Assembly: GCF_003018255.1 (NCBI RefSeq)
Contig: NZ_CP027440.1
DNA length: 64,000 nt
Direction: 5' to 3' (one strand)
From: Escherichia coli
GTDB lineage: Bacteria > Pseudomonadota > Gammaproteobacteria > Enterobacterales > Enterobacteriaceae
Shown: positions 1 to 64,000 of the stretch, piece after piece
Position numbering within the stretch: the first letter of the stretch is position 1
How the letters are laid out: each line of letters opens with the position of its first letter
Made by a program: the position numbers and the translations under genes
Notes under the pieces: generated by a model
The model's input: the letters and a program-made list of their open reading frames with translations, nothing else
Database searches by the model: none
Told to the model about the DNA's origin: nothing

Positions 1-253
1 AAAACGATTAAATGCGAGAGTGCGACATGCCAGAATGATTAATGAAATATCAATATGAGAAAATTACAGATAATTCCATTGTCAGGTTCTCTTCTCATTT
101 TCGTGGTTTAACCACGATTATGTGATTACCTCCGCAATTCCTGTCTCTAACTCCCCTTCCTCGCAAAACTGGCACTCCACGAGCATGTATTTAGACAGTT
201 TCATGAACGTAAACGGTTGCTTTTTACTCTGGCGGGCGAAAGGAGAAACACTG

Positions 254-1702
254 ATGAGCGCCATAGATTCCCAACTTCCCTCATCTTCTGGGCAAGACCG
301 CCCAACTGATGAGGTTGACCGCATATTATCACCAGGAAAGCTGATCATACTCGGTCTGCAACACGTCCTTGTCATGTACGCAGGTGCAGTCGCTGTTCCT
401 CTTATGATTGGCGACCGACTGGGCCTCTCAAAAGAAGCTATTGCGATGCTCATTAGCTCGGATCTCTTTTGCTGCGGGATCGTCACATTATTGCAATGTA
501 TCGGTATCGGCCGCTTTATGGGGATCCGCCTGCCGGTGATTATGTCGGTGACCTTCGCCGCTGTAACACCAATGATAGCCATTGGGATGAACCCGGATAT
601 CGGCCTGCTGGGGATATTTGGTGCCACTATCGCCGCGGGTTTTATCACCACATTATTAGCGCCACTTATCGGTCGCTTGATGCCTTTATTCCCGCCACTG
701 GTTACCGGTGTGGTTATTACTTCTATCGGACTTAGCATCATTCAGGTGGGTATTGACTGGGCCGCAGGAGGTAAAGGGAATCCGCAATATGGTAATCCCG
801 TTTATTTAGGTATCTCCTTTGCCGTCTTAATTTTTATCTTGCTCATTACTCGCTATGCGAAAGGATTTATGTCCAACGTCGCCGTATTACTGGGGATTGT
901 ATTTGGCTTTTTACTTTCGTGGATGATGAATGAAGTCAATTTATCCGGGCTACATGATGCCTCGTGGTTTGCGATTGTCACCCCGATGTCGTTTGGTATG
1001 CCGATTTTTGATCCCGTTTCCATTCTGACCATGACTGCCGTGTTAATCATCGTGTTTATCGAGTCGATGGGGATGTTCCTGGCACTGGGTGAAATAGTTG
1101 GTCGTAAACTCTCTTCACACGATATTATTCGCGGGCTGCGTGTCGATGGCGTAGGGACAATGATAGGCGGAACGTTTAACAGCTTCCCCCATACGTCATT
1201 TTCACAAAACGTTGGCCTGGTTAGCGTGACGCGCGTTCATAGCCGCTGGGTGTGTATTTCTTCGGGAATTATATTAATCCTGTTTGGCATGGTGCCAAAA
1301 ATGGCGGTGCTGGTCGCCTCCATTCCGCAATTTGTGCTGGGCGGTGCTGGGCTGGTGATGTTCGGCATGGTACTGGCGACAGGGATTCGAATTCTGTCGC
1401 GCTGTAACTACACCACCAACCGTTACAACCTCTATATTGTGGCGATCAGTCTCGGCGTTGGCATGACGCCAACGCTCTCTCACGATTTCTTTTCTAAGTT
1501 ACCGGCCGTACTGCAACCGTTGCTGCATAGCGGCATTATGCTCGCAACCCTTAGCGCCGTTGTGCTGAACGTCTTCTTTAATGGCTATCAGCATCATGCT
1601 GATCTGGTGAAGGAATCCGTCTCTGATAAAGATTTAAAAGTCAGGACAGTACGTATGTGGCTTCTGATGCGCAAGCTGAAGAAAAATGAGCATGGAGAAT
1701 AA
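254..1702 (+). CDS. uacT: Uric acid/xanthine permease, NCS2 nucleobase:cation symporter family (482 aa)
   Basis: ORF 122-1702 trimmed to the ATG at 254, preceded by AAGGAG; polytopic membrane protein with the NCS2 fold; sits upstream of idi as ygfU/uacT does in K-12. Confidence 0.8.
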   Translation: MSAIDSQLPSSSGQDRPTDEVDRILSPGKLIILGLQHVLVMYAGAVAVPLMIGDRLGLSKEAIAMLISSDLFCCGIVTLLQCIGIGRFMGIRLPVIMSVTFAAVTPMIAIGMNPDIGLLGIFGATIAAGFITTLLAPLIGRLMPLFPPLVTGVVITSIGLSIIQVGIDWAAGGKGNPQYGNPVYLGISFAVLIFILLITRYAKGFMSNVAVLLGIVFGFLLSWMMNEVNLSGLHDASWFAIVTPMSFGMPIFDPVSILTMTAVLIIVFIESMGMFLALGEIVGRKLSSHDIIRGLRVDGVGTMIGGTFNSFPHTSFSQNVGLVSVTRVHSRWVCISSGIILILFGMVPKMAVLVASIPQFVLGGAGLVMFGMVLATGIRILSRCNYTTNRYNLYIVAISLGVGMTPTLSHDFFSKLPAVLQPLLHSGIMLATLSAVVLNVFFNGYQHHADLVKESVSDKDLKVRTVRMWLLMRKLKKNEHGE

Positions 1703-1703
1703 T

Positions 1704-1829
1704 ATGAATCTTTTAATGCGCGCTATATTCAGTCTGCTGTTGATTTTTACTCTCTCTATTCCTGTCATTTCTGATTGTGTTGCAATGGCCATTGAAAGTC
1801 GCTTCAAATATATGATGCTGCTTTTTTAA
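1704..1829 (+). CDS. yqfG: Small hydrophobic protein (41 aa), YqfG-like
   Basis: ATG 2 nt after the uacT stop; read from sequence as MNLLMRAIFSLLLIFTLSIPVISDCVAMAIESRFKYMMLLF; below the ORF-track size cutoff; position matches the small K-12 gene between ygfU and idi. Confidence 0.35.
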   Translation: MNLLMRAIFSLLLIFTLSIPVISDCVAMAIESRFKYMMLLF

Positions 1830-1951
1830 ATGGTTTTTACCTGTCGACATCCGCTCAAAACGGGCGGTTGTCGATAAACGCTCACTTGGTTAATCATTTC
1901 ACTCTTCTATTATCTATAATGATGAGTGATCAGAATTACATGTGAGATATT

Positions 1952-2500
1952 ATGCAAACGGAACACGTCATTTTATTGAATGCACAGGGAGTTCCCACGG
2001 GTACGCTGGAAAAGTATGCCGCACACACGGCAGACACCCTCTTACATCTCGCGTTTTCCAGTTGGCTGTTTAATGCCAAAGGGCAATTATTAGTTACCCG
2101 CCGCGCCCTTAGCAAAAAAGCGTGGCCTGGCGTGTGGACTAACTCGGTTTGTGGGCACCCACAACTGGGAGAAAGCAACGAAGACGCGGTGATCCGCCGT
2201 TGCCGTTATGAGCTTGGCGTGGAAATTACGCCTCCTGAATCTATCTATCCTGACTTCTACTATCGCGCCACCGATCCGAATGGCATTGTGGAAAATGAAG
2301 TGTGTCCGGTATTTGCCGCACGCACCACCAGTGCGTTACAGATCAACGATGATGAAGTGATGGATTATCAATGGTGTGATTTAGCAGATGTATTACACGG
2401 TATTGATGCCACGCCGTGGGCGTTCAGTCCGTGGATGGTGATGCAGGCAGCCAATAGTGAAGCAAGAAAATTGTTGTCTGCTTTCGCGCAGCACAATTAA
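1952..2500 (+). CDS. idi: Isopentenyl-diphosphate delta-isomerase (182 aa)
   Basis: ORF 1952-2500; Nudix-type IPP isomerase sequence; conserved position upstream of convergent lysS. Confidence 0.9.
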
Positions 2501-2502
2501 AA

Positions 2503-2524
2503 AACCCCGACATTTGCCGGGGTT
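2503..2524. terminator. Bidirectional rho-independent terminator between idi and lysS
   Basis: Hairpin AACCCCG-acatttgc-CGGGGTT with an A-run on the + side and a T-run on the - strand; lies between convergent stops at 2500 and 2543. Confidence 0.55.
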
Positions 2525-2542
2525 GTGAGCATAACGTAATGC

Positions 2543-4060
2543 TTATTTCACCGGACGCATCGCCGGGAACAGAATAACGTCGCGGATGGTATGACTGTTG
2601 GTGAACAGCATTACCATACGGTCGATACCAATTCCCAGACCTGCTGTCGGCGGTAAGCCGTGTTCCAGTGCGGTGACGTAATCTTCGTCGTAGAACATCG
2701 CTTCGTCGTCACCTGCATCTTTCGCGGCAACCTGATCCAGGAAGCGCTGCGCCTGATCTTCCGCGTCATTCAGCTCGCTAAAGCCGTTACCGATTTCACG
2801 CCCACCAATGAAGAACTCAAAGCGGTCTGTGATTTCCGGGTTAACGTCGTTACGACGCGCCAGAGGAGAAACTTCTGCCGGATATTCAGTAATGAAGGTC
2901 GGCTGGATCAGATGTGCTTCTGCCACTTCTTCGAAGATCTCGGTAACGATACGGCCCAGACCCCAGCTCTTCTCAACGTGGATGCCGATAGATTCAGCAA
3001 TCGCTTTCGCAGAGTCGAAGTTGTCCAGATCCGCCATGTCGGTTTCCGGGCGATATTTCTTGATCGCTTCACGCATGGTCAGTTTTTCGAACGGTTTACC
3101 GAAGTCCAGCGTTACGTCGCCGTAGGTCACTTCCGTCTTACCGAGAATATCCTGTGCCAGAGTACGGAACAGCGATTCGGTCAGCTCGATCAGATCTTTG
3201 TAATCTGCGTAAGCCATATAGAGTTCCATCATGGTGAACTCTGGGTTATGACGTACGGAAATACCTTCGTTACGGAAGTTACGGTTGATTTCGAATACAC
3301 GCTCGAAGCCACCGACCACCAGACGCTTGAGGTACAGTTCCGGCGCGATACGCAGGTACATGTCGAGATCCAGCGCATTATGGTGGGTGATGAACGGACG
3401 CGCAGCGGCACCGCCAGGGATCACCTGCATCATCGGCGTTTCAACTTCCATAAAGCCGCGGTTCACCATGAACTGGCGAATACCAGAGAGGATCTGCGAG
3501 CGCACTTTAAAGGTGTTGCGGGATTCATCGTTAGAGATGAGATCCAGATAACGCTGACGATAGCGCGCTTCCTGATCCTGCAAGCCGTGGAATTTATCCG
3601 GCAGCGGACGCAGTGCTTTGGTCAGCAGACGCAGCTCGGTACAGTGGATAGACAGTTCGCCGGTTTTGGTTTTGAACAGTTTACCTTTCGCGCCGAGGAT
3701 ATCGCCGAGGTCCCATTTTTTGAACTGCTCGTTGTAAACGCCTTCCGGCAGATCGTCACGGGCAACGTACAGCTGAATGCGGCCCCCCACGTCCTGCAGG
3801 GTAACGAAAGACGCTTTACCCATAATACGACGGGTCATCATGCGGCCGGCAACGGCGACTTCGATGTTCAGCGCTTCCAGTTCTTCGTTCTCTTTACCGT
3901 CGAATTCTGCGTGCAATTGGTCAGAGGTATGATCGCGACGGAAATCGTTCGGGAAGGCAATCCCCTGCTCGCGCAGGTTCGCCAGCTTCTCACGACGCGT
4001 TTTCAGTTCATTGTTAAGATCGACTACCGCGTCAGCGCCCTGTGCGTGTTGTTCAGACAT
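2543..4060 (-). CDS. lysS: Lysyl-tRNA synthetase, constitutive (505 aa)
   Basis: ORF 2543-4060; class II aaRS sequence; start lies 10 nt downstream of the prfB stop, as in the prfB-lysS operon. Confidence 0.95.
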
Positions 4061-4069
4061 GTTGGTTCC

Positions 4070-5168
4070 TCATAACCCTGCTTTCAAACTTGCTTCGATA
4101 AATTGATCCAGGCTGCCGTCCAGCACGGCCTGCGTGTTACGGGTTTCTACCCCGGTACGCAGATCTTTAATGCGGGAGTCATCAAGGACATAAGAACGAA
4201 TCTGGCTGCCCCAGCCGATGTCGGATTTGTTATCTTCCATCGCCTGCTTCTCGGCATTTTTCTTCTGCATCTCCAGTTCATAAAGCTTCGCTTTCATCTG
4301 CTTCATGGCCTGGTCTTTGTTCTTGTGCTGGGAACGGTCGTTCTGGCACTGGGTCACGATCCCAGTTGGGATGTGAGTAATACGCACCGCAGATTCGGTA
4401 CGGTTAACGTGCTGACCGCCCGCGCCGGACGCGCGATAAACGTCAATGCGCAGATCCGCCGGGTTGATTTCGATATCAATATCATCATCAACTTCCGGGT
4501 AAACAAACGCAGAGCTGAACGACGTGTGGCGACGACCGCCGGAGTCAAACGGGCTCTTACGCACCAGGCGGTGAACGCCAGTTTCTGTACGCAGCCAGCC
4601 GTAAGCGTAATCGCCGGAGATTTTGATCGTCACGGATTTAATACCCGCCACTTCACCTTCCGACTCTTCGATGATTTCAGTTTTGAAACCACGCGATTCT
4701 GCCCAGCGCAGATACATACGCTCAAGCATGCTCGCCCAGTCCTGTGCTTCCGTACCGCCAGACCCCGCCTGAATATCGAGGTAGCAGTCGGCGCTGTCAT
4801 ATTCGCCAGAGAACATACGGCGGAACTCAAGCTGCGCCAGTTTTTCTTCCAGAGCGTCGAGTTCAGCAACGGCTTCGTTAAAGGTTTCTTCGTCGTCAGC
4901 TTCTACAGCCAGTTCCAGCAGACCAGAAACATCTTCCAGCCCCTGTTTCATTTGGTCGAGGGTATCGACAACGGCTTCGAGAGAGGAACGCTCTTTACCC
5001 AGCGCCTGTGCGCGTTCGGGTTCGTTCCAGACATCCGGCTGTTCCAGCTCGGCGTTTACTTCTTCCAGACGCTCTTTCTTGGCGTCATAGTCAAAGATAC
5101 CCCCTAAGAACGTCGGAGCGTTCCGTGAGGTCCTGAATGCGATTATTTACCGGATTAATTTCAAACAT
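4070..5168 (-). CDS. prfB: Peptide chain release factor 2 (365 aa) with programmed +1 ribosomal frameshift
   Basis: ATG at 5168; 25 codons in frame 0 end in CTT followed by in-frame TGA (plus-strand 5091-5096), with an AGGGGG SD-like element just upstream; the +1 frame continues to the stop at 4070; track ORF 4070-4951 is the downstream part. Confidence 0.9.
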
Positions 5169-5258
5169 GGTCTGATTTCTTTTATTGAGCTAGTCAAAAT
5201 GCGGTGATAAGAGCGGGATTGTACCCAATCCACGCTCTTTTTTATAGAGAAGATGACG

Positions 5259-6992
5259 CTAAATTGGCCAGATATTGTCGATGATAATTTGCAGGCTGCG
5301 GTTGCCGCGAAACTCGTTGATATCGAGCTTGTAAGCCAGTTGCACTTCGCGCACGCCGTTATCCGGCCAGAGGGCGGTATCGACATTAAAAGCAATACCA
5401 TCCAGCAGCGGACCGCCGCCGACCGGCTCGACCATGACTTTCAAATGACGCTCGCCCACCAGCCGCTGTTGCAGCAGACGGAAATGACCGTCAAACAGCG
5501 GCTCCGGGAACATCTGCCCCCACGGGCCAGCATCGCGCAGCAGCTGCGCCACTTCCATAGTCATTTCGGCCGGGCTTAACGGACCGTCTGACACCACTTC
5601 GCCTTGCAATAGTGAAGGATCCAGCCACTCGGTAACCAGCTCGCCAAACCGTTGTTGAAAGAGTTCGAATTTATCCTCTTCCAGCGACAAACCCGCCGCC
5701 ATCGCATGGCCGCCAAACTTGAGCATCATGCCGGGGTAGAGTGTGTCTAATCGCTCCAGCGCATCACGCATATGCAGCCCCTGAATGGAGCGACCGGAAC
5801 CTTTCAGCGTACCGTCACCTGCTGGCGCAAACGCGATAACCGGACGGTGAAAACGCTCTTTGATGCGCGAAGCCAGAATACCGACAACGCCCTGATGCCA
5901 TTCGGGGTGGTACATTGCCAGCCCGCCGGGTAACGTGTCGCGGCTGCGCTCCAGTTTCTCGCACAGGGTCAGGGCTTCAATCTGCATTCCTTGTTCGATC
6001 TCTTTTCGCGTCTGGTTTAGCGCATCGAGTTCATTTGCCAGCACGCGCGCTTCGCCGATGTTGTCGCACAGCAACAGCGCCACACCGACGGACATATCGT
6101 CCAGTCGCCCGGCAGCATTGAGACGTGGCCCCAGCGCAAAACCTAAATCGCTGGCGGCGAGTTTTAGTGCATCACGGTTTGCCACTTCCAGCAGCGCTTT
6201 AATCCCTGGACGGCACTTTCCGGCACGGATGCGACTCATCCCCTGCCAGGTGAGGATGCGGTTATTGGCGTCCAGCGGCACGACGTCCGCCACTGTCCCC
6301 AACGCTACCAGATCCAGCAGTTCTGCCAGGTTAGGAATTGCGACGCCGCGCTCATCAAACCAGCCCTGATCGCGCAAAAAGGTGCGCAGCGCCAGCATCA
6401 GATAAAACGCCACACCCACGCCTGCCAGTGATTTCGACGGAAAATTACAGTCGCGCAAGTTAGGGTTAATGATCGCTTCCGCCGCGGGTAATGTTTCGCC
6501 CGGCAAATGGTGATCGGTAACAATAACCGGAATGCCCAACGAGCGAGCGTGTTCAACGCCCGAATGGGAGGAAATACCGTTATCCACCGTGACAATTAAC
6601 TGCGCGCCACGGGCATGGGCCTGATCGACCACTTCCGGGCTTAAGCCGTAACCGTCTTCGAAACGGTTTGGAACCAGGTAGTCGATATTGCTGCAACCAA
6701 GCGAGCGCATCGCCAGCACGCTTAGAGCCGTGCTGGTCGCACCGTCGGCGTCGAAATCACCGACCACAATAATCCGCGTTCCTTCGCGAAAAGCGTTGTA
6801 AAGGATCTCAACGGCCTTTTCGACGCCGCTCAGTTGCTGCCAGGGCAGCATGCCTTTAACACTGCGTTCCAGTTCCTGCGCGCTACGCACACCCCGGCTG
6901 GCATATAAACGGCGCAGCAAGGGAGGCAATTCAGCGGGCAAGTCGGCCGTTTCATCGACTTCTCGGCGACGAAGTTGTATCTGTTGTTTCAC
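5259..6992 (-). CDS. recJ: Single-stranded-DNA-specific 5'-3' exonuclease RecJ (577 aa)
   Basis: ORF 5259-6992; DHH/DHHA1 phosphoesterase sequence; position between prfB and dsbC. Confidence 0.9.
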   Translation of the reverse strand: MKQQIQLRRREVDETADLPAELPPLLRRLYASRGVRSAQELERSVKGMLPWQQLSGVEKAVEILYNAFREGTRIIVVGDFDADGATSTALSVLAMRSLGCSNIDYLVPNRFEDGYGLSPEVVDQAHARGAQLIVTVDNGISSHSGVEHARSLGIPVIVTDHHLPGETLPAAEAIINPNLRDCNFPSKSLAGVGVAFYLMLALRTFLRDQGWFDERGVAIPNLAELLDLVALGTVADVVPLDANNRILTWQGMSRIRAGKCRPGIKALLEVANRDALKLAASDLGFALGPRLNAAGRLDDMSVGVALLLCDNIGEARVLANELDALNQTRKEIEQGMQIEALTLCEKLERSRDTLPGGLAMYHPEWHQGVVGILASRIKERFHRPVIAFAPAGDGTLKGSGRSIQGLHMRDALERLDTLYPGMMLKFGGHAMAAGLSLEEDKFELFQQRFGELVTEWLDPSLLQGEVVSDGPLSPAEMTMEVAQLLRDAGPWGQMFPEPLFDGHFRLLQQRLVGERHLKVMVEPVGGGPLLDGIAFNVDTALWPDNGVREVQLAYKLDINEFRGNRSLQIIIDNIWPI

Positions 6993-6997
6993 GCGAA

Positions 6998-7708
6998 TTA
7001 TTTACCGCTGGTCATTTTTTGGTGTTCGTCGAGGAATTCTTTCATCTCTTTCGGCGGCTGGTAACCCGGAACAAGTGTGCCATTGCTCAGCACAATTGCC
7101 GGAGTGCCGCTAACGCCAAGCTGGACGCCAAGTGCGTAATGATCGGCAATATCCACGTCGCAGCTGGCTGGTGCGACGCTTTTACCTGCCATCACATCAT
7201 CAAACGCTTTGTTTTTATCTTTCGCACACCAGATAGCTTTCATTTCTTTCTCTGCATCGCTGTCCAGCCCCTGGCGCGGGAAAGCAAGATAACGCACGGT
7301 GATCCCCAGCGCGTTATAGTCTGCCATTTGCTCATGCAGTTTGTGGCAGTAACCACAGGTAATATCAGTAAACACGGTGATGACGTGTTTTTCCTGCGGC
7401 GCTTTATAAACGATCATCTCTTTTTCAAGCGCATTCAACTGCTTTAACAGCATCTTATTGGTGACATTGACCGGAGCCGTGCCACTAACGTCATACATTG
7501 GCCCCTGAATGATATGTTTACCATCATCGGTGATGTACAACACACCGCTGTTAGTCAGAACTGTCTTCATGCCAGCTACGGGCGCGGGCTGAATATCGCT
7601 GCTTTTGATGCCCATTTTGGCTAACGTTTGTTGAATTGCCGCGTCATCAGCCTGAACAAAGCCTGAAAACGCTGCCAACAAGGTAAATAACATAAAACCT
7701 TTCTTCAT
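6998..7708 (-). CDS. dsbC: Periplasmic thiol:disulfide interchange protein DsbC (236 aa)
   Basis: ORF 6998-7708; signal peptide and CGYC active-site motif visible in the translation. Confidence 0.9.
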   Translation of the reverse strand: MKKGFMLFTLLAAFSGFVQADDAAIQQTLAKMGIKSSDIQPAPVAGMKTVLTNSGVLYITDDGKHIIQGPMYDVSGTAPVNVTNKMLLKQLNALEKEMIVYKAPQEKHVITVFTDITCGYCHKLHEQMADYNALGITVRYLAFPRQGLDSDAEKEMKAIWCAKDKNKAFDDVMAGKSVAPASCDVDIADHYALGVQLGVSGTPAIVLSNGTLVPGYQPPKEMKEFLDEHQKMTSGK

Positions 7709-7732
7709 AAATTTTCCTGTTCTTTTCAGACA

Positions 7733-8629
7733 TCACGCCCGCGGGTGATGCTGTTGATGAAGTTGCCGCAGACGCTCGGTAGCGACATGCGTATAAATTT
7801 GCGTGGTGGAGAGATCGCTGTGGCCCAGTAGCATCTGCACCACGCGTAAATCCGCACCATGATTTAATAAGTGAGTGGCAAAAGCGTGACGCAACACATG
7901 CGGTGACAGCTTTTCGCTGTCGATACCCGCCAGCACGGCATAATGTTTAATGCGGTGCCAGAAGGTCTGTCGCGTCATCTGCTGCGCACGCTGGCTGGGA
8001 AACAACACGTCAATTGACACACCATTCAACAGCCACGGACGCCCATGTTCCAGATAGGTTTCCAGCCAGTAAACCGCCTCTTCACCTAACGGCACCAGGC
8101 GCTCTTTGTTGCCTTTACCAATGACCCGCACTACGCCCTGACGCAGGCTGATATCACTCATTGTCAGCCCGACCAGTTCAGAGACACGCAGTCCGGTAGC
8201 ATACAACACTTCAAGCATGGCTTTATCGCGTAGCTCCAGTGGCTGATCAATTAATGGTGCCTGTAATAAACGTTCGACCTGCGCTTCGCTTAAATCTTTT
8301 GGCAAACGCTGGGGCAATTTCGGTGAAGCGAGATGCGCACTGGGATCATCTTCACGAAACTTTTCGCGATAAAGATACTGGAACAATCGGCGCACTGCAC
8401 TCAGCAAACGCGCTGAGCTGGTGGCTTTATACCCGCCCTCCAGCCGTTCTGCCAGTAATGCCTGCAAATCGTCACTTTGCGCCGTCGCCAGCGTCAACCC
8501 GCGGTGATGCAACCACTCCACCATCATTGACAGATCGCGACGGTAAGCGTTCAACGTATTTTCAGCCAGATTTTTTTCCAGCCACAGAGCATCAAGAAAC
8601 TGCTCGATGCGTGCCAGATCCTGTTTCAC
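7733..8629 (-). CDS. xerD: Site-specific tyrosine recombinase XerD (298 aa)
   Basis: ORF 7733-8629; C-terminal catalytic region ending HxxRHxxAThLL...GHsdLsTTQIYTH; chromosomal dif recombinase, not a mobile-element integrase. Confidence 0.9.
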   Translation of the reverse strand: MKQDLARIEQFLDALWLEKNLAENTLNAYRRDLSMMVEWLHHRGLTLATAQSDDLQALLAERLEGGYKATSSARLLSAVRRLFQYLYREKFREDDPSAHLASPKLPQRLPKDLSEAQVERLLQAPLIDQPLELRDKAMLEVLYATGLRVSELVGLTMSDISLRQGVVRVIGKGNKERLVPLGEEAVYWLETYLEHGRPWLLNGVSIDVLFPSQRAQQMTRQTFWHRIKHYAVLAGIDSEKLSPHVLRHAFATHLLNHGADLRVVQMLLGHSDLSTTQIYTHVATERLRQLHQQHHPRA

Positions 8630-8740
8630 TTGCGCCCCTTATGGTCACTCATTTGATCCATTATGCCTTATTGTGCCGTGACTAAAGCGATTCTGATACA
8701 CTAGCCGCAAAAGCCACAGCAGAATCGAGAAGCTTACGTT

Positions 8741-9262
8741 ATGAATATGGGTCTTTTTTACGGTTCCAGCACCTGTTACACCGAAATGGCGGCAGAAAAA
8801 ATCCGCGATATTATCGGCCCAGAACTGGTGACCTTACATAACCTCAAGGACGACTCCCCGAAATTAATGGAGCAGTACGATGTGCTCATTCTGGGTATCC
8901 CGACCTGGGATTTTGGCGAAATCCAGGAAGACTGGGAAGCCGTCTGGGATCAGCTCGACGACCTGAACCTCGAAGGTAAAATTGTTGCGCTGTATGGGCT
9001 TGGCGATCAACTGGGATACGGCGAGTGGTTCCTCGATGCGCTCGGTATGCTGCATGACAAGCTCTCGACCAAAGGCGTGAAGTTCGTCGGCTACTGGCCA
9101 ACGGAAGGATATGAGTTTACCAGCCCGAAACCGGTGATTGCTGACGGGCAACTGTTCGTGGGTCTGGCGCTGGACGAAACTAACCAATATGACCTTAGCG
9201 ACGAGCGTATTCAGAACTGGTGCGAGCAAATCCTCAACGAAATGGCAGAGCATTACGCCTGA
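8741..9262 (+). CDS. fldB: Flavodoxin 2 (173 aa)
   Basis: ORF 8741-9262; long-chain flavodoxin sequence. Confidence 0.85.
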
Positions 9263-9301
9263 TGTCACTGACGGCTTAGCGCATATGCTTTGCCGTCATC
9301 T

Positions 9302-9968
<667 letters not shown>

Positions 9969-10198
9969 TCACGAAAATCCAGTACCTGGCTATTGTAACG
10001 TGTTTTTCGACTTCTTTTGCGGGAATATCAGTAAACACAATCGCGATCGCGAAATTAATTCACAACAATTCAAGGGCTTCATTTTTTTGGAAGTCGCCTC
10101 GCAGAAGGCACAGATCGCGTAGTGAAAGCACTTGCATTGCCTCATAGCTCTTTTACCATTAGTCATTAATACGCCGTTAAGCAACTCAGGACTCTATT

Positions 10199-11179
10199 AT
10201 GGCTTTTACACCTTTTCCTCCCCGTCAGCCTACGGCGTCTGCCCGTTTACCGCTGACGCTGATAACGCTTGATGACTGGGCGCTTGCCACCATTACTGGC
10301 GCGGACAGCGAAAAATATATGCAGGGTCAGGTGACAGCAGATGTCAGCCAGATGACAGAAAATCAGCATCTGCTCGCCGCCCATTGCGACGCCAAAGGTA
10401 AAATGTGGAGCAATTTACGTCTGTTCCGCGACGGCGATGGCTTTGCATGGATTGAACGGCGCAGTGTGCGTGAACCGCAGCTGACTGAACTGAAAAAATA
10501 TGCGGTGTTCTCTAAAGTGACCATCGCGCCGGACGATGAGCGTGTGCTGCTTGGTGTTGCCGGTTTTCAGGCGCGCGCCGCGCTGGCAAATATCTTTAGT
10601 GAACTGCCTTCGAAAGAAAAACAGGTAGTTAAAGAAGGCGCGACCACTTTGCTATGGTTTGAACACCCTGCAGAACGTTTCCTGATCGTAACCGATGAAG
10701 CCACTGCCAATATGCTGACCGATAAACTGCGCGGTGAAGCGGAACTGAACAATAGCCAACAGTGGCTGGCATTAAACATTGAAGCGGGTTTCCCGGTGAT
10801 TGATGCCGCCAACAGCGGGCAGTTTATCCCACAGGCGACCAACCTCCAGGCGCTGGGCGGCATTAGCTTTAAAAAAGGCTGCTATACCGGACAAGAGATG
10901 GTGGCGCGAGCAAAATTCCGTGGTGCCAACAAACGCGCGCTCTGGTTGCTGAAGGGTAGCGCCAGCCGACTGCCGGAAGCGGGTGAAGACTTAGAGCTGA
11001 AAATGGGCGAGAACTGGCGTCGTACCGGTACGGTGCTGGCTGCGGTCAAACTGGAAGATGGTCAGGTTGTGGTGCAGGTTGTCATGAATAACGATATGGA
11101 ACCGGACAGCATCTTCCGCGTGCGTGACGATGCGAATACATTGCGTATCGAGCCACTGCCATATTCGCTGGAAGAGTAA
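10199..11179 (+). CDS. ygfZ: Folate-binding tRNA-modifying / Fe-S cluster repair protein YgfZ (326 aa)
   Basis: ORF 10199-11179; GcvT-like fold with the KGCYxGQE motif. Confidence 0.85.
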
Positions 11180-11185
11180 ATCTCT

Positions 11186-11243
11186 GTATCGCATCAGGCA
11201 TTTATCGCCTGATGCGACACTGGTGTGTCTTTTCAGGCCTACA
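11186..11243. repeat. REP-type palindromic element downstream of ygfZ
   Basis: GTATCGCATCAGGC ... GCCTGATGCGACAC inverted repeat followed by ...TTTTCAGGCCTAC, matching REP consensus features. Confidence 0.55.
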
Positions 11244-11255
11244 ACGACGCACCAA

Positions 11256-11918
<663 letters not shown>

Positions 11919-12078
11919 TTACTCCGGAAAAACGTACACGCACATGTATACCTCTCCAGCGTAACTGAGAATAGTTCCAGTGAACACCTGTTAGCTAAAA
12001 TAAATTCTGATTTGAGATTAATCTCCGAAAAATCATGAAATTAAATGCGAAATTTCAACTAACAGGCGTGAGTTCAAT

Positions 12079-12390
12079 TTAAAGGCATTTAAATTCAATC
12101 ACATAAAACTGTGTCTGGTCGGGATAGATGTCGGCAATGACCTTTTTCAGTTCAGTCAGGGTCATATTTTCCTGCTTTGCATGTTTTTCCGTCAGCGTAT
12201 CCAGCGTTACGGTTGAGGTTGCGGTGACTTCAATCGTGCAAAAATAACTGTCATCTTCAAACCGTCCGACACGAAGCACATCACCCGTTTTGAAGTGCGA
12301 TTCAGACTCGTCGCGGATGGTGATGGTTTTACGCCCAGCCAGAATGTCATCCTGGAAACGTTGAAAAAAAGTGATGTCGTTTGGCTGCAT
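12079..12390 (-). CDS. yqfB: ASCH-domain protein, N4-acetylcytidine amidohydrolase (103 aa)
   Basis: ORF 12079-12390; position between yqfA and bglA. Confidence 0.75.
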
Positions 12391-12407
12391 GGTACTATTT
12401 CCTGTAA

Positions 12408-13868
<1,461 letters not shown>

Positions 13869-14032
13869 TTAGCCGATGTGCCTGATGTGCTCCGCTCATC
13901 AGGCCTGGCACTCTTTTAATATATTGAGCTCGCAATATTTTATATTACGCCTCAGTCGAAACACACAAAGCGCACTTTATTAACAAGCTAAAAGGCGCCG
14001 AAGCGCCTTTAGAAAATAGTCGAATCAGTGAA

Positions 14033-16906
14033 TTACTGGTATTCGCTAATCGGTACGCAGGAGCAGAACAGGTTACGGTCGCCGTAAACATCATCCAGAC
14101 GTTTCACTGTCGGCCAGTATTTGTCTGCCACGCCTGCCGGGAATACCGCAACTTCACGGCTGTACGGATGCGCCCACTCGGCGACCAGTTCGCTCTGAAT
14201 GTGCGGCGCGTTCACCAGCGGGTTATCTTCCAGCGGCCAGACACCGGCTTTCACCTGGTTAATTTCTGCGCGGATAGCCAGCATCGCGTCGATAAAGCGA
14301 TCCAGTTCCACTTTGCTTTCGGATTCGGTCGGTTCAACCATCAGCGTACCCGCCACCGGGAATGACATGGTCGGCGCGTGGAAACCGTAGTCGATCAGAC
14401 GCTTGGCAATATCCAGTTCGCTGATGCCGGTTTCTTCTTTCAGCGGACGAATATCAAGAATACATTCGTGCGCCACGCGACCGTCGCGACCGGTATACAG
14501 CACCGGGAAAGCATCCTGCAGGCGGCTGGCAATATAGTTGGCGTTAAGAATTGCCACCTGGCTTGCTTTTTTCAGCCCTTCTGCGCCCATCATGCGGATG
14601 TACATCCAGCTGATTGGCAGGATAGAGGCACTACCGAACGGTGCCGCAGAAACCGCGCCCTGACGGGTTAACATGCCTTCGATTTGCACCACGCTATGAC
14701 CCGGTACAAACGGTGCCAAATGCGCTTTCACACCGATCGGTCCCATACCTGGGCCGCCGCCACCGTGCGGAATGCAGAAAGTTTTATGCAGGTTAAGGTG
14801 CGAGACGTCCGCGCCAATAAAGCCCGGTGAGGTGATGCCGACCTGGGCGTTCATGTTCGCGCCATCAAGGTAAACCTGACCGCCGAACTGATGCACGACT
14901 TCACACACTTCACGGATCGTTTCTTCGTACACGCCGTGGGTGGAAGGATAAGTCACCATGATGCAGGAGAGATTATCGCCCGCCTGTTCCGCTTTCGCGC
15001 GCAGGTCAGTCAGATCGATGTTGCCATTTTTATCACATGCCACAACCACCACCTGCATTCCTGCCATATGTGCAGAAGCGGGGTTAGTTCCGTGCGCAGA
15101 AGCCGGGATCAGGCAGATATCGCGATGCCCTTCGTTGCGGCTTTCATGATAATGACGAATCGCCAGCAGGCCCGCATATTCGCCCTGTGCACCAGAGTTC
15201 GGCTGCATACAAACGGCGTCGTAACCGGTCAGTTTCACCAGCCAGTCAGCCAACTGCGCAATCATCTGCTGATAACCTTCTGCCTGTTCCGGCGGGCAGA
15301 ACGGGTGCAGTTCGGCAAATTCCGGCCAGGTGATGGGGATCATCTCGGCGGCGGCGTTCAGTTTCATGGTGCAGGAACCCAGCGGGATCATCGCCTGATT
15401 CAGCGCCAGATCTTTACGCTCCAGCGAGTGCATATAGCGCATCATTTCGGTTTCGCTGTGGTAGCGATTAAACACCGGATGGGTGAGGATTTCGTCGTCG
15501 CGCAACATTGCAGGCTGAATAGAGCGGCTATCGTGAGCCACGTCTTTGTCCAGCGTGTCGATGTCCAGTCCGTGGTTATCGCCCAGCAGTACGCTGAAAA
15601 GCTGCATCACGTTTTCACGCGTGGTGGTTTCATCAAGGGTGATCCCAACCGCGTTCAGAATATCGCTACGCAGGTTGATTTCAGCCGCTTCGGCACGCGC
15701 CAGTACGCCCGCTTTGTCGGCCACTTCCACACACAAAGTGTCGAAATAGTGCGCATGACGCAGTTTCAGACCTTTTTGTTGCAGGCCCGCCGCCAGGATA
15801 TCGGTCAGACGGTGGATGCGGTTAGCGATACGTTTCAGGCCCACCGGGCCGTGATAAACGGCATACAGGCTGGCGATGTTTGCCAGCAGTACCTGGGAAG
15901 TACAAATGTTGGAGTTCGCTTTCTCACGGCGAATATGTTGCTCGCGAGTCTGCATCGCCATGCGCAGAGCGGTATTGCCAGCTGCATCTTTCGATACACC
16001 GATAATACGGCCCGGCATTGAGCGTTTGTATTCATCTTTCGCCGCAAAGAATGCTGCGTGTGGGCCACCGTAGCCCATCGGCACACCGAAGCGTTGCGCC
16101 GAACCAAAGACAATATCCGCGCCCTGTTTACCAGGCGCAGTTAACAGCACCAGCGCCATAATATCGGCGGCGACACTGACCACAATTTTGCGTGATTTCA
16201 GTTCGCTGATGAGCGCAGTGTAGTCGTGGATTTCACCGGTTGTGCCAACCTGCTGTAACAGCACGCCGAAGACGTCCTGATGGTCGAGCACTTTTTGCGC
16301 GTCATCGACAATCACTTCAAAACCAAAGGTTTCGGCACGAGTACGTACCACATCCAACGTTTGCGGATGGACGTCAGAAGCAACAAAGAAGCGGTTGGCA
16401 TTTTTCAGTTTGCTGACGCGTTTAGCCATCGCCATTGCTTCGGCGGCAGCGGTGGCCTCGTCCAGAAGAGAAGCAGAGGCCATATCCAGTCCAGTCAAAT
16501 CCAGCGTTACCTGCTGGAAGTTGAGCAGTGCTTCAAGGCGGCCCTGGGAGACTTCAGGTTGATACGGAGTATACGCGGTATACCAGCCCGGATTTTCCAG
16601 CATGTTACGCAGAATAACCGGCGGTAGCTGCACGGCGGTGTAACCCATGCCGATGTAAGACGTGAAGCGTTTATTGCGACTGGCAATAGCCTTGAGTTCC
16701 GCCAGCGCGGCGTATTCGGTCGCCGGTGCGCCAACCTGCGGCGGGGTCGCAAGCTGAATATCTTTCGGCACAATCTGGCCGGTCAGCGCGTTTAACGATT
16801 GTGCGCCAACGGCATTCAGCATTTCTTGCTGTTGCGCGGCGTCCGGTCCGATATGGCGTTCAATAAAAGCGCCGCTGTTTTCAAGCTGGCTTAACGTCTG
16901 TGTCAT
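14033..16906 (-). CDS. gcvP: Glycine dehydrogenase (decarboxylating), glycine cleavage P protein (957 aa)
   Basis: ORF 14033-16990 trimmed to the ATG at 16906 ([10 protein letters not shown]...); PLP-dependent P-protein. Confidence 0.95.
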
Positions 16907-17024
16907 GAGCGATGGTTCCTGAAACGTGCAGTGAATTGTGAACCTCTCTCCTTGCGAAGAGAGTGAGGGTGAGGCGTAAAAGTTCCTCACCCTGATCCTC
17001 TCCCGCAGAAGAGGAATAAAGCCG

Positions 17025-17414
17025 TTACTCGTCTTCTAACAATGCTTCGTATGCGATCGCATCCAGCAGTGATTCCAGTTCGCTTTCATCGCTGGCTTTG
17101 ATTTTAAAGATCCAGCCACCTGCATACGGTTCGCTGTTCACCAGTTCCGGGGAATCGCTCAGTGCGTCGTTTACCGCCACGATTTCACCGCTTACTGGCG
17201 CATAAATGTCTGACGCCGCTTTTACTGACTCAGCAACCGCGCAGTCATCGCCCGCGCTAACCGTTGCGCCTACTTCCGGCAGGTCAACAAACACCATATC
17301 GCCTAACAGCTCCTGAGCGTGTTCGGTGATGCCAACGGTGTAAGTGCCGTCGGCTTCTTTACGCAGCCATTCGTGTTCTTTGCTGTATTTCAGTTCTGCT
17401 GGTACGTTGCTCAT
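17025..17414 (-). CDS. gcvH: Glycine cleavage system H protein, lipoyl carrier (129 aa)
   Basis: ORF 17025-17417 using the second Met (MSNVPAEL...); lipoyl-attachment region present. Confidence 0.9.
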
Positions 17415-17437
17415 CAATCAATCTCCAAAAAAGTAAA

Positions 17438-18532
17438 TCACGCGACGGCTTTGCCGTTACGCACAAAAACAGGTTTCGTCACTTTAACCGGCATTTCACG
17501 GTTGCGAATTTGCACAATCGCTGTTTCACCAATACCTTCCGGCACGCGCGCCAGCGCAATGCTGTAACCCAGCGTCGGGGAGAAAGTCCCGCTGGTGATA
17601 ATGCCTTCATGCTGGTTGCCCTGCGCATCAGTAAAACGTACCGGCAGTTCATTACGCAGCACGCCTTTTTCGGTCATCACCAGACCAACCAGTTTTTCTG
17701 TGCCATGCTCACGCTGCACTTCCAGGGCTTCACGACCGATGAAGTCACGATCTGCCGGTTCCCAGGCGATAGTCCAGCCCATATTGGCGGCTAAAGGAGA
17801 GATGGTTTCGTCCATCTCCTGACTATAAAGATTCATACCCGCTTCCAGACGCAGCGTGTCACGCGCGCCCAGGCCGCATGGCTTAACGCCCGCTTCCACC
17901 AGCGCGCGCCAGAAATCCGCCGCTTTTTCATTGGGCAGCGCAATTTCATAGCCCGCTTCACCGGTATAACCAGTGGTGGCAATAAACAGATCGCCCGCCT
18001 GCACGCCAAAGAACGGTTTCATCCCTTCCACCGCCTGACGCTGAGCGTCATTAAACAGTGTGGCAGCTTTTGCCTGCGCATTCGGCCCTTGCACGGCAAT
18101 CATGGAAAGGTCATCACGAACGGTAATTTCGATGCCGAAAGGTTCAGCGTGTTGGGTAATCCAGGAGAGGTCTTTTTCGCGGGTGGCGGAGTTTACAACG
18201 AGGCGGAAGAAATCTTCAGTAAAGTAGTAGACGATGAGGTCATCTATCACACCGCCAGAGGCATTCAACATCCCCGAGTAAAGGGCTTTGCCGCTTTTGG
18301 TGAGCTTCGCCACATCGTTCGCCAGCAGATAACGCAGAAACTCCCGGGTGCGGCTGCCGCGAAGATCGACGATGGTCATATGTGACACATCAAACATTCC
18401 GGCATCGGTACGTACCGCATGATGTTCGTCGATTTGCGAACCGTAATGCAGCGGCATCATCCAGCCGTGGAAATCTACCATGCGAGCGCCGCAAAGCGTG
18501 TGTTGTTCGTACAAAGGAGTCTGTTGTGCCAT
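17438..18532 (-). CDS. gcvT: Aminomethyltransferase, glycine cleavage T protein (364 aa)
   Basis: ORF 17438-18532; first gene of gcvTHP. Confidence 0.9.
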
Positions 18533-18539
18533 CTTGTCC

Positions 18540-18900
18540 TCATTGAATAAGCGGGGCTGACAACTTTTTCATGGTGAAATTATCACCACGAAACCCAGCA
18601 TCGGAGCCACTCCCGGTCCCCAACGCAATCGTTCTCTTTTGCCTGAACTTACCACCGAAACAGACTGTTAACCATAAGGTAAAATTGATCATCACATTAG
18701 CTTATGGTTAAAAAGCGCCAAAATCGCAACAGAATAAAAAACCAAAAAATGAACAAATCTCTATATAAAGATAAATAGATGAGAAAGTTAATTTGAATAA
18801 GACAACATTAAGAACTAAAAAAATGTCAAAAAACACTAAATAAAAAATTCGTAACATTAGAAAATATAATGCGAAATCGCAGGTGAAATTAGTTTATTTC
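18540..18900 (-). promoter_or_regulatory. gcvTHP upstream control region, very AT-rich with phased A-tracts
   Basis: About 0.4 kb non-coding and strongly AT-rich, directly upstream of gcvT; the K-12 gcv promoter is known to be controlled from a long upstream region (GcvA, Lrp and other factors); individual sites not mapped here. Confidence 0.4.
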
Positions 18901-18911
18901 AAATGAGGAAA

Positions 18912-18937
18912 ATCTCCCGGCGAAAAAACCGGGAGAT
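18912..18937 (-). terminator. Rho-independent terminator downstream of ubiI
   Basis: Hairpin ATCTCCCGG-cgaaaaaa-CCGGGAGAT; on the - strand the stem is followed by a T-run. Confidence 0.5.
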
Positions 18938-18979
18938 GAAAGTGTGATGGGTATCAAATAAACAGCAGAAGAGAAATTT

Positions 18980-20182
18980 TTAACGCAGCCATTCAGGCAA
19001 ATCGTTTAATCCCATTGCCTGGCGGATAAGTTGCGGCTTAACGCCTGGAAGCGTGTCGGCCAGTTTCAGACCAATATCACGCAGCAGTTTTTTCGCCGGA
19101 TTGGTACCGGAAAACAGATCGCGGAATCCCTGCATACCAGCCAGCATCAGCGCCGCACTGTGCTTACGGCTACGCTCATAGCGGCGTAGGTAAATGTACT
19201 GCCCGATGTCTTTCCCCTGACGATGCAACCGTTTCAGTTCAGCAATCAGCTCTGCAGCATCCATAAAGCCGAGATTTACCCCCTGCCCCGCGAGCGGGTG
19301 AATGGTATGCGCGGCGTCGCCCACCAGCGCCAGACGGTGCGCGGCAAACTGGCGCGCATAACGCCCCGTCAGTGGGAACACCTGACGTGCGCTCTCAACC
19401 TTGCATAAGCCCAGGCGATTATCAAAAGCGATATTTAACGCGCGATTAAATTCGTCTTCACTTGCCTGCTGCATCCGCTGCGCTTCCTCTGGCGACAGTG
19501 ACCAGACAATCGAGCAAAGATGCGGATCGCTAAGCGGTAAAAAGGCCAGAATGCCTTCGCCATGGAAAACCTGCCGCGCCACCGCATCATGCGGTTCTTC
19601 CGTGCGAATGGTCGCTACCAGCGCGTGATGCTGATAATCCCAGAAAGTCAGCGGAATATCGGCTTTGTTGCGCAACCAGGAATTAGCACCGTCCGCGCCA
19701 ATCACCAGACGCGCCGTTAACATGCTGCCATCTTTCAGCGTCAGGAAGGTTTCATTTTCTCCCCAGGCGACCTGCTGTAATTCTGCGGGGGCCAACAGAG
19801 TGATATCTGACGACTGCTGCGCTTTGTTCCACAGCGCGTAGTGAATCACTGAGTTTTCAACGATATGCCCAAGATGGCTATAGCCCATGCTTTGATCGTC
19901 AAACGAAATGTGACCAAAACTGTCTTTGTCCCACACTTCCATACCGTGATAACAACTGGCCCTACGAGAGAGAATGTCCTGCCAGACGCCAAGACGGGTG
20001 AGTAATTTTTCGCTGGCGGCATTGATAGCCGAAACGCGCAGTTGTGGTGGTGCATCCGCCGCCAGAGGTTCCGGTACGCGCTGCTCCAGTACGGCAACGC
20101 GTAAGCCGCTACCCTGCAAGCCGCAGGCAACCGCCAGCCCCACCATGCCGCCGCCAACAATGGCTACATCAACACTTTGCAT
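18980..20182 (-). CDS. ubiI: FAD-dependent 2-octaprenylphenol hydroxylase (400 aa)
   Basis: ORF 18980-20182; GxGxxG FAD-binding N-terminus; paralogous to the adjacent ubiH. Confidence 0.85.
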   Translation of the reverse strand: MQSVDVAIVGGGMVGLAVACGLQGSGLRVAVLEQRVPEPLAADAPPQLRVSAINAASEKLLTRLGVWQDILSRRASCYHGMEVWDKDSFGHISFDDQSMGYSHLGHIVENSVIHYALWNKAQQSSDITLLAPAELQQVAWGENETFLTLKDGSMLTARLVIGADGANSWLRNKADIPLTFWDYQHHALVATIRTEEPHDAVARQVFHGEGILAFLPLSDPHLCSIVWSLSPEEAQRMQQASEDEFNRALNIAFDNRLGLCKVESARQVFPLTGRYARQFAAHRLALVGDAAHTIHPLAGQGVNLGFMDAAELIAELKRLHRQGKDIGQYIYLRRYERSRKHSAALMLAGMQGFRDLFSGTNPAKKLLRDIGLKLADTLPGVKPQLIRQAMGLNDLPEWLR

Positions 20183-20204
20183 TGTTTATTCCTTAAAACC
20201 GCCT

Positions 20205-21383
20205 TCAACGCGCCACCCACCCGAGGGTGCGCTGCGCCAGCACATCGCGTGCTGGGGTGAATAATTCCATTGCCATCAGCCCGATGTTGCGCCCGACAAC
20301 CAGCGGCCCCCAACGGTTGGCAAAAAGATGTACAAGGCTGTCCGTGACGCCGATGGTTGCTTCGCGATCGCGCTGTCGACGCTGCTGATAACGGCACAAT
20401 ACGCCGTAATCACCCATGTCTTCTCCGCGCTCCTGCGCCTGAGTCAGGGTTTCCGCAAGGCTCATGACATCTCGCATACCGAGGTTGAACCCTTGCCCGG
20501 CAATCGGGTGCAGAGTTTGCGCCGCATTGCCCACCAGCACGGTACGATGGGTAATAGGTCTGGCGGCGCGGGTTAACGCCAGCGGATAAGCACTGCGTTT
20601 ACCAGCGTGGGTAATTTTCCCAAGTCGCCAACCAAAGGCCGACTGGAGTTCACGGCAAAACTTCTCGTCGCTCCAAGACAGTACCTCTTCGCGCCGTTCC
20701 AGTGGATGACACCAGACCAGCGAACAGCGTCCGTCAGACATCGGCAACATCGCCAGCGGGCCATATTGTGTAAAGCGTTCAAAAGCGCGCCCTTCATGCG
20801 CAACGGAAGTCGCAACGTTGGCAATCACAGCCAGTTGTTCGTAAGGCTCCTGCTGCCAGTCAACGCCGCACACGGTGGCTAACGCTGAATGGGTGCCATC
20901 AGCGGCTACCAGCACGCAGCCCGTCAGCGTCTCGCCACTCTCCAGCGTCACTTCAACGTGACTCTGAGTACGGGCAACGTTAGCCACGCGATCAGGACAA
21001 TGCAGCGTTACGCCAGGTGCTTTGCGCAGCAATGCAAACAGCCGTTGCCCGACATTATGCAATTCGACAACCTGCCCCAGCGCCGCCAGTTGGTAATCTT
21101 CTGCGGCGAGGGTGACGAATCCGGCATGACCACGATCGCTGACATGCACGGTAGTGATGGCGGTTGCGCAATCCGCCAGAGATTGCCAGACGCCGATGCG
21201 CGCCAGTTGCTGACAGGTACCCGCCGCCAGCGCTATCGCTCGTCCATCAAAGCCCGGATGAGCATGTGACTCTGGCGCAGTCGCTTCAATCAAATGTACC
21301 GGCAGCGCCCCGTGACTTAACCGGGAAATAGCCAGCGCCAGCGTCGCGCCCGCCATGCCGCCACCGACGATGATTACGCTCAT
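20205..21383 (-). CDS. ubiH: 2-octaprenyl-6-methoxyphenol hydroxylase (392 aa)
   Basis: ORF 20205-21383; FAD monooxygenase; start overlaps the pepP stop (ATGA). Confidence 0.85.
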   Translation of the reverse strand: MSVIIVGGGMAGATLALAISRLSHGALPVHLIEATAPESHAHPGFDGRAIALAAGTCQQLARIGVWQSLADCATAITTVHVSDRGHAGFVTLAAEDYQLAALGQVVELHNVGQRLFALLRKAPGVTLHCPDRVANVARTQSHVEVTLESGETLTGCVLVAADGTHSALATVCGVDWQQEPYEQLAVIANVATSVAHEGRAFERFTQYGPLAMLPMSDGRCSLVWCHPLERREEVLSWSDEKFCRELQSAFGWRLGKITHAGKRSAYPLALTRAARPITHRTVLVGNAAQTLHPIAGQGFNLGMRDVMSLAETLTQAQERGEDMGDYGVLCRYQQRRQRDREATIGVTDSLVHLFANRWGPLVVGRNIGLMAMELFTPARDVLAQRTLGWVAR

Positions 21384-22705
21384 TGCTTTCTCGCAGCAGC
21401 CATCAACGCTTCGATTTCTTCCGGCTTTTTCACCACGCTGGCGGTGAGGTTTTCGTTGCAGGTTTCGGTAATCACAATGTCGTCTTCAATACGAATGCCG
21501 ATACCGCGATATTGTTCTGGCACATCCGCATCCGGCGCGATATACAGACCAGGCTCTACGGTCAGTACCATCCCCGGTTCCAGAATGCGCGAGCGATCCT
21601 GACCATAAACGCCAACGTCATGGACATCCAGTCCTAACCAGTGGCTAAGGCCATGCATAAAGAAAGGACGATGGGCGTTCTGAGCGATCAGTTCATCAAC
21701 ATCACCCTTCAGGATGCCGAGTTTTACCAGGCCGCTAACCATGATACGCACCACTTCACCAGTGACTTCCTGCATGGAAGTTCCCGGACGATACAGGCGC
21801 AGGCTGGTTTCAAGAGACTCCAGCACAATGTCATAGATTTCACGCTGAGCCTGAGTGAATTTGCCGTTGACCGGGAAGGTGCGGGTAATGTCGCCAGCGT
21901 AACCTTTGTATTCACAACCCGCGTCAATCAACACCAGATCACCGTCACGCAGTTCACACTCGTTTTCGGTGTAGTGCAAAATGCAGCCGTTTTCACCGCT
22001 GCCAACAATGGTGTTATAGGAAGGGTAACGCGCACCGTGGCGGTTAAACTCGTGGTGAATTTCGCCTTCCAGATGGTACTCGAACATCCCCGGACGGCAT
22101 TTTTCCATCGCCCGGGTATGCGCCAGTGCGGTGATTTCACCCGCGCGGCGAAGTACGGCAATCTCTTCTGGTGATTTGAACAGGCGCATTTCATGAACAA
22201 CAGGACGCCAGTCGATCATCGTAGCCGGGGCAGTGAGATTCTGTCGCGAGCCTTTACGCAGCTTTTCCAGCGCGCTGTTCACGATTTCATCAGCATAGGT
22301 ATATTCGCCCTGAGCGTGATAAACCACATCCAGACCATTAAGCAGTTGATAAAGTTGCTGATTGATTTCGCTGAATGCCAGTGCGCGGTCAACGCCCAGT
22401 TTCTCTGGCGCGGCATCCTGGCCTAAGCGACGACCAAACCAGATCTCTGCCGTCAGGTCGCGAACGCGGTTAAACAAAACGCTGTGGTTATGAGTGTCGT
22501 CGCTTTTAATCAGCACCAGCACCGCTTCCGGTTCGTTAAAGCCGGTGAAGTACCAGAAGTCACTGTTCTGACGATAGGGGTATTCGCTGTCGGCGCTACG
22601 TGTTACTTCTGGTGCAGCAAAAATCAGCGCGGCGCTGCCGGGTTGCATTTGCTCCACCAGGGCCTGACGGCGACGCTGAAACTCTTGCCGGGATATCTCA
22701 CTCAT
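21380..22705 (-). CDS. pepP: Xaa-Pro aminopeptidase P (441 aa)
   Basis: ORF 21380-22918 trimmed to the internal ATG (MSEISRQEFQRRRQAL...); M24B metallopeptidase. Confidence 0.85.
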   Translation of the reverse strand: MSEISRQEFQRRRQALVEQMQPGSAALIFAAPEVTRSADSEYPYRQNSDFWYFTGFNEPEAVLVLIKSDDTHNHSVLFNRVRDLTAEIWFGRRLGQDAAPEKLGVDRALAFSEINQQLYQLLNGLDVVYHAQGEYTYADEIVNSALEKLRKGSRQNLTAPATMIDWRPVVHEMRLFKSPEEIAVLRRAGEITALAHTRAMEKCRPGMFEYHLEGEIHHEFNRHGARYPSYNTIVGSGENGCILHYTENECELRDGDLVLIDAGCEYKGYAGDITRTFPVNGKFTQAQREIYDIVLESLETSLRLYRPGTSMQEVTGEVVRIMVSGLVKLGILKGDVDELIAQNAHRPFFMHGLSHWLGLDVHDVGVYGQDRSRILEPGMVLTVEPGLYIAPDADVPEQYRGIGIRIEDDIVITETCNENLTASVVKKPEEIEALMAAARKQ

Positions 22706-22730
22706 AACACTCTCCTTACGTTTTTTGTTT

Positions 22731-23309
22731 TTAGTGTAGAGTCGGTTTTTGTACTTCTGGCGCGGTCGGTTGCGGATGAGTAAAGGTGTCGTGGCATAAC
22801 AGCGCGGCAACACGAACGTATTCGATGATCTCTTCAAGCGACATTTCAAGCTCTTCCTGATCTTCGTCTTCGTCGTAGCCCAGCTGCGCGATGTTACGCA
22901 GATCGTCGATGGCTTCACCGGTTTCTCCGGTCACTTTGTCCAGCTTCGGTTGCGTAACGCCAAGACCAAGCAGGAAGTGATTGACCCAACCTGCCAGCGC
23001 ATCAGCCCGATCGAAAACGCTGACATCATCGCCATCAGGCAGATAAAGCTGAAAAAGGAAGCCGTCATCCTGCAGGGCATCGCTGGTGGCAGAGTGCATT
23101 TTACGCAGTGCCTGTGCCAGCTCATGACCGAAAGCCATGCCTTCGTTCGTCAGGTCGTGAAGTAGCGGCAGCCATGAGCTGTCATCGTTACCGCCACATA
23201 TCATCCCGCTGATTAAACCATGCATCTCAGCAGGGGTCAGACCCGTCCCTTGTTGGTTCAGATACTGGTTCATTTCGTTGTAACCAGGCATTTCGTTCTG
23301 TATAGACAT
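22731..23309 (-). CDS. ygfB: UPF0149 family protein YgfB (192 aa)
   Basis: ORF 22731-23315 trimmed to [13 protein letters not shown]...; acidic C-terminal region. Confidence 0.75.
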
Positions 23310-23410
23310 AAGCATTCGTCGTCAAAGGGAGGAATATTCATGATATGCTACCACTTTGGGCCCTGGTGGACCAGAAAAGGGCTTGTCTCTTCTCATCAGG
23401 GTAGCTATAG

Positions 23411-23806
<396 letters not shown>

Positions 23807-23847
23807 CACTTTTCGGTTTACTGTGGTAGAGTAACCGTGAAGACAAA

Positions 23848-24033
23848 ATTTCTCTGAGATGTTCGCAAGCGGGCCAGTCCCCTGAGCCGATATTTCATAC
23901 CACAAGAATGTGGCGCTCCGCGGTTGGTGAGCATGCTCGGTCCGTCCGAGAAGCCTTAAAACTGCGACGACACATTCACCTTGAACCAAGGGTTCAAGGG
24001 TTACAGCCTGCGGCGGCATCTCGGAGATTCCCT
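23848..24033 (+). ncRNA. ssrS: 6S RNA, RNA polymerase sigma-70 holoenzyme regulator
   Basis: Sequence ATTTCTCTGAGATGTTCGCAAGCGGGCCAGTCCCCTGAGCCGATATTTCATACCACAAGAATGTGGCGCTCCGCGG... matches E. coli 6S RNA as I recall it; lies between zapA and ygfA. Confidence 0.9.
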
Positions 24034-24105
24034 TCTTATCTGGCACCAGCCATGACGCAACTACCAGAACTCCCACTGACATTATCCCGACAAGAAATCC
24101 GCAAA

Positions 24106-24654
24106 ATGATTCGGCAACGTCGTCGTGCGTTAACGCCGGAACAACAGCAGGAAATGGGTCAACAAGCCGCTACCCGGATGATGACTTATCCCCCGGTGGT
24201 GATGGCACATACGGTCGCTGTATTCCTCTCTTTTGATGGCGAACTCGACACCCTGCCACTCATAGAACAACTCTGGCGCGCCGGTAAGCGCGTATATCTT
24301 CCAGTTTTGCATCCCTTCAGTGCCGGTAATTTGCTGTTCCTGAATTACCATCCGCAAAGCGAACTGGTGATGAACAGGTTGAAGATCCATGAGCCCAAAC
24401 TGGATGTGCGTGACGTGCTACCCCTTTCCCGATTAGACGTGTTGATCACACCGCTGGTCGCCTTTGATGAGTACGGTCAGCGCCTGGGAATGGGCGGTGG
24501 TTTTTATGATCGGACCTTACAAAACTGGCAGCACTATAAAATGCAACCGGTGGGTTATGCGCATGATTGTCAGTTGGTGGAAAAACTCCCCGTTGAAGAG
24601 TGGGATATCCCTCTTCCTGCGGTGGTTACACCGTCGAAAGTCTGGGAGTGGTGA
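24106..24654 (+). CDS. ygfA: 5-formyltetrahydrofolate cyclo-ligase (182 aa)
   Basis: ORF 23908-24654 trimmed to the ATG at 24106 (MIRQRRRALTPEQQQ...), downstream of the 6S RNA 3' end. Confidence 0.8.
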   Translation: MIRQRRRALTPEQQQEMGQQAATRMMTYPPVVMAHTVAVFLSFDGELDTLPLIEQLWRAGKRVYLPVLHPFSAGNLLFLNYHPQSELVMNRLKIHEPKLDVRDVLPLSRLDVLITPLVAFDEYGQRLGMGGGFYDRTLQNWQHYKMQPVGYAHDCQLVEKLPVEEWDIPLPAVVTPSKVWEW

Positions 24655-24711
24655 GGGCGACACACCTGCATCGCCCTGATTGACATCGTTGATTCTTTAA
24701 CCTAATTTAGT

Positions 24712-24856
24712 GAGTAAGGGTAAGGGAGGATGACTCCTCCCCTGAGACTGACTGTTAATAAGCTGGGAAACTTATGAGTAACAGTACAATCAGTATGATG
24801 ACAAGTCGCATCATAACCCTTCTCCTTCAAGCCCTCGCTTCGGTGAGGGCTTTACC
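24712..24856 (+). ncRNA. sibC: SibC-type antisense sRNA (type I antitoxin); boundaries approximate
   Basis: + strand region fully antisense to ibsC, ending in the hairpin GCCCTC-gcttcggt-GAGGGC followed by TTT; K-12 has sibC/ibsC between ygfA and serA. Confidence 0.5.
24755..24814 (-). CDS. ibsC: Type I toxin IbsC, 19-aa hydrophobic peptide
   Basis: Minus-strand ORF read from sequence: ATGATGCGACTTGTCATCATACTGATTGTACTGTTACTCATAAGTTTCCCAGCTTATTAA = MMRLVIILIVLLLISFPAY; GGAGAAGGG SD upstream. Confidence 0.7.
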   Translation of the reverse strand: MMRLVIILIVLLLISFPAY

Positions 24857-24991
24857 GTTACAGCCCCATGCTGCCCTGCCATCGTAAATCCCCATTAAAT
24901 AAACACAACGCATTGATCTGACTTTGATTTATTTTCTGGAGCAGACTCGCAAAGTAGAATGCGCAATGCGGCAACGGTGTGGAGAAGGGAT

Positions 24992-25023
24992 AAAAAAACG
25001 GGCAAGTCAGTGACCTGCCCGTT
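24992..25023 (-). terminator. serA rho-independent terminator
   Basis: Hairpin CGGGCA(A/G)G...CTGCCCG; on the - strand the stem is followed by TTTTTTT, about 20 nt after the serA stop. Confidence 0.55.
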
Positions 25024-25042
25024 GATTTTCAGATAAGGGGAT

Positions 25043-26275
25043 TTAGTACAGCAGACGGGCGCGAATGGTACCCGGAATAGCTTTCATTGCCTGCAGCGCT
25101 TTTTCGGCAACGTCTTCGTCGGCTTCAATATCAATAACTACATAACCCATCTGGGCGGAAGTTTGCAGATATTGCGCGGCGATGTTGACGCCCTGCTCGG
25201 CAAAAATTTTGTTGAGCGCAGTCAGCACACCCGGACGGTTTTCGTGGATGTGCATCAGACGACGACCACCGTGCAGTGGCAGCGAGACTTCCGGGAAGTT
25301 CACCGCAGAGAGCGTTGAACCATTATCAGAATACTTGATCAATTTACCCGCAACTTCCAGACCGATATTCTCCTGCGCTTCCTGAGTCGAACCACCAATG
25401 TGTGGCGTCAGAAGGACATTGTCGAATTCACACAGCGGAGAGGTAAATGGATCGCTATTGGTCGCCGGTTCCGTCGGGAATACGTCGATTGCCGCCCCTG
25501 CCAGATGTTTGCTCGCCAGCGCGTCACACAGCGCTGGAATATCCACCACAGTACCGCGCGAAGCATTAATCAGCAGCGAGCCGGGCTTCATTAGCGAAAT
25601 CTCTTTCGCGCCCATCATATTTTTGGTGGACGGATTCTCTGGTACATGCAGACTCACCACATCGCTCATATTCAGCAGGTCAGAAAGATGCTGTACCTGA
25701 GTGGCGTTGCCCAGCGGCAGTTTGTTTTCAATATCATAAAAGTAAACATACATTCCCAGCGATTCAGCCAGAATGCCCAATTGCGTACCAATATGACCGT
25801 AGCCGATGATACCCAGCTTTTTGCCGCGCGCTTCAAAAGAACCCGCCGCCAGTTTGTTCCACACGCCACGATGCGCTTTAGCATTGGCTTCCGGCACGCC
25901 GCGCAATAGCAGCAGCAGTTCGCCAATCACCAGCTCCGCAACAGAGCGCGTATTTGAGAACGGTGCGTTAAATACCGGGATCCCGCGTTTTGCCGCCGCA
26001 TCCAGATCAACCTGGTTTGTTCCGATACAGAAACAGCCAATAGCGACCAGTTTTTCTGCGGCGTTGATCACGTCTTCAGTCAGATGGGTACGGGATCGCA
26101 GGCCGATGAAGTGGGCATCGCGGATGGATTCTTTTAATTGTTCATCATCCAGCGCGCCTTTGTGAAATTCGATGTTGGTGTAACCCGCTGCACGAAGGCT
26201 TTCCAGCGCCTTTTGGTGCACGCCTTCTACCAGCAGAAACTTAATCTTGTCTTTCTCCAGCGATACCTTTGCCAT
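25043..26275 (-). CDS. serA: D-3-phosphoglycerate dehydrogenase (410 aa)
   Basis: ORF 25043-26275; 2-hydroxyacid dehydrogenase with C-terminal ACT domain. Confidence 0.95.
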   Translation of the reverse strand: MAKVSLEKDKIKFLLVEGVHQKALESLRAAGYTNIEFHKGALDDEQLKESIRDAHFIGLRSRTHLTEDVINAAEKLVAIGCFCIGTNQVDLDAAAKRGIPVFNAPFSNTRSVAELVIGELLLLLRGVPEANAKAHRGVWNKLAAGSFEARGKKLGIIGYGHIGTQLGILAESLGMYVYFYDIENKLPLGNATQVQHLSDLLNMSDVVSLHVPENPSTKNMMGAKEISLMKPGSLLINASRGTVVDIPALCDALASKHLAGAAIDVFPTEPATNSDPFTSPLCEFDNVLLTPHIGGSTQEAQENIGLEVAGKLIKYSDNGSTLSAVNFPEVSLPLHGGRRLMHIHENRPGVLTALNKIFAEQGVNIAAQYLQTSAQMGYVVIDIEADEDVAEKALQAMKAIPGTIRARLLY

Positions 26276-26530
26276 TTACCCAATCCTGTCTTTTGAAATG
26301 TTGTGTGCGGATTTGCATCCGCCTTTCAACATATCAAAAAATAATATTGCGGCAATATGAACGTTTGCGTCACGATATTGAGGAAATATCACGCAAAGGT
26401 ATTTCTTGGATGAATATGCTGGTTTAGAGGGTTTATTTAGAGCAATCGACAATAGCCAGGTAAAAACGTGACACATGTCACCAAATTTAATGAAGAGAAT
26501 TTTTTTAACGGGGGAGGTTCCCCCGTCAGA

Positions 26531-27190
26531 TCATTTCACAATGGTTTTGACACCGTCAGGTGTGCCAATCAGCGCAACGTCCGCGCCACGGTTAGCAAAC
26601 AAGCCAACAGTCACCACGCCAGGAATCGCATTTATGGCGTTTTCCATCGCTATCGGGTCAAGGATTTCCATGCCGTGGACGTCGAGGATCACGTTGCCGT
26701 TATCGGTCACCACGCCCTGACGGTATTCCGGACGACCGCCCAGTTTCACCAGCTGGCGCGCCACTGCACTACGTGCCATCGGGATAACTTCTACTGGCAG
26801 CGGGAATTTGCCCAGAATATCAACCTGCTTGGAGGCGTCGGCAATACAGATAAATTTTTCCGCAACCGAAGCAATGATTTTTTCACGGGTCAGCGCCGCG
26901 CCGCCGCCTTTGATCATTTGCATGTGGCCGTTGATTTCATCTGCGCCATCAACGTAGATGCCAAGGCTGTCGACTTCGTTGAGATCAAAAACGTGAATGC
27001 CGAGGCTTTTCAGTTTTTCAGTGGAAGCATCTGAACTGGAAACGGCCCCTTCAATCTGGCCTTTCATCGTGCCGAGCGCGTCAATAAAGTGTGCGGCGGT
27101 GGAACCTGTACCTACACCAACAATGGTGCCGGGCTGAACATACTGAAGTGCCGCCCATCCTACTGCTTTTTTCAATTCATCCTGCGTCAT
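26531..27190 (-). CDS. rpiA: Ribose-5-phosphate isomerase A (219 aa)
   Basis: ORF 26531-27262 trimmed to [15 protein letters not shown]... Confidence 0.9.
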
Positions 27191-27571
27191 GATCGTTTCG
27201 CCTGTGGTATGAAATTTCACACGCATTATATACAAAAAAAGCGATTCAGACCCCGTTGGCAAGCCGGGTGGTTAACTCATCCATAAAATATCGCGCAATG
27301 GCGGGCATCCCCTTTCGCCCCGCAAATAAAGCATACAACGGTCTGGGTATGCCGCTCCACGATGCGAACAGAGGCAATAACGCCACGCCATTCAACACAA
27401 CCAGGGCGCGAACTCGCTGAGCGAAATGCATTAGCGCAAATCCCTGATCTTTTAAGCTGCGCGTTAACCACTGATACAAATGTTACCCGCCAACGACTTC
27501 GGTATATGCAACCTGACACAAAATTGTGTCATAGTGCAGGAAAAAGCATTTACCAGGAGCAGACAACAGCA

Positions 27572-28465
27572 ATGAAACGCCCGGACTACAGAACATTACA
27601 GGCACTGGATGCGGTGATACGTGAACGAGGATTTGAGCGCGCGGCACAAAAGCTGTGCATTACACAATCAGCCGTCTCACAGCGCATTAAGCAACTGGAA
27701 AATATGTTCGGGCAGCCGCTGTTGGTGCGTACCGTACCACCGCGCCCGACAGAACAAGGGCAAAAACTGCTGGCACTGCTACGCCAGGTGGAGTTACTGG
27801 AAGAAGAGTGGCTGGGCGATGAACAAACCGGTTCAACTCCGCTGCTGCTTTCACTGGCGGTCAACGCTGACAGTCTGGCGACGTGGTTGCTTCCGGCGCT
27901 GGCTCCTGTGTTAGCTGATTCGCCTATCCGCCTCAACTTGCAGGTAGAAGATGAAACCCGCACTCAGGAACGTCTGCGCCGCGGCGAAGTGGTCGGCGCG
28001 GTGAGTATTCAACATCAGGCGCTGCCGAGTTGCCTTGTCGATAAGCTCGGTGCGCTCGACTATCTGTTCGTCAGCTCAAAACCGTTTGCCGAAAAATATT
28101 TCCCTAACGGCGTAACGCGTTCGGCATTATTGAAAGCACCTGTGGTCGCTTTTGACCATCTTGACGATATGCACCAGGCCTTTTTGCAGCAAAACTTCGA
28201 TCTGCCTCCTGGCAGCGTACCCTGCCATATCGTTAATTCTTCGGAAGCGTTCGTGCAACTTGCTCGTCAGGGCACCACCTGCTGTATGATCCCGCACCTG
28301 CAAATCGAGAAAGAGCTGGCCAGCGGTGAACTGATTGACTTAACGCCAGGGCTATTTCAACGACGGATGCTCTACTGGCACCGCTTTGCTCCTGAAAGCC
28401 GCATGATGCGTAAAGTCACTGATGCGTTGCTCGATTATGGTCACAAAGTCCTTCGTCAGGATTAA
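27572..28465 (+). CDS. argP: LysR-family transcriptional regulator ArgP/IciA (297 aa)
   Basis: ORF 27362-28465 trimmed to the ATG at 27572 ([15 protein letters not shown]...); N-terminal HTH. Confidence 0.85.
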
Positions 28466-28668
28466 TCCATCAAATAATGCCTGATAGCACATATCAGGCG
28501 TTATCCTCACTTCTTTTTGTATTCCTTGAATCACATCACAAAATAGACAAATCTCAGGCGGCAAAAAACGACGTCTGAATGCATTTTTTTTGCTGGCGAC
28601 AAACCCACGTAAAAAGCTCACCGTAAGCGCAAATACCCTCATTTTGATTGCGTTTTACGGAGCAAATA

Positions 28669-30813
28669 ATGTCTAAGGTGCAGGAGTGGCAACAGCTTGC
28701 CAACAAGGAATTGAGCCGTCGGGAGAAAACTGTCGACTCGCTGGTTCAGCAAACCGCGGAAGGGATCGCCATCAAGCCGCTGTATACCGAAGCCGATCTC
28801 GATAATCTGGAGGTGACAGGTACCCTTCCTGGTTTGCCTCCCTACGTTCGTGGCCCGCGTGCCACTATGTATACCGCCCAACCGTGGACCATCCGTCAGT
28901 ATGCTGGTTTTTCAACAGCAAAAGAGTCCAACGCTTTTTATCGCCGTAACCTGGCCGCCGGGCAAAAAGGTCTTTCCGTTGCGTTTGACCTTGCCACCCA
29001 CCGAGGCTACGACTCCGATAACCCACGCGTGGCGGGCGACGTCGGCAAAGCGGGCGTTGCTATCGACACCGTGGAAGATATGAAAGTCCTGTTCGACCAG
29101 ATCCCGCTGGATAAAATGTCGGTTTCGATGACCATGAATGGCGCAGTACTACCAGTACTGGCGTTTTATATTGTCGCCGCAGAAGAGCAAGGTGTTACAC
29201 CCGATAAACTGACCGGCACCATTCAAAACGATATCCTCAAAGAGTATCTTTGCCGCAACACCTATATTTACCCGCCAAAACCGTCAATGCGTATTATCGC
29301 AGACATCATCGCCTGGTGTTCCGGCAACATGCCGCGATTTAATACCATCAGTATCAGCGGTTACCACATGGGTGAAGCGGGTGCCAACTGCGTGCAGCAG
29401 GTAGCATTTACGCTCGCCGATGGGATTGAGTACATCAAAGCAGCAATCTCCGCCGGGCTGAAAATTGATGACTTCGCTCCTCGTCTGTCGTTCTTCTTCG
29501 GCATTGGCATGGATCTGTTTATGAACGTCGCCATGTTGCGTGCGGCACGTTATTTATGGAGCGAAGCGGTCAGTGGATTTGGCGCACAGGATCCGAAATC
29601 ACTGGCGCTGCGTACCCACTGCCAGACCTCAGGCTGGAGCCTGACTGAACAGGATCCGTATAACAACGTTATCCGCACCACCATTGAAGCACTGGCTGCA
29701 ACGCTGGGCGGTACTCAGTCACTGCATACCAACGCCTTTGATGAAGCGCTTGGTTTGCCTACCGATTTCTCAGCACGCATTGCCCGCAATACCCAGATCA
29801 TCATTCAGGAAGAATCAGAACTCTGCCGCACCGTCGATCCACTGGCCGGATCCTATTACATTGAGTCGCTGACCGATCAAATCGTCAAACAAGCCAGAGC
29901 TATTATCCAACAGATCGACGAAGCCGGTGGCATGGCGAAAGCGATCGAAGCAGGTCTGCCAAAACGAATGATCGAAGAGGCCTCAGCGCGCGAACAGTCG
30001 CTGATCGACCAGGGCAAGCGTGTCATCGTTGGTGTCAACAAGTACAAACTGGATCACGAAGACGAAACCGATGTACTTGAGATCGACAACGTGATGGTGC
30101 GTAACGAGCAAATTGCTTCGCTGGAACGCATTCGCGCCACCCGTGATGATGCCGCCGTAACCGCCGCGTTGAACGCCCTGACTCACGCCGCACAGCATAA
30201 CGAAAACCTGCTGGCTGCCGCTGTTAATGCTGCTCGCGTTCGCGCCACCCTGGGTGAAATTTCCGATGCGCTGGAAGCCGCTTTCGACCGTTATCTGGTG
30301 CCAAGCCAGTGTGTTACCGGCGTGATTGCGCAAAGCTATCATCAGTCTGAGAAATCGGCCGCCGAGTTCGATGCCATTGTTGCGCAAACGGAGCAGTTCC
30401 TTGCCGACAATGGTCGTCGCCCGCGCATTCTGATCGCCAAAATGGGCCAGGATGGGCACGATCGCGGCGCGAAAGTGATCGCCAGCGCCTATTCCGATCT
30501 CGGTTTCGACGTAGATTTAAGCCCGATGTTCTCTACACCTGAAGAGATCGCCCGCCTGGCCGTAGAAAACGACGTTCACGTAGTGGGCGCATCCTCACTG
30601 GCTGCCGGTCATAAAACGCTGATCCCGGAACTGGTCGAAGCGCTGAAAAAATGGGGACGCAAAGATATCTGCGTGGTCGCGGGTGGCGTCATTCCGCCGC
30701 AGGATTACGCCTTCCTGCAAGAGCGCGGCGTGGCGGCGATTTATGGTCCAGGTACACCTATGCTCGACAGCGTGCGCGACGTACTGAATCTGATAAGCCA
30801 GCATCATGATTAA
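28669..30813 (+). CDS. scpA: Methylmalonyl-CoA mutase, B12-dependent (714 aa)
   Basis: ORF 28648-30813 trimmed to [15 protein letters not shown]...; C-terminal B12-binding region. Confidence 0.9.
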
Positions 30814-31801
30814 TGAAGCCAAGCTAGCAGAAAGTATTCGCCGCTTACGTCAGGGTGAGCGTGCCACGCTCGCCCAGGCCATGACGTTGGTGGAAAGCCG
30901 TCACCCGCGTCATCAGGCGCTAAGTACACAGCTGCTTGACGCCATTATGCCGTTCTGTGGTAACGCCCTGCGACTGGGCGTTACCGGCACACCCGGCGCG
31001 GGGAAAAGTACCTTTCTTGAAGCCTTTGGCATGTTGTTGATTCGTGAGGGATTAAAGGTTGCGGTTATTGCGGTCGATCCCAGCAGCCCGGTCACTGGCG
31101 GTAGCATTCTCGGGGATAAAACCCGCATGAATGACCTTGCGCGTGCCGAGGCGGCGTTTATTCGCCCGGTACCCTCCTCCGGCCATCTGGGCGGTGCCAG
31201 TCAGCGAGCGCGGGAATTAATGCTGTTATGCGAAGCGGCGGGTTATGACGTAGTGATTGTCGAAACGGTTGGCGTCGGGCAGTCAGAAACGGAAGTCGCC
31301 CGCATGGTGGACTGTTTTATCTCGTTGCAAATTGCCGGTGGCGGCGATGACCTGCAGGGCATTAAAAAGGGGCTGATGGAAGTGGCAGATCTGATCGTTA
31401 TCAACAAAGACGATGGCGATAACCATACCAATGTCGCCATTGCCCGGCATATGTACGAGAGTGCCCTGCATATTCTGCGACGTAAATACGACGAATGGCA
31501 GCCACGGGTTCTGACTTGTAGCGCACTGGAAAAACGTGGAATCGATGAGATCTGGCACGCCATCATCGACTTCAAAACCGCGCTAACTGCCAGTGGTCGT
31601 TTGCAACAAGTGCGGCAACAACAATCGGTGGAATGGCTGCGTAAACAAACCGAAGAAGAAGTACTGAATCACCTGTTCGCGAATGAAGATTTCGATCGCT
31701 ATTACCACCAGACGCTTTTAGCGGTCAAAAACAATACGCTCTCACCGCGCACCGGCCTGCGGCAGCTCAGTGAATTTATCCAGACGCAATATTTTGATTA
31801 A
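30806..31801 (+). CDS. argK: MeaB-like G-protein chaperone for methylmalonyl-CoA mutase (331 aa)
   Basis: ORF 30806-31801; P-loop GTPGAGKST; start overlaps the scpA stop by 8 nt. Confidence 0.85.
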
Positions 31802-31811
31802 AGGAATTTTT

Positions 31812-32597
31812 ATGTCTTATCAGTATGTGAACGTTGCCACTATCAACAAAGTGGCGGTCATTGAGTTTAACTATGGCCGAAAACTTAATGCCTTAAGTAA
31901 AGTCTTTATTGATGATCTTATGCAGGCGTTAAGCGATCTCAACCGGCCGGAAATTCGCTGTATCATTTTGCGCGCGCCGAGTGGATCCAAAGTCTTCTCC
32001 GCAGGTCACGATATTCACGAACTGCCGTCTGGCGGTCGCGATCCGCTCTCCTATGATGATCCATTGCGTCAAATCACCCGCATGATCCAAAAATTCCCGA
32101 AACCGATCATTTCGATGGTGGAAGGTAGTGTCTGGGGTGGCGCATTTGAAATGATCATGAGTTCCGATCTGATCATCGCCGCCAGTACCTCAACCTTCTC
32201 AATGACACCTGTAAACCTCGGCGTCCCGTATAACCTGGTCGGCATTCACAACCTGACCCGCGACGCGGGCTTCCACATTGTCAAAGAGCTGATTTTTACC
32301 GCTTCGCCAATCACCGCCCAGCGCGCACTGGCTGTCGGCATCCTCAACCATGTTGTGGAAGTGGAAGAACTGGAAGATTTCACCTTACAAATGGCGCACC
32401 ACATCTCTGAGAAAGCGCCGTTAGCCATTGCCGTTATCAAAGAAGAGCTGCGTGTACTGGGCGAAGCGCACACCATGAACTCCGATGAATTTGAACGTAT
32501 TCAGGGGATGCGCCGCGCGGTTTATGACAGCGAAGACTACCAGGAAGGGATGAACGCTTTCCTCGAAAAACGTAAACCTAATTTCGTTGGTCATTAA
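31812..32597 (+). CDS. scpB: Methylmalonyl-CoA decarboxylase, crotonase fold (261 aa)
   Basis: ORF 31770-32597 trimmed to MSYQYVNVATINKVAVIEFNY... Confidence 0.85.
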   Translation: MSYQYVNVATINKVAVIEFNYGRKLNALSKVFIDDLMQALSDLNRPEIRCIILRAPSGSKVFSAGHDIHELPSGGRDPLSYDDPLRQITRMIQKFPKPIISMVEGSVWGGAFEMIMSSDLIIAASTSTFSMTPVNLGVPYNLVGIHNLTRDAGFHIVKELIFTASPITAQRALAVGILNHVVEVEELEDFTLQMAHHISEKAPLAIAVIKEELRVLGEAHTMNSDEFERIQGMRRAVYDSEDYQEGMNAFLEKRKPNFVGH

Positions 32598-32620
32598 TCC
32601 CTGCGAACGAAGGAGTTAAA

Positions 32621-34099
32621 ATGGAAACTCAGTGGACAAGGATGACCGCCGATGAAGCGGCAGAAATTATCCAGCATAACGACATGGTGGCATTTAGCGG
32701 CTTTACCCCAGCGGGTTCGCCGAAAGCCTTACCCACCGCGATTGCCCGCAGAGCTAACGAACAGCATGAGGCCAAAAAGCCGTATCAAATTCGCCTGCTG
32801 ACGGGGGCGTCAATCAGCGCCGCCGCTGACGATGTACTTTCTGACGCCGATGCTGTTTCCTGGCGTGCGCCATATCAAACATCGTCCGGTTTACGTAAAA
32901 AGATCAATCAGGGCGCGGTGAGTTTCGTTGACCTGCATTTGAGCGAAGTGGCGCAAATGGTCAATTACGGTTTCTTCGGCGACATTGATGTTGCCGTCAT
33001 CGAAGCATCGGCACTGGCACCGGATGGTCGAGTCTGGTTAACCAGCGGGATCGGTAATGCGCCGACCTGGCTGCTGCGAGCGAAGAAAGTGATCATTGAA
33101 CTTAATCACTATCACGATCCGCGCGTTGCAGAACTGGCAGATATTGTGATTCCTGGCGCGCCACCGCGGCGCAATAGCGTGTCGATCTTCCATGCAATGG
33201 ATCGCGTCGGTACCCGCTATGTGCAAATCGATCCGAAAAAGATTGTCGCCGTCGTGGAAACCAACTTGCCTGACGCCGGTAATATGCTGGATAAGCAAAA
33301 TCCCATGTGCCAGCAGATTGCCGATAACGTGGTCACGTTCTTGTTGCAGGAAATGGCGCATGGGCGTATTCCGCCGGAATTTCTGCCGCTGCAAAGTGGC
33401 GTAGGCAACATCAATAATGCGGTAATGGCGCGTCTGGGGGAAAATCCGGAAATTCCTCCGTTTATGATGTATTCGGAAGTGCTACAGGAATCGGTGGTGC
33501 ATTTACTGGAAACGGGCAAAATCAGCGGGGCCAGCGCCTCCAGCCTGACTATCTCGGCCGATTCCCTGCGCAAGATTTACGACAATATGGATTACTTTGC
33601 CAGCCGCATTGTGTTGCGTCCGCAGGAGATTTCCAATAACCCGGAAATCATCCGTCGTCTGGGCGTCATCGCTCTGAACGTCGGCCTGGAGTTTGATATT
33701 TACGGGCATGCCAACTCAACGCACGTAGCCGGGGTCGATCTGATGAACGGCATCGGTGGCAGCGGTGATTTTGAACGCAACGCGTATCTGTCGATCTTTA
33801 TGGCCCCGTCGATTGCTAAAGAAGGCAAGATCTCAACCGTCGTGCCAATGTGCAGCCATGTTGATCACAGCGAACACAGCGTCAAAGTGATCATCACCGA
33901 ACAAGGCATCGCCGATCTGCGTGGTCTTTCCCCGCTTCAACGCGCCCGCACTATCATTGATAATTGTGCACATCCTATGTATCGGGATTATCTGCATCGC
34001 TATCTGGAAAATGCGCCCGGCGGACATATTCACCACGATCTTAGCCACGTCTTCGACTTACACCGTAATTTAATTGCAACCGGCTCGATGCTAGGTTAA
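32621..34099 (+). CDS. scpC: Propionyl-CoA:succinate CoA-transferase (492 aa)
   Basis: ORF 32621-34099; last gene of the sbm operon. Confidence 0.85.
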   Translation: METQWTRMTADEAAEIIQHNDMVAFSGFTPAGSPKALPTAIARRANEQHEAKKPYQIRLLTGASISAAADDVLSDADAVSWRAPYQTSSGLRKKINQGAVSFVDLHLSEVAQMVNYGFFGDIDVAVIEASALAPDGRVWLTSGIGNAPTWLLRAKKVIIELNHYHDPRVAELADIVIPGAPPRRNSVSIFHAMDRVGTRYVQIDPKKIVAVVETNLPDAGNMLDKQNPMCQQIADNVVTFLLQEMAHGRIPPEFLPLQSGVGNINNAVMARLGENPEIPPFMMYSEVLQESVVHLLETGKISGASASSLTISADSLRKIYDNMDYFASRIVLRPQEISNNPEIIRRLGVIALNVGLEFDIYGHANSTHVAGVDLMNGIGGSGDFERNAYLSIFMAPSIAKEGKISTVVPMCSHVDHSEHSVKVIITEQGIADLRGLSPLQRARTIIDNCAHPMYRDYLHRYLENAPGGHIHHDLSHVFDLHRNLIATGSMLG

Positions 34100-34992
34100 T
34101 GACTCGTCCCGTCACGATCTTCAGCAATATGCTGAAGCATCGTGGCGGTATAACGATGATTTCTGATTGAATAAAGATATTCCTGCATATACATCGGCCT
34201 GTGCGGCGCATCAAAATATTTCAGCGTTGCCGGATTCACCAGTCGCCAGGCAAAATGCGGGATCACCGTCAGAAAATGTCCGCGCTCCACGGCGCTGATT
34301 TTGGCCATAAAACTGTAGGGACGATAAATAATGGTTGGATTGATCCCACAAGGACGCATATTCGCATCAATCATTGCTTCGAAGTTAGCCCGGTTCTGAA
34401 AGCGCATTTGTAGCCAGGGTAGCTCCTGAAGCAACTCTTGCTCTTGTCGCTCTTCATAACGACGAGAAACGAGAAAGCCCAATCGCAGCGGCGGTAGTTC
34501 ACTGATAGTCAGGTTTTCCAGTTCCTGAACTCGTGCAGATACATGCTGTGGGGAGATAATAAAATCTAACTGACGGTCAAAAAGATTATCGATAACGCCA
34601 TTTTCGCTGAACTCAACTGGCTGGGCGGTCACGCCTTCATACTTATCTCCGAGACTAATCAACTGATCGAAAATAATTGTCGGATAAGTATTATCTATGC
34701 CAATCACAATTTCTCGTGAACGACGCCCTGAGTTATGGATTTCATTATCAATCGCAGAAAGCCGTTGATAAACCGGGAACAGTTTTTGATACAGTTCCTG
34801 TCCGGCTTTATTGAGGCTGATATTATTATCTTTGCGGGTAAATAGCGTATAGCCAATTTGTTCTTCCAGCGCGGCAATGCTTTTACCAAATGGCGAAGCT
34901 GTCATATGGATTTTTTCTGCCGCCCGGGCAATATTATTGGTTTGCGCTAATAAAATGAAATTGCGCATCTTTTTCGAAATAAAAATGTCCAT
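34096..34992 (-). CDS. ygfI: LysR-family transcriptional regulator (298 aa)
   Basis: ORF 34096-34992; N-terminal HTH; convergent with scpC, stop codons overlap. Confidence 0.75.
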   Translation of the reverse strand: MDIFISKKMRNFILLAQTNNIARAAEKIHMTASPFGKSIAALEEQIGYTLFTRKDNNISLNKAGQELYQKLFPVYQRLSAIDNEIHNSGRRSREIVIGIDNTYPTIIFDQLISLGDKYEGVTAQPVEFSENGVIDNLFDRQLDFIISPQHVSARVQELENLTISELPPLRLGFLVSRRYEERQEQELLQELPWLQMRFQNRANFEAMIDANMRPCGINPTIIYRPYSFMAKISAVERGHFLTVIPHFAWRLVNPATLKYFDAPHRPMYMQEYLYSIRNHRYTATMLQHIAEDRDGTSH

Positions 34993-35159
34993 ACCCCCTC
35001 CCCCGCATCCTTGTCCGCTTAACCGTTTCAGTCAGCCTATCCTTGATGAAACCGCGAGCAAAGATAGGTGATTACGTCATGGTTTTACAGAAAATTACAG
35101 AAAAAGGAGGCAATATCGGGTAAAGGCATTAGCCCGACGAATACGTCGGGCTACAAATA

Positions 35160-35900
35160 TTATTGTGCTGCAGGTGTTTTAGCGGGTTGTTGATCCACAG
35201 GTTCTAACTGGAAGACCACATCGACCTGATCATCAAACTGAATAGCGGCCTGCTCGTAAGTTTCCTGGGCGGACACCGGCGCGGCATCGGCTTTCATCAT
35301 CCGCACCATTGGGCTGGGCTGATAGTTGGAAACATGGTAGCGCACACTATATACCGGCCCCAGTTTACGATGAAAGCCGTTCGCCAGTTCCTGCGCCTGA
35401 TGAATCGCGTTATCAATCGCTGCCTTACGCGCTTTGTCTTTATAGGCATCCGGCTGCGCCACGCCCAGCGATACAGAACGAATTTCGTTAAGACCCGCCT
35501 TCAGCGCGCCATCCAGCAAGGAATTCAGTTTGTCTAACTGACGGAGCGTGACTTCCACCGTTCTCACAGCACGGTAGCCTTTCAGGATACTTTTACCATC
35601 CTGATAATCATAATCTGGCTGGGTGCGTAAGTTCGCTGAGCTGATATCTTTTTTCGCGATCTGATTGAGTTCAAGGAAGGAAATGTATTGTGCGACGCGC
35701 TCATCCGCCTGTTTCTTGGCAGTAGCGGCATCCTTCGCGGCCACGTTGACTTCAATCGCAAGAGTGGCAATGTCTGGCACCGCATCCACGCTTGCCGTAC
35801 CGGAGGTGACAATATGCGGTCCATCCGGCAATTCGTTAGCCTGCGCTGCCATCCCGCTAATACCCATTAATGCCGCCAGGGCGATAACTTTGAACTTCAC
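35160..35900 (-). CDS. yggE: SIMPL/DUF541 periplasmic protein YggE (246 aa)
   Basis: ORF 35160-35900; N-terminal signal peptide. Confidence 0.8.
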   Translation of the reverse strand: MKFKVIALAALMGISGMAAQANELPDGPHIVTSGTASVDAVPDIATLAIEVNVAAKDAATAKKQADERVAQYISFLELNQIAKKDISSANLRTQPDYDYQDGKSILKGYRAVRTVEVTLRQLDKLNSLLDGALKAGLNEIRSVSLGVAQPDAYKDKARKAAIDNAIHQAQELANGFHRKLGPVYSVRYHVSNYQPSPMVRMMKADAAPVSAQETYEQAAIQFDDQVDVVFQLEPVDQQPAKTPAAQ

Positions 35901-35992
35901 GTTAGTCTCTCCGTGTTAATTGACTTGCCTAAAATTCAGGACCTCTGGAGGCAAGCTTAGCGCCTCTGTTTTATTTTTCCATCAGATAGCGC

Positions 35993-36628
35993 CTAACTGA
36001 GCAAGGCTTGTGCATGAGCAATACCGTCTCTCGCCAGCTGCAAGGCAATAAACCACATAACACATCCCACTACCAGATTGATAATGCGCTGTGATTTTGC
36101 CGTGCGCAGGCGCGGTGCCAGCCAGGCTGCGAGAATAGCCAGACCAAAGAACCACAGGAAAGAGGCGCTAATTGTCCCGAGCGCAAACCAACGTTTTGGT
36201 TCCACATCAAGTTGCCCGCCAAGGCTGCCCAGTACAACAAAAGTATCCAGGTAAACATGCGGATTCAGCCAGGTCACTGCCAACATGGTGGCGATAATTT
36301 TCCATCTGCCTTGTTTCAGAACTTCGGCACTGGCTAACTCAATGTTACTGCTCATCGCTGTTTTAAAAGCGCCAAAACCATACCACAGCAAGAAGGCTAC
36401 GCCGCCCCAGGTGACCAGCGCCAGCAACCACGGCGACTGCATCAATAACGCGCTGCCACCAAAAATCCCGGCGCAAATCAGGACCAAATCGCTGATAGCA
36501 CAAAGTAAGGCAATCATAATGTGGTACTGACGACGAATGCCCTGATTCATCACAAAAGCATTTTGTGGGCCGAGCGGCAGAATCATAGCTGCCCCAAGAG
36601 CAAGACCTTGAAAGTAATAAGAAAACAC
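35993..36628 (-). CDS. argO: Arginine exporter, LysE family (211 aa)
   Basis: ORF 35993-36628; polytopic membrane protein. Confidence 0.85.
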
Positions 36629-36766
36629 GTTGGATATTCCGAATTAAGTATCTGATGCAGAGACTATATCGCGGGATTGTTATTAGCGGAAATTGATAAT
36701 ATTAATTGGCAATCAGAAAAACTAATAAGAGAGAGGCCAGAGAGTATTATCTGGCCTCAGCGTTGA

Positions 36767-37627
<861 letters not shown>

Positions 37628-37770
37628 TCAATATTCCTTTTCAACTGACTCAAAATGGAGAAATACACTCCGCCGCCTTATGACGGGCAGTCTGACAAGG
37701 GTAAACAATAAAGCATAATTTTGCCAAATAGATCACAGATTTCTCATCTGCATCACCTTGCTTTTGGCGA

Positions 37771-37793
37771 AAAAAAGACCCGCAGAGCGGGCC
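37771..37793 (-). terminator. fbaA rho-independent terminator
   Basis: Short hairpin CCCGC-aga-GCGGG; on the - strand followed by TCTTTTTTT, about 25 nt after the fbaA stop. Confidence 0.5.
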
Positions 37794-37817
37794 TTGAGAT
37801 AAGCAGAAAGGAATGAC

Positions 37818-38897
37818 TTACAGAACGTCGATCGCGTTCAGTTCCTGGAATGCTTTTTCCAGACGAGCGATCATAGAAGTCTGACCTGCACGCAGCCATA
37901 CGCGCGGATCGTAGTATTTCTTGTTCGGCTGATCTTCGCCTTTCGGGTTACCCAGCTGACCCTGCAGGTAAGCTTCGTTCGCTTTGTAGTAGTTCAGAAC
38001 GCCTTCCCAGGTTGCCCATTGGGTATCGGTATCAATGTTCATTTTCACTACGCCGTAGCTTACGGAGTCTTTGATTTCCTGAGCAGTAGAACCGGAACCA
38101 CCGTGGAATACGAAGTTCAGGCTGTTGTGCGGCAGGTTGTGTTTCTTAGAAACATATTCCTGAGAGTCGCGCAGGATAGTCGGAGTCAGAACAACGTTAC
38201 CCGGCTTGTAAACACCGTGTACGTTACCGAAGGACGCTGCGATGGTGAAACGCGGGCTGATTTTGCTCAGCTCGGTATACGCATAATCAACGTCTTCCGG
38301 CTGGGTGTACAGTGCAGAAGCGTCCATGTGGCTGTTGTCCACGCCGTCTTCTTCACCACCGGTGCAACCCAGTTCGATTTCCAGAGTCATGCCGATTTTG
38401 GACATGCGCTCCAGGTATTTAGAGCAGATTTCGATGTTCTCTTGCAGAGATTCTTCTGACAGGTCGATCATGTGAGAAGAGAACAGCGGCTTGCCGGTAG
38501 CTGCGAAGTGTTTTTCACCCGCGTCCAGCAGACCGTCGATCCACGGCAGCAGTTTCTTCGCGCAGTGGTCGGTGTGCAGGATAACCGGAACACCATAATG
38601 TTCAGCCATCTGGTGAACGTGATGCGCACCAGAGATCGCGCCCAGGATAGCAGCACCCTGCGGAACGTCAGATTTCACGCCTTTACCAGCGATAAAGGAA
38701 GCACCACCGTTGGAGAACTGAACGATAACCGGCGCTTTAACTTTAGCAGCGGTTTCCAGCACGGCGTTGATGGAGTCAGTACCGACGCAGTTTACTGCTG
38801 GCAGTGCGAAGTTGTTTTCTTTTGCTACCTGGAAAACTTTCTGTACGTCATCACCAGTGATTACGCCAGGTTTTACGAAATCAAAAATCTTAGACAT
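37818..38897 (-). CDS. fbaA: Fructose-bisphosphate aldolase class II (359 aa)
   Basis: ORF 37818-38981 trimmed to MSKIFDFVKPGVITGDD... Confidence 0.95.
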   Translation of the reverse strand: MSKIFDFVKPGVITGDDVQKVFQVAKENNFALPAVNCVGTDSINAVLETAAKVKAPVIVQFSNGGASFIAGKGVKSDVPQGAAILGAISGAHHVHQMAEHYGVPVILHTDHCAKKLLPWIDGLLDAGEKHFAATGKPLFSSHMIDLSEESLQENIEICSKYLERMSKIGMTLEIELGCTGGEEDGVDNSHMDASALYTQPEDVDYAYTELSKISPRFTIAASFGNVHGVYKPGNVVLTPTILRDSQEYVSKKHNLPHNSLNFVFHGGSGSTAQEIKDSVSYGVVKMNIDTDTQWATWEGVLNYYKANEAYLQGQLGNPKGEDQPNKKYYDPRVWLRAGQTSMIARLEKAFQELNAIDVL

Positions 38898-39110
38898 GTC
38901 TCTTGTCCTGTATCGTCGGGCCTTATACTCGTCATACTTCAAGTTGCATGTGCTGCGTCTGCGTTCGCTCACCCCAGTCACTTACTTATGTAAGCTCATG
39001 GGATTCACTCTCTTGTCGCCTTCCTGCAACTCGAATTATTTAGAGTATGAAAAAGTGCGTGCTTTAAAAGCGCGCTGCAACAAGGGCAGGTTTCCCTGCC
39101 CTGTGATTTT

Positions 39111-40274
39111 TTACTTCTTAGCGCGCTCTTCGAGCATCGCTACTGCAGGCAGTACTTTACCTTCCACGAATTCGAGGAATGCACCGCCGCCAGTGGAGAT
39201 GTAGGAGATTTTGTCAGCAATGCCGAACAGGTCGATTGCTGCCAGAGTGTCGCCGCCGCCAGCGATGGAGAACGCTTCGCTGTCTGCGATAGCGTTAGCC
39301 ACGATTTCAGTACCTTTGCGGAAGTTCGGGAATTCGAACACGCCAACCGGACCGTTCCACAAAATGGTTTTCGCATTCTTCAGGATTTCAGCCAGTTCCT
39401 GAGCGGAAGCATCACCGATATCCAGGATCTGCTCGTCAGCTTTCACATCGTTAACAGATTTCAGGGTAGCCGGTGCAGTTTCAGAGAACTCAGTTGCTAC
39501 ACGAACATCAGACGGAACCGGGATGTTGCAGGTGGTCAGCAGACGTTTTGCTTCGTCAACCAGATCAGCTTCGTACAGGGATTTACCCACATCGTGGCCT
39601 TGTGCCGCGATAAAGGTGTTAGCGATACCACCACCAACAATCAGCTGGTCAGCGATTTTAGACAGGGAGTCCAGAACGGTCAGTTTGGTAGATACTTTAG
39701 AACCACCAACGATAGCCACCATCGGGCGAGCAGGTTCTTTCAGTGCTTTACCCAGCGCGTCCAGTTCAGCTGCCAGCAGCGGGCCTGCGCACGCAACGTC
39801 AGCGAATTTACCGATACCGTGAGTAGAAGCCTGCGCGCGGTGAGCAGTACCGAATGCGTCCATTACGAACACGTCACACAGTGCAGCGTATTTTTTGGAC
39901 AGGGTTTCGTCGTCTTTCTTCTCGCCTTTGTTGAAGCGAACGTTTTCCAGAACAACCAGTTCACCTTCAGCAACGTCAACGCCGTCGAGGTAATCTTTAA
40001 CCAGACGAACCGGGTTAGACAGTTTGTCTTTCAGGTAGTTAACAACCGGCAGCAGAGAGAATTCTTCGTTGTACTCGCCTTCGGTAGGACGACCCAGGTG
40101 GGAAGTTACCATCACTTTTGCGCCTTGTTTCAGGGCAAGTTCGATGGTCGGCAGAGAAGCACGGATACGCGCGTCGCTGGTTACTTTCCCGTCTTTTACT
40201 GGTACGTTCAGATCCGCACGGATAAATACACGTTTCCCAGCAAGATCCAGATCGGTCATCTTAATTACAGACAT
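39111..40274 (-). CDS. pgk: Phosphoglycerate kinase (387 aa)
   Basis: ORF 39111-40337 trimmed to [25 protein letters not shown]... Confidence 0.95.
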
Positions 40275-40323
40275 GGTGAATCCTCTCGTTGATTCTAAAA
40301 GTTTTGCAGACGCTGCTTGCGTC

Positions 40324-41343
40324 TTACCTGAAAGCAACAGTAGCCATAGCTAACGTCGTGTCGAGCATTCGGTTAGCAAAGCCCCATTCGTTATCGCACC
40401 AGACCAACGTTTTGATCAGGTGTGCGCCACTAACCCGGGTTTGGGTGCCATCGACAATGGCACTGTGCGGATCGTGGTTAAAATCTACAGAGACCAACGG
40501 CAATTCCGTATAGTCAACTATACCATGAAATGCACCTTGTGCTGCTTTTTGCAGCAACAGGTTGACTTCATTGGCTTTTACAGGTTTCTTCACCGTCACG
40601 CTTAAATCGATTGCCGTCACATTTATGGTTGGCACACGTACCGCAATCGCTTCAAAGCGATCGTTAAATTGCGGAAAAAATCGTGTGATACCGGCGGCCA
40701 GTTTAGTATCGACCGGAATGATCGACTGGCTGGCTGCCCGGGTGCGACGCAGGTCAGGATGGTATGCATCAATAACCTGTTGATCGTGCATGGCGGAGTG
40801 AATTGTGGTCACAGTGCCGGACTCAATACCGTACGCATCATCTAACAATTTGATGACGGGAATTATGCAATTCGTGGTACAGGAAGCGTTAGAAACGATG
40901 CGGTGTTCCGCACGAAGTTGATCCTGATTGACGCCGTAAACAACGGTCGCGTCGAGATCGTTACTGCCAGGATGTGAAAAGAGCACTTTTTTGGCCCCGG
41001 CGGCAATATGCGCTTCGCCATGCTCGCGGGAGCCATATACGCCGGTGCAGTCGAGGACTACATCAACGCCAAGTTCACGCCAGGGGAGCGATTGCAGTGA
41101 ACGTTCATGCAATACACGGATGGCGTCATCACCAACAAAAAGTTGATCGCGTTCCTGTCGTACTTCCCATGCAAAACGGCCATGGCTGGTGTCATATTTC
41201 AACAAATGCGCCATGCCCGCAGCATCCGCCAGTTCGTTGATTGCCACCACGGTAATTTCCGCCCGGCGTCCGGATTCATACAAAGCACGAACCACATTAC
41301 GCCCGATGCGACCGAAGCCATTTATCGCTACGCGTACGGTCAT
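40324..41343 (-). CDS. epd: D-erythrose-4-phosphate dehydrogenase (339 aa)
   Basis: ORF 40324-41427 trimmed to [21 protein letters not shown]...; GAPDH family. Confidence 0.9.
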
Positions 41344-41627
41344 AGATCTCCTGCAAGGTTTTCCCTGAGCAAATTTGCCAGACAGAGTAATCCAGCAAAT
41401 CGTCCGGGGAAACCTTACCTGTCGCAAACTGCGACTGATTGGTTAATTGTCGAACATTTAATCGACTGAAACGCTTCAGCTAGGATAAGCGAAACGTGGA
41501 ATAAAAGGAATGATTGTCCAGTCAAAGAAGACATTTATCTGACTTACATCACACTTTTATCCCCTTTTGTAGGGGGCTTTATTCCAGGCTGGCGTAATAA
41601 TACCCCTGCAATAACTGGAATAAATTG

Positions 41628-42341
41628 TCAGCTTTTGAAGTGATATCTGCCTTCTTCGGTCATCTCTAATATCAGATTGGCCTGACGACTATTCACCAGC
41701 ACACGCTCGACATTGGGACCATCGGTTCGGGCATAAAAAGCTTCGGCTTCTTGCCGCGATAATCCTCCCGCAATTTTACGACTAATCAAGCGCTCCCGCA
41801 GAATTTGAGCAGGTGCATGAATAAAAATAGAAAAATCGCAGAAAGATGCCAACTCCTGCCACTTTTCATCATCCAGTAATAGCCAGTTTCCTTCGACGAT
41901 GACGAGGGGTGCGGTAACGTGCAGCGCATCTTCAACAGGATCATGCTTTTGTCGATCGTACTGCGGCCACGTACAATCCCCTTCCACAACCCGGCACAGA
42001 TTTTCCGCCAGTTTCGCAACGTTGAATGTCTCTGGTGCGCCTTTGAAGGGGCGCAATTGATGCGCATCCAGCCAGCTATTGTAATGGTGAAAACCATCCA
42101 TCGGCAGCGTCTGTATAGCGGGTAGTTCCGGGTCTTGTTGCGCGAGATATTCCCAGAAGGTGGTTAGGGTAGATTTACCCGTCCCCGGCGGAGCGCAAAG
42201 AAAAACCACCGTACGCCGCTGCGGATTTACCGTCTGTAAGGCCGCCAACATGCGCAGCAACGGTTTATGTACATTTTCTATCTCATCAACATGGTACTGT
42301 GCTTGTACCTTCAGACCATTCACCGTTAATTCAATTTTCAC
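41628..42341 (-). CDS. yggC: P-loop nucleoside/nucleotide-kinase-like protein YggC (237 aa)
   Basis: ORF 41628-42341; Walker A GTGKST; apparent GTG start overlapping the yggD stop. Confidence 0.75.
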   Translation of the reverse strand: MKIELTVNGLKVQAQYHVDEIENVHKPLLRMLAALQTVNPQRRTVVFLCAPPGTGKSTLTTFWEYLAQQDPELPAIQTLPMDGFHHYNSWLDAHQLRPFKGAPETFNVAKLAENLCRVVEGDCTWPQYDRQKHDPVEDALHVTAPLVIVEGNWLLLDDEKWQELASFCDFSIFIHAPAQILRERLISRKIAGGLSRQEAEAFYARTDGPNVERVLVNSRQANLILEMTEEGRYHFKS

Positions 42342-42847
42342 GGCGTTAATTCCTTTAAGGTGGTCGTTACTGCCAGCGTCAGCGCCGTTTTGACCATCCC
42401 GCTAAAACGCGCCTCTGACCAGACGGCGAAATCGGCGAACTTCATCGCTTTCAACGCGTCATAGAGAGTCGCATTGCGGGTTATGCTATTGACGTTGCTT
42501 ATAAAATCCCAGGTCATGTCATCGGCAAATCCGGGCGTTTCATCCTGTTCGTTCAGGTAATGCCAGAACTGGGAAAAATGCGTGATATCGGCGTACAGCC
42601 ATTTATCCATTTTCCCCAGCGCATAAATCAAACGCAGCGCAACATCAATATCGTCAAGCGGGCCGCTTTGGGCGAGTAACGGCTTCACTGCATATTCGAC
42701 GATCTCTTCATCATTATCGACAAACAGCGACGGCAGAAACTGGCGTATCCCCTGGAGCAAAATAGAATGCGCAGTTTTCATAAATGAAAATAAATTGTCC
42801 TGTGCCTCCAGTTGCTCAAGCACATCATCTTCTGTCAGCGTCGCCAT
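42338..42847 (-). CDS. yggD: MtlR-like transcriptional regulator YggD (169 aa)
   Basis: ORF 42338-42847; position between yggC and the yggF remnant. Confidence 0.75.
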   Translation of the reverse strand: MATLTEDDVLEQLEAQDNLFSFMKTAHSILLQGIRQFLPSLFVDNDEEIVEYAVKPLLAQSGPLDDIDVALRLIYALGKMDKWLYADITHFSQFWHYLNEQDETPGFADDMTWDFISNVNSITRNATLYDALKAMKFADFAVWSEARFSGMVKTALTLAVTTTLKELTP

Positions 42848-42868
42848 TGGTCTTCCGATAGATCACCA

Positions 42869-43184
42869 TCAATGCAGGGAGTCTATTATATTACACGTTT
42901 GGTCCGCGCCGCCGATCAGTAATGTCTGCGTCCGCACCCCATTCGCCGTCTGTTGGATACCGTTCACCAACTCGCCGCCCGTCACGCCCGTAGCGCTAAA
43001 GAGGATATCGTTCCCCCTCGCCGATAACCACTCGCCCACGAAAAGCGACGTCGTTTAATGCCTGGCGCATCGCGGTGACCGCCAGGCCATCAATTTTATT
43101 TTTGTCGCCACATCCGGTTTGCGGCCAGGCAGCCAACGCTGCCTGTTCCGTAACGCGAAATAATGGCCACGCCAGGGACATCAT
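42869..43184 (-). pseudogene. yggF: Remnant of class II fructose-1,6-bisphosphatase gene yggF (GlpX family): about 56 N-terminal codons joined out of frame to about 40 C-terminal codons
   Basis: Track ORF 42996-43184 ([20 protein letters not shown]...VVIGEGE) is a GlpX-type N-terminus ending in a premature TAG; the +1 frame of the same DNA continues ...[49 protein letters not shown] to a stop at 42869; only about 0.33 kb remains where a roughly 1-kb gene is expected. Confidence 0.6.
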
Positions 43185-44458
43185 TGCGCGGCCTCCCCGA
43201 TATCAACGCCAAATTGCGCCAGCAGATATTTCTCGGCCTGCTCATTCCAGATGCCGTGCGTTTCCTCAACCAGCCGCGCCAGCTCTTTAAACAGCGGATC
43301 GGTTTTGCCTTTTTCGGCAAAATCGGCAATGGCAGTGAGCGGCATGGTGACGCCGTTATAAATGAGTTTTTTACCGCCGGGGATATCCGGCAGATTGAGC
43401 ACGGTATCAGGCACCGCATCCAGCCCACCGATATGGGTCACCATAAACGACGGCTGCAACTGCCCTGTGGCGCTAAGCGCAATCGCCTCTTTCATGTCGT
43501 CCGTTGAACCGCCGGACGTACCGACGACATGCGTGCTGTTGTAATGGACGTTGTAGAAATTAAACGGCACTTTGAAGTTTTTATCCGTCGGCCCGGCAAA
43601 GAAGTTCAGGCAGCCATCTTCCGCCAGTAATTCATCAGCCATCTCGACGACTGAAGGCACCGCTGCATAGACAAATACGTCATCAAATCCGGCATCATCC
43701 GTCAGCGCCCGCAGCGTCTGGACCGGATCGCTCATCCCTTTGGTATTCATATACACCAGCTCAATGCCTTTACTGGCCGCCAGTTCCACCGGCAGCAGCT
43801 TTTGTACCTGCGCCAGGCGTTTGTCGTCGATATCGACCACCACCACCCGCGACGGTTGTATGCCGCCGTTAATAGCATAATCGATAGCGCCAATGCCCAT
43901 CGGACCAGCACATGCCAGCAGCGCAATATTGCCGCCAGGTTTAACGCCCATGCGATGCTCATAAACATATTGCGTGGTGTGATAATTGGCATGATAAGCG
44001 CCAATAATGCAGCACATAGGCTCTGCCAGCGACGCCGCAGCAAAATAAGAGCCGTGATACGGTAATACGCAGCCCAGGTTAATGGCTATTTCAGGAATAA
44101 TCATATAGGTGGCGTTACCGCCAAAATATTCGTAGCTGTAGCCTGCTGAATATCCGCTTGGTAACCCCATTGCCGGTTGCAATACAAAACGCTGGCCTTT
44201 TTTATATTTGTCGGTGAGATTTTTACCCACTTCGACAATAACCCCGGCGCATTCATGCCCGGTAATGACCGGATGATTTTCTAAATCGTCGGGTACGCGT
44301 TTATGTTCACTACCGAGTAGCGCCGCTTTCCAGGTGGATAAACACACGCTGTCAGAAATCACACTCACCAGCAGTTCATTATCGGTAATTTCTGGCAGTT
44401 CAAATTCGCGCAGACGGACATCCCGCTTGCCATAAATAGCAGCAACTTTGGTTTTCAT
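43181..44458 (-). CDS. yggP: Zinc-binding MDR-family dehydrogenase YggP (425 aa)
   Basis: ORF 43181-44458; N-terminal GroES-like and Rossmann regions. Confidence 0.75.
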
Positions 44459-44472
44459 TTTTACCTCGGCAA

Positions 44473-45861
44473 TCAGTTTTTATGTTCGGCGGTTAATTGA
44501 TTAAATAAAGTGTCGAGTTTTGGATCGCCAATATAGTTATTAATCAGTATCAGCGGTTTATCCGTCACACGTTTCACGCGCCCTTCCAGACTGGCATGAG
44601 TAACAACGATATCCGCATCCGCAGGCACGTTTTCTATCGCGTAATGTTTTACTTCTATTGCCAGCCCCGCCTTTTCCAGGCGTTTACGGAAGGTGGTCGC
44701 GCCCATCGCGCTGGAGCCCATCCCCGCATCGCAAACAAAGGCGATACGCTTAACCCTGCTTAACGAGAATGCACCTTCTTGTTTCATCGCCTTAACCGCA
44801 TTGGCTGACTGAGCAAACTCATCTTCGCTCTCCGTTTCCACCGTTTTTTCCATCTTCAGTATTACGGAAGTGATAGCAAAGGACACCAGGGTACCTACCG
44901 TAACACCGGCAATTGTCGCCAGGAACGAGCCTTTCGGCGTCAGTGCCAGGTAAGCAAAGATAGACCCCGGACTTGGGCCAGCCACCAGACCACCGTCCAG
45001 TAAGTTAAACATCCAGGTGCCAGACATACCGCCCGCAATCATGGCAATAATGGTCAGCGGCTTCATCAGCACATACGGGAAATACAGTTCGTGGATCCCA
45101 CCGAGGAAGTGAATAATCATCGCCCCGGGCGCAGAACGTTTACTCATCCCTTTACCAAACAAAGTAAACGCCAGCAACAGTCCTAAGCCAGGCCCAGGGT
45201 TGGACGCCACCATAAAGAAGATGGATTTACCGTTAACTGAAGCCTGTTGCATCCCCAACGGGTAATAGACGCCCTGATCTATCGCGTTATTGAGGAAAAG
45301 CACTTTCGCCGGTTCATTGATGACTGACAGCAAAGGCAGATAACCCGCATGTACCAACGCCTCAATACACTCTTTGACGAAAGTATTGGCAATTAACACC
45401 GCCGGGCCGATAACTTCAAAACCCAGCAGACAAAGGAGCATCCCCGCAATACCTAATGAGAAGTTATTGATAACCATCTCAAAACCAGCAGGGATCCGCT
45501 TTTCCAGCGCCTTGTCGATATATTTAATCACCAGACCACCGAGCGGCCCCATAATCATTGAGCCAAGGAACATCGGGATCTCTGCGCCGACGATCACACC
45601 AATAGTACCTATTCCGCCCATGACCGCGCCGCGTTTACCGCCGACCAGATGACCACCGGTAGAACCAATCATCACGGGCAATAAATAGGTAATCATCGGG
45701 CCGACAATTTTGGCGAAATGTTCGTTAGGCAGCCAGCCGGTGGGAATAAATAACGCCGTTATAAAACCCCAGGCTATAAAAGCGCCGATATTGGGGATGA
45801 CCATTGCAGTCAAAAAGCCCCCAAAAGCCTGGACCTTTGCACGAGCAGACTTGTTTTCCAT
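44473..45861 (-). CDS. cmtA: Cryptic mannitol-family PTS enzyme IICB (462 aa)
   Basis: ORF 44473-45861; MtlA-like polytopic membrane domain with C-terminal IIB. Confidence 0.8.
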   Translation of the reverse strand: MENKSARAKVQAFGGFLTAMVIPNIGAFIAWGFITALFIPTGWLPNEHFAKIVGPMITYLLPVMIGSTGGHLVGGKRGAVMGGIGTIGVIVGAEIPMFLGSMIMGPLGGLVIKYIDKALEKRIPAGFEMVINNFSLGIAGMLLCLLGFEVIGPAVLIANTFVKECIEALVHAGYLPLLSVINEPAKVLFLNNAIDQGVYYPLGMQQASVNGKSIFFMVASNPGPGLGLLLAFTLFGKGMSKRSAPGAMIIHFLGGIHELYFPYVLMKPLTIIAMIAGGMSGTWMFNLLDGGLVAGPSPGSIFAYLALTPKGSFLATIAGVTVGTLVSFAITSVILKMEKTVETESEDEFAQSANAVKAMKQEGAFSLSRVKRIAFVCDAGMGSSAMGATTFRKRLEKAGLAIEVKHYAIENVPADADIVVTHASLEGRVKRVTDKPLILINNYIGDPKLDTLFNQLTAEHKN

Positions 45862-45888
45862 AATATTATCCTGTAGAGGAGAGAGTAA

Positions 45889-46332
45889 TTATCCGCGGCT
45901 GATTATGTCCGCTAATTGTTTTTCTGATGCTGCTGTTAATAATTGGTTGAGTATTTCTTCTTCACACAATAATTCACTTAACGCCTGAATAGCGCCAATG
46001 TGCGAATCGGCATCGGCAGCAGAAAGCCCGATGAGTAATTTTATCGGTTCGTCATTCCCCGGAAAATAAACGCCTTGTTTAAGTAATGTTAAAGACATCC
46101 CGGTTTTAAGCGCCCCACATTCCGGTCGAGCATGAGGCATTGCCACGCCTGGTGCGAGAATATAATAAGGGCCATTGTTAATGGTGGAATCTTTAATTGC
46201 CTGAATGTAATTCTCGCTGATATAGTTTTTATCCAGCAATGATGCCATCGAGAAATCGATAGCTTCCTGCCAATCTTTTGCTGAATGTATAACTGAGATT
46301 GATGATTCTGGAAAATAATCAAGAAGCCGCAT
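45889..46332 (-). CDS. cmtB: Cryptic mannitol-family PTS enzyme IIA (147 aa)
   Basis: ORF 45889-46332; PTS EIIA-2 fold; AAGGA SD upstream of the start. Confidence 0.8.
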   Translation of the reverse strand: MRLLDYFPESSISVIHSAKDWQEAIDFSMASLLDKNYISENYIQAIKDSTINNGPYYILAPGVAMPHARPECGALKTGMSLTLLKQGVYFPGNDEPIKLLIGLSAADADSHIGAIQALSELLCEEEILNQLLTAASEKQLADIISRG

Positions 46333-46708
46333 AAATAATCCTTATTTTATTTTTAGGGCACCGTCCGGCGGTAAAAATAAAATACTCGTGCGGTTTAATG
46401 AAAGCAATTGGGTACGCGAGAAGAAAAACCCCATGAACAAAAATAATAAAACTTTAAATAACAACAACATGAAATTGATATTTTTAAAGTCAACTTTGTA
46501 TTTGTTATGTTTATCACAAAATCAACATTTTGATTGTTGTTGTATTTGTGATACATATCGCCATTTATTTATTGAATGTCCGAAAGCATACTTTTCTAAT
46601 GCAATGTTTTTTCGCTATACCCCTTTATAGATTCTGAATTCTCACCTGTCGGCTATTTTCTCCTCACCTCATGTGACATATTCCCCACTTTACTCAAGGA
46701 AGATTCAT

Positions 46709-47617
46709 ATGAAAGCACCTGTTTCAATAACCTCATTTCGCCCACAAAAATCTATTGCTATCGTCATTGGCGTGCTTGCCGTGGTTGTGCTGCCATTTCT
46801 CTCGTATTACACCGTTAATGAAGGTGAACGCGGCATTTTGCTGCGCTACGGAAAAATCGTAAAAGTTGCCGAGCCGGGTCTGGGTTTTAAGATCCCTTTT
46901 ATGGAAAGCGTGGAGAAAATTTCCACGCGTAATCAGGCTGTGGTTTATCAGGGATTACAGGCCTACAGCCGCGACCAGCAACCGGCACAAATGACAGTAT
47001 CAGTCAGCTTCCACATTAAACCTTCAGAAGCAGGCGCGGTTTATACCACCTACAACACCATTGAAGCATTAAAAGATCGTCTGATTGTCCGTCAGTTGCC
47101 AACTCAACTGGAGAACGTTTTCGGCCAATATACCGCCATCAGCGCCGTACAGGATCGTACAAAACTGGTTCAGGATCTACAAAATGCAATGCGTAAAGCC
47201 GTTGTTGGCCCGGTGGTGATTGATGGTGTCCAGATTGAAAATATTGATTTTTCTGACGCTTATGAAAAATCGATTGAAGATCGAATGAAAGCAGAAGTCG
47301 CCATTGCCACACGTAAGCAAAATCTGGAAACAGAGAAAATCCAGGCGCAAATAGCGGTAACTCAGGCCCAGGCAGAAGCAGACAGTAAACTGGCGGCAGC
47401 CAAAGCAGAAGCTGAGACTATTCGCGTAAGAGGCGCGGCAGAGGCTGAAACTATTCGTTTAAAAAGTGCGGCTGAAGCAGAAGCGATCCGCCTGCGCGGT
47501 GAAGCTCTGCGGGATAATCCCGGACTTGTTGCCCTCACCACTGCTGAGCGTTGGGACGGTAAGCTACCCGATACCATGATCCCCGGCAGTACAGTTCCGT
47601 TTATCTCTACTAAGTAA
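46709..47617 (+). CDS. SPFH/band-7 (stomatin/prohibitin/flotillin/HflKC-like) membrane protein, 302 aa, stand-alone
   Basis: ORF 46673-47617 trimmed to the ATG at 46709 with AAGGAAG 6 nt upstream; one N-terminal TM helix, SPFH core, C-terminal Ala/Glu-rich tail with tandem AEAETIR-like repeats; not at this position in K-12 as I recall. Confidence 0.8.
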   Translation: MKAPVSITSFRPQKSIAIVIGVLAVVVLPFLSYYTVNEGERGILLRYGKIVKVAEPGLGFKIPFMESVEKISTRNQAVVYQGLQAYSRDQQPAQMTVSVSFHIKPSEAGAVYTTYNTIEALKDRLIVRQLPTQLENVFGQYTAISAVQDRTKLVQDLQNAMRKAVVGPVVIDGVQIENIDFSDAYEKSIEDRMKAEVAIATRKQNLETEKIQAQIAVTQAQAEADSKLAAAKAEAETIRVRGAAEAETIRLKSAAEAEAIRLRGEALRDNPGLVALTTAERWDGKLPDTMIPGSTVPFISTK

Positions 47618-47645
47618 AAAAAGGGCCGCTTTCGCGGCCCTTCTC
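47616..47645. terminator. tktA rho-independent terminator, also abutting the SPFH gene stop
   Basis: Hairpin GGGCCGC-tttc-GCGGCCC flanked by A7 on the + side; on the - strand followed by TTTTTTT. Confidence 0.6.
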
Positions 47646-47662
47646 ACAAAGCATCTTACCGA

Positions 47663-49654
47663 TTACAGCAGCGCTTTCGCTTTCGCAACAACGTTGTCAA
47701 CGGTGAAGCCGAACTCTTCAAACAGCAGCTCTGCCGGAGCAGATTCACCGAAGGTGGTCATGCCGACGATAGCACCGTTCAGGCCAACATACTTGTACCA
47801 GTAGTCAGCAATACCCGCTTCCACCGCAACGCGTGCAGTAACCGCTTTCGGCAGTACAGACTCACGGTAAGCCGCATCCTGCTTGTCGAACGCGTCGGTA
47901 GACGGCATGGAAACCACGCGCGCTTTCACGCCTTCAGCAGTCAGTTTTTCGTAGGCAGCAACCGCCAGTTCAACTTCAGAACCGGTCGCGATGAAGATCA
48001 GTTCCGGCTGACCGGCACAGTCTTTCAGCACATAACCACCGCGCGCGATGTTTGCCAGCTGCTCTTCAGTACGTTCCTGCTGCGCCAGGTTCTGACGGGA
48101 GAGGATAAGCGCAGTCGGGCCGTCCTGACGCTCAACGCCGTATTTCCACGCGACCGCGGATTCAACCTGGTCACACGGACGCCATGTGGACATGTTCGGG
48201 GTCACGCGCAGTGAAGCGACCTGCTCAACCGGCTGGTGAGTCGGGCCATCTTCGCCCAGACCGATGGAGTCGTGGGTGTAAACCATCACCTGACGCTGTT
48301 TCATCAGCGCAGCCATACGTACGGCGTTACGTGCGTATTCCACGAACATCAGGAAGGTGGAGGTGTACGGCAGGAAGCCACCGTGCAGGGAGATACCGTT
48401 AGCAATCGCGGTCATACCGAACTCGCGAACACCGTAGTGGATGTAGTTACCCGCAGCATCTTCGTTGATTGCTTTAGAACCAGACCACAGGGTCAGGTTA
48501 GACGGTGCCAGGTCAGCAGAGCCGCCGAGGAATTCCGGCAACAGCGGGCCGAACGCTTCAATCGCATTCTGAGACGCTTTACGGCTGGCGATTTTCGCCG
48601 GGTTAGCCTGCAGTTTAGCGATGAACTCTTTCGCTTTGGCGTCGAAGTCAGACGGCATTTCGCCTTTCATACGGCGGGTAAATTCAGCGGCTTCCTGCGG
48701 ATAAGCTTTCGCGTAAGCAGCGAATTTCTCGTTCCATGCGGATTCTTTCGCCTGGCCTGCTTCTTTCGCATCCCACTGAGCATAGATTTCAGACGGGATT
48801 TCGAACGGTGCATATTTCCAGCCCAGCTGTTCGCGGGTCAGGGCAATTTCAGCGTCGCCCAGCGGCGCACCGTGGGAGTCGTGCGTACCGGCTTTGTTCG
48901 GGGAACCGAAACCGATGATGGTTTTGCACATCAGCAGGGACGGTTTGTCAGTCACTGCGCGCGCTTCTTCTACTGCGCGTTTGATGGATGCCGCGTCATG
49001 ACCGTCGATGCCGCGAATAACGTGCCAGCCGTAAGCTTCGAAACGCATTGCGGTGTCGTCGGTGAACCAGCCTTCAACGTGACCATCGATAGAGATACCG
49101 TTGTCATCGTAGAACGCAATCAGTTTACCCAGCTTCAGCGTACCCGCCAGAGAACAAACTTCGTGGGAGATGCCTTCCATCATGCAGCCGTCGCCCATGA
49201 AGGCGTAGGTGTAGTGGTCGACGATGTCGTGGCCCGGACGGTTAAACTGCGCCGCCAGCGTTTTTTCTGCAATCGCCATACCGACTGCGTTGGCAATACC
49301 CTGACCCAGCGGACCTGTAGTGGTTTCCACGCCAGCGGTGTAACCCACTTCCGGGTGGCCCGGAGTTTTAGAGTGCAGCTGACGGAAGTTTTTCAGTTCT
49401 TCCATCGGCAGATCGTAACCGGTGAGGTGCAGCAGGCTGTAGATCAGCATGGAGCCGTGGCCGTTGGACAGCACGAAGCGGTCACGGTCAGCCCAGGACG
49501 GATTCTGCGGGTTGTGTTTCAGGAAATCACGCCACAGGACTTCGGCAATGTCAGCCATACCCATAGGGGCACCCGGGTGACCGGATTTGGCTTTCTGTAC
49601 TGCGTCCATGCTCAGCGCACGAATAGCATTGGCAAGCTCTTTACGTGAGGACAT
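47663..49654 (-). CDS. tktA: Transketolase 1 (663 aa)
   Basis: ORF 47663-49684 trimmed to [22 protein letters not shown]... Confidence 0.95.
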
Positions 49655-49931
49655 TTTGACTCCAGATCGGATGATGAAGGGCACGCCCTTAACGACTTGA
49701 CGACAGCGCGTTTTGGGCTACGCCGGAAAATTTGCCAACAATTTACCGCAAGCCGCGCGTCATGTACATGGAACATCCTTTTGCCGCTTCAGAAATCTCT
49801 GGATCATGCTCGCATGTTGCGCAATCTGCTCGCCCGTCCGCTGCGCTTTTCCTTATACTGAGACTGAGCGTCGATTCACCTGCAAACGGCGCATTTTTAG
49901 AATAATCCTGACCTTGTGCGGAAGAGAAAAC

Positions 49932-50690
49932 ATGAAAATTCGCGCCTTATTGGTAGCAATGAGCGTGGCAACGGTACTGACCGGTTGCCAGAATATGGAC
50001 TCCAACGGACTGCTCTCATCAGGAGCGGAAGCTTTTCAGGCTTACAGTTTGAGTGATGCGCAGGTGAAAACCCTGAGCGATCAGGCATGTCAGGAGATGG
50101 ACAGCAAGGCGACGATTGCGCCAGCCAATAGCGAATACGCTAAACGTCTGACAACTATTGCCAATGCGCTAGGCAACAATATCAACGGTCAGCCGGTGAA
50201 TTACAAAGTGTATATGGCGAAGGATGTGAACGCCTTTGCAATGGCTAACGGCTGTATCCGCGTCTATAGCGGGCTGATGGATATGATGACGGATAACGAA
50301 GTCGAAGCGGTGCTCGGTCACGAAATGGGGCACGTGGCATTAGGCCATGTGAAGAAAGGAATGCAGGTAGCACTTGGTACAAACGCAATTCGCGTTGCGG
50401 CGGCCTCTGCAGGCGGAATTGTCGGCAGTTTGTCACAATCACAACTGGGAGACCTGGGCGAAAAGCTAGTCAATTCGCAATTTACCCAACGTCAGGAATC
50501 AGAGGCCGATGATTACTCCTACGATTTGCTGCGCCAACGCGGTATCAGCCCGGCAGGTCTTGCCACCAGCTTTGAAAAACTGGCGAAACTGGAAGAAGGC
50601 CGCCAAAGCTCAATGTTTGACGACCATCCTGCATCCGCCGAACGCGCCCAGCATATTCGCGATCGTATGAGCGCGGATGGAGTTAAGTAA
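49932..50690 (+). CDS. loiP: M48-family metalloprotease lipoprotein LoiP/YggG (252 aa)
   Basis: ORF 49713-50690 trimmed to MKIRALLVAMSVATVLTGC...; HEMGH zinc motif. Confidence 0.85.
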   Translation: MKIRALLVAMSVATVLTGCQNMDSNGLLSSGAEAFQAYSLSDAQVKTLSDQACQEMDSKATIAPANSEYAKRLTTIANALGNNINGQPVNYKVYMAKDVNAFAMANGCIRVYSGLMDMMTDNEVEAVLGHEMGHVALGHVKKGMQVALGTNAIRVAAASAGGIVGSLSQSQLGDLGEKLVNSQFTQRQESEADDYSYDLLRQRGISPAGLATSFEKLAKLEEGRQSSMFDDHPASAERAQHIRDRMSADGVK

Positions 50691-50706
50691 AGCCAGGTAG
50701 TGCCGA

Positions 50707-50743
<37 letters not shown>

Positions 50744-50780
50744 TTAATGGCACATCACCCGTGCGCCTCTTATCTGGCGC

Positions 50781-51701
50781 TTACTCGCCCTTTTTCGCCG
50801 CCTGAATATACAGCATCTCCAGCGCCAGCGTCGCCGCTGCCAGAGCGGTGATTTCCGACTGATCGTATGCCGGAGCCACCTCCACTACGTCCATCCCAAC
50901 GATGTTGAGATCTTTCAGGCCGCGTACCAGTTTAATGGCGCGATCGGAGGTCAGGCCGCCAATTACCGGCGTACCGGTGCCTGGTGCAAATGCAGGGTCC
51001 AGGCAATCGATATCAAAGGTCAGGTAAACCGGCATATCACCCACAATCTGTTTCACCTGGGCGATAACGTCATCCACGCTGCGATCGTTCACCTGGCAGG
51101 CGTCCAGCACGGTAAAGCCGTTGTCTTTATCAAACTCGGTACGAATACCAATCTGCACGGAATGATTCGGGTCGATCAGACCTTCTTTCGGCGCGGTATA
51201 GAACATGGTGCCGTGGTCAAATTCACAACCGTTCGCATAGGTATCGGTGTGGGCGTCAAAGTGTACCAGCGCCATTTTGCCGAAATGCTTCGCATGAGCA
51301 CGCAGCAGCGGCAGCGTAACAAAGTGGTCACCACCGAAGGAGAGCATACGCTTACCGGCAGCCAGCAGCTTCTCGGCGTGTGCCTGCAGCTTCTCGCTCA
51401 TCTCACGGGCATCGCCGAAGGCATATACCAGATCACCGCAGTCCACCACGTTCAGGCGCTCACGCATGTCGAAATTCCACGGGAAGCGGTTGTGTTCCCA
51501 GGCCAGATTCGTCGAAACCTGACGGATCGCTGCCGGACCGTGGCGCCCCCCCGCACGGCCAGAAGTGGCCATATCGAACGGCACGCCAGTAATCACCCAG
51601 TCAGCATCGCTGTCATACGGCTGGAAGTTCATCGGCAGGCGTAAAAAACCAAAGGCGTTGGAAACCAGTGAGTTATCGTATTGATGACCTAAGGTGCTCA
51701 T
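50781..51701 (-). CDS. speB: Agmatinase (306 aa)
   Basis: ORF 50781-51701; arginase-family metal-binding motifs; AGGAGT SD upstream. Confidence 0.9.
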
Positions 51702-51730
51702 GGATGGACTCCTATTACAAAGTCGATATA

Positions 51731-51769
51731 AAAAAACCCTTCCGCGTCGTTAGGCCCGACGAGGAAGGG
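51731..51769 (-). terminator. Rho-independent terminator between the lipoprotein gene and speB
   Basis: Hairpin CCCTTCC...GGAAGGG; on the - strand followed by TTTTTTT; lies 68 nt past the lipoprotein gene stop and about 30 nt before the speB start. Confidence 0.5.
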
Positions 51770-51836
51770 TTGGATTTGCGAAACACAATTTTGTGCTAAT
51801 TATCGCCTTAAATGGGCGAGGCATCAAGCGAGGTTG

Positions 51837-52568
51837 CTATTTCCGACACGGTGGCGGCGCATAGCCATTGTTATCTGCCGGAAAGGCTTGTCCAGAGCAC
51901 GGCGGCAGCGCGTTTTGCGCCGGGCCTTGTAATTCAAAGGCGGCAAAGCCGATTACACCGGTATTACGCACATCGCCTTGCGCCGAATTGGCTGCGTAGG
52001 AATCAGCAACGTTGGCGAACTGAAAAGCCGCTTCGGTATGTTTATCTTTGCGGAATCCTTTAATCGCTAACGAATCTCCGGCATTCACAATATAGCCGTT
52101 GTTATTCAGCGAACCTTGCTTGCCGTTCAGCACATCCAGGCCATCAACCGTAGCAACGATCTCGTAGTTGGTGTTACGACTGTAATTGCGGACATATAAT
52201 TGATAATTCATTCCTACTCTGGCATGGACAATATAGCGTGGTTCATTATTTGACGAATCATAAACCCGCGTAATAGGTAGAGAATTAAAATTACCATCGC
52301 GAATAGCATATTCAAGTTCGTTAATACGAATGCTATAAACGCGGTCATAGCCGGAAGGAACAGTAGTCGAATAACTAATAACGATCATCTCTGCCGGATC
52401 GCGCCAAGCTCGCTCAGCAGATACGCCCTGAACCGTTGAGTGCACATCCCCACCCCAGGCGGTGCCGACATTGCCTGATGCACTGCTATTATACTGCGCA
52501 TTACTGGAACAACCGGCCAGCAGCACGGCTAATGCTATCAACGCGCTACGTACTTTCCCTTTTTTCAT
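51837..52568 (-). CDS. Lipoprotein of unknown function (243 aa)
   Basis: ORF 51837-52568; signal peptide with lipobox LLAG-C (MKKGKVRSALIALAVLLAGCSSN); GAGGGA SD upstream; Asn/Ser/Tyr/Gly-rich mature region with two C-terminal Cys; not at this position in K-12 as I recall. Confidence 0.75.
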   Translation of the reverse strand: MKKGKVRSALIALAVLLAGCSSNAQYNSSASGNVGTAWGGDVHSTVQGVSAERAWRDPAEMIVISYSTTVPSGYDRVYSIRINELEYAIRDGNFNSLPITRVYDSSNNEPRYIVHARVGMNYQLYVRNYSRNTNYEIVATVDGLDVLNGKQGSLNNNGYIVNAGDSLAIKGFRKDKHTEAAFQFANVADSYAANSAQGDVRNTGVIGFAAFELQGPAQNALPPCSGQAFPADNNGYAPPPCRK

Positions 52569-52655
52569 AACCGTTCCCTCTGCATTTAATTAATGCAGCG
52601 ATTGTAGGGAGATTATTTAATAAGAAAAGCAGCTAAATTATTTTTAAGAATATAT

Positions 52656-52696
52656 AAAAAGAAAGCGGGCCGATTTACGTAAATAAATCGACCCGC
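52656..52696 (-). terminator. speA rho-independent terminator
   Basis: 13-bp stem GCGGGCCGATTTA / TAAATCGACCCGC with one mismatch; on the - strand followed by TTTCTTTTT, about 20 nt after the speA stop. Confidence 0.55.
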
Positions 52697-52713
52697 CAGC
52701 GGAATAATCTTAA

Positions 52714-54690
52714 TTATTCATCTTCAAGATAGGTATAACCGTACAAACCTGCCTCGAACTCTTCAAGGAACTGTTGTTGCAGTTCAGCATCAAGATCGGT
52801 TTTCTTCACTTGATCACGGAACTGGGTTAACAACGTTTTCGGATCGAGCTGTACATATTGCAGCATATCCGCCACGGTATCGCCTTCGTCAGACAGTTCT
52901 ACTTCTACGCTGCCGTCAGGGAAGACGAACACGTCAACCGCTTCGGTATCACCGAACAGGTTGTGCATGTTGCCGAGGATCTCCTGATATGCGCCGACCA
53001 TGAAGAAACCGAGCATCGGCGGATTCTCTGGATCGTACTCCGGCATTGGCATTGTCGTGGCAATACCATCACCATCGATGTAGTGATCAATAGCACCGTC
53101 AGAATCACAGGTAATATCCAGCAGCACAGCGCGGCGCTCCGGCACTTGATCCAACCCTTCCAGCGGCAGAACCGGGAACAACTGGTCGATCCCCCATGCG
53201 TCCGGCATCGACTGGAACAGCGAGAAGTTGACGTACATTTTGTCAGCCATACGTTCCTGCAGCTCGTCGATAATCGGACGATGCGCACGGTTTTGCGGAT
53301 CCAGTTGCTTCTGCACTTCATGGCACATGCTCAGATAGAGTTGTTCTGCCCATGCACGTTCTTGCAGGCTAAAGGTGCCGGAAGAGTAGCCGATATGAAT
53401 ATCGTGCAGATCCATCTGGCTGTCGTGTAACCATTCACGCAGAGAACGACGAGTTCCCGGTTCGTGCATCTCCTGCCAGGTTTCCCACATGCTTTGCAGG
53501 GCGCGCGGTGCGTCTTCTGCAGGCGCGGTCGGCACCGTGTATTCGTTACGTTCCACGCCGATGATATTCGACACCAGCACGGTGTGATGCGCAGTCACCG
53601 CACGACCCGACTCGGTGATTACCGTCGGATGTGGCAGACCATTTTCTTCACACGCATCACCAATCGCCCAGATGATGTTGTTGGCGTATTCATTGAGGCC
53701 GTAGTTCACCGAACAGTCGGACTGCGAACGGGTGCCTTCATAGTCCACGCCCAGACCGCCGCCAACGTCGAAGCACTGAATATTGACGCCCAGCTTGTGC
53801 AGTTCCACATAGAAACGCGCGGATTCACGAACGCCTGTCGCGATATCGCGAATATTCGCCATCTGCGAACCGAGGTGGAAGTGCAGCAGTTGCAGGCTGT
53901 CGAGACGCCCGGCTTCACGCAGCGTTTCAACCAGTTGCAGTACCTGAGTCGCCGCCAGGCCGAACTTCGATTTTTCCCCGCCAGAGGACTGCCATTTACC
54001 CGAGCCCTGCGAAGCCAGACGTGCACGCACGCCCAGACGAGGAACGACATTCAGACGTTCTGCTTCATCCAGCACAATGGCAATTTCTGACATCTTCTCA
54101 ATGACCAGATAGACCTTGTGGCCCATCTTCTCGCCAATTAATGCCAGGCGGATATATTCGCGGTCCTTATAACCGTTGCAGACGATGACGCTACGGGTCA
54201 TGCCAGCATGTGCCAGCACCGCCATCAACTCCGCTTTGGAACCGGCTTCCAGGCCCAGCGGTTCGCCCGAATGAATCAGGGACTCAATCACGCGGCGGTG
54301 CTGGTTAACTTTGATCGGATAAACGAGGAAGTAATCGCCGTTATAGCCGTAGGATTCCCGCGCACGTTTGAACGCGGCGTTAATAGAACGCAAACGGTGC
54401 TGCAGGATCTGTGGGAAACAGAACAGTGCAGGCAGACGCTGGCCCTGTGCTTCACGAGTTTTCACTAACTGCGCGAGATCGACGCGAGCTTCCGGGACGT
54501 CCGGGTCCGGGCACACGCTAATGTGGCCCAGCTCGTTAACGTCATAGTAGTTATTGCCCCACCAGGCAATATTGTAAGTACGCAGCATCTTGCTGGCTTC
54601 CTGGGAGCTCATTGCAACCTCCTGCATGGAGCGTAGTACACCGTGTTCGCCCGCTGACGAAGGCAAACCCATAGACATGTCGTCAGACAT
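52714..54690 (-). CDS. speA: Biosynthetic arginine decarboxylase (658 aa)
   Basis: ORF 52714-54702 trimmed to [21 protein letters not shown]...; PLP-dependent fold-III decarboxylase. Confidence 0.95.
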
Positions 54691-54698
54691 AGCGAACC

Positions 54699-54830
54699 TC
54701 AAATTATTTTATTAAGTGTAAAACAGTTAACGACTATCGCAGCCTGGAACTGCGATAACAACCCATAAGCACATGGATTTTCCAGCAGTGAATGCTGACG
54801 CTCCAACTGCGCAATCGGTTTCTTTTTCAT
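54699..54830 (-). CDS. yqgB: Small upstream ORF YqgB (43 aa)
   Basis: Read from sequence on the - strand: [43 protein letters not shown]; its stop lies 8 nt before the speA ATG. Confidence 0.5.
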
Positions 54831-54965
54831 AACATTATTAAGCACATAACCGAACGTAAGTGTGACAGTTCGGCGAAACCACGAGAAAACTCTTGTTTTT
54901 ACAAGAGCGCCCTTGTTCAGTCCTCAGTAGCTGTAACCAGCTCTTGAATCCTGAGAAGCGCCGAG

Positions 54966-55181
54966 ATGGGTATAACATCGGCAGGTATGCAAAGCAGAGA
55001 TGCAGAGTGCGGGGAACGAATCTTCACCAGAACGGTGAGACAGGTTAAGCAGCAGACAACGGTTCATTATTTCGTATCACCTCCACGGCCGCCTGTTAAG
55101 ACGAACCCACAAGCCAAAACTCTGTTTTCAACCCGGCTGGAAGTGGCAACACGAAAGAAACGTCGTGTGCTTTTTATTTAA
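54966..55181 (+). CDS. yqgC: Small ORF, YqgC-like (71 aa), doubtful
   Basis: ORF-track entry in the speA-metK spacer matching the position and size of a K-12 hypothetical; no other support. Confidence 0.25.
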
Positions 55182-55444
55182 GCCGCGCGCCGCGTTTTAT
55201 ACCCCACAATGGCAGAAAATTGCAAAAGATAAATACGCAGAATGCCAGCATTGTCAGGAAAAATTTCCAGCCACGTTTTTAACAGAATGAGACACAATTC
55301 AAAAAAAAGTGGAAATCGGGTGAAGAATTGACCTAAAATAGCCATCCAGATGTTAATCCATCCATACCGATTAACACTCAGACTGCCAGTGTTTTTAACC
55401 TGCAGAGTCGTGGTAGGATCCGCTACCACAGAAAATCCACACAA
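55178..55444 (-). CDS. yqgD: Small ORF, YqgD-like, doubtful; start uncertain
   Basis: ORF-track entry in the speA-metK spacer matching the position of a K-12 hypothetical; no other support. Confidence 0.25.
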
Positions 55445-55484
55445 CAGTTTGAGCTAACCAAATTCTCTTTAGGTGATATTAAAT

Positions 55485-56639
55485 ATGGCAAAACACCTTT
55501 TTACGTCCGAGTCCGTCTCTGAAGGGCATCCTGACAAAATTGCTGACCAAATCTCTGATGCCGTTTTAGACGCGATCCTCGAACAGGATCCGAAAGCACG
55601 CGTTGCTTGCGAAACCTACGTAAAAACCGGCATGGTTTTAGTTGGCGGCGAAATCACCACCAGCGCCTGGGTAGACATCGAAGAGATCACCCGTAACACC
55701 GTTCGCGAAATTGGCTATGTGCATTCCGACATGGGCTTTGACGCTAATTCCTGTGCGGTTCTGAGCGCTATCGGCAAACAGTCTCCTGACATCAACCAGG
55801 GCGTTGACCGTGCCGATCCGCTGGAACAGGGCGCGGGTGACCAGGGTCTGATGTTTGGCTACGCAACCAATGAAACCGACGTGCTGATGCCAGCGCCTAT
55901 CACCTATGCACACCGTCTGGTACAGCGTCAGGCTGAAGTGCGTAAAAACGGCACTCTGCCGTGGCTGCGCCCGGACGCGAAAAGCCAGGTGACTTTCCAG
56001 TATGACGACGGCAAAATCGTTGGCATTGATGCTGTCGTGCTTTCCACTCAGCACTCTGAAGAGATCGACCAGAAATCGCTGCAAGAAGCGGTAATGGAAG
56101 AGATCATCAAGCCGATTCTGCCCGCTGAATGGCTGACTTCTGCCACCAAATTCTTCATCAACCCGACCGGTCGTTTCGTTATCGGTGGCCCGATGGGTGA
56201 CTGCGGTCTGACTGGTCGTAAAATCATCGTTGATACCTACGGCGGCATGGCGCGTCATGGTGGCGGTGCGTTCTCCGGTAAAGATCCATCAAAAGTGGAC
56301 CGTTCCGCAGCCTACGCAGCACGTTATGTCGCGAAAAACATTGTTGCTGCTGGCCTGGCCGATCGTTGTGAAATTCAGGTTTCCTACGCAATCGGCGTGG
56401 CTGAACCGACTTCCATCATGGTAGAAACTTTCGGTACTGAGAAAGTGCCTTCTGAACAACTGACTCTGCTGGTACGTGAGTTCTTTGACCTGCGTCCATA
56501 CGGTCTGATTCAGATGCTGGATCTGCTGCACCCGATCTACAAAGAAACCGCAGCATACGGTCACTTTGGTCGCGAACATTTCCCGTGGGAAAAAACCGAC
56601 AAAGCGCAGCTGCTGCGCGATGCTGCCGGTCTGAAGTAA
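55485..56639 (+). CDS. metK: S-adenosylmethionine synthetase (384 aa)
   Basis: ORF 55473-56639 trimmed to [18 protein letters not shown]... Confidence 0.95.
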
Positions 56640-56658
56640 TCTTTCTTCACCTGCTTTC

Positions 56659-56690
56659 AAAGGCCAGCCTCGCGCTGGCCTTTTTCTTTT
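56659..56690 (+). terminator. metK rho-independent terminator
   Basis: Hairpin GGCCAGC-ctcgc-GCTGGCC followed by TTTTTCTTTT, about 20 nt after the metK stop. Confidence 0.65.
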
Positions 56691-57072
56691 ACCTCACCGC
56701 GGTGGATAGACATTCACGCCGCATCCGGCAAAAAAACGCCCGCAATAACATCATTCTTCCTCAACACGTTTTACCGCAAATTATCATCACGACTGAAACC
56801 GATTACACCAACCACACCAGCCAAATATTTGTAATATTTTCATATTATTATTCGGCTTTCACAGTTGTTACATTTCTTTTCAGTAAAGTCTTAATTGCAG
56901 ATAACAGCGTTTAATCTATGATGATATAACTCAATTATTTTCATGCACTTAAATCATAACTAAGATAAATGTTAGTGTAAGCGATTACACTGATGTGATT
57001 TGCTTCACATCTTTTTACGTCGTACTCACCTATCTTAATTCACAATAAAAAATAACCATATTGGAGGGCATC

Positions 57073-58467
57073 ATGCCTGACGCTAAAAAACAGGGGCGGT
57101 CAAACAAGGCAATGACGTTTTTCGTCTGCTTCCTTGCTGCTCTGGCGGGATTACTCTTTGGCCTGGATATCGGTGTAATTGCTGGCGCACTGCCGTTTAT
57201 TGCAGATGAATTCCAGATTACTTCGCACACGCAAGAATGGGTCGTAAGCTCCATGATGTTCGGTGCGGCAGTCGGTGCGGTGGGCAGCGGCTGGCTCTCC
57301 TTTAAACTCGGGCGCAAAAAGAGCCTGATGATCGGCGCAATCCTGTTTGTTGCCGGTTCACTGTTCTCTGCGGCTGCGCCAAACGTTGAAGTACTGATTC
57401 TTTCGCGCGTTCTGCTGGGGCTGGCGGTGGGTGTGGCCTCTTATACCGCACCGCTGTACCTCTCTGAAATTGCGCCGGAAAAAATTCGCGGCAGTATGAT
57501 CTCGATGTATCAGTTGATGATCACTATCGGGATCCTCGGCGCTTATCTTTCTGATACCGCCTTCAGCTACACCGGTGCATGGCGCTGGATGCTGGGTGTG
57601 ATTATCATCCCGGCAATTTTGCTGCTGATTGGTGTCTTCTTCCTGCCAGACAGCCCACGTTGGTTTGCCGCCAAACGCCGTTTTGTTGATGCCGAACGCG
57701 TGCTGCTACGCCTGCGTGACACCAGCGCGGAAGCGAAACACGAACTGGATGAAATCCGTGAAAGTTTGCAGGTTAAACAGAGTGGCTGGGCGCTGTTTAA
57801 AGAGAACAGCAACTTCCGCCGCGCGGTGTTCCTTGGCGTACTGTTGCAGGTAATGCAGCAATTCACCGGGATGAACGTCATCATGTATTACGCGCCGAAA
57901 ATCTTCGAACTGGCGGGTTATACCAACACTACCGAGCAAATGTGGGGGACAGTGATTGTCGGCCTGACCAACGTACTTGCCACCTTTATCGCAATCGGCC
58001 TTGTTGACCGCTGGGGACGTAAACCAACGCTAACGCTGGGCTTCCTGGTGATGGCTGCTGGCATGGGCGTACTCGGTACAATGATGCATATCGGTATCCA
58101 CTCTCCGTCGGCGCAGTATTTCGCCATCGCCATGCTGCTGATGTTTATTGTTGGCTTTGCCATGAGTGCCGGTCCGCTGATTTGGGTACTGTGCTCCGAA
58201 ATTCAGCCGCTGAAAGGCCGCGATTTTGGCATCACCTGCTCCACCGCCACCAACTGGATTGCCAACATGATCGTTGGCGCAACGTTCCTGACCATGCTCA
58301 ACACGCTGGGTAACGCCAACACCTTCTGGGTGTATGCGGCTCTGAACGTACTGTTTATCCTGCTGACATTGTGGCTGGTGCCGGAAACCAAACATGTTTC
58401 GCTGGAACATATTGAACGTAATCTGATGAAAGGTCGTAAACTGCGCGAAATCGGCGCTCACGATTAA
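57073..58467 (+). CDS. galP: Galactose:H+ symporter, MFS sugar porter (464 aa)
   Basis: ORF 57061-58467 trimmed to [32 protein letters not shown]...; GGAGGG SD upstream. Confidence 0.95.
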
Positions 58468-58543
58468 TCTCCTCAGGCTTCCTCCCGTCGTGGAGGAAGC
58501 CACCTCTTGCAGTCATCTTTTCTTCGCTCTATCCTCTGCCGCT

Positions 58544-59041
58544 ATGAAAACATCCCGTCTCCCTATCGCCCTCCAACAGGCCGTTATGCGTCGCCTGCGG
58601 GAAAAACTCGCCCAGGCGAACCTGAAGCTAGGGCGTAACTACCCGGAGCCAAAACTCTCTTACACCCAGCGCGGAACCTCTGCCGGAACAGCCTGGCTGG
58701 AAAGCTATGAAATTCGCCTCAATCCCGTTTTGCTGTTGGAAAACAGTGAAGCCTTTATTGAAGAAGTGGTGCCGCACGAACTGGCACATTTGCTGGTATG
58801 GAAACATTTCGGCCGCGTAGCACCACATGGCAAAGAGTGGAAGTGGATGATGGAAAGCGTGCTGGGCGTTCCCGCCCGTCGTACGCATCAGTTTGAACTG
58901 CAATCCGTGCGCCGCAACACCTTCCCCTACCGCTGTAAGTGCCAGGAACATCAGCTTACCGTACGCCGCCATAATCGCGTAGTTCGTGGCGAAGCCGTCT
59001 ATCGCTGTGTTCACTGCGGCGAACAGCTGGTTGCGAAATAA
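58544..59041 (+). CDS. sprT: SprT-family zinc metallopeptidase-like protein (165 aa)
   Basis: ORF 58490-59041 trimmed to the ATG at 58544 ([18 protein letters not shown]...); HExxH motif (HELAH) and C-terminal Cys cluster. Confidence 0.8.
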
Positions 59042-59135
59042 CCACCTGAACTATCAGGAACTTTCCTGATCTGGCTGATTGCATACCAAAACAACTTTCG
59101 CTACGTTGCTGGCTCGTTTTAACACGGAGTAAGTG

Positions 59136-59843
59136 ATGTACCGTTATTTGTCTATTGCTGCGGTGGTACTGAGCGCAGCATTTTCCGGCCCGGCGTTGGC
59201 CGAAGGTATCAATAGTTTTTCTCAGGCGAAAGCCGCAGCGGTAAAAGTCCACGCTGACGCGCCCGGTACGTTTTATTGCGGATGTAAAATTAACTGGCAG
59301 GGCAAAAAAGGCGTTGTTGATCTGCAATCGTGCGGCTATCAGGTGCGCAAAAATGAAAACCGCGCCAGCCGCGTAGAGTGGGAACACGTCGTTCCTGCCT
59401 GGCAATTCGGTCACCAGCGCCAGTGCTGGCAGGACGGTGGACGTAAAAATTGCGCCAAAGATCCGGTCTATCGCAAGATGGAAAGCGATATGCATAACCT
59501 GCAGCCGTCAGTCGGTGAGGTGAATGGCGATCGCGGCAACTTTATGTACAGCCAGTGGAATGGCGGTGACGGCCAGTACGGTCAATGCGCCATGAAGGTC
59601 GATTTCAAAGAAAAAGTTGCCGAACCACCAGCGCGTGCACGCGGTGCCATTGCGCGCACCTACTTCTATATGCGTGACCAATACAACCTGACACTCTCTC
59701 GTCAGCAAACGCAGCTGTTCAACGCATGGGACAAGATGTATCCGGTTACCGACTGGGAGTGCGAGCGTGATGAACGCATCGCGAAGGTGCAGGGCAATCA
59801 TAACCCGTATGTGCAACGCGCTTGCCAGGCGCGAAAGAGCTAA
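59136..59843 (+). CDS. endA: Periplasmic endonuclease I (235 aa)
   Basis: ORF 59133-59843 using the ATG at 59136; signal peptide [22 protein letters not shown]. Confidence 0.9.
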
Positions 59844-59922
59844 CCTACACTAGCGGGATTCTTTTTGTTAACCCCTACCCCACGCGTACAACCGCGTGGG
59901 GAGACGACGCGGATTTTTAACT

Positions 59923-60654
59923 ATGCGTATCCCCCGCATTTATCATCCTGAACCACTGACCAGCCATTCTCACATCGCGCTTTGCGAAGATGCCGCCAAC
60001 CATATCGGGCGCGTACTGCGTATGGGGCCGGGACAGGCGCTGCAATTGTTTGACGGCAGCAACCAGGTCTTTGACGCCGAAATTACCAGCGCCAGCAAAA
60101 AAAGCGTGGAAGTGAAGGTGCTGGAAGGCCAACTCGACGATCGCGAATCTCCGCTCCATATTCACCTCGGTCAGGTGATGTCGCGTGGTGAAAAAATGGA
60201 ATTTACTATCCAGAAATCGATCGAACTCGGTGTAAGCCTCATTACGCCACTTTTTTCTGAGCGCTGCGGCGTTAAACTGGATAGTGAACGTCTGAACAAG
60301 AAGCTCCAGCAGTGGCAGAAGATTGCAATTGCTGCCTGTGAGCAGTGTGGTCGTAACCGGGTGCCGGAAATCCGTCCAGCGATGGATCTGGAAGCCTGGT
60401 GTGCAGAGCAGGATGAAGGACTGAAACTGAATCTTCACCCGCGCGCCAGTAACAGCATCAACACGTTGCCGTTACCGGTTGAACGCGTCCGCCTGCTGAT
60501 TGGCCCGGAAGGCGGTTTATCGGCAGATGAAATTGCCATGACTGCCCGCTATCAATTTACTGATATCCTGTTGGGACCTCGCGTTTTGCGTACAGAGACA
60601 ACTGCGCTCACCGCCATTACCGCGCTACAAGTACGATTTGGCGATTTGGGCTAA
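59923..60654 (+). CDS. rsmE: 16S rRNA m3U1498 methyltransferase (243 aa)
   Basis: ORF 59896-60654 trimmed to [10 protein letters not shown]... Confidence 0.85.
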
Positions 60655-60666
60655 CGGAGAAGAATA

Positions 60667-61617
60667 ATGATCAAGCTCGGCATCGTGATGGACCCCATCG
60701 CAAACATCAACATCAAGAAAGATTCCAGTTTCGCTATGTTGCTGGAAGCACAGCGTCGTGGTTACGAACTTCACTATATAGAGATGGGCGATCTGTATCT
60801 GATCAATGGCGAAGCCCGCGCCCATACCCGCACGCTGAACGTGAAGCAGAACTACGAAGAGTGGTTTTCGTTCGTCGGTGAACAGGATCTGCCGCTGGCC
60901 GATCTCGATGTGATCCTGATGCGTAAAGACCCGCCGTTTGATACCGAGTTTATCTACGCGACCTATATTCTGGAACGCGCCGAAGAGAAAGGGACGCTGA
61001 TCGTTAACAAGCCGCAGAGCCTGCGCGACTGTAACGAGAAACTGTTTACTGCCTGGTTCTCTGACTTAACGCCAGAAACGCTGGTTACGCGCAATAAAGC
61101 GCAACTAAAAGCGTTCTGGGAGAAACACAGCGACATCATTCTTAAGCCACTGGACGGTATGGGCGGCGCGTCGATTTTCCGCGTGAAAGAAGGCGATCCA
61201 AACCTCGGCGTGATTGCCGAAACCCTGACTGAGCATGGCACTCGCTACTGCATGGCGCAAAATTACCTGCCAGCCATTAAAGATGGCGACAAACGCGTGC
61301 TGGTGGTAGATGGCGAGCCGGTACCGTACTGCCTGGCGCGTATTCCGCAGGGGGGCGAAACCCGTGGCAATCTGGCTGCCGGTGGTCGCGGTGAACCTCG
61401 TCCGCTGACGGAAAGTGACTGGAAAATCGCCCGTCAGATCGGGCCGACGCTGAAAGAAAAAGGGCTGATTTTTGTTGGTCTGGATATCATTGGCGACCGT
61501 CTAACTGAAATTAACGTCACCAGCCCAACCTGTATTCGTGAGATTGAAGCAGAGTTTCCGGTGTCGATCACCGGAATGTTAATGGATGCCATCGAAGCAC
61601 GTTTACAGCAGCAGTAA
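60667..61617 (+). CDS. gshB: Glutathione synthetase, ATP-grasp (316 aa)
   Basis: ORF 60667-61617. Confidence 0.95.
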   Translation: MIKLGIVMDPIANINIKKDSSFAMLLEAQRRGYELHYIEMGDLYLINGEARAHTRTLNVKQNYEEWFSFVGEQDLPLADLDVILMRKDPPFDTEFIYATYILERAEEKGTLIVNKPQSLRDCNEKLFTAWFSDLTPETLVTRNKAQLKAFWEKHSDIILKPLDGMGGASIFRVKEGDPNLGVIAETLTEHGTRYCMAQNYLPAIKDGDKRVLVVDGEPVPYCLARIPQGGETRGNLAAGGRGEPRPLTESDWKIARQIGPTLKEKGLIFVGLDIIGDRLTEINVTSPTCIREIEAEFPVSITGMLMDAIEARLQQQ

Positions 61618-61657
61618 CCCACCTTAGCGAGAAGGATCTCGTTGAGACTCTGAGTGA

Positions 61658-61700
61658 CAGCGCCCTTCTTTCCACGCATACTGGGCGCTGTTGCTTTTTT
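61658..61700 (+). terminator. Candidate terminator or attenuator between gshB and yqgE
   Basis: Stem CAGCGCCC / GGGCGCTG with a long loop, followed by TTGCTTTTTT. Confidence 0.4.
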
Positions 61701-61725
61701 GAACCAGGAAACAGAACCTCTGACA

Positions 61726-62289
61726 ATGAATTTACAGCATCACTTTCTTATTGCCATGCCTGCTCTCCAGGATCCGATTTTCCGTCGTTCCGTGGTCTAC
61801 ATTTGCGAACATAATACCAATGGTGCAATGGGGATCATCGTCAACAAGCCGCTGGAAAATCTCAAAATTGAAGGGATTCTGGAAAAGCTGAAGATCACGC
61901 CGGAGCCGCGTGATGAATCAATCCGTCTGGATAAACCGGTTATGCTCGGTGGTCCGCTGGCTGAAGATCGCGGGTTTATTTTGCATACTCCGCCCTCTAA
62001 TTTTGCTTCCAGCATTCGCATTTCAGACAACACGGTGATGACCACTTCCCGCGATGTGCTGGAAACGCTCGGCACCGATAAACAACCGTCTGACGTATTG
62101 GTGGCTCTGGGCTATGCCTCCTGGGAGAAAGGTCAACTGGAACAAGAAATTCTTGATAACGCATGGCTAACGGCCCCGGCAGATCTGAATATTCTGTTCA
62201 AAACGCCGATTGCCGACCGCTGGCGCGAGGCGGCAAAACTGATTGGTGTGGATATTCTCACCATGCCTGGTGTGGCAGGGCACGCCTGA
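61726..62289 (+). CDS. yqgE: UPF0301 protein YqgE (187 aa)
   Basis: ORF 61654-62289 trimmed to [14 protein letters not shown]...; stop overlaps the ruvX start (TGATG). Confidence 0.8.
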
Positions 62290-62705
62290 TGAGTGGAACC
62301 TTACTCGCCTTCGACTTCGGCACCAAAAGCATTGGCGTAGCGGTCGGCCAACGCATTACCGGCACCGCTCGTCCTTTGCCTGCAATTAAAGCGCAGGACG
62401 GTACGCCGGACTGGAACATTATCGAGCGTTTACTGAAAGAGTGGCAGCCTGACGAAATCATCGTCGGTTTGCCGCTGAATATGGACGGCACCGAACAGCC
62501 GTTAACCGCCAGAGCGCGTAAATTTGCCAACCGTATTCATGGTCGTTTCGGTGTTGAAGTAAAGCTCCATGACGAGCGTCTTAGCACCGTGGAGGCACGT
62601 TCCGGTCTGTTTGAACAGGGCGGCTATCGGGCGCTCAACAAAGGCAAAGTCGACTCTGCCTCTGCGGTTATTATTCTCGAAAGCTATTTCGAGCAGGGAT
62701 ATTAA
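62289..62705 (+). CDS. ruvX: YqgF/RuvC-like nuclease, pre-16S rRNA processing (138 aa)
   Basis: ORF 62163-62705 trimmed to [21 protein letters not shown]... Confidence 0.85.
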
Positions 62706-62753
62706 GGCGATTTACTAGCGCACAGATTTCTGACAATGTGCTCGTTGTTTCAT

Positions 62754-62851
62754 GTTGGATGCGGCGTAAACGCCTTATCCAACCTACAGTGAGTGCGAAT
62801 TCAAAGTTACGCTTCCCTTGTAGGCCCGATAAGCTTGCGCATCGGGCCTAT
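62754..62851. repeat. BIME: two REP elements in inverted orientation
   Basis: GTTGGATGCGGCGTAAACGCCTTATCCAACCTAC and, about 30 nt on, GTAGGCCCGATAAGCTTGCGCATCGGGCCTAT, between convergent ruvX and yggR. Confidence 0.6.
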
Positions 62852-62878
62852 TTACAATTCGTATCAGACACAGCAACG

Positions 62879-63859
62879 TCACAAGCGCCCTTCTTTCACC
62901 CGCTGCTGATAACTCTGCTGAAACGTTATCATCCCCACCTGCTGCCCGGTTTGAATAACATGCGGTAACTGGTGGGTTTTCCCTTCACGAATCAAATTCC
63001 CCACCGCGGGTGTGTTAATCAGCAATTCAAACAACGCCACGCGTCCTTCCTGTTTATCCACTTCCAGCTTTTGTGACAACACCGCCCGTAAACTACCTGC
63101 CAGTTGATTACGCACGGGATCTTTTTCCTGCGCCGGAAATGAATCTACCAGTCGCTCAACTGCCTGCGCCGCACCACGCGTATGTAATGTTGCCAGCACC
63201 AAATGCCCGGTTTCTGCCGCCGTCAGCGCCAGACGGATTGTCTCGCTGTCACGCAGCTCTCCGAGCAAAATCACATCAGGATCTTCCCGCAATGCAGCCC
63301 GCAATCCCGATGCGAACGTCATACAATGCAAACCGATTTCCCGCTGCTGGATCAAACATCGCTGGCTTGCATAGAGATATTCGACAGGATCTTCCAGCGT
63401 CAGAATATGCGCATCGGCATGTTGATTGAGATAGCCAACCATCGCCGCCAGCGTGGTAGATTTGCCGCTCCCCGTCGCCCCCGTCACCAGAATCAGGCCA
63501 TTCTCGCTCTTGAGTAATTCCGGCAATACCGGTGGCGCACCAAGCTGTTCGAGCTGTGGACAGTGCGAAGGTAACAACCGTAATGCCAGAGAAATACCTT
63601 GCCGTTGCGCGAACGCACTGCCACGCAACCGCTGGTTTTCCGCCAGCGACACAGCAAAATCCAACTGACCATTCTCCAGCAATATTGTCCGCTGATCGTC
63701 ATCCAGCCACTCCCGCAGTAGCTCTTCGACGTCCGGCGCATCAAACGGCGCAGCTTCCATTCGCCCGCGAATGCGCCATCGTGCGGGCCAGGCGCTGCAC
63801 AGGTGTAGATCCGAGACGTTATGCTTTACACTAAGGGCCACAATTTCTTCCATATTCAT
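62879..63859 (-). CDS. yggR: PilT-like type IV pilus retraction ATPase homologue (326 aa)
   Basis: ORF 62879-63934 trimmed to MNMEEIVALSVKHNVSDLHL...; Walker A GATGSGKST. Confidence 0.8.
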   Translation of the reverse strand: MNMEEIVALSVKHNVSDLHLCSAWPARWRIRGRMEAAPFDAPDVEELLREWLDDDQRTILLENGQLDFAVSLAENQRLRGSAFAQRQGISLALRLLPSHCPQLEQLGAPPVLPELLKSENGLILVTGATGSGKSTTLAAMVGYLNQHADAHILTLEDPVEYLYASQRCLIQQREIGLHCMTFASGLRAALREDPDVILLGELRDSETIRLALTAAETGHLVLATLHTRGAAQAVERLVDSFPAQEKDPVRNQLAGSLRAVLSQKLEVDKQEGRVALFELLINTPAVGNLIREGKTHQLPHVIQTGQQVGMITFQQSYQQRVKEGRL

Positions 63860-63876
63860 ACTAAGATCCTCGGAAA

Positions 63877-64000
63877 ATGAACGATATTGCGCATAACCTG
63901 GCACAGGTCCGGGACAAAATCTCAGCGGCTGCAACGCGTTGCGGCCGTTCTCCAGAAGAAATTACGCTGCTTGCAGTCAGTAAAACAAAACCTGCGAGCG
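63877..64000 (+). CDS. yggS: PLP-homeostasis protein YggS, 5' fragment (runs off the window)
   Basis: ATG at 63877; reads MNDIAHNLAQVRDKISAAATRCGRSPEEITLLAVSKTKPAS; divergent from yggR. Confidence 0.7.
   Translation, partial: MNDIAHNLAQVRDKISAAATRCGRSPEEITLLAVSKTKPAS

Follow-up and report, generated by a model that had tools for sequence, protein, structure and literature searches.

Some Escherichia coli strains carry a gene between cmtB and tktA that K-12 does not have. What does this gene encode, and did carriers gain it or did other strains lose it? We consider it likely that it encodes a stand-alone HflC/prohibitin-like SPFH protein forming a periplasmic cage, and that the gene is an old resident on the tktA side that was lost in K-12-type strains.

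An intact SPFH gene between cmtB and tktA

We analysed a 64,000-nucleotide stretch of an E. coli genome (NZ_CP027440.1; hereafter the window). A sequence-only reading had described a 302-codon open reading frame on its plus strand, preceded by a good ribosome-binding site, as strain-variable acquired cargo.

46709..47617, plus strand: SPFH/Band-7 gene, 302 codons plus TAA (open reading frame list and sequence)
46696..46702, plus strand: ribosome-binding site AAGGAAG, 8 nt 5′ of the ATG (read from the sequence)
47621..47642, minus strand: convergent tktA terminator hairpin, GGGCCGC-GAAA-GCGGCCC plus T7, also lying directly 3′ of the SPFH stop

The gene is real and intact. RefSeq holds the same CDS at the identical position (WP_000646927.1) in strain JNE23-011, whose genome is 100% identical here, and names its product “prohibitin family protein”; the ribosome-binding site was also confirmed. 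The gene is thus already annotated and its family already described, and neither will surprise a specialist. The TAA stop at 47615-47617 continues into the A-tract of the tktA hairpin, as the earlier reading had noticed. RNAfold assigned this hairpin −22.7 kcal/mol on the minus strand and −18.1 kcal/mol on the plus strand, and it was absent from the output of a simple terminator scanner. The only neighbours of the SPFH gene are cmtB and tktA, and, as first read, no NfeD-like gene adjoins it.

Domain architecture and predicted fold

Five features were placed along the encoded protein.

46751..46807, plus strand: N-terminal transmembrane anchor, residues 15-33 (mean Kyte-Doolittle 2.49 in a 19-residue window)
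46811..47338, plus strand: SPFH (Band_7) alpha/beta domain, residues 35-210 (Pfam PF01145, AF2, Foldseek)
47255..47515, plus strand: single long Ala/Glu-rich helix, residues 183-269, a predicted cage-wall helix (AF2)
47405..47503, plus strand: three tandem 33-nt (11-residue) AEAExIR repeats (repeat search; TRF period 33)
47537..47605, plus strand: C-terminal motif TAERWDGKLPxTMIPGxxVPFI, residues 277-299, a putative cage-cap strand (homolog alignment)

The protein is a member of the SPFH/Band 7 superfamily (PF01145). The Pfam Band_7 model matched residues 35-210 over positions 2-176 of its 176 (E=5.6e-32), and the SPFH core proposed from the sequence was thereby found by profile search. The proposed N-terminal membrane helix was recovered as well: residues 15-33 are the only hydrophobic segment, and AF2 placed a helix at 13-32. 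The AF2 model (pLDDT 82.9 overall and about 90 across the SPFH domain) shows the transmembrane segment, the SPFH domain and then an 87-residue helix; the 88 residues from 183 to 270 include 22 Ala and 13 Glu.

Structural comparison using Foldseek ranked HflC first (7vhq_G, 1.7e-17), ahead of PHB1/2, erlin, HflK, stomatin and QmcA, each of them a chain from a solved multi-subunit SPFH assembly. The match probability was 1.00 for HflC, HflK, PHB1/2, erlin, stomatin, QmcA and flotillin. At the sequence level, HflC (1.8e-13) and HflK (7.5e-11) were the best PDB matches, with QmcA, prohibitin and stomatin behind them.

The Ala/Glu-rich tail with three AEAETIR-like repeats, described in the earlier reading, was reproduced at 47405-47503, with units 100/79/61% identical. 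The middle unit is an extra copy specific to Escherichia, homologs from other genera having two units, and indels occur as 11-residue quanta. The antisense open reading frames that recur over the gene arise from the Ala/Glu-rich repeat and are artefactual. In the C-terminal motif, W282, G284, L286, P287, P292, P297 and F298 are invariant or near-invariant across 21 homologs. The motif corresponds to a separate PHROG module (phrog_38808, E=1.7e-19) that is common to prophage SPFH lipoproteins at ~50% identity, and its “...LP...P...” strand presumably resembles the prohibitin C-terminus.

Two haplotypes divide E. coli

We scored presence and absence on 5426 complete E. coli genomes. The SPFH+ allele occurred in 1816-1830 of them (about 33%) and the K-12-type allele in about 3595, K-12 and O157 included, so that two haplotypes cover 5425 of the 5426 genomes (1830 + 3595). 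The gene is therefore strain-variable, as had been suspected: it is neither in K-12 nor core across E. coli. The adjacency of cmtB and the transketolase gene in K-12, stated in the earlier reading, also proved correct, the two lying 313 bp apart. Full-length copies were found in 1818 of the 1830 carriers and partial copies in the other 12, and all 60 carrier rows sampled bear the annotation “prohibitin family protein”. Carriers include S88, 536 and a strain named ST69; S88 and 536 we take to be B2 ExPEC. This view of the phylogroup distribution comes from a few recognised strains among 60 matches listed per search rather than from a tree.

46411..47661, unstranded: haplotype-specific segment of the SPFH+ allele (breakpoints located by aligning K-12 to the window with blastn), replaced by 234 bp in K-12-type genomes

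The 234-bp spacer of K-12 is an in-register homolog of the cmtB-proximal spacer, 49.5% identical and without about 1 kb. Shuffled sequences reached 29.5±3.2% identity in this alignment, and 0 of 5000 attained 49.5%. A tblastn search of the K-12 spacer recovered no remnants of the SPFH open reading frame (best E=0.77), and blastn against 89 fetched loci gave no match that would point to a source for the 234-bp segment. A deletion scar in K-12 that fused the ribosome-binding site to the stop was considered and rejected because K-12 has another hairpin and the one of the SPFH+ allele is kept across genera. In strain O145 RM9873 the SPFH+ haplotype occurs together with the CmtA protein allele of K-12, which indicates recombination between the haplotypes.

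The AT-rich upstream spacer

Three elements were marked between cmtB and the SPFH gene.

46333..46708, unstranded: AT-rich, probably regulatory divergent spacer from cmtB to the SPFH gene, 376 bp, 31.9% GC
46503..46562, unstranded: two CRP-like TGTGA-N6-TCACA sites within a 21-nt imperfect palindrome (pattern search)
46623..46639, plus strand: conserved, putatively promoter-proximal block CTTTATAGATTCTGAAT, about 70-85 nt 5′ of the ATG (cross-genus alignment)

A spacer of about 375 bp had been read as AT-rich and, for that reason, typical of an acquired gene. Its composition was upheld, with 31.9% GC over 46333-46708 against 51.7% for the whole window, but the meaning attached to it was not: the K-12 spacer is equally AT-rich (32.9% GC), and the region appears to be a shared cmtB/SPFH regulatory region and no insertion scar. 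Its first 78 nt (46333-46410) are 97% identical to K-12. The CRP-like sites, at 46503-46518 with one mismatch and 46547-46562 with two, lie at the same offsets in K-12 (+171 and +215 from the cmtB ATG), and a repeat search found an inverted repeat and a direct repeat over this region.

The CTTTATAGATTCTGAAT block is the only upstream block kept from Escherichia to Kluyvera, Pseudocitrobacter and K. spallanzanii, and it is missing from the K-12 haplotype. The upstream alignment also showed that ACTCAAGGA at the ribosome-binding site is kept across genera. A sigma-70 scan gave no canonical promoter for the SPFH gene, inspection by eye around the CTTTATAGATTCTGAAT block revealed no convincing match to the sigma-E (GGAACTT...TCTGA), sigma-32, RcsB or PhoP consensus, and Rfam returned only sub-threshold chance matches to RNA elements in the spacer and UTR.

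Old resident or acquired cargo

The sequence-only reading regarded the gene as acquired and wedged into an intergenic region. Several observations are in keeping with horizontally acquired cargo inserted between cmtB and tktA in some E. coli lineages. The gene is missing from K-12 and about 66% of genomes, it follows an AT-rich spacer, and its GC content of 48.3% and GC3 of 0.436 fall below those of the window's long open reading frames (GC3 0.576±0.048, a deficit of ~3 SD). Members of the family are also often carried by jumbo phages, prophages and plasmids, and lateral transfer in SPFH families has been reported (PMC2636767).

Comparison across genera told against this account. The gene holds the same position, convergent with tktA and with the hairpin kept, in Kluyvera, Pseudocitrobacter and four Escherichia lineages other than E. 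coli (E. albertii, E. whittamii and two more); Pseudocitrobacter has exactly the SPFH+ hairpin sequence and Kluyvera an almost identical one, and that of K-12 is different. In Klebsiella spallanzanii the gene likewise follows epd, on a contig that stops short of tktA. Synonymous divergence pointed the same way. Against E. albertii, dS was 0.69 for the SPFH gene and 0.36-0.53 for cmtA, cmtB, loiP and yggP; against Kluyvera it was 2.45, with speB at 1.46 and loiP saturated. Over six species pairs, dS of the SPFH gene was concordant with that of cmtA, yggP, loiP and speB and ranked with species distance (0.26-0.36, then 0.69, then 1.4-2.5).

Nor does the locus carry the marks of insertion that we looked for, namely bounding direct repeats, a tRNA, an integrase, a transposase or other mobility genes. 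The nearest copies on mobile elements are only 45-74% identical, and the K-12 site is a diverged homolog with a ~1-kb gap rather than an empty target. GC3 is indeed atypical, but it is low in SPFH orthologs of other genera too, and cmtB is lower still. Recent insertion is, on balance, unlikely.

The gene looks instead like an old resident lost from K-12-type strains, and we infer that the loss occurred on the K-12 side. Long residence has a cost: most Enterobacteriaceae species representatives are without the gene, which requires several independent losses. An ancient horizontal origin may nonetheless lie behind it, given the low GC3 and a family that is common on phages and plasmids.

Could the gene instead be a decaying, non-functional remnant on its way to loss? 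It has disappeared from two thirds of E. coli, the sigma-70 scan was negative and the AT-rich upstream region is possibly H-NS-silenced. Against this, dN/dS relative to orthologs is 0.01-0.06 over large dS, so the gene is under strong purifying selection; it is moreover full-length in nearly all carriers, and its ribosome-binding site and upstream block persist across genera. The remnant reading is strongly disfavoured and, to our minds, hardly credible.

Relatives on phages and plasmids

The protein matched phrog_200 (“lipoprotein”) at 4e-63, and relatives were present in 285 phage records, including the jumbo phages GAP32, fHe-Yen9-04 and Serratia phage BF at about 50% identity. Most phage copies and Pseudomonas plasmid copies are 45-59% identical, and relatives on Enterobacter and Kosakonia plasmids 71-74%; pCAR1-type plasmids are among the carriers. 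An Stx2a prophage encodes an SPFH lipoprotein (BCI50276.1) with the classic lipoprotein signal LVGC and the same C-terminal module. Its gene lies near the int/xis end, some 0.6 kb upstream of xis, in a position typical of morons.

These matches, to phrog_200 and phrog_38808 alike, together with the moron-type position in the prophage and the copies on Pseudomonas and Enterobacter plasmids, raise the idea that the protein acts primarily in phage-host conflict, for instance in superinfection exclusion or membrane protection, and that the chromosomal gene is a domesticated phage or plasmid gene. A search of PADLOC-DB 2.0 yielded 0 defence families at E<=0.01, and on that ground assignment to a defence system was rejected. 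No defence or phage genes lie nearby, no sequence feature is particular to defence, and the chromosomal position is long stable with vertical inheritance. We regard a conflict role as very unlikely.

Subfamily placement and membrane topology

Although HflC and HflK are the closest solved relatives, the protein scores far below their equivalog cut-offs: 60.5 bits against 134.4 (TIGR01932) and 53.3 against 427 (NF008259) for HflC, and 37.4 against 159.4 (TIGR01933) and 34.6 against 660 (NF008181) for HflK. Across NCBIfam, no model reached its cut-off. FtsH regulation is therefore not to be assumed for this protein.

The RefSeq product name and the stand-alone gene fit the NfeD-less “p-prohibitin”, or SPFH4, group. 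Members of SPFH4, the prokaryotic prohibitins, are reported to have no NfeD partner, are predicted to be periplasmic in orientation and rarely co-occur with HflK/C in one genome (Hinderhofer et al. 2009, PMC2636767). The missing NfeD partner is accordingly normal for this group. As hflK and hflC are placed in E. coli K-12 by the K-12 literature, strains carrying the gene would be an exception to the rare co-occurrence. Clustering of open reading frames over 80 loci gave genus-level synteny only, with no conserved partner, no NfeD and no paralogous neighbour. We found no studies of this E. coli gene or its phage homologs in the literature.

Regarding orientation, the transmembrane region and the subsequent VxEGERG motif align with periplasm-facing HflC. 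K2, R11 and K14 precede the helix, and with three K/R on either side the positive-inside signal alone is not decisive. A lipobox-like Cys takes the place of the transmembrane end in 10 of 99 close homologs; these homologs and the lipoprotein prophage relatives suggest that the SPFH domain is exported.

The contrary topology, a cytoplasm-facing flotillin- or stomatin-like scaffold of the YqiK or QmcA type whose NfeD partner is encoded elsewhere (ybbJ or yqiJ), shares the plan of transmembrane helix, SPFH domain and coiled coil, draws on significant structure and sequence matches to QmcA and is compatible with the balanced K/R count. It is opposed by the better matches to periplasmic HflC and HflK, by a flotillin score of 17.3 bits against a cut-off of 700 (FloT, NF058507), by the exported domain that the lipobox homologs and prophage lipoproteins suggest, and by an NfeD neighbour at 0 of 80 loci. 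We judge it quite improbable.

A proposed periplasmic cage

For the favoured periplasmic orientation, we propose that the N-terminal helix would anchor the protein in the inner membrane, N-in/C-out, leaving the SPFH domain, the hendecad-repeat helix and the C-terminal strand in the periplasm, as in HflK/HflC. By analogy with all solved SPFH proteins, it would most likely assemble into a large homo-oligomeric ring or cage fencing off a patch of inner membrane. Such a cage could regulate the membrane proteins it encloses, either their accessibility or their activity, with FtsH-type quality control as the leading candidate client. With its additional 11-residue repeat, the Escherichia protein would have a cage wall longer by three helical turns (about 1.6 nm) and an unchanged register.

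At the level of the locus, the SPFH gene would be an old chromosomal resident at the tktA 3′ end in Enterobacteriaceae. One ancient, deeply diverged haplotype without ~1 kb (the proximal promoter plus the open reading frame) would have become fixed in K-12-, O157- and ATCC 8739-type strains, and homologous recombination would since have reshuffled the two E. coli haplotypes. The locus is then a clean two-haplotype polymorphism, insertion-like when seen from K-12 and better explained by loss.

Four SPFH genes are recognised in E. coli by a literature that rests on K-12 (PMC10434171). A fifth, strongly conserved and probably periplasm-facing, is present in roughly a third of complete E. coli genomes and has been missed by K-12-based work. 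If it forms its own cage, K-12 phenotypes of HflK/C (FtsH control, aminoglycoside tolerance, respiration) may not transfer directly to carriers, and the protein would give the unstudied “p-prohibitin” group a bacterial representative amenable to genetics. A more speculative and, in our view, rather unlikely idea is that in some lineages (S88 and 536 included) it builds a second homo-oligomeric periplasmic cage beside HflK/C, competing for FtsH or enclosing another client, with effects on the quality control of membrane proteins, on tolerance of aminoglycosides or oxidative stress, or on susceptibility to phages. Were this so, the ancient presence/absence dimorphism could be held by selection, not drift.

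Comparison with known SPFH systems

HflC and HflK (PDB 7vhp, 7vhq, 7wi3, 9cz1) are the best match in both sequence and structure. They share with our protein a single N-terminal transmembrane helix with the V-x-EGERG-x-x-LRFGK motif after it, and a layout of SPFH domain, long helix and C-terminal segment, together with the predicted periplasmic orientation, and neither has an NfeD partner. Identity is, however, about 24%. HflK and HflC are encoded by paired genes, whereas a single gene is found here, which would give a homo- rather than a hetero-oligomer. The long N-terminal extension of HflK is missing, and the C-terminal motif ERWDGKLPxTMIPGxxVPFI is distinct.

The SPFH4 proteins (PMC2636767) resemble it in being stand-alone, without NfeD, and in having an N-terminal transmembrane helix and a predicted orientation facing away from the cytoplasm. 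Eukaryotic PHB1/PHB2 (PDB 8rrh, 9o9z) were Foldseek matches 2 and 3, but their sequence similarity is weak (E=4e-5 to 4e-4).

QmcA-YbbJ and YqiK-YqiJ (PDB 8z5g) belong to the same superfamily, have a cage-forming architecture and match significantly. They differ in their predicted topology, which is opposite, in the adjoining NfeD gene, present there and absent both here and at 80 related loci, and in being less similar to our protein than HflC and HflK are. The SPFH proteins of phages and plasmids are of the same family and have the C-terminal module in common with it; in phages a lipoprotein signal often replaces the transmembrane helix, whereas the gene described here is chromosomal, syntenic and vertically inherited.

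The window encodes a stand-alone, probably prohibitin-type SPFH protein

The sequence-only reading had described a 302-codon SPFH/band-7 gene with a good ribosome-binding site, an N-terminal transmembrane (TM) helix, an SPFH core, three tandem repeats in an Ala/Glu-rich tail, a stop codon running into the A-tract of the tktA terminator and an AT-rich upstream spacer of about 375 bp. All of these were borne out:

46709–47617 (+): SPFH ORF, 302 residues (ORF list and sequence)
8 nt 5′ of the ORF start (+): ribosome-binding site AAGGAAG (sequence)
Residues 15–33: hydrophobic segment, the sole one in the protein (mean KD 2.49)
Residues 35–210: Band_7 domain (Pfam E = 5.6e-32)
47405–47503: three 33-nt tandem repeats in the Ala/Glu-rich helix (repeat search)
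47615–47617 (+): SPFH stop TAA, abutting the hairpin A-tract
47621–47642 (−): hairpin, strong intrinsic terminator of the convergent tktA (−22.7 kcal/mol, then T7)
5′ of the SPFH gene: spacer of 376 bp, 31.9% GC

A GTG at 46673, 5′ of the ATG, is unlikely to be the start, because orthologs and the RefSeq protein open with MKAP. An antisense 71-aa ORF (47362–47577, −) covers the Ala/Glu-rich repeat region and has equivalents in 30 related loci; this recurrent frame is most likely no gene, being a by-product of GCN/GAR-rich codons opening the complementary frame.

Among solved structures, the best sequence matches were HflC (1.8e-13), HflK (7.5e-11), QmcA (8e-7) and prohibitins (4e-5 to 4e-4). 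The AF2 model (pLDDT 82.9) comprises a TM helix (13–32), an SPFH domain (33–181), a single helix (183–269) and a low-confidence C-terminal tail. Foldseek ranked HflC first (1.7e-17), then PHB2, PHB1, erlins, HflK, stomatin and QmcA, all of them chains of solved multi-subunit SPFH assemblies. The protein is neither an HflC/HflK equivalog nor a flotillin, since its scores fall well short of the curated cut-offs; in RefSeq it carries the name "prohibitin family protein". The SPFH4 prokaryotic prohibitins lack an NfeD partner, have no studied bacterial member, are predicted to face the periplasm and seldom co-occur with HflK/C (Hinderhofer et al. 2009, PMC2636767). When the ORFs of 80 related loci were clustered, no partner gene was conserved above the rank of genus. 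Calling it a stand-alone SPFH protein was correct, and the missing NfeD is thus expected rather than anomalous. The gene is already annotated and its probable subgroup described though unstudied; it encodes a fifth E. coli SPFH protein, overlooked by K-12-centred work (PMC10434171).

The cmtB–tktA junction is bi-allelic in E. coli

In K-12, cmtB and tkt are adjacent, 313 bp apart, and the gene proved strain-variable, as had been supposed. Using 46333–47662 as a megablast query against 5426 complete E. coli genomes, we found the full segment in 1816, whereas nearly all others, including K-12 MG1655, ATCC 8739 and O157, matched the first 78 nt only. The SPFH ORF alone was present in 1830 genomes (full-length in 1818), with "prohibitin family protein" annotated in 60/60 sampled ORF-match rows. 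The alternative 234-bp K-12 segment, which lacks the gene, occurred in 3595; together these account for 5425/5426 genomes, making the locus essentially bi-allelic. The protein is strongly conserved, and carriers among the matches listed include the extraintestinal pathogens S88 and 536, both of phylogroup B2, as well as a strain bearing the name ST69 (O15:H18), a sequence type of phylogroup D.

Between the haplotypes, homology ends at 46410 and returns at the tktA stop (47662), and the tktA terminator differs in K-12. Between +79 and +260 from the cmtB ATG, the two spacers are 49.5% identical in register 0, compared with ~30% in other registers and shuffles (0/5000 shuffles reached the observed value), and CRP-like sites lie at the same offsets, +171 and +215, in both. 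The regulatory region next to cmtB is therefore present in K-12 as a deeply diverged copy. Missing from K-12 is ~1 kb holding the SPFH ORF and a block upstream of its ATG that is conserved across genera (46623–46639); no coding remnant of the ORF was found in the K-12 haplotype. Two of the CRP-like sites are borne by a 21-nt imperfect palindrome and a 44-nt-spaced direct repeat (window 46496–46562; K-12 haplotype locus L001 2671–2730), their offsets kept though the K-12 haplotype is otherwise 50%-diverged; the 376-bp spacer holds three matches against ~0.16 expected by our estimate (window-wide shuffle mean 27). Within the 78 nt conserved with K-12, a perfect 13-nt inverted repeat, TATTTTATTTTTA / TAAAAATAAAATA (46343–46384), flanks a GC-rich mini-hairpin just upstream of the cmtB start codon and might act as a leader or operator of the cryptic cmt operon.

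O145 RM9873 carries the SPFH+ haplotype beside a CmtA protein identical to that of K-12, indicating that haplotypes shift between backgrounds via homologous recombination. The last tktA codons read ...KAKALL in the window (47663–47680) versus ...KAKELL in K-12 (L001 2814–2830); E. whittamii (L008) combines the SPFH gene with a K-12-type tktA end, and breakpoints therefore also fall inside the tktA 3′ end.

The SPFH gene has most likely been lost rather than gained

The sequence-only reading took the gene for acquired cargo wedged into an intergenic region, a view that its position elsewhere does not support. In E. albertii, E. whittamii, Escherichia sp. MOD1-EC7003 and L015 (a divergent lineage labelled E. 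coli), and likewise in Kluyvera intermedia and Pseudocitrobacter, it lies tail to tail with tktA. Its left neighbour in Kluyvera is epd-pgk-fbaA-mscS instead of the cmt cluster; in Klebsiella spallanzanii it is also epd, on a contig that stops short of tktA. The stable pair is thus SPFH→←tktA. The terminator GGGCCGCTTTCGCGGCCC and its flanks are identical in Pseudocitrobacter and nearly identical in Kluyvera. Synonymous divergence of the gene follows that of neighbouring core genes in every comparison.

dS (NG86) of the SPFH gene and neighbouring core genes, window as reference
L015: SPFH 0.36; neighbours 0.26–0.49
E. whittamii: SPFH 0.31; neighbours 0.30–0.44
E. albertii: SPFH 0.69; neighbours 0.36–0.53
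Pseudocitrobacter: SPFH 1.44; loiP 4.2
Kluyvera: SPFH 2.45; speB 1.46, loiP saturated

dS of tktA and speB was lower in all Escherichia comparisons, tentatively attributed to codon bias. The SPFH gene has a dN/dS of 0.01–0.06. Its composition does deviate (GC3 0.436 versus 0.576±0.048 in the window's long ORFs), but orthologs in other genera are likewise low (0.41–0.55), so this is a property of the gene and no sign of recent import. A search for direct repeats, tRNA genes or mobility genes bounding the locus found none. Strain variability therefore most likely reflects loss, the opposite direction to that first proposed. The gene is absent from most Enterobacteriaceae species representatives, so several losses are required; an ancient transfer into an ancestor is possible.

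Other Escherichia lineages carry a REP/BIME-containing ~175-bp unit with a duplicated terminator hairpin between the SPFH stop and tktA (L015:6894–7140, L008:6894–7140, L003:5906–6150 and L009:6894–7492, with three tandem copies in L009), which explains two-piece megablast matches with ~170 extra bp; the simple form, with a single hairpin, is seen in the window, Kluyvera and Pseudocitrobacter. L015 (NZ_JAATUR010000026.1, Escherichia coli SCPM-O-B-8794) differs from the window by 4–13% of nucleotides over seven genes, about as much as E. whittamii, and may be a member of a cryptic Escherichia clade, not of E. coli proper. Across L003, L009 and L015, cmtB (45889–46332; GC3 very low, 0.32–0.39) is unusually divergent (86–90% aa identity, dN 0.06–0.07) compared with the adjoining cmtA (97–99%, dN 0.003–0.014), which may point to selection that is relaxed or diversifying, or else to old allelic lineages tied to the dimorphic spacer.

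Relatives, predicted topology and a proposed assembly

The family also matches phage protein families phrog_200 (4e-63) and phrog_38808 (1.7e-19). Relatives occur in jumbo phages (~50% identity) and on plasmids of Enterobacter and Kosakonia (71–74%) and of the pCAR1 type in Pseudomonas (~58%), and lambdoid prophages encode diverged SPFH lipoproteins. PADLOC models gave no match to the protein, and a phage-related role is a low-probability alternative. BCI50276.1 (L088:1871–2698, Stx2a-converting phage Stx2_95, near the prophage int/xis end), annotated as "serine protease", is really a Band_7/SPFH lipoprotein (Pfam E = 1.7e-30, signal ...GLVGC) that has a C-terminal module in common with the window protein. 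Many other phage matches cover this ~60-aa module (phrog_38808) only, including an "Escherichia phage P1" record, P88 and Pseudomonas phages such as vB_PaeP_C2-10_Ab22.

From sequence, the favoured topology is N-in/C-out, with the SPFH domain in the periplasm, because K2, R11 and K14 stand N-terminal of the TM helix; the helix and the downstream EGERG-LR-GK motif align to HflC, which faces the periplasm; a lipobox-like Cys ends the hydrophobic segment in 10/99 close homologs; and the Stx2a-prophage relative, ~50% identical over its C-terminal 65 residues, opens with a textbook lipoprotein signal (...GLVGC). The number of AEAExIR units is two in family members from other genera and three in Escherichia, and the remaining length variants are 11 or 22 residues apart; such 11-residue quanta would match a hendecad-periodic helical wall whose register has to be kept. 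On the model of every solved SPFH assembly, the protein would form a homo-oligomeric cage, its wall built from the long helix and its cap from the invariant C-terminal motif (W282, G284, L286, P287, P292, P297, F298), and FtsH would, by analogy only, be the obvious candidate for an enclosed client.

Follow-up and report, generated by a model that had tools for sequence, protein, structure and literature searches.

Predicted CRP sites as the source of the repeats in the AT-rich spacer between cmtB and an SPFH gene in Escherichia coli

An AT-rich intergenic spacer that carries inverted and direct repeats raises the question of whether the repeats are regulatory elements and, if so, which of the neighboring genes they serve. 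We address this question for the spacer between cmtB and an SPFH gene in a 64-kb stretch of Escherichia coli DNA (the window), which an initial annotation had singled out for its base composition, its repeats, and its TGTGA/TCACA half-sites. We consider it very probable that the repeats are two CRP sites in the upstream control region of cmtBA(-yggPFDC), from which CRP activates transcription toward cmtB; for the window allele itself, this activation is a prediction.

The spacer and its repeats

The genes around the spacer run in the order yggP, cmtA, and cmtB (minus strand), then the SPFH gene (plus strand), and then tktA (minus strand), with the cmtB ATG at 46332 and the SPFH ATG at 46709. 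The following bounds were taken from the open reading frames and from the RefSeq annotation of a 99.9% identical genome.

45889-46332, minus strand: cmtB, PTS EIIA_2 of the cryptic mannitol system
46333-46708, unstranded: cmtB-SPFH intergenic spacer, 376 bp, 32% G+C
46709-47617, plus strand: SPFH/Band_7 "prohibitin family protein" gene, 302 aa

The description of this spacer as AT rich was borne out, over true bounds of 46333-46708. Its G+C content of 0.32, against 0.517 for the whole window, is the lowest of any stretch of that length; only 0.3% of 376-bp windows are equally AT rich, and every one of them overlaps the spacer. It consists of three parts, namely, a leader with a hairpin next to cmtB (46333-46410), a cmt control region (46411 to ~46600), and the SPFH promoter and leader (~46620 to 46708). 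The small open reading frames in the spacer (80 aa on the plus strand, 42 and 53 aa on the minus strand) were rejected as coding sequences, as none of them stays intact across alleles.

The repeats lie in the middle part, partly within two CRP sites that are described below.

46496-46515, plus strand: direct-repeat copy 1, TTGTATTTGTTATGTTTATC; left flank and left two-thirds of CRP site 1
46512-46520, plus strand: inverted-repeat left arm, TATCACAAA; read from the sequence, with corrected coordinates
46540-46559, plus strand: direct-repeat copy 2, TTGTATTTGTGATACATATC; 80% identical to copy 1 and 44 bp downstream; left flank and left two-thirds of CRP site 2
46545-46553, plus strand: inverted-repeat right arm, TTTGTGATA; read from the sequence

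The direct repeat is present as first described (GTATTTGTTA at 46498-46507 and GTATTTGTGA at 46542-46551), and when lengthened to 20 nt it keeps 80% identity between copies spaced 44 bp apart. The inverted repeat was placed correctly in its right arm only: the left arm is at 46512-46520 and not at 46521-46529, 9 nt away, so that the arms are 24 nt apart rather than about 16. At the right arm (46545-46553), TTTGTGAT is among the few blocks kept in all eight aligned alleles. The inverted repeat is unremarkable by itself, because 16% of dinucleotide-shuffled spacers contain a perfect one of 9 nt or longer, with 3 to 40 nt between its arms. The direct repeat, taken as 13 nt with one mismatch, is equaled in 3.9% of such shuffles.

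Both repeats are consequences of one palindromic motif, that of CRP, being present twice, since a palindrome that occurs twice reads as a direct repeat and also as an inverted one. The left arm of the inverted repeat holds the right half (TCACA) of the first CRP site, and the right arm holds the left half (TGTGA) of the second. The initial annotation was right to see CRP-type half-sites here, although the two do not belong to a single operator.

Probable CRP sites upstream of cmtB

We scored the window with a symmetrized matrix built from 106 CRP sites from chromatin immunoprecipitation sequencing (ChIP-seq) of enterotoxigenic E. coli (ETEC) H10407 (PMC4287617), from which the cmtB site had been excluded. 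The four best-scoring positions, two of which lie in the spacer, are as follows.

56994: matrix rank 1 in the window; known galP site
18943: matrix rank 2 in the window; gcvT/ubiI spacer, both genes being in the SELEX list of Shimada et al.
46503-46518, unstranded: CRP site 1, cmtB proximal, TGTTATGTTTATCACA; 14.98 bits, rank 3 of 63,985 window positions
46547-46562, unstranded: CRP site 2, distal, TGTGATACATATCGCC; 12.45 bits, rank 4 of 63,985 window positions

The scores of the two spacer sites place them at the 73rd and 47th percentiles among the 106 training sites. Site 1 takes in the left inverted-repeat arm as well as some of the first direct-repeat copy and differs from TGTGA-N6-TCACA by a single mismatch, and site 2 has a weak right half (TCGCC). 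Their centers lie 178.5 nt (site 1) and 222.5 nt (site 2) upstream of the cmtB ATG, 44 bp from each other. Among 5,000 dinucleotide shuffles of the spacer, 40 contained a single site scoring 12.45 bits or more and not one contained two, which means that it is the motif content, and not the repeats as such, that exceeds chance. A search for TGTGA-N6-TCACA with at most two mismatches was not enriched over the whole window (32 matches against 27 expected), which leaves the matrix scores and the local clustering as the only informative results; 3 of the 32 matches fall inside the spacer, where ~0.16 would be expected. A third TGTGA (46672-46687), in the leader segment of the SPFH gene, scores only 5.4 bits (rank 90 in the window) and was set aside as a CRP site.

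That cmtB is a CRP target is already known for the K-12/ETEC allele. It was among the new CRP targets found by genomic SELEX, with a SELEX-chip peak at CGTGTTGTAGATCACA in the "cmtBA-yggPFDC / tktA" spacer (Shimada et al. 2011, PMC3105977, Table S3). In the same study, a K-12 cmtB-lacZ fusion containing the whole spacer (primers in Table S1) lost its activity in a crp mutant (PMC3105977), from which it follows that CRP acts there as an activator. In ETEC, CRP ChIP-seq gave a peak at TGTGATCTACAACACG that was attributed to cmtB; its fold-above-threshold score of 16 ranks fifth in the table, below yibI (45), mtlA (27), ppiA/tsgA (20), and fdoG (20) (Haycocks et al. 2015, PMC4287617, Table 1/S3). 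The sequence TGTGATCTACAACACG is that of the K-12-type allele and aligns column for column with site 2 of the window, and we take site 2 to be the ortholog of this published site on the strength of that alignment. Site 1 is absent from the CRP sites given in either paper (PMC3105977 and PMC4287617).

The window allele resembles the K-12/ETEC target in its locus, in the orthologous position of the site, in the distance of that site from the cmtB ATG, and in having an AT-rich spacer. It differs in that the SPFH gene and its promoter occupy the far side, in that site 2 reads TGTGATACATATCGCC with about 40 to 60% of the surrounding bases changed, and in the strength of site 1, which is higher in the window (TGTTATGTTTATCACA, 15.0 bits) than in K-12 (CGTGATGCATATTACA, 13.0 bits). 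With the tandem-CRP promoters of class III type (mtlA/yibI, deoP2, cdd, and nupG), the spacer shares an arrangement of at least two CRP dimers upstream of a sugar or nucleoside transport operon. CRP sites at CytR-type promoters are spaced 50 to 53 bp apart, unlike the 44 bp seen here, and between the two cmtB sites, where identity across alleles is 43 to 68%, we found no conserved candidate for a CytR-like partner sequence. The top CRP ChIP peak in ETEC (PMC4287617) is the mtlA/yibI control region, which has several CRP sites and is the functional paralogue of cmt.

Conservation of the two sites was assessed in 12 alleles representing four Escherichia species and, within E. coli, at least three classes (the window, F344, JJ1886, NMBU-W13E19, Nissle, ZLWT, the GTDB representative E. 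coli, K-12-like, O157:H7, E. whittamii, Escherichia sp. MOD1-EC7003, and E. albertii), with invariance of single columns judged from an alignment of eight alleles. Site 2 is present in all 12 (8.3 to 16.7 bits). Site 1 is found at 178.5 nt in 10 of the 12 (172.5 nt in E. albertii), with 8.4 to 16.0 bits; in E. albertii both centers have moved by 6 nt, to 216.5 and 172.5 nt, and the spacing is still 44 bp. In the Nissle/ZLWT class (about 470 genomes), site 1 has been lost (3.9 bits), and it is therefore dispensable at least there. The columns invariant in the eight-allele alignment are G172, A175, and A184-C185-A186 for site 1 and T215-G216-T217, A219-T220, and C227 for site 2. Across alleles the TGTGA/TCACA cores are kept and the N6 spacers and flanks vary (TGTTATGTTTATCACA, TGTTATATACATCACA, TGAGATGCATATCACA, TGTGATAATGAACACA, and CGTGATGCATATTACA), and this combination of conserved cores with turnover of the N6 is the pattern that would be expected of CRP sites.

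The same comparison indicates which gene the sites belong to. Their distance to the cmtB ATG is fixed while that to the SPFH ATG varies by allele (153.5 to 158.5), both sites persist in K-12-type alleles that have no SPFH gene, and no CRP-like site of at least 7 bits occurs within 500 bp upstream of SPFH homologues outside Escherichia. On these three grounds, we assign the CRP sites to the cmt operon.

The proposed mechanism is as follows. When glucose is absent and cAMP is high, one CRP dimer would occupy each of the two 16-bp palindromes, 44 bp apart, and the bound CRP would help RNA polymerase to start transcription toward cmtB. The window allele is expected to bind CRP at both sites, and site 1 is likewise predicted to be functional. 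The promoter class is more tentative, and two candidate geometries come into consideration. Taking the TGnTA element at 46455-46463 as the −10 element would place site 1 at about −62, a class I position, and site 2 at about −106; taking TATCAA (46480-46475), which is not conserved across alleles, as an alternative −10 element would place site 1 near −42. CRP-activated promoters have the site centered near −41.5, −61.5, −72.5, −82.5, or −92.5. In neither geometry would the two sites both be ideally placed, since a spacing of 44 bp amounts to four helical turns plus 2 bp. The cmt operon has been called cryptic, a point that we counted against an explanation by CRP activation.

History and variability of the spacer

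The cmtB-proximal leader (46333-46410) is 97% identical to that of K-12, and its most prominent feature is a hairpin.

46343-46384, minus strand: cmtB leader hairpin with perfect 13-nt arms (46343-46355 and 46372-46384) and a short GC stem, reaching the Shine-Dalgarno sequence
46622-46708, plus strand: SPFH-proximal segment (CCTTTATAG ... ATGTGACATATTCC ... CTTTACTCAAGGAAG), with a Shine-Dalgarno sequence at 46696-46702

A perfect inverted repeat of 13 nt appeared in none of 1,000 shuffles of the spacer. As RNA of the cmtB strand, the hairpin folds at −19.5 kcal/mol (z = −2.1), and it is near-invariant in E. coli alleles. The segment at the other end of the spacer is conserved in all SPFH-bearing alleles and in Pseudocitrobacter and is missing from K-12-type alleles, and it reads as the SPFH gene's own promoter and 5' UTR. 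In this SPFH leader, RNA structure did not exceed that of shuffled sequences (z = 0.15).

Among 5,426 complete E. coli genomes, 1,817 have the SPFH gene between cmtB and tktA; the others are K-12-like, with a megablast match to the window that stops at 46410. Within the SPFH-bearing genomes, the spacer is 94 to 100% identical to that of the window in about 1,350 and ~77% identical in 471 (Nissle/UM146 type). The K-12 cmtB-tktA spacer is 313 bp long and is colinear with the window spacer to ~46585-46600; beyond that point ~1 kb is missing, made up of the SPFH promoter-proximal segment and the open reading frame, and homology resumes at the SPFH stop codon and terminator. The exact junction is ambiguous by local alignment, which ends the homology at ~46585-46600. 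E. whittamii, Escherichia sp. MOD1-EC7003, and E. albertii share the order cmtB-SPFH-tktA, and Pseudocitrobacter has SPFH-tktA-loiP, with no cmt genes there. The G+C content of the SPFH gene is an ordinary 0.48. Given the synteny and leader shared with Pseudocitrobacter and the same arrangement in other Escherichia, the SPFH gene and its proximal promoter and leader are ancestral at this locus, and the K-12 arrangement is a deletion, not an uninserted state.

This history bears on the proposal that AT-rich DNA had arrived together with the SPFH gene, which does not hold: the spacer with both sites occurs in K-12-type alleles that lack the gene as well as in E. albertii, E. whittamii, and another Escherichia species, and the gene itself adjoins tktA-loiP in Pseudocitrobacter. 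What the initial annotation assumed is the reverse of this history: the spacer is colinear with K-12 to ~46585-46600, and the SPFH portion was deleted in K-12.

Between the leader and the SPFH-proximal segment, the control region (46411 to ~46600) is AT rich and hypervariable. The window and K-12 are identical at 39% of positions in alignment columns 79-170 and at 60% in columns 171-265, and the third-codon positions of cmtA and cmtB are 91 to 93% identical between the same two alleles. Between the cmtB ATG and site 2, insertions and deletions sum to zero in all E. coli alleles. A clean mosaic is seen in O157:H7, whose allele is of window type to 46463 and of K-12 type beyond; the alleles thus recombine at conserved islands. 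Besides the two CRP sites, only three such elements are conserved in this region.

46455-46464, unstranded: conserved island TAAATAACAA (cmtB strand, TTGTTATTTA), at least 95% conserved in eight alleles amid DNA saturated with changes
46486-46493, unstranded: conserved island AAAGTCAA (TTGACT on the cmtB strand, −35-like), with GTCAA invariant in eight alleles
46570-46591, unstranded: conserved block TATTGAATGTCCGAAAGCATAC beyond site 2, with invariant columns TATTG..G..CG.AA....AC, kept in the K-12-type allele

The first of these islands is also the recombination junction in the O157:H7 allele, and its extended −10-like sequence TTGTTATTTA (TGnTA...) is a candidate core-promoter element of cmtB. 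The invariant TTGTTA(T/A) of the cmtB strand is similar to the TGnTA portion of an extended −10 element, but its −7 position is A in every allele. The spacing of the second island to the other elements gives no canonical sigma-70 promoter, and simple scans for sigma-70 promoters and intrinsic terminators over 46200-46850 returned no match. Inspection of the islands by eye for sigma-E (GGAACTT-N16-TCTGA), Cra, Mlc/NagC, LacI-family, and CytR octamer consensus sequences (as leads only) gave no convincing or conserved match. We found no cmtB transcription start or other cmtB regulator in the literature.

Allele classes differ by 25 to 60% in the control region, against 7 to 10% at flanking third-codon positions, with no net indel over 220 bp. 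A bolder interpretation of this contrast, which we think improbable, is that the 190-bp region (46411 to ~46600) is an unusually fast-evolving or anciently polymorphic regulatory cassette under diversifying or balancing selection on the strength with which CRP switches on cmt and on the partners it uses, or else that the SPFH gene, a membrane-scaffold gene, is wired to carbon starvation via shared CRP sites. If the cassette interpretation were true, the proximal CRP site and its loss in the Nissle/B2 class would be functional variants.

What these analyses add to the known CRP target is minor and consists of the conserved proximal CRP site, the origin of the K-12 spacer by deletion, and the hypervariable, length-invariant mosaic. 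The repeats being the signature of an established CRP target, there is little consequence beyond correct annotation. The second, promoter-proximal predicted site is conserved across the genus and may explain why the cmtB spacer gives such a strong CRP ChIP peak. The length-invariant recombination mosaic also amounts to a natural allele series in which CRP site strength and context could be related to expression of a "cryptic" operon.

Alternative explanations

The assignment of both sites to cmt could be too narrow, and the same CRP dimers might also activate the SPFH gene, making the spacer a CRP-dependent divergent promoter. A CRP site between divergent genes frequently regulates both of them (PMC3105977), and site 2 lies 154.5 nt upstream of the SPFH ATG, where, with the conserved TATAGA at 46626-46631 taken as the −10 element, it would fall near −83, a class I position. 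A putative divergent promoter is plausible, but we doubt that it operates here: as set out above, it is the distance to cmtB and not that to the SPFH ATG that is held fixed, and the sites were kept after the SPFH gene was deleted. Moreover, the SPFH promoter and leader are conserved in Pseudocitrobacter with no CRP-like site upstream. Within the spacer, the CRP sites are on the cmt side.

A second alternative is that the spacer serves mainly as a nucleation site for H-NS, which would coat the region, silence cmt and perhaps the SPFH gene, and so explain the crypticity of the operon; this could coexist with CRP binding. H-NS prefers AT-rich DNA, and the spacer not only is the lowest-G+C stretch of the window but remains AT rich in every allele (G+C of 0.29 to 0.33). 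The local drop in G+C beside a gene missing from K-12 also recalls the acquired AT-rich islands that H-NS silences. Unlike such islands, however, the stretch of low G+C is intergenic and only ~380 bp long, the adjacent SPFH gene has a G+C content of 0.48 and is ancestral, and the spacer DNA, being in all Escherichia alleles examined, was not recently acquired. Nor is there an excess of H-NS motifs: the high-affinity motif TCGATAAATT has only one two-mismatch match in the spacer, and its count in the window (73 against 60.5 ± 6.9 by chance) agrees with chance. The orthologous spacer in ETEC is also among the five strongest CRP ChIP peaks, and that study concluded that sites covered by H-NS exclude CRP (PMC4287617). 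Such strong occupancy by CRP speaks against occlusion in the conditions used there. A search of the literature for published H-NS occupancy at cmtB found none. Taken together, these points make a primary role for H-NS unlikely.

It would be far less probable still that the inverted repeat is a unit by itself, be it a cruciform, an RNA hairpin, or the operator of a dedicated repressor such as the operon's own MtlR-like YggD. In the window allele, an imperfect hairpin at 46506-46557 does fold as DNA at −11 kcal/mol (z = −4.15 against shuffles), and Rfam gives a subthreshold match of hairpin type at the repeat. Across eight alleles, however, only 6 bp of the TCACA/TGTGA cores stay complementary, with 0 compensatory pairs and a consensus energy of −1.6 kcal/mol, and the Nissle class has CTACA in the left arm; the Rfam match, which reaches 24.5 bits where the threshold is 70, is to a miRNA family of eukaryotes, and inverted repeats of 9 nt arise, as noted, in 16% of shuffles. 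A structured hairpin or palindromic operator at 46507-46558 was accordingly rejected, as the complementarity of its arms is not kept across relatives. Finally, an origin of the repeats by chance in low-complexity AT-rich DNA, for which one might cite the unremarkable shuffle frequencies of each repeat alone, is excluded by the failure of all 5,000 shuffles to yield two CRP-grade sites, by the conservation of their positions in four species, and by the published CRP binding.

The explanation by two CRP sites of the cmt control region leaves one further structure at this locus to be described, beyond the SPFH gene.

47623-47640, unstranded: GC hairpin GGGCCGC-TTTC-GCGGCCC where the SPFH and tktA genes converge, read from the sequence

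At a permissive threshold, Rfam matched, besides the eukaryotic miRNA model, an unrelated sRNA over the terminator, and we rejected both matches as hairpin artefacts. The hairpin is followed by T7 on the tktA strand and so serves as the tktA terminator, and it is probably that of the SPFH gene as well.

Divergence across cmtB and its control region

Between E. coli alleles (loci L001, L003, L012 and L086), the cmt control region, which occupies 46411-46600 of the spacer between cmtB and the SPFH gene, differs at 25-61% of positions, with third-codon positions of cmtA and cmtB (44473-45861 and 45889-46332, respectively) lying far below this, at 7-10%. Despite this high divergence, there is no net indel across ~220 bp of the region. 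Identity breaks sharply at 46410/46411 in the comparison with K-12 and at about 46463 in that with O157:H7, whose allele is a mosaic of window-type and K-12-type sequence. These patterns suggest that the control region consists of old haplotypes that have been reshuffled by recombination at conserved islands. Among Escherichia alleles, CmtB retains only 86-97% amino acid identity, compared with 97-99% for CmtA and 99% for TktA. Since cmtB (G+C = 0.42) is so much more variable than its neighbors, the divergence peak takes in cmtB and the spacer together.

Two unusual sets of matches to the cmtB-SPFH query were also seen. In one E. coli genome (NZ_AP045783.1), only 50 nt matched, corresponding to window positions 46361-46410, and no feature is annotated at the matching position, which suggests that cmtB is rearranged or deleted in this genome. 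Two further matches are plasmid borne.

The cmtB leader

Two features lie immediately upstream of cmtB, as follows.

46343-46384, minus strand: inverted repeat with perfect 13-nt arms, TATTTTATTTTTA / TAAAAATAAAATA
46342-46470, minus strand: 42-aa ORF (MLLLFKVLLFLF...), whose stop precedes the cmtB ATG by 9 nt

The arms of the inverted repeat enclose a short GC stem, and the structure extends as far as the cmtB Shine-Dalgarno sequence. None of 1,000 shuffles reached its length of perfect pairing, and the RNA fold (−19.5 kcal/mol, z = −2.1) also pairs the start codon in the window allele. The repeat is near-invariant in E. coli and mostly retained in E. albertii. A terminator was ruled out because no U-run follows the hairpin on either strand. 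The hairpin could limit translation of the "cryptic" cmt operon.

The overlapping 42-aa ORF is probably noncoding. Of 8 alleles, 4 keep it whole. The E. whittamii, E. albertii, and GTDB E. coli representative alleles lack the start or have a broken frame, and in K-12 the frame stays open over 83 aa.

CRP-type sites and the adjoining conserved block

46570-46591: conserved block TATTGAATGTCCGAAAGCATAC, directly past the cmtB-distal CRP-type site (46547-46562)
56994-57009: TGTGATTTGCTTCACA, upstream of galP, a known CRP site
18943-18958: TGTGATGGGTATCAAA, in the AT-rich gcvT/ubiI spacer, located by CRP-matrix score

The conserved block is retained also in K-12-type alleles lacking the SPFH gene, and its K-12 version holds a small palindrome, GTCCG-CAAA-CGGAC. 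The galP and gcvT/ubiI sites have the two best CRP-matrix scores of the window. The latter adjoins an annotated 27-aa hypothetical ORF; gcvT and visC (ubiI) are both among the CRP targets in Shimada's SELEX list (PMC3105977).

The SPFH terminator-tktA interval

L002 and L003, about 2255-2430: ~175-bp insert between the SPFH terminator and tktA

The insert is found in many strains that have the SPFH gene, Nissle and F344 among them. It comprises REP/BIME-type palindromic units (GCCTGATGCGCTACGCTTATCAGGCCTAC...), after which the terminator hairpin occurs a second time. The insert is absent from the window strain (corresponding interval, 47641-47662).

Follow-up and report, generated by a model that had tools for sequence, protein, structure and literature searches.

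The spacer between speA and speB in this Escherichia coli strain holds what we read as an independently transcribed accessory gene for a Lol-sorted outer membrane (OM) lipoprotein, lodged in a fixed permissive slot from which the gene-less allele of K-12 was derived once, a reading to which we give a probability of roughly 70%. The slot lies between the stop codon of speA and the conserved leader of speB. In this reading, speA transcripts would end at a first terminator (terminator 1), a weak promoter of the gene's own (-10 TACAAT) and a ribosome binding site (RBS) would drive the lipoprotein, whose transcript would end at a second terminator (terminator 2), and speB would keep a promoter-like element of its own, P, just upstream of terminator 2. 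The K-12-type spacer of 137 bp would have arisen a single time, the gene having been lost or the allele exchanged for a foreign one without the gene, and recombination would then have spread it. The lipoprotein would be dispensable, yet kept intact wherever it is present.

The features of the locus are listed below in the direction of transcription; the window is the whole stretch of DNA analyzed, 64,000 nucleotides long, and all coordinates refer to it.

52714-54690, minus strand: speA (biosynthetic arginine decarboxylase), the upstream flank, from the open reading frame (ORF) list; stop codon TAA at 52714-52716, and start coordinate inferred from the 1977-nt length annotated by RefSeq in matching genomes.
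52665-52697, minus strand: hairpin of terminator 1 (the speA terminator), with the U-tract UUUCUUUUU at 52656-52664; from a terminator scan and fold.
52601-52606, minus strand: putative -10 element TACAAT of the lipoprotein gene promoter, from conservation in carriers.
52576-52609, minus strand: predicted hairpin in the 5' untranslated region (5'-UTR) of the lipoprotein mRNA (MFE fold), in which AGGG of the Shine-Dalgarno sequence pairs with an upstream CCCU.
52575-52580, minus strand: Shine-Dalgarno sequence GAGGGA, from the sequence.
51837-52568, minus strand: lipoprotein gene, ATG to TAG, 243 amino acids, from the ORF list; its product consists of a signal peptide (residues 1 to 19), Cys20, a disordered linker to about residue 30, an all-beta body (residues 31 to 213), and a Pro-rich tail with C224 and C241.
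51799-51828, minus strand: speB promoter-like module P, with TTGATG at 51822-51827, a 17-nt spacer, and GATAAT at 51799-51804; from a promoter scan and alignments.
51728-51771, minus strand: terminator 2, or the speB-leader hairpin (hairpin at 51735-51771 plus U7); from the fold and an inverted repeat.
50781-51701, minus strand: speB (agmatinase), the downstream flank; RBS TAGGAG at 51709-51714 and start codon at 51699-51701.

An earlier note on this DNA, made from the sequence alone, had placed a minus-strand lipoprotein ORF in the gap between speA and speB, and its description of the gene proved accurate, with positions that were off by a few bases at most. The ORF runs from ATG to TAG as given above, the GAGGGA RBS lies 6 nt before the ATG, and the two C-terminal cysteines are C224 and C241. 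The mature region, said to be rich in Asn, Ser, Tyr, and Gly, contains 10.3% N, 8.9% S, 6.2% Y, and 8.9% G; its commonest residue is Ala (11.2%), which exceeds all four. The outer neighbors of the locus (loiP and tktA on one side, metK on the other) follow the usual E. coli order, and RefSeq already lists the gene of O157:H7 under the name "lipoprotein" (WP_000758914.1).

The N terminus of the product reads MKKGKVRSALIALAVLLAG, followed by Cys20, and continues as CSSN. Assignment to the lipoproteins was based on a positive n-region, a hydrophobic h-region, a lipobox of the form [LVI][ASTVI][GAS]C, and a cysteine at positions 15 to 35, and all of these were found. Four K/R residues fall within the first 7, the mean Kyte-Doolittle value of the h-region is 2.5, and the segment LIALAVLLAGC matches both the PROSITE PS00013/PS51257-type pattern and the DOLOP lipobox LAGC, so that the classical lipobox claimed earlier is a recognizable signal peptidase II site by formal patterns. 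The lipobox cysteine is invariant across the family alignment (58 homologues). In E. coli, Asp at position +2 is an inner membrane retention signal. Residues +2 to +4 are Ser-Ser-Asn here, with no Asp at +2, and the Ser in that position means that the retention signal is absent. After processing by signal peptidase II, the protein might be tethered through its short linker to the inner face of the OM, or be exposed at the surface, both of which we propose with low confidence.

The note had also described terminators on both sides of the gene, and a hairpin with a U-tract is indeed real at each; what did not stand is the assignment of the second to the gene's own cassette. Terminator 1 folds at -23.4 kcal/mol (z = -4.9 versus shuffles) and shows compensatory changes in 8 of its 14 stem pairs among 11 carrier sequences from several genera, and its predicted hairpin, U-tract, and conserved structure are those of an intrinsic terminator. 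It is confined to gene-carrying alleles, being absent in K-12 and in every noncarrier spacer examined, and the sequence TTAAGAkTATTCC directly past the speA stop codon is, like terminator 1, conserved in carriers of all genera. The -10-like element (TACAAT, TACTAT, TACCAT, TACTGT, or TACACT) is found in most carrier genera at an unchanged distance from the ATG, 35 to 40 nt upstream of it in most carriers. The region upstream of the element is T-rich and the -35 is poor, and because of the latter no full sigma-70 promoter was called at 52601-52606 by a consensus promoter scan. Since terminator 1 is conserved and covaries and the -10 element is conserved in carriers, the gene appears to carry terminator 1 and its own -10 element and RBS. 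This much of the idea of a self-contained gene holds; its other half, insertion into a K-12-like operon spacer, turned out to be unsupported, as detailed below. The sequence of the 5'-UTR hairpin is conserved among Escherichia alleles, and this predicted structure could, speculatively, regulate translation.

Terminator 2 belongs to a module upstream of speB (51702-51828, minus strand) that consists of a -35-like CTTGAA, a 17-nt spacer, GATAAT, about 25 variable nucleotides containing small hairpins, a hairpin with U7-8, and the RBS. This module is conserved in all 75 of the 75 Enterobacteriaceae upstream regions compared, whether the lipoprotein gene is present or absent. Its hairpin (CCCTTCCTCGTCGGGCCTAACGACGCGGAAGGG, then a U-run; -26.2 kcal/mol, z = -4.4) is near-invariant across genera, loop included, and over the hairpin and RBS segment the window and K-12 are identical at 77 of 77 nt, which excludes terminator 2 from any inserted cassette. 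P is kept in both alleles, the window and K-12 versions being identical at only 26 of 50 positions. An Rfam search of 51500-52900 gave no match. Because this terminator-like hairpin comes after the promoter-like hexamers but before the start codon, the speB leader may contain an attenuator or a leaky terminator. With two terminators and a retained speB promoter-like element, it is plausible that the arrangement uncouples speB from speA read-through, as the note had proposed. Because speA transcripts in carriers would meet two terminators before reaching speB and P is retained, we infer that speB is probably expressed mainly from P in these strains.

We then determined the distribution of the gene in E. 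coli. Megablast with 51600-52800 as the query against about 5,425 complete E. coli genomes found the full lipoprotein block in 3,550 of them (65%), at 97.4 to 99.8% identity; in the remaining genomes, K-12 included, only the flanks were matched. In the reciprocal search, the 337-nt K-12 junction was matched over its whole length in 1,865 genomes, almost always with 99.7 to 100% identity. Taken together, the two counts show a locus with essentially two alleles, of which the one without the gene is rarer and varies little in E. coli. Carriers include O157:H7, O145:NM, O104:H4, Nissle 1917, and the type strain ATCC 11775, and noncarriers include K-12, DH1, BL21, and O121 RM8352. As the carrier O104:H4 and the noncarrier O121 both belong to phylogroup B1, the alleles are not strictly tied to phylogroup. 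The expectation that K-12 would lack the gene was borne out, its speA-speB spacer being 137 bp long; this locus, with the speB promoter region in the 137-bp spacer, was reportedly described by Szumanski and Boyle in 1990 and 1992. The window itself represents a relatively divergent E. coli lineage at the speA-speB locus. Over 50781-54300, it differs from both K-12 and O157:H7 by about 3.4 to 3.5% in speA and by 2.5 to 2.8% in speB, while K-12 and O157:H7 differ from each other by 1.6% in speA and about 3% in speB, and the block was matched at 99% or more in just 135 of the 5,425 genomes, the best match being chicken strain 104 (99.8%).

The distribution beyond E. coli bears on the direction of change. 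E. albertii, Escherichia sp. MOD1-EC7003, and a divergent record labeled E. coli all possess the gene, with 95% amino acid identity, and for the latter two the dS relative to the window gene is 0.31 to 0.35; a record labeled E. fergusonii falls into the same 90% cluster as the window lipoprotein. Record L016, labeled E. coli, has a dS of 0.35 to the window in this gene and so is probably a separate Escherichia species-level lineage. Within the genus, lipoprotein divergence matches flank divergence (93 to 94% nucleotide identity in speA). The Escherichia carriers examined share one version of P (43 to 49 of 50 positions identical), and the divergence of the K-12 P segment (CTTGAATCCGCTTAATTTAGCGGTGATAATCCGCCACAATTTATTGTGA) from theirs is at the level seen between genera; the nearest matches of K-12 P are in gene-less genera, with 35 of 51 positions for both Pluralibacter and Kluyvera sichuanensis. 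A K-12-type allele that is nearly invariant and whose P has diverged like that of a different genus points to a derived K-12 state of single origin, and within Escherichia the gene-bearing state is, on these comparisons, the common and older one.

These observations weigh heavily against the view, implied by the earlier note, that a terminator-bracketed cassette was recently inserted into a K-12-like spacer in the lineage of this strain. The view draws on the absence of the gene from K-12, on the acceptance of foreign DNA by the slot at the family level (see below), and on base composition, the GC content of the ORF (48.9%) being lower by a modest margin than that of speA (54.6%) and speB (56.2%), with 33.8% in the spacer upstream of the ORF. 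A recent arrival is, however, hard to reconcile with carriers that comprise 65% of E. coli, E. albertii, and another Escherichia species at species-level divergence, with a near-monomorphic allele that is the gene-less one, with the occurrence of terminator 2 and P in all compared Enterobacteriaceae regions regardless of the gene, and with a K-12 P too different for the K-12 spacer to be the window allele minus the gene. Nor is there an insertion signature. Terminal inverted or direct repeats and a target-site duplication were sought at the cassette boundaries in the window, and only the two terminator hairpins were found; the ORF list contains no recombinase ORF at the cassette. The locus thus does not qualify as a mobile-element insertion of any of the kinds considered (IS, transposon, integron cassette, or integrative island), and we hold a recent insertion to be very improbable.

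As to how the K-12 allele arose, the alignments indicate that it is not simply the window allele minus the gene. The simplest origins would be the replacement of a short stretch by DNA from a donor lacking the gene or an indel polymorphism so old that only tightly linked bases are still diverged. A cluster of SNPs marking an imported tract was sought in the speA and speB flanks, and none was found beyond two K-12-specific SNPs, both within the last 19 nt of speA. The carrier TUM13936 (H51) was considered as the progenitor haplotype of the K-12 allele and was rejected, its alignment being window-type.

The survey of the slot across Enterobacteriaceae covered 80 species-level loci around speB, 74 of them informative, with SpeB 96 to 100% identical over the 80. 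The lipoprotein gene turned out to be present in about 10 of the 74 informative species, always in the same slot between speA and speB; in Salmonella, Citrobacter freundii, and a Klebsiella, its orthologue directly follows speA. In most surveyed species, the speA-speB spacer measures 105 to 290 bp. Spacers of noncarriers are near-empty (K-12 and many Citrobacter) or contain REP/BIME-like or CCCTCTCCC...GGGAGAGGG palindromic repeats (loci L017 to L093). Elsewhere the slot is occupied by other genes, namely, a HipA-family gene with a small adjacent ORF without a family match (L054, 1996-3670) or an IS481-family transposase (L082, 2565-3719), and a further locus (L085) has a 2-kb insert there. 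The speA-speB locus on one contig labeled "Chryseobacterium sp. 18061" (L086, CACSKA010000005.1) is enterobacterial, its SpeB sharing 96% identity with that of E. coli, and the contig is therefore probably contaminated or mislabeled.

A formulation based on three genera, that the gene is ancestral in Enterobacteriaceae and was lost in K-12, was revised once the 80-species survey revealed a patchy gene. Its strict version would have the gene present in the common ancestor of the family and inherited only vertically, with many independent clean losses and a simple deletion in K-12. This account would explain why the gene occupies one slot in one orientation in Escherichia, Salmonella, Citrobacter, Klebsiella, Kluyvera, and an "Enterobacter," why terminator 1 and the -10 element are conserved across carriers, and why lipoprotein divergence tracks that of the flanks within Escherichia. 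Between genera, on the other hand, the identity of the lipoproteins shows no correlation with that of speA (Spearman 0.13, p = 0.29), and two alleles from one genus are as distant as alleles from different genera: in a Citrobacter pair, the speA DNA is 93% identical and the lipoproteins only 76%, and in a Klebsiella pair, the SpeA proteins are 98% identical and the lipoproteins 66%. Vertical descent would further require dozens of losses, each without a trace, as relics of terminator 1, the gene promoter, or the ORF were sought in noncarrier spacers and none was found, and none of the extant Escherichia carrier alleles examined could have given rise to the P of K-12. We regard strict vertical descent as unlikely. 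Taken together, these data describe an accessory gene that keeps to one slot and has deep allelic lineages, and homologous recombination through the conserved flanks is the probable route of its exchange.

Purifying selection on the gene is strong: dN/dS is 0.07 to 0.14, and 12 carriers belonging to six genera all retain an uninterrupted full-length frame. HMMER recovered 2,915 cluster representatives of the family at E<=1e-3, 874 of these at E<=1e-10. They range over Enterobacterales, Pseudomonas, Acinetobacter, Moraxella, Kingella, Ralstonia, Comamonas, Paracoccus, myxobacteria, and Verrucomicrobia, and are named solely hypothetical or "(outer membrane) lipoprotein." The family is marked by the motifs LGTxWG, YEIVATVDGLDVLNG, GFRK, AAFxF, and GVIG and by the tail AFPxD...YAPPP, and about 30 further columns besides Cys20 are invariant among 58 homologues. 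In the same 58-sequence alignment, the C-terminal cysteine pair occurs in the enterobacterial clade and otherwise in just a few sequences. Truncated copies (174 to 181 amino acids, 88 to 90% identity), which may be pseudogenes, occur in Shigella dysenteriae (AFDB A0A090NIM7 and A0A0A6ZYV3) and in some E. coli-like contigs (P0025 and P0036). That the ORF is spurious or a decaying frame, as the Shigella copies and the lack of a Pfam, NCBIfam, or PDB match might suggest, has a negligible chance of being right against an intact frame under such selection, thousands of homologues with invariant motifs, and a confident structural model.

That model, from AlphaFold2, is all-beta, with a mean pLDDT of 84 and values above 90 for most of residues 31 to 210; residues 1 to 30 are disordered and the tail is less confident. 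Pfam returned nothing for the lipoprotein even at E<=10, or for 20 longer relatives, and the mature domain had no match in NCBIfam, PHROG, PADLOC, and PDB sequence and profile searches. Fold searches with the model yielded no characterized relative and only weak, generic beta-sandwich, MATH-like, or DUF7918 matches; the relatives of the lipoprotein in AFDB are all uncharacterized lipoproteins. A Lol-sorted OM lipoprotein that acts as a noncatalytic beta-sandwich module binding an envelope ligand is a possible role, put forward tentatively and with low confidence. In the enterobacterial clade, a C224-C241 disulfide would probably clamp the conserved AFPxD...YAPPP tail, again a low-confidence proposal.

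Seven contexts of distant homologues were examined and are mutually unrelated (a betaproteobacterial his operon; ynfD-ynfC; near recO, an aldehyde dehydrogenase, and brkB; between gal and modF), from which it follows that the protein has no conserved genetic partner. In a betaproteobacterial contig (L009 and L010, 6001-7171), a 39%-identical homologue and an unannotated ORF of 114 to 115 amino acids lie between hisD and hisC, another instance of the family inside an amino acid biosynthetic operon. In Trabulsiella guamensis (L011, 6001-6759), a 40%-identical paralogue has a ynfD-like gene (DUF1161) on one side and a ynfC-like gene on the other, with a speG-like acetyltransferase gene two genes away, and the organism's own speA-speB spacer (L074) lacks the gene. 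The linkage to speA in every enterobacterial carrier, together with the position of the Trabulsiella paralogue, could point to a tie with polyamine metabolism, e.g., envelope handling or sensing of agmatine or putrescine. Such a tie is quite improbable in our judgment, as the gene has its own terminator and putative promoter, can be dispensed with by a third of E. coli and by most genera retaining speA and speB, and resembles no polyamine-binding family in Pfam or in PDB sequence and profile searches, and its distant homologues reside in unrelated settings such as the his operon, gal/modF, and recO. By the same evidence (its own transcription signals, absence from most speA-speB loci, and distant homologues elsewhere), the gene does not behave as a member of the speAB operon.

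The locus is a K-12 blind spot and not an unusual insertion: a widespread, conserved, uncharacterized family of envelope proteins. K-12, BL21, and DH1 all lack the gene, which thereby escaped the functional genetics through which most E. coli envelope proteins were annotated, even though purifying selection acts on intact copies in O157:H7, O104:H4, Nissle 1917, the E. coli type strain, and about two-thirds of sequenced isolates. Its relatives number in the thousands across Proteobacteria. It is therefore a cheap and well-defined target for knockout and localization studies. The locus is also a natural experiment in how two paired core biosynthetic genes accommodate an independent transcription unit between them, and a clean case of a presence/absence polymorphism across genera at one fixed locus. 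A bolder view takes the gene as the E. coli representative of a very large uncharacterized family of MATH-like beta-sandwich envelope lipoproteins and has frequency-dependent selection maintain, across genera, both its presence/absence polymorphism and its deeply diverged alleles at the one locus, with the lipoprotein serving, for example, as a target of phages, colicins, or host immunity and the K-12 allele being an escape allele imported from another genus; we consider it unlikely.

Compared with known systems, the lipoprotein gene is of an ordinary, accessory kind, set in a permissive spacer, and does not constitute a new type of system. The signal peptide architecture and lipobox are the same as those of Lol-sorted OM lipoproteins of the Lpp, ActS, and LptM type, but the similarity ends at about residue 45, the mature domain being a separate family, and the sub-threshold NCBIfam and PHROG matches of the window protein are solely to the signal peptides of other lipoproteins. 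The MATH/TRAF-like and DUF7918 beta-sandwich folds share 3 to 21% sequence identity with the protein, with scores too low for homology. Relative to the K-12 speA-speB locus, the window has the same flanking genes and the identical 77-nt hairpin and RBS segment, and differs by about 875 additional bases that comprise terminator 1, an AT-rich promoter region, and the lipoprotein ORF. The slot is like the chromosomal insertion hot spots between conserved core genes whose cargo is exchanged by homologous recombination in the flanks, in its fixed position, in the alternative cargo of each lineage, and in the absence of an integrase and of repeats; unlike those hot spots, its cargo is a single small gene, and the same orthologue, not a variable island, recurs across genera.

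Follow-up and report, generated by a model that had tools for sequence, protein, structure and literature searches.

The region described here lies in a stretch of Escherichia coli DNA of 64,000 nucleotides (contig NZ_CP027440.1, assembly GCF_003018255.1), which is referred to at its full length as the window. In this region, speA (52714-54702), a gene for a lipoprotein (51837-52568) and speB (50781-51701) are located in this order on the minus strand, and loiP is located on the plus strand. An earlier model-made interpretation of the window, termed the sequence-only reading, took the ATG at 52568 as the start codon of the lipoprotein gene. The open reading frame that starts there encodes 243 amino acid residues, begins with a lipoprotein signal peptide and a lipobox (LLAGC, with the cysteine at position 20), and has an N-terminus that is conserved in the orthologues. 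The gene belongs to the STM3085 family. The orthologue of S. Typhimurium, STM3085 (SL1344_3061), is annotated as 'putative outer membrane lipoprotein'. The protein matches no Pfam or NCBIfam family, and its AlphaFold model, which is confident (pLDDT 83) and all-beta, has no informative neighbour in the PDB.

The lipoprotein gene is an accessory gene in E. coli, carried by 3542 of the 5426 complete genomes (about 65%). The K-12-type genomes lack roughly 875 bp that extend from just past the speA stop codon to the speB promoter, and that contain the lipoprotein gene and its promoter (51837-52713 of the window). In Salmonella, Citrobacter, Klebsiella and Kluyvera, the gene immediately follows speA, and in Intestinirhabdus, Phytobacter, Kosakonia and an Enterobacter, the upstream region can be aligned with that of E. 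coli. Because the gene is syntenic after speA across Enterobacteriaceae (STM3085 in Salmonella), it is ancestral and was lost by K-12, rather than gained by the other strains. The gene is uncharacterized. It is dispensable: the K-12-type genomes have lost it, and insertion sequences interrupt it in Shigella M90T and in one isolate of E. coli. Inactivation of the locus by insertion sequences has thus occurred repeatedly. In Shigella flexneri M90T, according to the supplement of PMC7132871, the end of an IS1 element follows ...GCTGCTTTTCT between the -35 and -10 regions, and the gene is split. With this insertion in its promoter, M90T is uninformative on the transcription start of the gene. In E. 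coli AHB10 (NZ_OZ546984, locus L102, positions 400-600), an IS110-family element ('RNA-guided transposase') directly follows ...AAATGCAGAGG, so that the insertion point lies inside the Shine-Dalgarno (SD) sequence and adjoins the palindrome described below.

Upstream of the lipoprotein gene, a hexamer TACAAT (52601-52606, minus strand) is located 2 nt upstream of the palindrome and probably represents the -10 region of the gene's own promoter. When 18 orthologous enterobacterial upstream regions are aligned, the T, the A and the final T of this hexamer are invariant, and its three middle bases vary (TACTAT, TACTGT, TACCAT, TATTAT, TACACT, TAGTCT and others). The loci that were added later carry the same TAnnnT pattern. 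Invariance of the first T, the A and the last T with a variable middle is the classic signature of a -10 hexamer. A weak -35-like hexamer, TTTTCT (52623-52628, minus strand), is separated from the -10 hexamer by a spacer of 16 nt; the first T of its leading TT is invariant and the second is nearly so (alignment A3). A conserved A/T-rich block (52637-52650, minus strand), which is TTCTTAAAAATAAT in E. coli and GAATCTGAAAT in the other genera, is located at about -43 to -56, and from this position alone may act as an UP element. The promoter, including the -35-like hexamer, is not called by a simple consensus promoter scan, and its assignment therefore comes from comparative evidence only. This evidence suggests that a conserved promoter of the sigma-70 type sits at the palindrome. 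Dependence of this promoter on sigma-S, which might be suggested by the C that precedes the -10 hexamer, was also considered and is unsupported; STM3085 was not found in the portion of the supplements of a Salmonella RpoS RNA-seq study that was covered.

The optimal pyrimidine-purine step downstream of the -10 hexamer is C52595/A52594, and A52594, the seventh nucleotide after the hexamer, is the predicted start of transcription from the gene's own promoter. The same 7-nt rule can be applied to the speB promoter of this locus (TTGATG-17-GATAAT), in which the -10 hexamer ends at 51799 and the predicted start is 51792. The speB 5' UTR is 91 nt long in the Cappable-seq data of EDL933, which places the start at 51792 (PMC10469882, in a table restricted to K-12 homologues). 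The rule thus reproduces the measured start of speB. Relative to A52594, the palindrome spans about -4 to +15. Because the 5' arm of the palindrome (52598-52592) includes A52594, the mRNA from the gene's own promoter, which is predicted to begin with AUUAAUUAAAUGCAGAGGGA..., would lack the hairpin.

The palindrome itself was reported in the sequence-only reading as CTGCATT-TAATT-AATGCAG at 52580-52598, 12-30 nt upstream of the ATG, and is found there when the sequence is read. The plus strand of this region is CTGCATTTAATTAATGCAG. On the mRNA strand (minus), the palindrome is CUGCAUU-AAUUA-AAUGCAG and is directly followed by AGGGAACGGUUAUG. Its arms (52580-52586 and 52592-52598) form a perfect inverted repeat of 7 bp with a loop of 5 nt, centred at 52589; TTAATTAA at 52586-52593 is located half a base off this true centre. 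The SD sequence GAGGGA (52575-52580, minus strand) overlaps the palindrome as had been proposed, but by a single G only, which is the first base of the SD sequence and the last base of the palindrome.

The number of perfect 7-bp inverted repeats with loops of 3-8 nt is 70 in the window and 28 +/- 4.6 in Markov-1 simulations. When the 43-nt stretch from the -10 hexamer to the ATG was dinucleotide-shuffled 1000 times, an inverted repeat of at least 7 bp arose in 2.1% of the shuffles. A local p of about 0.02, combined with about 60 genes in the window, means that roughly one such case is expected by chance. Thus, the palindrome is real, but it is not significant on its own. The isolated hairpin has a folding energy of -6.5 kcal/mol (z = -3.8). 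RNA folding, which had been proposed as a check, indicates that the hairpin can form, but also that it is modest and AU-rich. By these tests, the palindrome does not stand out clearly from ordinary leader hairpins or from palindromes that arise by chance.

A more extended structure is predicted when the RNA includes the region upstream of the predicted start. The pyrimidine-rich segment AUAAUC-UCCCU (52606-52616, minus strand) is a predicted anti-SD sequence, which could pair only in transcripts that start upstream. In the predicted second helix, UCCCU (52610-52606) pairs with AGGGA, and AUAAUC pairs with GGUUAU, so that the pairing extends as far as the second base of the AUG. The folding energy is -12.8 kcal/mol (z = -2.6) for a 51-nt fold and -16.0 kcal/mol (z = -4.4) for a 55-nt fold, in which the hairpin of the long transcript stacks under the UCCCU/AGGGA helix. 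The predicted probability that the SD sequence is unpaired is 0.02 in the long transcript and 0.84 in the transcript from the predicted own start, in which the SD sequence is open. The accessibility of the SD sequence differs between long and short transcripts in the same direction in C. freundii, K. huaxiensis, Salmonella and a Klebsiella locus (L086).

The predicted occlusion was compared with composition-matched controls. After dinucleotide shuffling of the 60 nt that precede the predicted start, the SD sequence is still mostly paired (mean unpaired probability of 0.26), and it is as occluded as the E. coli SD sequence in 8% of these shuffles. Across 16 lineages, occlusion relative to the shuffles gives a Fisher p of 0.31 for the SD sequence and of 0.065 for the whole ribosome-binding site. 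Complementarity between the anti-SD segment and the SD sequence was rejected as evidence, with a mean z of -0.47 in a duplex test of the upstream region against the SD sequence. Most of the complementarity between these regions arises because the promoter is pyrimidine-rich and the SD sequence is purine-rich. Thus, the predicted occluding fold is not distinguishable from what base composition gives. The sequence-only reading had proposed an RNA hairpin that occludes the ribosome-binding site. The hairpin can form, but alone it covers one base of the SD sequence and needs the additional UCCCU/AGGGA pairing for occlusion, probably only in transcripts initiated upstream, and this occlusion is not above the composition-matched controls.

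The sequence of the palindrome is confined to Escherichia, with occurrences in E. coli, E. whittamii and the loci of two further Escherichia species (L005 and L006). Variation in the E. coli population is too small to be informative: of the 3311 E. coli genomes with a match to a 47-mer around the palindrome, 3230 have it unchanged, and in the single-mismatch genome examined (H59, locus L101) the difference lies outside the palindrome only. Among the Escherichia lineages, only two substitutions are found in the repeat, a C to U change at its first base (L006) and a C to U change in its 3' arm (L007). Both substitutions leave a G-U pair in the mRNA strand but abolish the symmetry of the DNA; both would preserve RNA pairing by chance about one time in four. 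The segment from the -10 hexamer to the ATG contains four substitutions in Escherichia, two of which fall in the palindrome, so that the palindrome is conserved no better than the rest of this segment.

Salmonella has an unrelated repeat, CCCCCU-N11-AGGGGG, which has the same centre relative to the -10 hexamer and shares an AAUUAAA core with the repeat of Escherichia, and its 3' arm is the SD sequence of the Salmonella gene. Between Escherichia and Salmonella, three pairs are changed on both sides, and 95% of the cells are paired, as compared to 17-55% when the partners are slid. For its own composition of a C-run and a G-run, the Salmonella repeat is not unusual (p = 0.25). Because the Escherichia substitutions keep G-U pairs but break the symmetry, and because compensatory pairs are present in Salmonella, this comparison favours RNA base pairing rather than recognition by a protein. 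The compensatory evidence comes wholly from one lineage contrast, that between Escherichia and Salmonella.

Repeats that bridge the edge of the -10 hexamer and the SD sequence are also found in K. huaxiensis (TTGCTGT/ACAGCAA), in locus L099 (TATAGAAT/ATTCTATA), in Intestinirhabdus (GCGGG/CCCGC) and in a Citrobacter-like metagenome contig (TTGCTG/CAGCAA). The last of these was the one useful match among three obtained when metagenomes were scanned for variants outside E. coli with the conserved motif of the speA 3' UTR. The 5' arms in these other lineages are located at or before the predicted start, so that their hairpins could form only in RNA initiated upstream. No hairpin is found at this position in several genera, as represented by K. 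spallanzanii, Citrobacter FP75, Kluyvera and Enterobacter. The length of the longest inverted repeat across the lineages gives a Fisher p of 0.08, or of 0.21 without E. coli. The minimum free energy (MFE) of the segment from the -10 hexamer to the ATG is lower than that of the shuffles (Fisher p = 0.006 for 16 lineages and 0.0125 without E. coli), which represents a modest excess of structure. A scan of 51700-52900 against Rfam 15 at E values up to 10 yields only three chance-level matches, with E values of at least 1.9 and bit scores far below the gathering thresholds.

Transcripts initiated upstream must cross the intrinsic terminator of speA (52664-52697, minus strand) to reach the palindrome. 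This terminator consists of a 15-bp stem and a following T-run, and its stem covaries between genera. Because it looks strong, read-through may be rare. In Salmonella, the only dRNA-seq start assigned to STM3085 in the data of PMC3293720 and PMC3963941 is located 155 nt upstream, inside the last codons of speA, and is weak (3-4 reads). This speA-internal start is the only one seen in strain SL1344. A start for STM3085 inside speA means that upstream-initiated RNA exists in Salmonella, although the product of this start may instead be a short RNA with its 3' end at the terminator. It is preceded by a -10 hexamer TATACT; the equivalent sequence of E. coli is TATACC (52737-52732), and the equivalent of the start is G52725.

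Other features of this region were noted in passing. The approximately 20 nt that follow the speA stop codon (52716-52714), UAAUUAAGAuUAUUCCGCU, show strong conservation among the genera. The stop codon itself lies within an inverted repeat, GAATAATTAAGATTATTC, at 52702-52719. Because the start site, the conserved block after the stop codon, the covarying terminator and the inverted repeat at the stop codon occur together, the 3' end of speA (about 52655-52740, minus strand) is a candidate for a small RNA of about 70 nt derived from the 3' UTR. This candidate is absent from the K-12-type genomes, in which the 3' UTR differs, and it was not found under any name in the literature searched. The table of transcription start sites in the supplement of PMC7132871 contains, for Shigella flexneri M90T, several antisense starts opposite the 3' end and terminator of speA, one of which is classed as primary. 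These starts correspond to about 52660-52740 of the window on the plus strand, and suggest bidirectional promoter activity in an AT-rich stretch. In the speB leader (51730-51830, minus strand), a GC-rich hairpin precedes a run of seven T's (CCCTTCC...GGAAGGG TTTTTTT). This hairpin is conserved with K-12 and looks like an attenuator or a terminator within the leader; it is not called by a terminator scan.

The position of the palindrome at the predicted start allows it to be regarded as a DNA element. Dyad symmetry over +1 is the classic position of a repressor site, and the sequence-only reading had proposed an operator for a dimeric regulator. A dimeric repressor bound at about -4 to +15, where the 7 + 7 bp dyad-symmetric repeat overlaps the predicted +1, would block RNA polymerase or promoter escape. 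The core of the palindrome, TGCATT...AAATGCA, also resembles the NsrR half-site ATGCATTT presented in PMC5320621. However, no second copy of the palindrome is present above chance in the window: one match is found at up to two mismatches as compared to 0.45 expected, and 37 matches of its core are found at up to three mismatches as compared to 45 expected. The window thus yields no further copies that could define a regulon, a search for which had been suggested. Moreover, the sequence is not conserved in the other genera that keep the promoter. Its arms are replaced in Salmonella, by unrelated complementary arms, and also in Citrobacter and Klebsiella; the natural variants of Escherichia break the symmetry; and no regulator gene adjoins the locus in E. 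coli. An operator is consequently unsupported and quite improbable. The palindrome should not be treated as one, and in this sense the practical value of the result is mainly negative. An NsrR site of the 11-1-11 type was considered separately and rejected. The consensus of this type is AAGATGCATTT-N-AAATGCATCTT, two 11-bp half-sites that are 1 bp apart, as presented in PMC5320621. The palindrome shares with the NsrR operator the TGCATT / AAATGCA core in inverted orientation; unlike in the NsrR operator, in which TGCATTT-N-AAATGCA spans 15 nt, the corresponding sequence here spans 17 nt with a spacing 2 bp longer, and its flanks are not AAGA...TCTT. None of c3523, c3524 and speB is found in a search of the main text of the paper that describes NsrR ChIP-seq in CFT073, which has the locus (PMC5320621).

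If transcription starts closer to the -10 hexamer, at 2-5 nt after it (52600-52597), the stem-loop would be located at the 5' end of the mRNA and could protect it from 5'-end-dependent decay. A 5'-terminal stem-loop of the ompA type is reportedly a stabilizer of mRNA, as described by Emory, Bouvet and Belasco in 1992. The hairpin begins 3 nt past the -10 hexamer, and its pairing is kept in the Escherichia variants. With a start at 52598, the SD sequence would still be largely open (unpaired probability of 0.68), which fits a stabilizer rather than an occluder. However, a distance of only 2-5 nt between the -10 hexamer and the start is unusual, the optimal step is C52595/A52594 at 7 nt downstream, and the 7-nt rule fits the measured speB start. 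In addition, the 5' arms of Salmonella and K. huaxiensis abut or overlap the -10 hexamer, so that they could not be transcribed from this promoter. The stem-loop is located within a few nucleotides of the predicted 5' end, as in the ompA type, but the predicted start is located inside the stem and not before it. A stabilizing role of the hairpin is therefore very unlikely.

It is quite possible, at a level clearly short of even but close behind the explanation preferred below, that the palindrome is incidental: an AU-rich initial-transcribed region and leader would be flanked by CTGC...GCAG, which are complementary by chance. About 28 repeats of this kind per 64 kb are expected by chance, and the local p of only 0.02 corresponds to about one gene per window. 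The restriction of the sequence to Escherichia and the several genera without a repeat at this position agree with this explanation, as do the negative results of the composition controls for duplex formation and SD accessibility and the removal of the 5' arm from the gene's own mRNA by the predicted start. The palindrome would be conserved within Escherichia simply because the whole core from the promoter to the SD sequence is conserved at that depth, and in fact it is conserved no better than the rest of the segment from the -10 hexamer to the ATG. A coincidence does not readily account for the independent repeat of Salmonella, which has the same centre and three compensatory pairs, for the retention of RNA pairing by both Escherichia substitutions, although this has a chance of about one in four, or for the modest MFE excess across the lineages (significant with and without E. 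coli).

The explanation that we prefer, tentatively and with confidence somewhat below even, is that the palindrome forms an RNA stem-loop that helps to make the ribosome-binding site inaccessible, and does so only in transcripts initiated upstream. According to this explanation, the palindrome would be the Escherichia-specific form of a short segment between a sigma-70-type promoter and the SD sequence, and, if active at all, would most likely be active as RNA. Transcripts that start upstream would arise either by read-through of the speA terminator or by initiation inside the 3' end of speA. These transcripts would fold the 7-bp stem-loop, which would bring UCCCU/AUAAUC next to AGGGA/GGUUAU, so that the SD sequence and the first two bases of the start codon would be paired and translation would probably be damped. 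Transcripts from the gene's own promoter would start at A52594 and have neither the hairpin nor the anti-SD segment, but an open, AU-rich leader of 26 nt. The repeat, its thermodynamic potential to fold, the conserved -10 signature and the complementarity between Escherichia and Salmonella are observed. The start site, the presence of read-through transcripts and any effect on translation are what we infer from them.

A stronger form of this explanation, which is unlikely, is promoter-selective translation of a chromosomal gene, in which fold-back as in IS10 would insulate the lipoprotein gene, located within the speA-speB transcription unit, from speA read-through, so that only the transcripts from its own promoter are translated. 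If the explanation by RNA is correct, the locus would be an elegant chromosomal counterpart of a mechanism of insertion sequences: translation of a gene embedded in a housekeeping operon would be restricted to the mRNA from its own promoter, because foreign transcripts would fold its ribosome-binding site away. Even so, its impact would be limited, because the gene is uncharacterized and dispensable, the element is present in one genus, and the evidence is not clearly above chance.

The preferred fold-back structure may be compared with two types of known systems. Like the leader hairpins that occlude a ribosome-binding site, such as the fourU and ROSE RNA thermometers, it has a stem-loop at the SD sequence and a pyrimidine stretch that is predicted to pair with AGGGA. 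Unlike in fourU- and ROSE-type leaders, the hairpin alone overlaps a single base of the SD sequence, no Rfam family is matched, and conservation of the structure does not extend across the gene family. The second type is the fold-back inhibition of read-through transcripts, which was reportedly described for IS10 and IS50 by Davis, Simons and Kleckner in 1985 and by Schulz and Reznikoff in 1991. Unlike in IS10 and IS50, the gene is a chromosomal lipoprotein gene between speA and speB and not a transposase gene, the structure is a predicted one, and the predicted occlusion is not better than that of composition-matched controls. Like in IS10 and IS50, the 5' arm and the anti-SD segment are located upstream of the predicted own start of the gene: UCCCU (52610-52606) and most of the 5' arm precede A52594, as placed by the conserved -10 hexamer. 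As in these elements, only the transcripts that enter from upstream could pair the ribosome-binding site, and those that the gene's own promoter yields would be open.

Follow-up and report, generated by a model that had tools for sequence, protein, structure and literature searches.

The speA gene is the entry to the arginine-to-putrescine route, and its repression by polyamines has been known for decades without a mechanism. In the window, a stretch of 64,000 nucleotides from an Escherichia coli contig (NZ_CP027440.1, assembly GCF_003018255.1), a small open reading frame (ORF) ends immediately in front of the speA start codon. This arrangement raises the question of whether the ORF encodes a functional small protein, or whether its translation serves the expression of speA in cis.

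The ORF is read on the minus strand from an ATG at 54830–54828, through 43 sense codons, to a TGA at 54701–54699. Eight nucleotides, GGTTCGCT (54698–54691), separate this TGA from the ATG of speA (54690–54688), and the stop overlaps the Shine-Dalgarno (SD) sequence of speA (T-GAGG). The coordinates, the peptide, the 43 codons and the 8-nt spacing given in a first-pass annotation of the locus proved exact when the sequence was read directly. The same frame appears in the ORF listing as a GTG-started ORF of 48 residues (54699–54845). The surrounding 5.5-kb stretch holds 85 ORFs of at least 20 residues, and an ORF of this size alone is within chance; its reality is established by comparative evidence, since the frame is open in 79 of 79 species, as against stops in the other frames.

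The ORF is yqgB, a gene already known and annotated, and the name that it had been given at first sight was right, as judged from the E. coli annotation and the PF11036 match. In 12 of the 12 E. coli records listed it is annotated as yqgB, ‘acid stress response protein YqgB’, with speA downstream and yqgG, yqgD and metK upstream. Its K-12 equivalent is b2939. The 1.1-kb region around yqgB has matches of at least 95% identity in 5,425 of 5,426 complete E. coli genomes. The peptide matches Pfam family PF11036 (‘YqgB, virulence promoting factor’) over positions 1–43 of 43, with 111.4 bits for a cut-off of 24, and is 98% identical to the K-12 protein and the E. coli YqgB cluster. It shares its strand with speA, which it directly precedes; yqgG lies before it and metK is divergent, an arrangement found likewise in 78 loci of other Enterobacteriaceae. 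The features of the locus are collected in Table 1.

Table 1. Features of the speA leader and of the speA start region, in window coordinates and in the order in which they are transcribed.
Feature	Position	Strand	Details
speA leader promoter and 5' end	55188..55225	minus	-35 TTGCAA 55225-55220, -10 TATAAA 55201-55196
yqgG, uORF1	54924..55067	minus	47 codons; SD GGAGGTGAT 55084-55076; PF23505
Terminator-like hairpin and U-tract between yqgG and yqgB	54879..54908	minus	compensatory changes in 5 pairs
GGUUUC/GAAACC helix around the yqgB AUG	54817..54880	minus	predicted; invariant
CCGAAC/GUUCGG hairpin upstream of the yqgB AUG	54873-54850	minus	3 pairs changed on both sides
yqgB ORF, uORF2 of the speA leader	54699..54830	minus	43 codons and TGA
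CAGC/GCUG small hairpin, yqgB codons 12-16	54783..54797	minus	folding and consensus
12-bp stem in yqgB, GGUUGUUAUCGC / GCGAUAG..UAACU	54725..54763	minus	encodes G-L-L-S and A-I-V-V-N
speA SD, GAGG	54697..54700	minus	overlapped by the yqgB stop; 6-nt spacer to ATG
Predicted AUG1 stem	54645..54697	minus	folding; RNAalifold consensus
speA, biosynthetic arginine decarboxylase	52714..54690	minus	658 codons from AUG1
speA AUG1, start of the long proteoform SpeA-74 / SpeA-L	54688..54690	minus	Ribo-RET peak, N-terminal peptides
Alternative uORF stop TGA, speA +6..+8 (within ATG TCT GAC)	54683..54685	minus	used by 22/79, yqgB frame shifted +1
Equivalent of the Rho-dependent Term-seq 3' end	54633	minus	K-12 3085854 = speA +58, 12 nt 3' of the AUG1 stem
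speA internal start Met-27	54610..54622	minus	ATG 54612-54610, SD GGAGG 54622-54618; short SpeA isoform

The gene is thus known, and a role for it as an upstream ORF (uORF) has already been proposed by Adams et al. (2021, PMC7815308). The speA 5' UTR was cloned by these authors from GCGCGGCTTAAATAAAAAGC (window position 55188) to just before the ATG, and the resulting 498-nt leader contains yqgG and yqgB. Both reporter fusions and northern blots showed that transcription of speA is ended prematurely by Rho. Term-seq placed a Rho-dependent 3' end at speA +58 (Rho score 3.09, ‘Yes’, tagged ‘uORF’; Supplementary file 3), and yqgB-speA was listed as one of nine candidate uORF-regulated pairs (PMC7815308). 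The comparison of sequences presented here adds what appears to be selection on translation and on the position of the stop, an architecture with two alternative stops, and a conserved structure of the leader.

A set of 80 speA loci, one per species, was assembled from the Enterobacteriaceae with SpeA as the query, so that retrieval was blind to yqgB. The 79 sequences analysed consist of the 78 loci with enough upstream DNA and the window; the sample is confined to the Enterobacteriaceae. The yqgB frame was open in 79 of 79 sequences, from a conserved M-[K/N]-x-K-P start to one of two stops, and the length of the ORF ranged from 38 to 91 codons. The stop was a TGA at positions -11 to -9 of speA in 57 sequences and a TGA at +6 to +8 in the other 22, where the ORF reads through GAG GTT CGC TAT GTC TGA and its stop overlaps codons 2–3 of speA. 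The uORF stop was never in the speA frame (0/79). The TGA trinucleotide is present at +6 to +8 in 79 of 79 sequences and at -11 to -9 in 77 of 79. A count of 22 loci without a yqgB ORF, obtained by a scan for ATG-started ORFs of at least 25 residues with a stop no further than +4, was rejected, as those ORFs end at speA +6 to +8.

There was no stop in the yqgB frame in any of the 79 sequences; the other two frames contained on average 3.6 and 2.5 stops, and were open in 0 and 1 sequences. When the variable part was shuffled, the median probability of an open frame was 0.32 per sequence, and 0.08–0.25 for the long versions. With a frame that is open across several dozen distinct lineages, the openness cannot, on this comparison, be a by-product of sequence conservation. 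Frame switches between the two stops are estimated to have occurred eight or more times independently. In one protein from E. coli and one from Shigella, internal frameshifts are compensated so that the 43-codon frame is regained, and one Salmonella variant now uses the second stop. A dispersed repeat of about 127 nt, with copies at unrelated positions in about ten other loci, is inserted in the ORF of two Enterobacter-like genomes. The insertion is stop-free in the yqgB frame only, and it shifts the ORF from the first stop to the second (127 = 3 × 42 + 1).

In these alignments, the most conserved property of yqgB is the position of its stop relative to the speA ATG, which lies within 11 nt of the uORF stop in 79 of 79 sequences, as for coupled uORFs of the uof type. 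Selection for an open frame, as it appears from 79 of 79 sequences, would imply that yqgB is translated. The first-pass annotation had held that the spacing would allow either translational coupling or leader-peptide control of speA; the geometric argument for coupling is strongly reinforced by the finding of only two stop positions in 79 of 79 sequences, and the leader-peptide half of the claim is taken up below. In a profile search, no credible match outside the Enterobacteriaceae was found among the best 120 of 162, and the element appears to be restricted to this family.

Selection on the peptide was tested over the 39 gaplessly aligned codons of yqgB, with speA of the same genomes as a control. 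The entropy at codon positions 1, 2 and 3 was 0.54, 0.60 and 0.56 in yqgB, versus 0.075, 0.025 and 0.885 in speA. In frame, the pN/pS ratio of yqgB was 0.87; its two other frames gave 0.86 and 0.67, and speA gave 0.032. In the 14 variable codons of yqgB the ratio amounted to 1.14. The purifying-selection signature of a protein gene, that is a pN/pS well below 1 and better than in the other frames, was absent from yqgB. Codon-level conservation, which had been proposed as a check when the ORF was first noted, thus has two sides: there is no signal at the level of amino acids, but conservation at the level of the ORF is very strong (79/79).

The conserved codons of yqgB had a pS of 0.138, versus 0.506 in speA. 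As this value is far below that of speA, their synonymous sites are constrained. The codons GGG TTG TTA TCG and GCG ATA were invariant at all three positions in 69–71 of the 71 distinct sequences, and these invariant blocks are the two arms of the 12-bp stem. A weak residual constraint on the peptide, at the N-terminus or in the hydrophobic core, may persist, since the codons of Ala7, His13, Val33 and Val34 show synonymous variation only. The C-terminal tails vary in sequence, frame and length (4–50 residues beyond the core), and the 79 sequences have no C-terminal peptide motif in common. The pattern suggests that the PF11036 family is largely RNA-level conservation, in the form of stems, read in one frame. 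It indicates that selection keeps yqgB translated up to the speA start and is indifferent to the sequence of the peptide.

Across genera, conservation extends over the promoter block (TTGCAA, 18 nt, TATAAA) and most of the 498-nt leader. The first uORF, yqgG, has a near-perfect SD, GGAGGTGA; this motif occurs in 77 of the 79 genomes, and in 76 of these it stands at a constant spacing of 9 nt. Its stop lies 1–19 nt before the terminator-like hairpin and U-tract in most genomes; no Term-seq 3' end at this hairpin was found in the supplement of Adams et al. The SPA-tagged YqgG protein has been detected (10.1101/511675). In a 65-sequence alignment, the named structure of the leader was 99.1% paired, versus 31–51% with the partners slid, and its covariation exceeded that of 500 out of 500 shuffles. 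True compensatory pairs were seen in the terminator-like and CCGAAC hairpins only; the other helices are invariant or show G-U changes, those in the 12-bp stem of yqgB being one-sided and to G-U only. No Rfam 15 match at E ≤ 1 was obtained on either strand of window positions 54000–56000.

The start of yqgB has no SD-like 4-mer at positions -18 to -4 of its AUG in any of the 79 sequences. The AUG lies in AU-rich RNA and is followed by AAnAAGAAACC. Its opening energy is the lowest of the four starts, with a median of 7.3 kcal/mol and a value of 3.7 in the window. Ribosome occupancy had also been put forward as a check on the ORF, and the literature gives a mixed answer: INRI-seq detects initiation at the yqgB start codon in vitro, but Ribo-RET gives no such signal in vivo (PMC9825163). 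As Ribo-RET in vivo shows a peak at the speA AUG1 and no yqgB start, AUG1 is probably also reached by ribosomes directly.

Two starts of speA are known from Ribo-RET (10.1101/520783) and N-terminomics (PMC13245402), namely AUG1, which gives SpeA-74, and Met-27, which gives SpeA-70. The primary start site AUG1 displays a Ribo-RET peak (10.1101/520783), and N-terminal peptides of speA were detected by N-terminomics (PMC13245402). The segment TGAGGTTCGCTATG is nearly invariant across the 79 sequences. A stem is predicted around AUG1, with a 5' arm formed by the last G of the SD, the spacer UUCGCU, the UG of AUG1 and CUGACGA of codons 2–4, and a 3' arm, UCGUCAG...GGCGAAC, at speA +30 to +46. Its minimum free energy is -21.2 kcal/mol, and it recurs in folds of 66, 121 and 320 nt and in the consensus of the alignment. 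The third positions of speA codons 2–4, 10–12, 14 and 17–19 are near-invariant (H ≤ 0.17 versus about 0.9 elsewhere). Meydan et al. had noted that synonymous sites are more strongly conserved near the start of speA and left the cause open (10.1101/520783); the predicted AUG1 stem is a candidate explanation.

Where the arms of the AUG1 stem vary, the changes allow G-U pairing; one of them, a Glu to Gly replacement, is non-synonymous and still keeps the pair. Compensatory covariation was not found in this stem, in which 11 of 16 pairs are invariant and the rest show one-sided G-U changes. The z-score of the stem is a modest -1.81, and 9 of 200 shuffles fold as well. The median opening energy of AUG1 is 11.1 kcal/mol, versus 10.7 for the internal start and 12.6 for random speA positions. 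A step in which AUG1 is ‘unmasked’ is weakened by this comparison, as the opening energy is no higher than for the internal-start and coding-sequence controls; the AUG1 stem is plausible, but as a special block it is at most putative. The position of the Rho-dependent end at speA +58, 12 nt past the stem, would be expected if the AUG1 stem blocks 3' trimming.

Genetic data come from a Salmonella yqgB deletion made by allelic exchange (2026), which lowered speA and speB mRNA, arginine decarboxylase (ADC) and spermidine, with a phenotype that was relieved by arginine, putrescine or spermidine (PMC13159126). No mention of complementation of this deletion was found in that report. Leader RNA, and perhaps the context of the SD, were lost together with the ORF in this deletion, and an effect of translation is confounded with theirs.

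On the evidence of the open frame, its stops and its codons, yqgB is probably a cis-acting regulatory uORF for speA, with a peptide that is not itself selected. It would be the second of two uORFs, after yqgG, in a structured, Rho-sensitive speA(B) leader of about 498 nt. Selection would act on the carriage of a ribosome from the accessible, SD-less yqgB AUG to the ribosome-binding site of speA. Whatever is translated on the way, this ribosome would be brought within 8–11 nt of AUG1, and would end either 8 nt short of AUG1, where the UGA overlaps the SD, or on a UGA 8 nt beyond the A of AUG1. On terminating, it would melt the AUG1 stem on its 5' side, where the spacer next to the SD, AUG1 and codons 2–4 are paired, and from either stop it could re-initiate at AUG1 by termination-reinitiation coupling. 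The cover of ribosomes over the leader and early speA would prevent the loading of Rho and termination. Translation of yqgB would thus act positively and in cis on speA(B), and would feed the long SpeA proteoform. The regulated step is probably the initiation of yqgB, given that its AUG lacks an SD and that the invariant GGUUUC/GAAACC helix may enclose it.

Since Met-27 has a strong SD of its own (GGAGG), yqgB would mainly control the long SpeA isoform and polarity. The uORF model is consistent with the Rho data and with the lower speA and speB mRNA in the Salmonella deletion. Reinitiation and the sign of the effect are inferences, as would be any input from polyamines. A broader proposal can be put forward tentatively, with some doubt, namely that PF11036 is no functional protein family but the translated part of a two-uORF, Rho-gated cis-regulatory leader of speA(B) of about 500 nt in the Enterobacteriaceae, which would set the long and short SpeA output and might be a site of polyamine feedback.

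Several other readings of the locus were weighed. YqgB could be a small protein acting in trans, its position next to speA being ordinary operon packing. It has a Pfam family, and is annotated in RefSeq as ‘acid stress response protein’ or ‘virulence promoting factor’. A tagged YqgB protein was reportedly detected by Hemm et al. in 2008, and an acid phenotype of yqgB is said to have been described by Hemm et al. in 2010. The few codons with synonymous-only variation point the same way, as do the binding of ranitidine to purified YqgB by surface plasmon resonance (SPR) and the pleiotropic phenotypes of the deletion; YqgB has recently been proposed as a drug target (PMC13159126). However, pN/pS is the same as in the out-of-frame controls and about 1 in the variable codons, and the conserved residues coincide with RNA stems in which the synonymous sites are frozen. 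The C-termini are frameshifted, replaced or extended by 5–48 residues, including a translated repeat element. The reported phenotypes track speA and speB output and polyamine supply, and complementation is not described (PMC13159126). Overexpression of YqgB elicits an aggregation-type heat-shock response (PMC11890864). A protein function in trans is therefore considered unlikely. The view that the open frame is itself a by-product of RNA or DNA conservation, due to structure or to an internal promoter, with translation being irrelevant, draws on the nucleotide-level constraint over much of yqgB and on one promoter-like match inside it (54730–54703, 9/12). This view is highly improbable: in every lineage, the yqgB frame is the only one in which neutrally evolving codons and inserted tails contain no stop, and initiation at the yqgB AUG is seen in vitro (PMC9825163). 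An internal speA promoter as the cause of the conservation was rejected, as its putative -10 is not conserved and the promoter-like hits do not exceed the shuffle expectation (3 versus 1.5 ± 1.4).

Translation of yqgB might instead be repressive, ribosomes that pause or terminate on the UGA occluding the ribosome-binding site of speA and lowering the use of AUG1. The yqgB stop does lie inside the footprint of the SD. Polyamines stimulate initiation at poor ribosome-binding sites, and given this stimulation an inhibitory yqgB would provide negative feedback. Occlusion by closely spaced upstream ribosome-binding sites or uORFs has been described (PMC13285730). Such repression is nevertheless quite unlikely, for deletion of yqgB lowers, and does not raise, speA and speB mRNA and enzyme (PMC13159126); moreover, the stop is downstream of AUG1 and off the SD in 22 species, and yqgB is apparently translated weakly, which would make an occlusion based on occupancy inefficient. 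A metabolite-sensing arrest or leader peptide of the SpeFL, MdtU or TnaC type, with stalling that controls the access of Rho or initiation at speA, would fit the setting: the gene belongs to the polyamine pathway, where such control has precedents, and has a long leader with a Rho-dependent 3' end close behind it (PMC7815308). It is very unlikely in view of the last 4–50 residues, which vary freely, change frame and hold no conserved motif, and of the want of peptide-level selection; yqgB also lacks any run of regulatory codons. When YqgB was overexpressed in a screen for arrest peptides, it clustered with heat-shock, aggregation-type responses and not with arrest-type, cold-shock-like ones (PMC11890864). 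The leader-peptide control envisaged in the first-pass annotation, in the sense of a sequence-specific sensor or arrest, finds no support in the same data: a pN/pS of 0.87 that equals the controls, variable tails and an aggregation-type response.

Two further candidates were rejected. An antizyme-like programmed frameshift into speA finds the speA frame used in 0 of 79 sequences and no slippery site seen; the +1 frame of yqgB ends five codons later at the second TGA. Attenuation by Arg codons was discarded, as there are no codon runs in yqgB or yqgG, and yqgB has a single Arg codon. As to classical attenuation of the trpL/hisL type, no terminator-like site was found between yqgB and speA, the only one being that after yqgG.

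If the broader proposal for PF11036 holds, the acid-stress, virulence and colistin-sensitisation phenotypes ascribed to the YqgB protein would arise in cis, through the expression of speAB, and the drug-target claim would have the same basis. The label ‘acid stress response protein’ and the drug-target proposal are called into question by a peptide that seems nearly free to drift and by phenotypes that follow speA and speB output. The conserved leader, with two uORFs, covarying hairpins and sensitivity to Rho, makes a concrete and testable regulatory device for speA. The result provides a direct handle on speA regulation and is unlikely to astonish specialists. A general lesson is that in-frame RNA stems can masquerade as a conserved small-protein family.

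Related systems are found within polyamine metabolism. The mdtU-mdtJI pair, under spermidine- and Rho-dependent uORF control (PMC7815308), shares with yqgB-speA the polyamine pathway, a long leader, a small ORF (validated for mdtU), detection in the same Term-seq screen and a Rho-dependent 3' end that lies shortly before the main ORF or just within it. Unlike yqgB, mdtU stops 106 nt upstream of mdtJ, which leaves no direct coupling geometry, and the C-terminus of MdtU is conserved as a peptide whereas that of YqgB is not. SpeFL (Herrero del Valle et al. 2020, cited in PMC7815308), a conserved peptide to which ornithine binds inside the exit tunnel, is encoded by a leader ORF in front of speF, likewise a decarboxylase gene of polyamine biosynthesis, with Rho-dependent polarity as the output. 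In contrast to SpeFL, YqgB displays neither peptide-level selection nor an arrest signature. The names PF11036 and ‘acid stress response protein YqgB’ imply a protein function, whereas the evolutionary pattern suggests conserved RNA stems.

The closest likeness is to translationally coupled upstream ORFs such as that of uof-fur in E. coli, reportedly described by Vecerek, Moll and Blasi in 2007. Another is uof-pqsR in Pseudomonas, a coupled uORF activated by PhrS (PMC8395346). The yqgB-speA arrangement differs from both in having a second, internal start in speA, a further uORF, yqgG, and Rho; no small RNA or other regulator of yqgB initiation is known, and the coupling of yqgB to speA is putative. 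On the sequence evidence, yqgB-speA is a candidate, as yet unproven, for membership of this class. As in uof-fur and uof-pqsR, the leader contains a short uORF whose stop lies on or beside the ribosome-binding site of the main gene, and the initiation region of the main gene is structured, as is predicted for speA. In all three, according to the model proposed here for yqgB, it would be the translation of the uORF that matters and not its peptide, with regulation exerted on the initiation of the uORF.

The leader of speA contains a second conserved uORF, yqgG. Its product, 43–64 amino acids long, carries a shared peptide motif in speA loci from other Enterobacteriaceae (L003–L082). The SD is near-perfect (GGAGGTGA) and lies 9 nt from the ATG in all but one of the 77 motif-bearing genomes, out of 79 compared. 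Over window positions ~54940–55059, the minus-strand RNA of yqgG is C-rich and G-poor, with a plus-strand GC skew of about +0.3. This stretch may be a Rho utilisation (rut) region, which would be masked by the translation of yqgG.

In most of the genomes compared, yqgG stops 1–19 nt 5' of the terminator-like hairpin. The compensatory changes in this hairpin are real, as illustrated by the replacement of a U-A pair by C-G in 12 sequences. No Term-seq 3' end was found at this position (54879–54908) in the supplement of Adams et al. (PMC7815308). Compensatory changes are also visible across genera in the 5'-proximal hairpin of the leader, which is followed on its 3' side by a nearly invariant block, CCACUUCCAGCCGGG. 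The start codon of yqgB is overlapped by a mini-ORF of two codons (ATGnTATGA) in 63 of 79 genomes.

Features of the speA region (window coordinates unless stated otherwise)
Feature	Position	Strand	Remark
yqgG (uORF1)	54924–55067	−	SD at 55084–55076
Terminator-like hairpin and U-tract	54879–54908	−	between yqgG and yqgB
5'-proximal leader hairpin	~55120–55175	−	GCACACGACG...CGTGTTG
Mini-ORF ATG-NTA-TGA	54826–54835	−	two codons
243-aa ORF	51837–52568	−	between speA and speB; lipoprotein-like signal peptide (MKKGKVRSALIALAVLLAGCSS...)
speB	50781–51701		
yqgD (annotated ORF)	55178–55444	−	overlaps speA leader promoter, ends at leader 5' end
yqgC (b2940)	K-12	+	antisense to yqgG
Further ~127-nt repeat copies	L007/L009 ~2388–2514; L038/L043 ~2267–2393 and 2640–2723 (reverse)		locus coordinates

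In the Salmonella study of a yqgB deletion (PMC13159126), no description of complementation was found, and the phenotypes are explained equally by a lowered expression of speAB in cis.

The annotations of yqgD and yqgC both look doubtful; for yqgC, neither ribosome density nor tagged protein was detected by Weaver et al. (10.1101/511675). In E. coli strain 104 the 243-aa intergenic ORF bears the annotation 'hypothetical protein'; speA adjoins speB without this ORF in K-12. Typical Enterobacteriaceae speA/yqgB sequences were found in assemblies that bear the names 'Chryseobacterium sp. 18061' and 'Vagococcus sp. WN89Y' (L030 = CACSKA010000005.1; protein P0112), records that are probably mislabelled or contaminated.

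Finally, a dispersed repeat of ~127 nt is inserted inside the yqgB ORF of two Enterobacter-like genomes (L048:2844–2972 and L063:2846–2970), where it is translated through in frame. Other copies are found elsewhere in Citrobacter and Enterobacter, within or upstream of the speA leader, and in loci L038 and L043 a copy alters the frame of yqgG. This dispersed repeat is presumably ERIC/IRU.

Follow-up and report, generated by a model that had tools for sequence, protein, structure and literature searches.

The palindromes in four intergenic gaps of the Escherichia coli DNA analyzed here (a stretch of 64,000 nucleotides, hereafter the window) are, with high confidence, members of the E. coli REP family of classes Y, Z1 and Z2, and the two that lie between ruvX and yggR form one BIME of BIME-1 architecture. 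The four gaps (ygfZ/trhA, bglA/gcvP, loiP/speB and ruvX/yggR) all lie between convergent genes, as judged from the ORF ends and the K-12 annotation, and the names ruvX, yggR, ygfZ, loiP and bglA agree with the RefSeq annotation of homologous megablast matches. A first-pass annotation of the window had placed REP copies in convergent or intergenic gaps, and the copies that it named are indeed all found between the stop codons of convergent genes. The REPs and the BIME of the window are ordinary and already known; descriptions of such elements go back to the 1980s, and it is documented that they vary between strains. They have little significance beyond correct annotation: the gaps are best masked or labelled as REPs, to avoid confusion with mobile-element ends, small RNAs or terminators.

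Family membership of the palindromes

An Rfam scan of the whole window matched 6S RNA and a Sib RNA only, and no REP site, and a covariance model was therefore built for the purpose. No REP features are annotated in the MG1655 RefSeq record. Half-site pattern searches scored above shuffled sequence but were noisy, with many matches in coding sequences, which was a further reason for using the covariance model. The training set comprised 23 REPs from two 50-kb K-12 stretches far from the region (around rayT and around the mal genes). These fall into three classes of 34, 36 and 29 nt, which match the published Y, Z2 and Z1 consensus sequences (PMC11208160, Methods). They were aligned to give a model with the hairpin as its structure, and the 64-kb window was scanned with filters off on both strands. 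One regular-expression match (15811-15844) was unsupported by the model and was dismissed as chance. The two Rfam matches, 6S RNA (ssrS, 23848-24031) and the Sib antitoxin RNA (sibC, 24680-24830), are at their expected positions; in K-12 the ibsC toxin lies opposite sibC.

All of the sites named in the first-pass annotation were recovered by the covariance model, and beyond them only a truncated remnant next to metK, which was missing from that annotation's list. Outside the six matches listed, nothing in the 64 kb had an E value below 3. The features, with their scores where the model gave one, are as follows.

11186-11199, plus strand: truncated REP arm, GTATCGCATCAGGC, which begins 7 nt past the stop codon of ygfZ
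11207-11242, minus strand: Z2-type REP, GTAGGCCTGAAAAGACACACCAGTGTCGCATCAGGC, ending 13 nt from the trhA stop codon; 31.9 bits, E 8e-5
13880-13908, minus strand: degenerate Z1-like REP, CCAGGCCTGATGAGCGGAGCACATCAGGC, 29 nt; 16.3 bits, E 0.15 (marginal, from a mixed-class model)
50709-50742, plus strand: Y-type REP, GTAGGTCGGATAAGGCGTTCACGCCGCATCCGAC; 53.4 bits, E 2e-9
56704-56730, plus strand: truncated Y REP remnant, GGATAGACATTCACGCCGCATCCGGCA, lacking the 5' arm and lying directly past the metK terminator hairpin; 12.5 bits, E about 1 (56704-56726, a local match to model positions 8-31)
62754-62787 (62753 when the full 35-nt consensus is included), minus strand: Y-type REP, the left member of the BIME; 47.5 bits, E 4e-8
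62788-62819, no strand: linker of 32 nt, separating CTAC and GTAG heads that face one another
62820-62847, plus strand: Z1-type REP, the right member of the BIME, with a palindrome that reaches 62851; 32.2 bits, E 7e-5

The four strong copies have the GTAG motif at 62787-62784 (minus), 62820-62823 (plus), 11242-11239 (minus) and 50709-50712 (plus). In the predicted folds of the Y copies, a 2x2 internal loop separates an outer stem of 7 bp from an inner stem of 4 bp; the stem of the Z1 copy is bulged. The hairpins are stable: -17 kcal/mol for the Y copy at 62754-62787 (z -4.2 to -4.4), -18.8 kcal/mol for that at 50709-50742 (z -4.6) and -19.9 kcal/mol for Z1 at 62820-62847 (z -4.5).

An ungapped comparison with the Y, Z1 and Z2 consensus sequences of PMC11208160 was also made, with 200 dinucleotide shuffles as the control. 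The mismatches numbered 4 of 35 for the Y copy at 62753, 3 of 35 for the Y copy at 50709, 5 of 37 for the Z2 copy at 11207-11242 and 6 of 30 for the bglA copy; the best of the 200 shuffles had 10 (Y), 12 (Z2) and 9 (Z1). The Z1 copy at 62820 is absent from this ungapped scan because of a 1-nt loop deletion, with which the covariance model copes.

The copies are also repeated elsewhere in the genome. When the candidates were compared by BLAST with 100 kb of unrelated K-12 DNA, the Y copies had 10-12 matches with E<0.01 (ten for that at 62754-62787) and the Z2 copy had four. Among 5,426 complete E. coli genomes, the 104-nt ruvX-yggR BIME had at least 40 matching places per genome in 4,926 records, which bears out the earlier description of these repeats as native to E. 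coli. A 281-nt loiP-speB query containing the Y REP had a median of 9 megablast places per genome.

All of the palindromes lie just past stop codons between convergent genes, where gene-specific transcription terminators, or chance hairpins superficially like REPs, might also be suspected, and the bglA copy is weak enough to lend this some color (16.3 bits, E 0.15, hairpin z about -3). However, four copies score E 8e-5 or better against a model trained on unrelated loci, the copies are 3-6 mismatches from the published consensus where shuffles have at least 9, and dozens of copies are present per genome. In addition, no intrinsic terminator (a GC-rich hairpin followed by a T-run) was detected in 62706-62878 on either strand, the sole match of the scanned region being inside yggR. 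The terminator or chance explanation is already refuted for the four strong copies and is extremely improbable for the set as a whole.

The sites outside the ruvX-yggR gap are as follows. After loiP, where a single REP had been reported at 50709-50743, there is a Y REP: its GTAG begins 18 nt past the loiP stop codon and its end is 38 nt before the speB stop codon. After ygfZ, a single palindrome had been reported at 11186-11243; REP material is present there, but it consists of a truncated arm (11186-11199) and a full Z2 REP (11207-11242), not one palindrome. The arm pairs with the left arm of the neighboring Z2 REP as a 14-nt inverted repeat (93% complementary), and the minimum-energy fold of the site uses these two arms (-27.7 kcal/mol, z -5.7). 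The ygfZ-trhA gap is just 76 nt and is filled nearly completely by REP material; the 11186-11199 fragment is found in K-12 too. The remnant next to metK includes an exact GCCGGATGCGGCG on the minus strand and is kept in K-12 (positions 23913-23935 of the K-12 segment), where the orthologue scores 20.7 bits.

The weaker REP-like copy that had been noted after bglA (at about 13879-13905) was recovered at 13880-13908, 11 nt past the bglA stop codon. It has CCAG where the conserved GTAG is expected, and its hairpin z is only -2.6 to -3.0. The loss of GTAG, the E value of 0.15 from the mixed-class model and the position of the copy, at the edge of a replacement of 1023 nt by 121 nt, could together indicate a hairpin of other origin that remained at the boundary of the ygfF indel. 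Against this, the copy has 24/30 identity to the published Z1 consensus, which beats 200 of 200 shuffles, an identity of 89% with the unrelated K-12 Z1 REP of mmuM-afuC across 28 nt, and the 29-nt length and stem layout of Z1. An unrelated hairpin is thus unlikely; judged from these alignments, the bglA copy is most likely a decayed Z1 REP.

The BIME between ruvX and yggR

Between the ruvX stop codon (62703-62705) and 62879, where the minus-strand ORF of yggR ends, there is a gap of 173 nt. The two inverted REP copies that the first-pass annotation had seen in it were both confirmed by their model scores and by alignment to BIME-1 elements. The Y REP (62754-62787) reads GTTGGATGCGGCGTAAACGCCTTATCCAACCTAC on the strand of the window and, from 62753 to 62787 on the minus strand in the GTAG orientation, GTAGGTTGGATAAGGCGTTTACGCCGCATCCAAC(A); its stem carries compensatory changes from CCGG to CCAA/TTGG. 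The Z1 REP (62820-62847) reads GTAGGCCCGATAAGCTTGCGCATCGGGC and is the same as the K-12 Z1 copy at ruvX-yggR, with no differences; relative to the family it has a compensatory T-A to C-G stem change. The whole unit of 114 nt folds at -40 to -42 kcal/mol on either strand.

Two canonical K-12 BIME-1 elements, one from mscS-fbaA and one from ubiA-plsB, can be aligned with the element over its full length, and all three consist of an inverted Y, a linker and Z1. On this alignment the ruvX-yggR pair is a single BIME of BIME-1 architecture, comprising an inverted Y, a 32-nt L-like linker and Z1.

In an inverted-repeat search, 62774-62788 was 80% complementary to 62819-62833. A pair of inverted arms separated by about 30 nt, in a gap that is polymorphic between strains, might instead be the terminal inverted repeats of a MITE or of an IS remnant. 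However, the arms of 62754-62851 come from different REP classes (Y and Z1), each is a palindrome in itself, and the unit aligns with K-12 BIME-1 elements. No flanking target-site duplication was seen in the gap sequence, and there is no transposase ORF, nor any ORF, between the arms. A real IS insertion at this locus looks otherwise, being a 1.27-kb IS621 inside a REP. It is therefore highly improbable that the pair is a MITE or IS remnant, and the assignment to a BIME is preferred. The earlier statement that these repeats are not mobile-element ends holds insofar as they delimit no IS or transposon; it is right only in a loose sense, since the RayT transposase uses REPs as substrates (PMC3333891).

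The linker (62788-62819) shares TGCnAATTCA with the BIME-1 L motif, as seen in the alignment with the K-12 mscS-fbaA and ubiA-plsB elements. Compared with the K-12 L motif it lacks 2 nt and has substitutions within the core of the IHF site. On this comparison the linker is homologous to the BIME-1 L motif but diverged from it. IHF binds BIME-1 linkers, and the linkers of both K-12 elements match the IHF consensus WATCARNNNNTTR with 1 mismatch. In the window linker a consensus scan found no match to WATCARNNNNTTR at 1 mismatch or fewer, and the position homologous to the K-12 IHF site, read by eye, has 3 mismatches. Because the IHF consensus is degraded in the linker, the element was filed as BIME-1 in architecture with a doubtful IHF site; the IHF binding typical of BIME-1 linkers is probably weak or lost at ruvX-yggR.

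Variation between strains and insertion of IS621

The window is not from K-12 and is about 96-98% identical to K-12 over most of the region. Segments of 281 nt and 201 nt are 100% identical to the chicken isolate strain 104 (NZ_CP029164.1). Nissle 1917 shares the ruvX-yggR gap of the window at 99% or more, and UTI89 and further strains share it at about 99%. The orthologous 68 kb of K-12 contains 11 REPs with E of 1e-4 or better, and the window contains 4 (4-5 overall). The BIMEs that are present in K-12 and absent from the window are invisible from the window sequence alone.

Alignment of the window with K-12 revealed nine structural differences, five of which are at REP or BIME sites, and the REP-bearing gaps differ from K-12 in all four cases. 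At ygfZ-trhA, K-12 is 119 nt longer, with an extra Z2'+Y unit (giving Z2'+Y+Z2) and a junction overlap of 29 nt. At loiP-speB, it is 113 nt longer, with an extra Y+Z2 unit and a junction overlap of 56 nt. The ruvX-yggR gap is replaced wholesale between the two, and the ygfF indel, with the degenerate Z1 at its left edge, is another of the five. The fifth lies in the mscS-fbaA gap.

37758-37791, no strand: empty site in the mscS-fbaA gap, from the window/K-12 alignment

K-12 has an additional 168 nt at this site, made up of a canonical BIME-1 (REPs of 59.1 and 42.2 bits) and a second, diverged copy of the fbaA terminator. Direct repeats of about 40 nt, copies of the fbaA terminator hairpin, stand on both sides of the K-12 BIME. 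The gap is empty in about 7 and filled in about 16 of 24 sampled genomes. Most of the minor structural differences that set this strain apart from K-12 in the region are accounted for by REP sites.

Other differences from K-12 were observed along the window. At 13869-13989 the window has 121 nt where K-12 has 1023 nt comprising ygfF and its flanks; the bglA-gcvP junction without ygfF is found in 2349 of 5426 genomes, including O157:H7 and strain 042. At about 43011-43019, some 650 nt inside yggF (K-12 3075368-3076008) are missing, with a 9-nt junction overlap, and yggF is probably truncated in this strain. Between cmtB and tktA there is an additional 1.25 kb (46411-47661) with a 314-aa ORF (46673-47617, plus strand) that contains an SPFH/Band_7 domain (Pfam PF01145, E 6e-32). 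Between speB and speA there is an additional 0.9 kb (51779-52713) with a 243-aa ORF (51837-52568, minus strand), which starts with a lipoprotein-like signal peptide and had no Pfam match.

For each ruvX-yggR allele, the count is of those genomes, among the 5,426, in which at least 80% of its gap sequence was covered.

Window type: 2 REPs, 859 genomes
K-12 / O157 type (Y-Z2-Z1): 3 REPs, 2312 genomes
212-nt variant: 3 REPs, 182 genomes
114-nt variant: 1.5 REPs, 597 genomes

At least five alleles of this gap are present among the 5,426 genomes. These four, together with a form containing IS621, sum to less than 5,426, and more variants must therefore exist. Copy number also varies at the other loci: the single-REP allele at ygfZ is found in 3154 of 5421 genomes, and the loiP locus has spans of 237, 281, 394 and 508 nt, the single-REP allele being rare and most genomes 113 nt longer.

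These observations agree with the earlier suggestion that the repeats are hotspots of recombination and insertion: five of the nine differences from K-12 are at REP sites, copy number varies at every locus tested (ruvX-yggR, ygfZ, loiP and mscS-fbaA), and about 155 genomes have IS621 inside a REP of the ruvX-yggR gap. The unit-sized indels and the 29-56 nt of junction homology would fit unequal recombination or slippage, and would equally fit a RayT-mediated exchange.

Strain elppa6 (NZ_CP083497.1) has an IS110-family IS621 transposase gene between ruvX and yggR. The element is 1.27 kb (1646-2926 of the extracted elppa6 locus) and interrupts the Z2 REP of the gap. Its insertion site on the minus strand is CTTATCAGAC-CT-ACAGCC, with CT at both junctions, and is one mismatch from the natural IS621 target ATCAGGCCTAC (PMC11208160). 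A 140-nt query spanning the IS621 junction was covered to at least 80% in 153 records, or 157 of the 5,426 genomes (about 3%). One insertion event, or a small number of them, may account for the genomes with IS621 in this gap. That the gap is a recurrent natural landing site of IS621 is possible but rather doubtful. If the insertions arose independently several times, the BIME would be a preferred docking site and the window allele a naive, perfectly matched target.

The target sites of IS621 in REPs are set by its bridge RNA (PMC11208160; Choi et al. 2003, cited there). The sequence that this RNA's target-binding loop encodes, ATCGGGCCTAC, was present at just two insertion sites in BL21(DE3) (PMC11208160). 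The minus strand of the Z1 REP is an exact ATCGGGCCTAC at 62820-62830, the sole exact match in the window, and no IS621 was found within the 64 kb. The Z1 REP at 62820-62847 is a predicted high-affinity target of IS621, which is relevant to the use of bridge-recombinase tools in this strain.

Possible roles and likeness to known elements

From the family we infer possible roles for the REPs of the window in mRNA protection, ribosome stalling, gyrase or IHF binding and processing by RayT. Transcripts of the flanking genes would include the gaps as their 3' untranslated ends, and the GC-rich hairpins (-17 to -20 kcal/mol each) may block 3'-to-5' exonucleases and so set or stabilize mRNA 3' ends. 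Hairpins that begin 7-11 nt past a stop codon, as at ygfZ and bglA, may slow ribosomes at the termination stage. REPs near stop codons may lower translation, as reportedly described by Liang, Rudd and Deutscher (Mol Cell 2015).

As DNA, REPs could serve as short dispersed homologies and as hairpin-forming sites. Unequal recombination or replication slippage between them would add or remove Y+Z units, as in the 113-nt and 119-nt differences from K-12. The RayT/TnpA(REP) transposase may be able to cleave and rejoin the REPs, and REP-targeting insertion sequences may land in them. RayT/TnpA(REP) requires GTAG and the stem mismatch, cuts at a CT within either the linker or the inverted REP, and can bring about BIME recombination; REPs are also similar to the sub-terminal hairpins found in IS200/IS605 elements, and tnpA(REP) has been lost in some B2 strains (PMC3333891). 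The ruvX-yggR BIME carries the sequence prerequisites for RayT, namely GTAG, the mismatch and a REP paired with an inverted REP.

In most respects the copies in the window resemble the E. coli REPs of Stern and Higgins and of the nomenclature of Gilson, Bachellier and Hofnung (summarized in PMC3333891). They are likewise imperfect palindromes of 28-36 nt with a 5' GTAG, with an internal stem mismatch and an extragenic position, in a family of hundreds of copies per genome, and they are 3-5 mismatches from the consensus. They differ in their compensatory stem changes, in the loss of GTAG at bglA and in the truncation of two copies (11186-11199 and 56704-56730).

The ruvX-yggR element resembles BIME-1 (RIB/RIP) in that it is present as a single copy, has its Y and Z1 REPs inverted relative to each other and CTAC facing GTAG, and has TGCnAATTCA in its linker. 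The linker is 32 nt, compared with 35-36 nt in BIME-1, and its 2-nt deletion and IHF-core substitutions leave it a poor match to the IHF consensus. At the same locus K-12 has an atypical Y-Z2-Z1 BIME in place of the Y-Z1 of the window.

BIME-2 elements consist of Y+Z2 units, usually in tandem arrays, with a short S linker and gyrase sites, and the K-12 alleles at ygfZ-trhA and loiP-speB consist of such alternating Y and Z2 REPs. The window retains one REP of each array and, unlike BIME-2, has no pair or array at ygfZ or loiP. Gyrase prefers BIME-2 arrays and Y REPs (PMC6379681); with single REPs at ygfZ and loiP, gyrase targeting would be less expected there.

Sites in the window also resemble the known IS621 targets. 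The natural insertions at ruvX-yggR sit in a Z2 REP (ATCAGACCTAC), which the window allele lacks. However, the ygfZ Z2 REP differs by one mismatch from the natural target ATCAGGCCTAC, and the Z1 REP of the BIME holds the target encoded by the bridge RNA, ATCGGGCCTAC.
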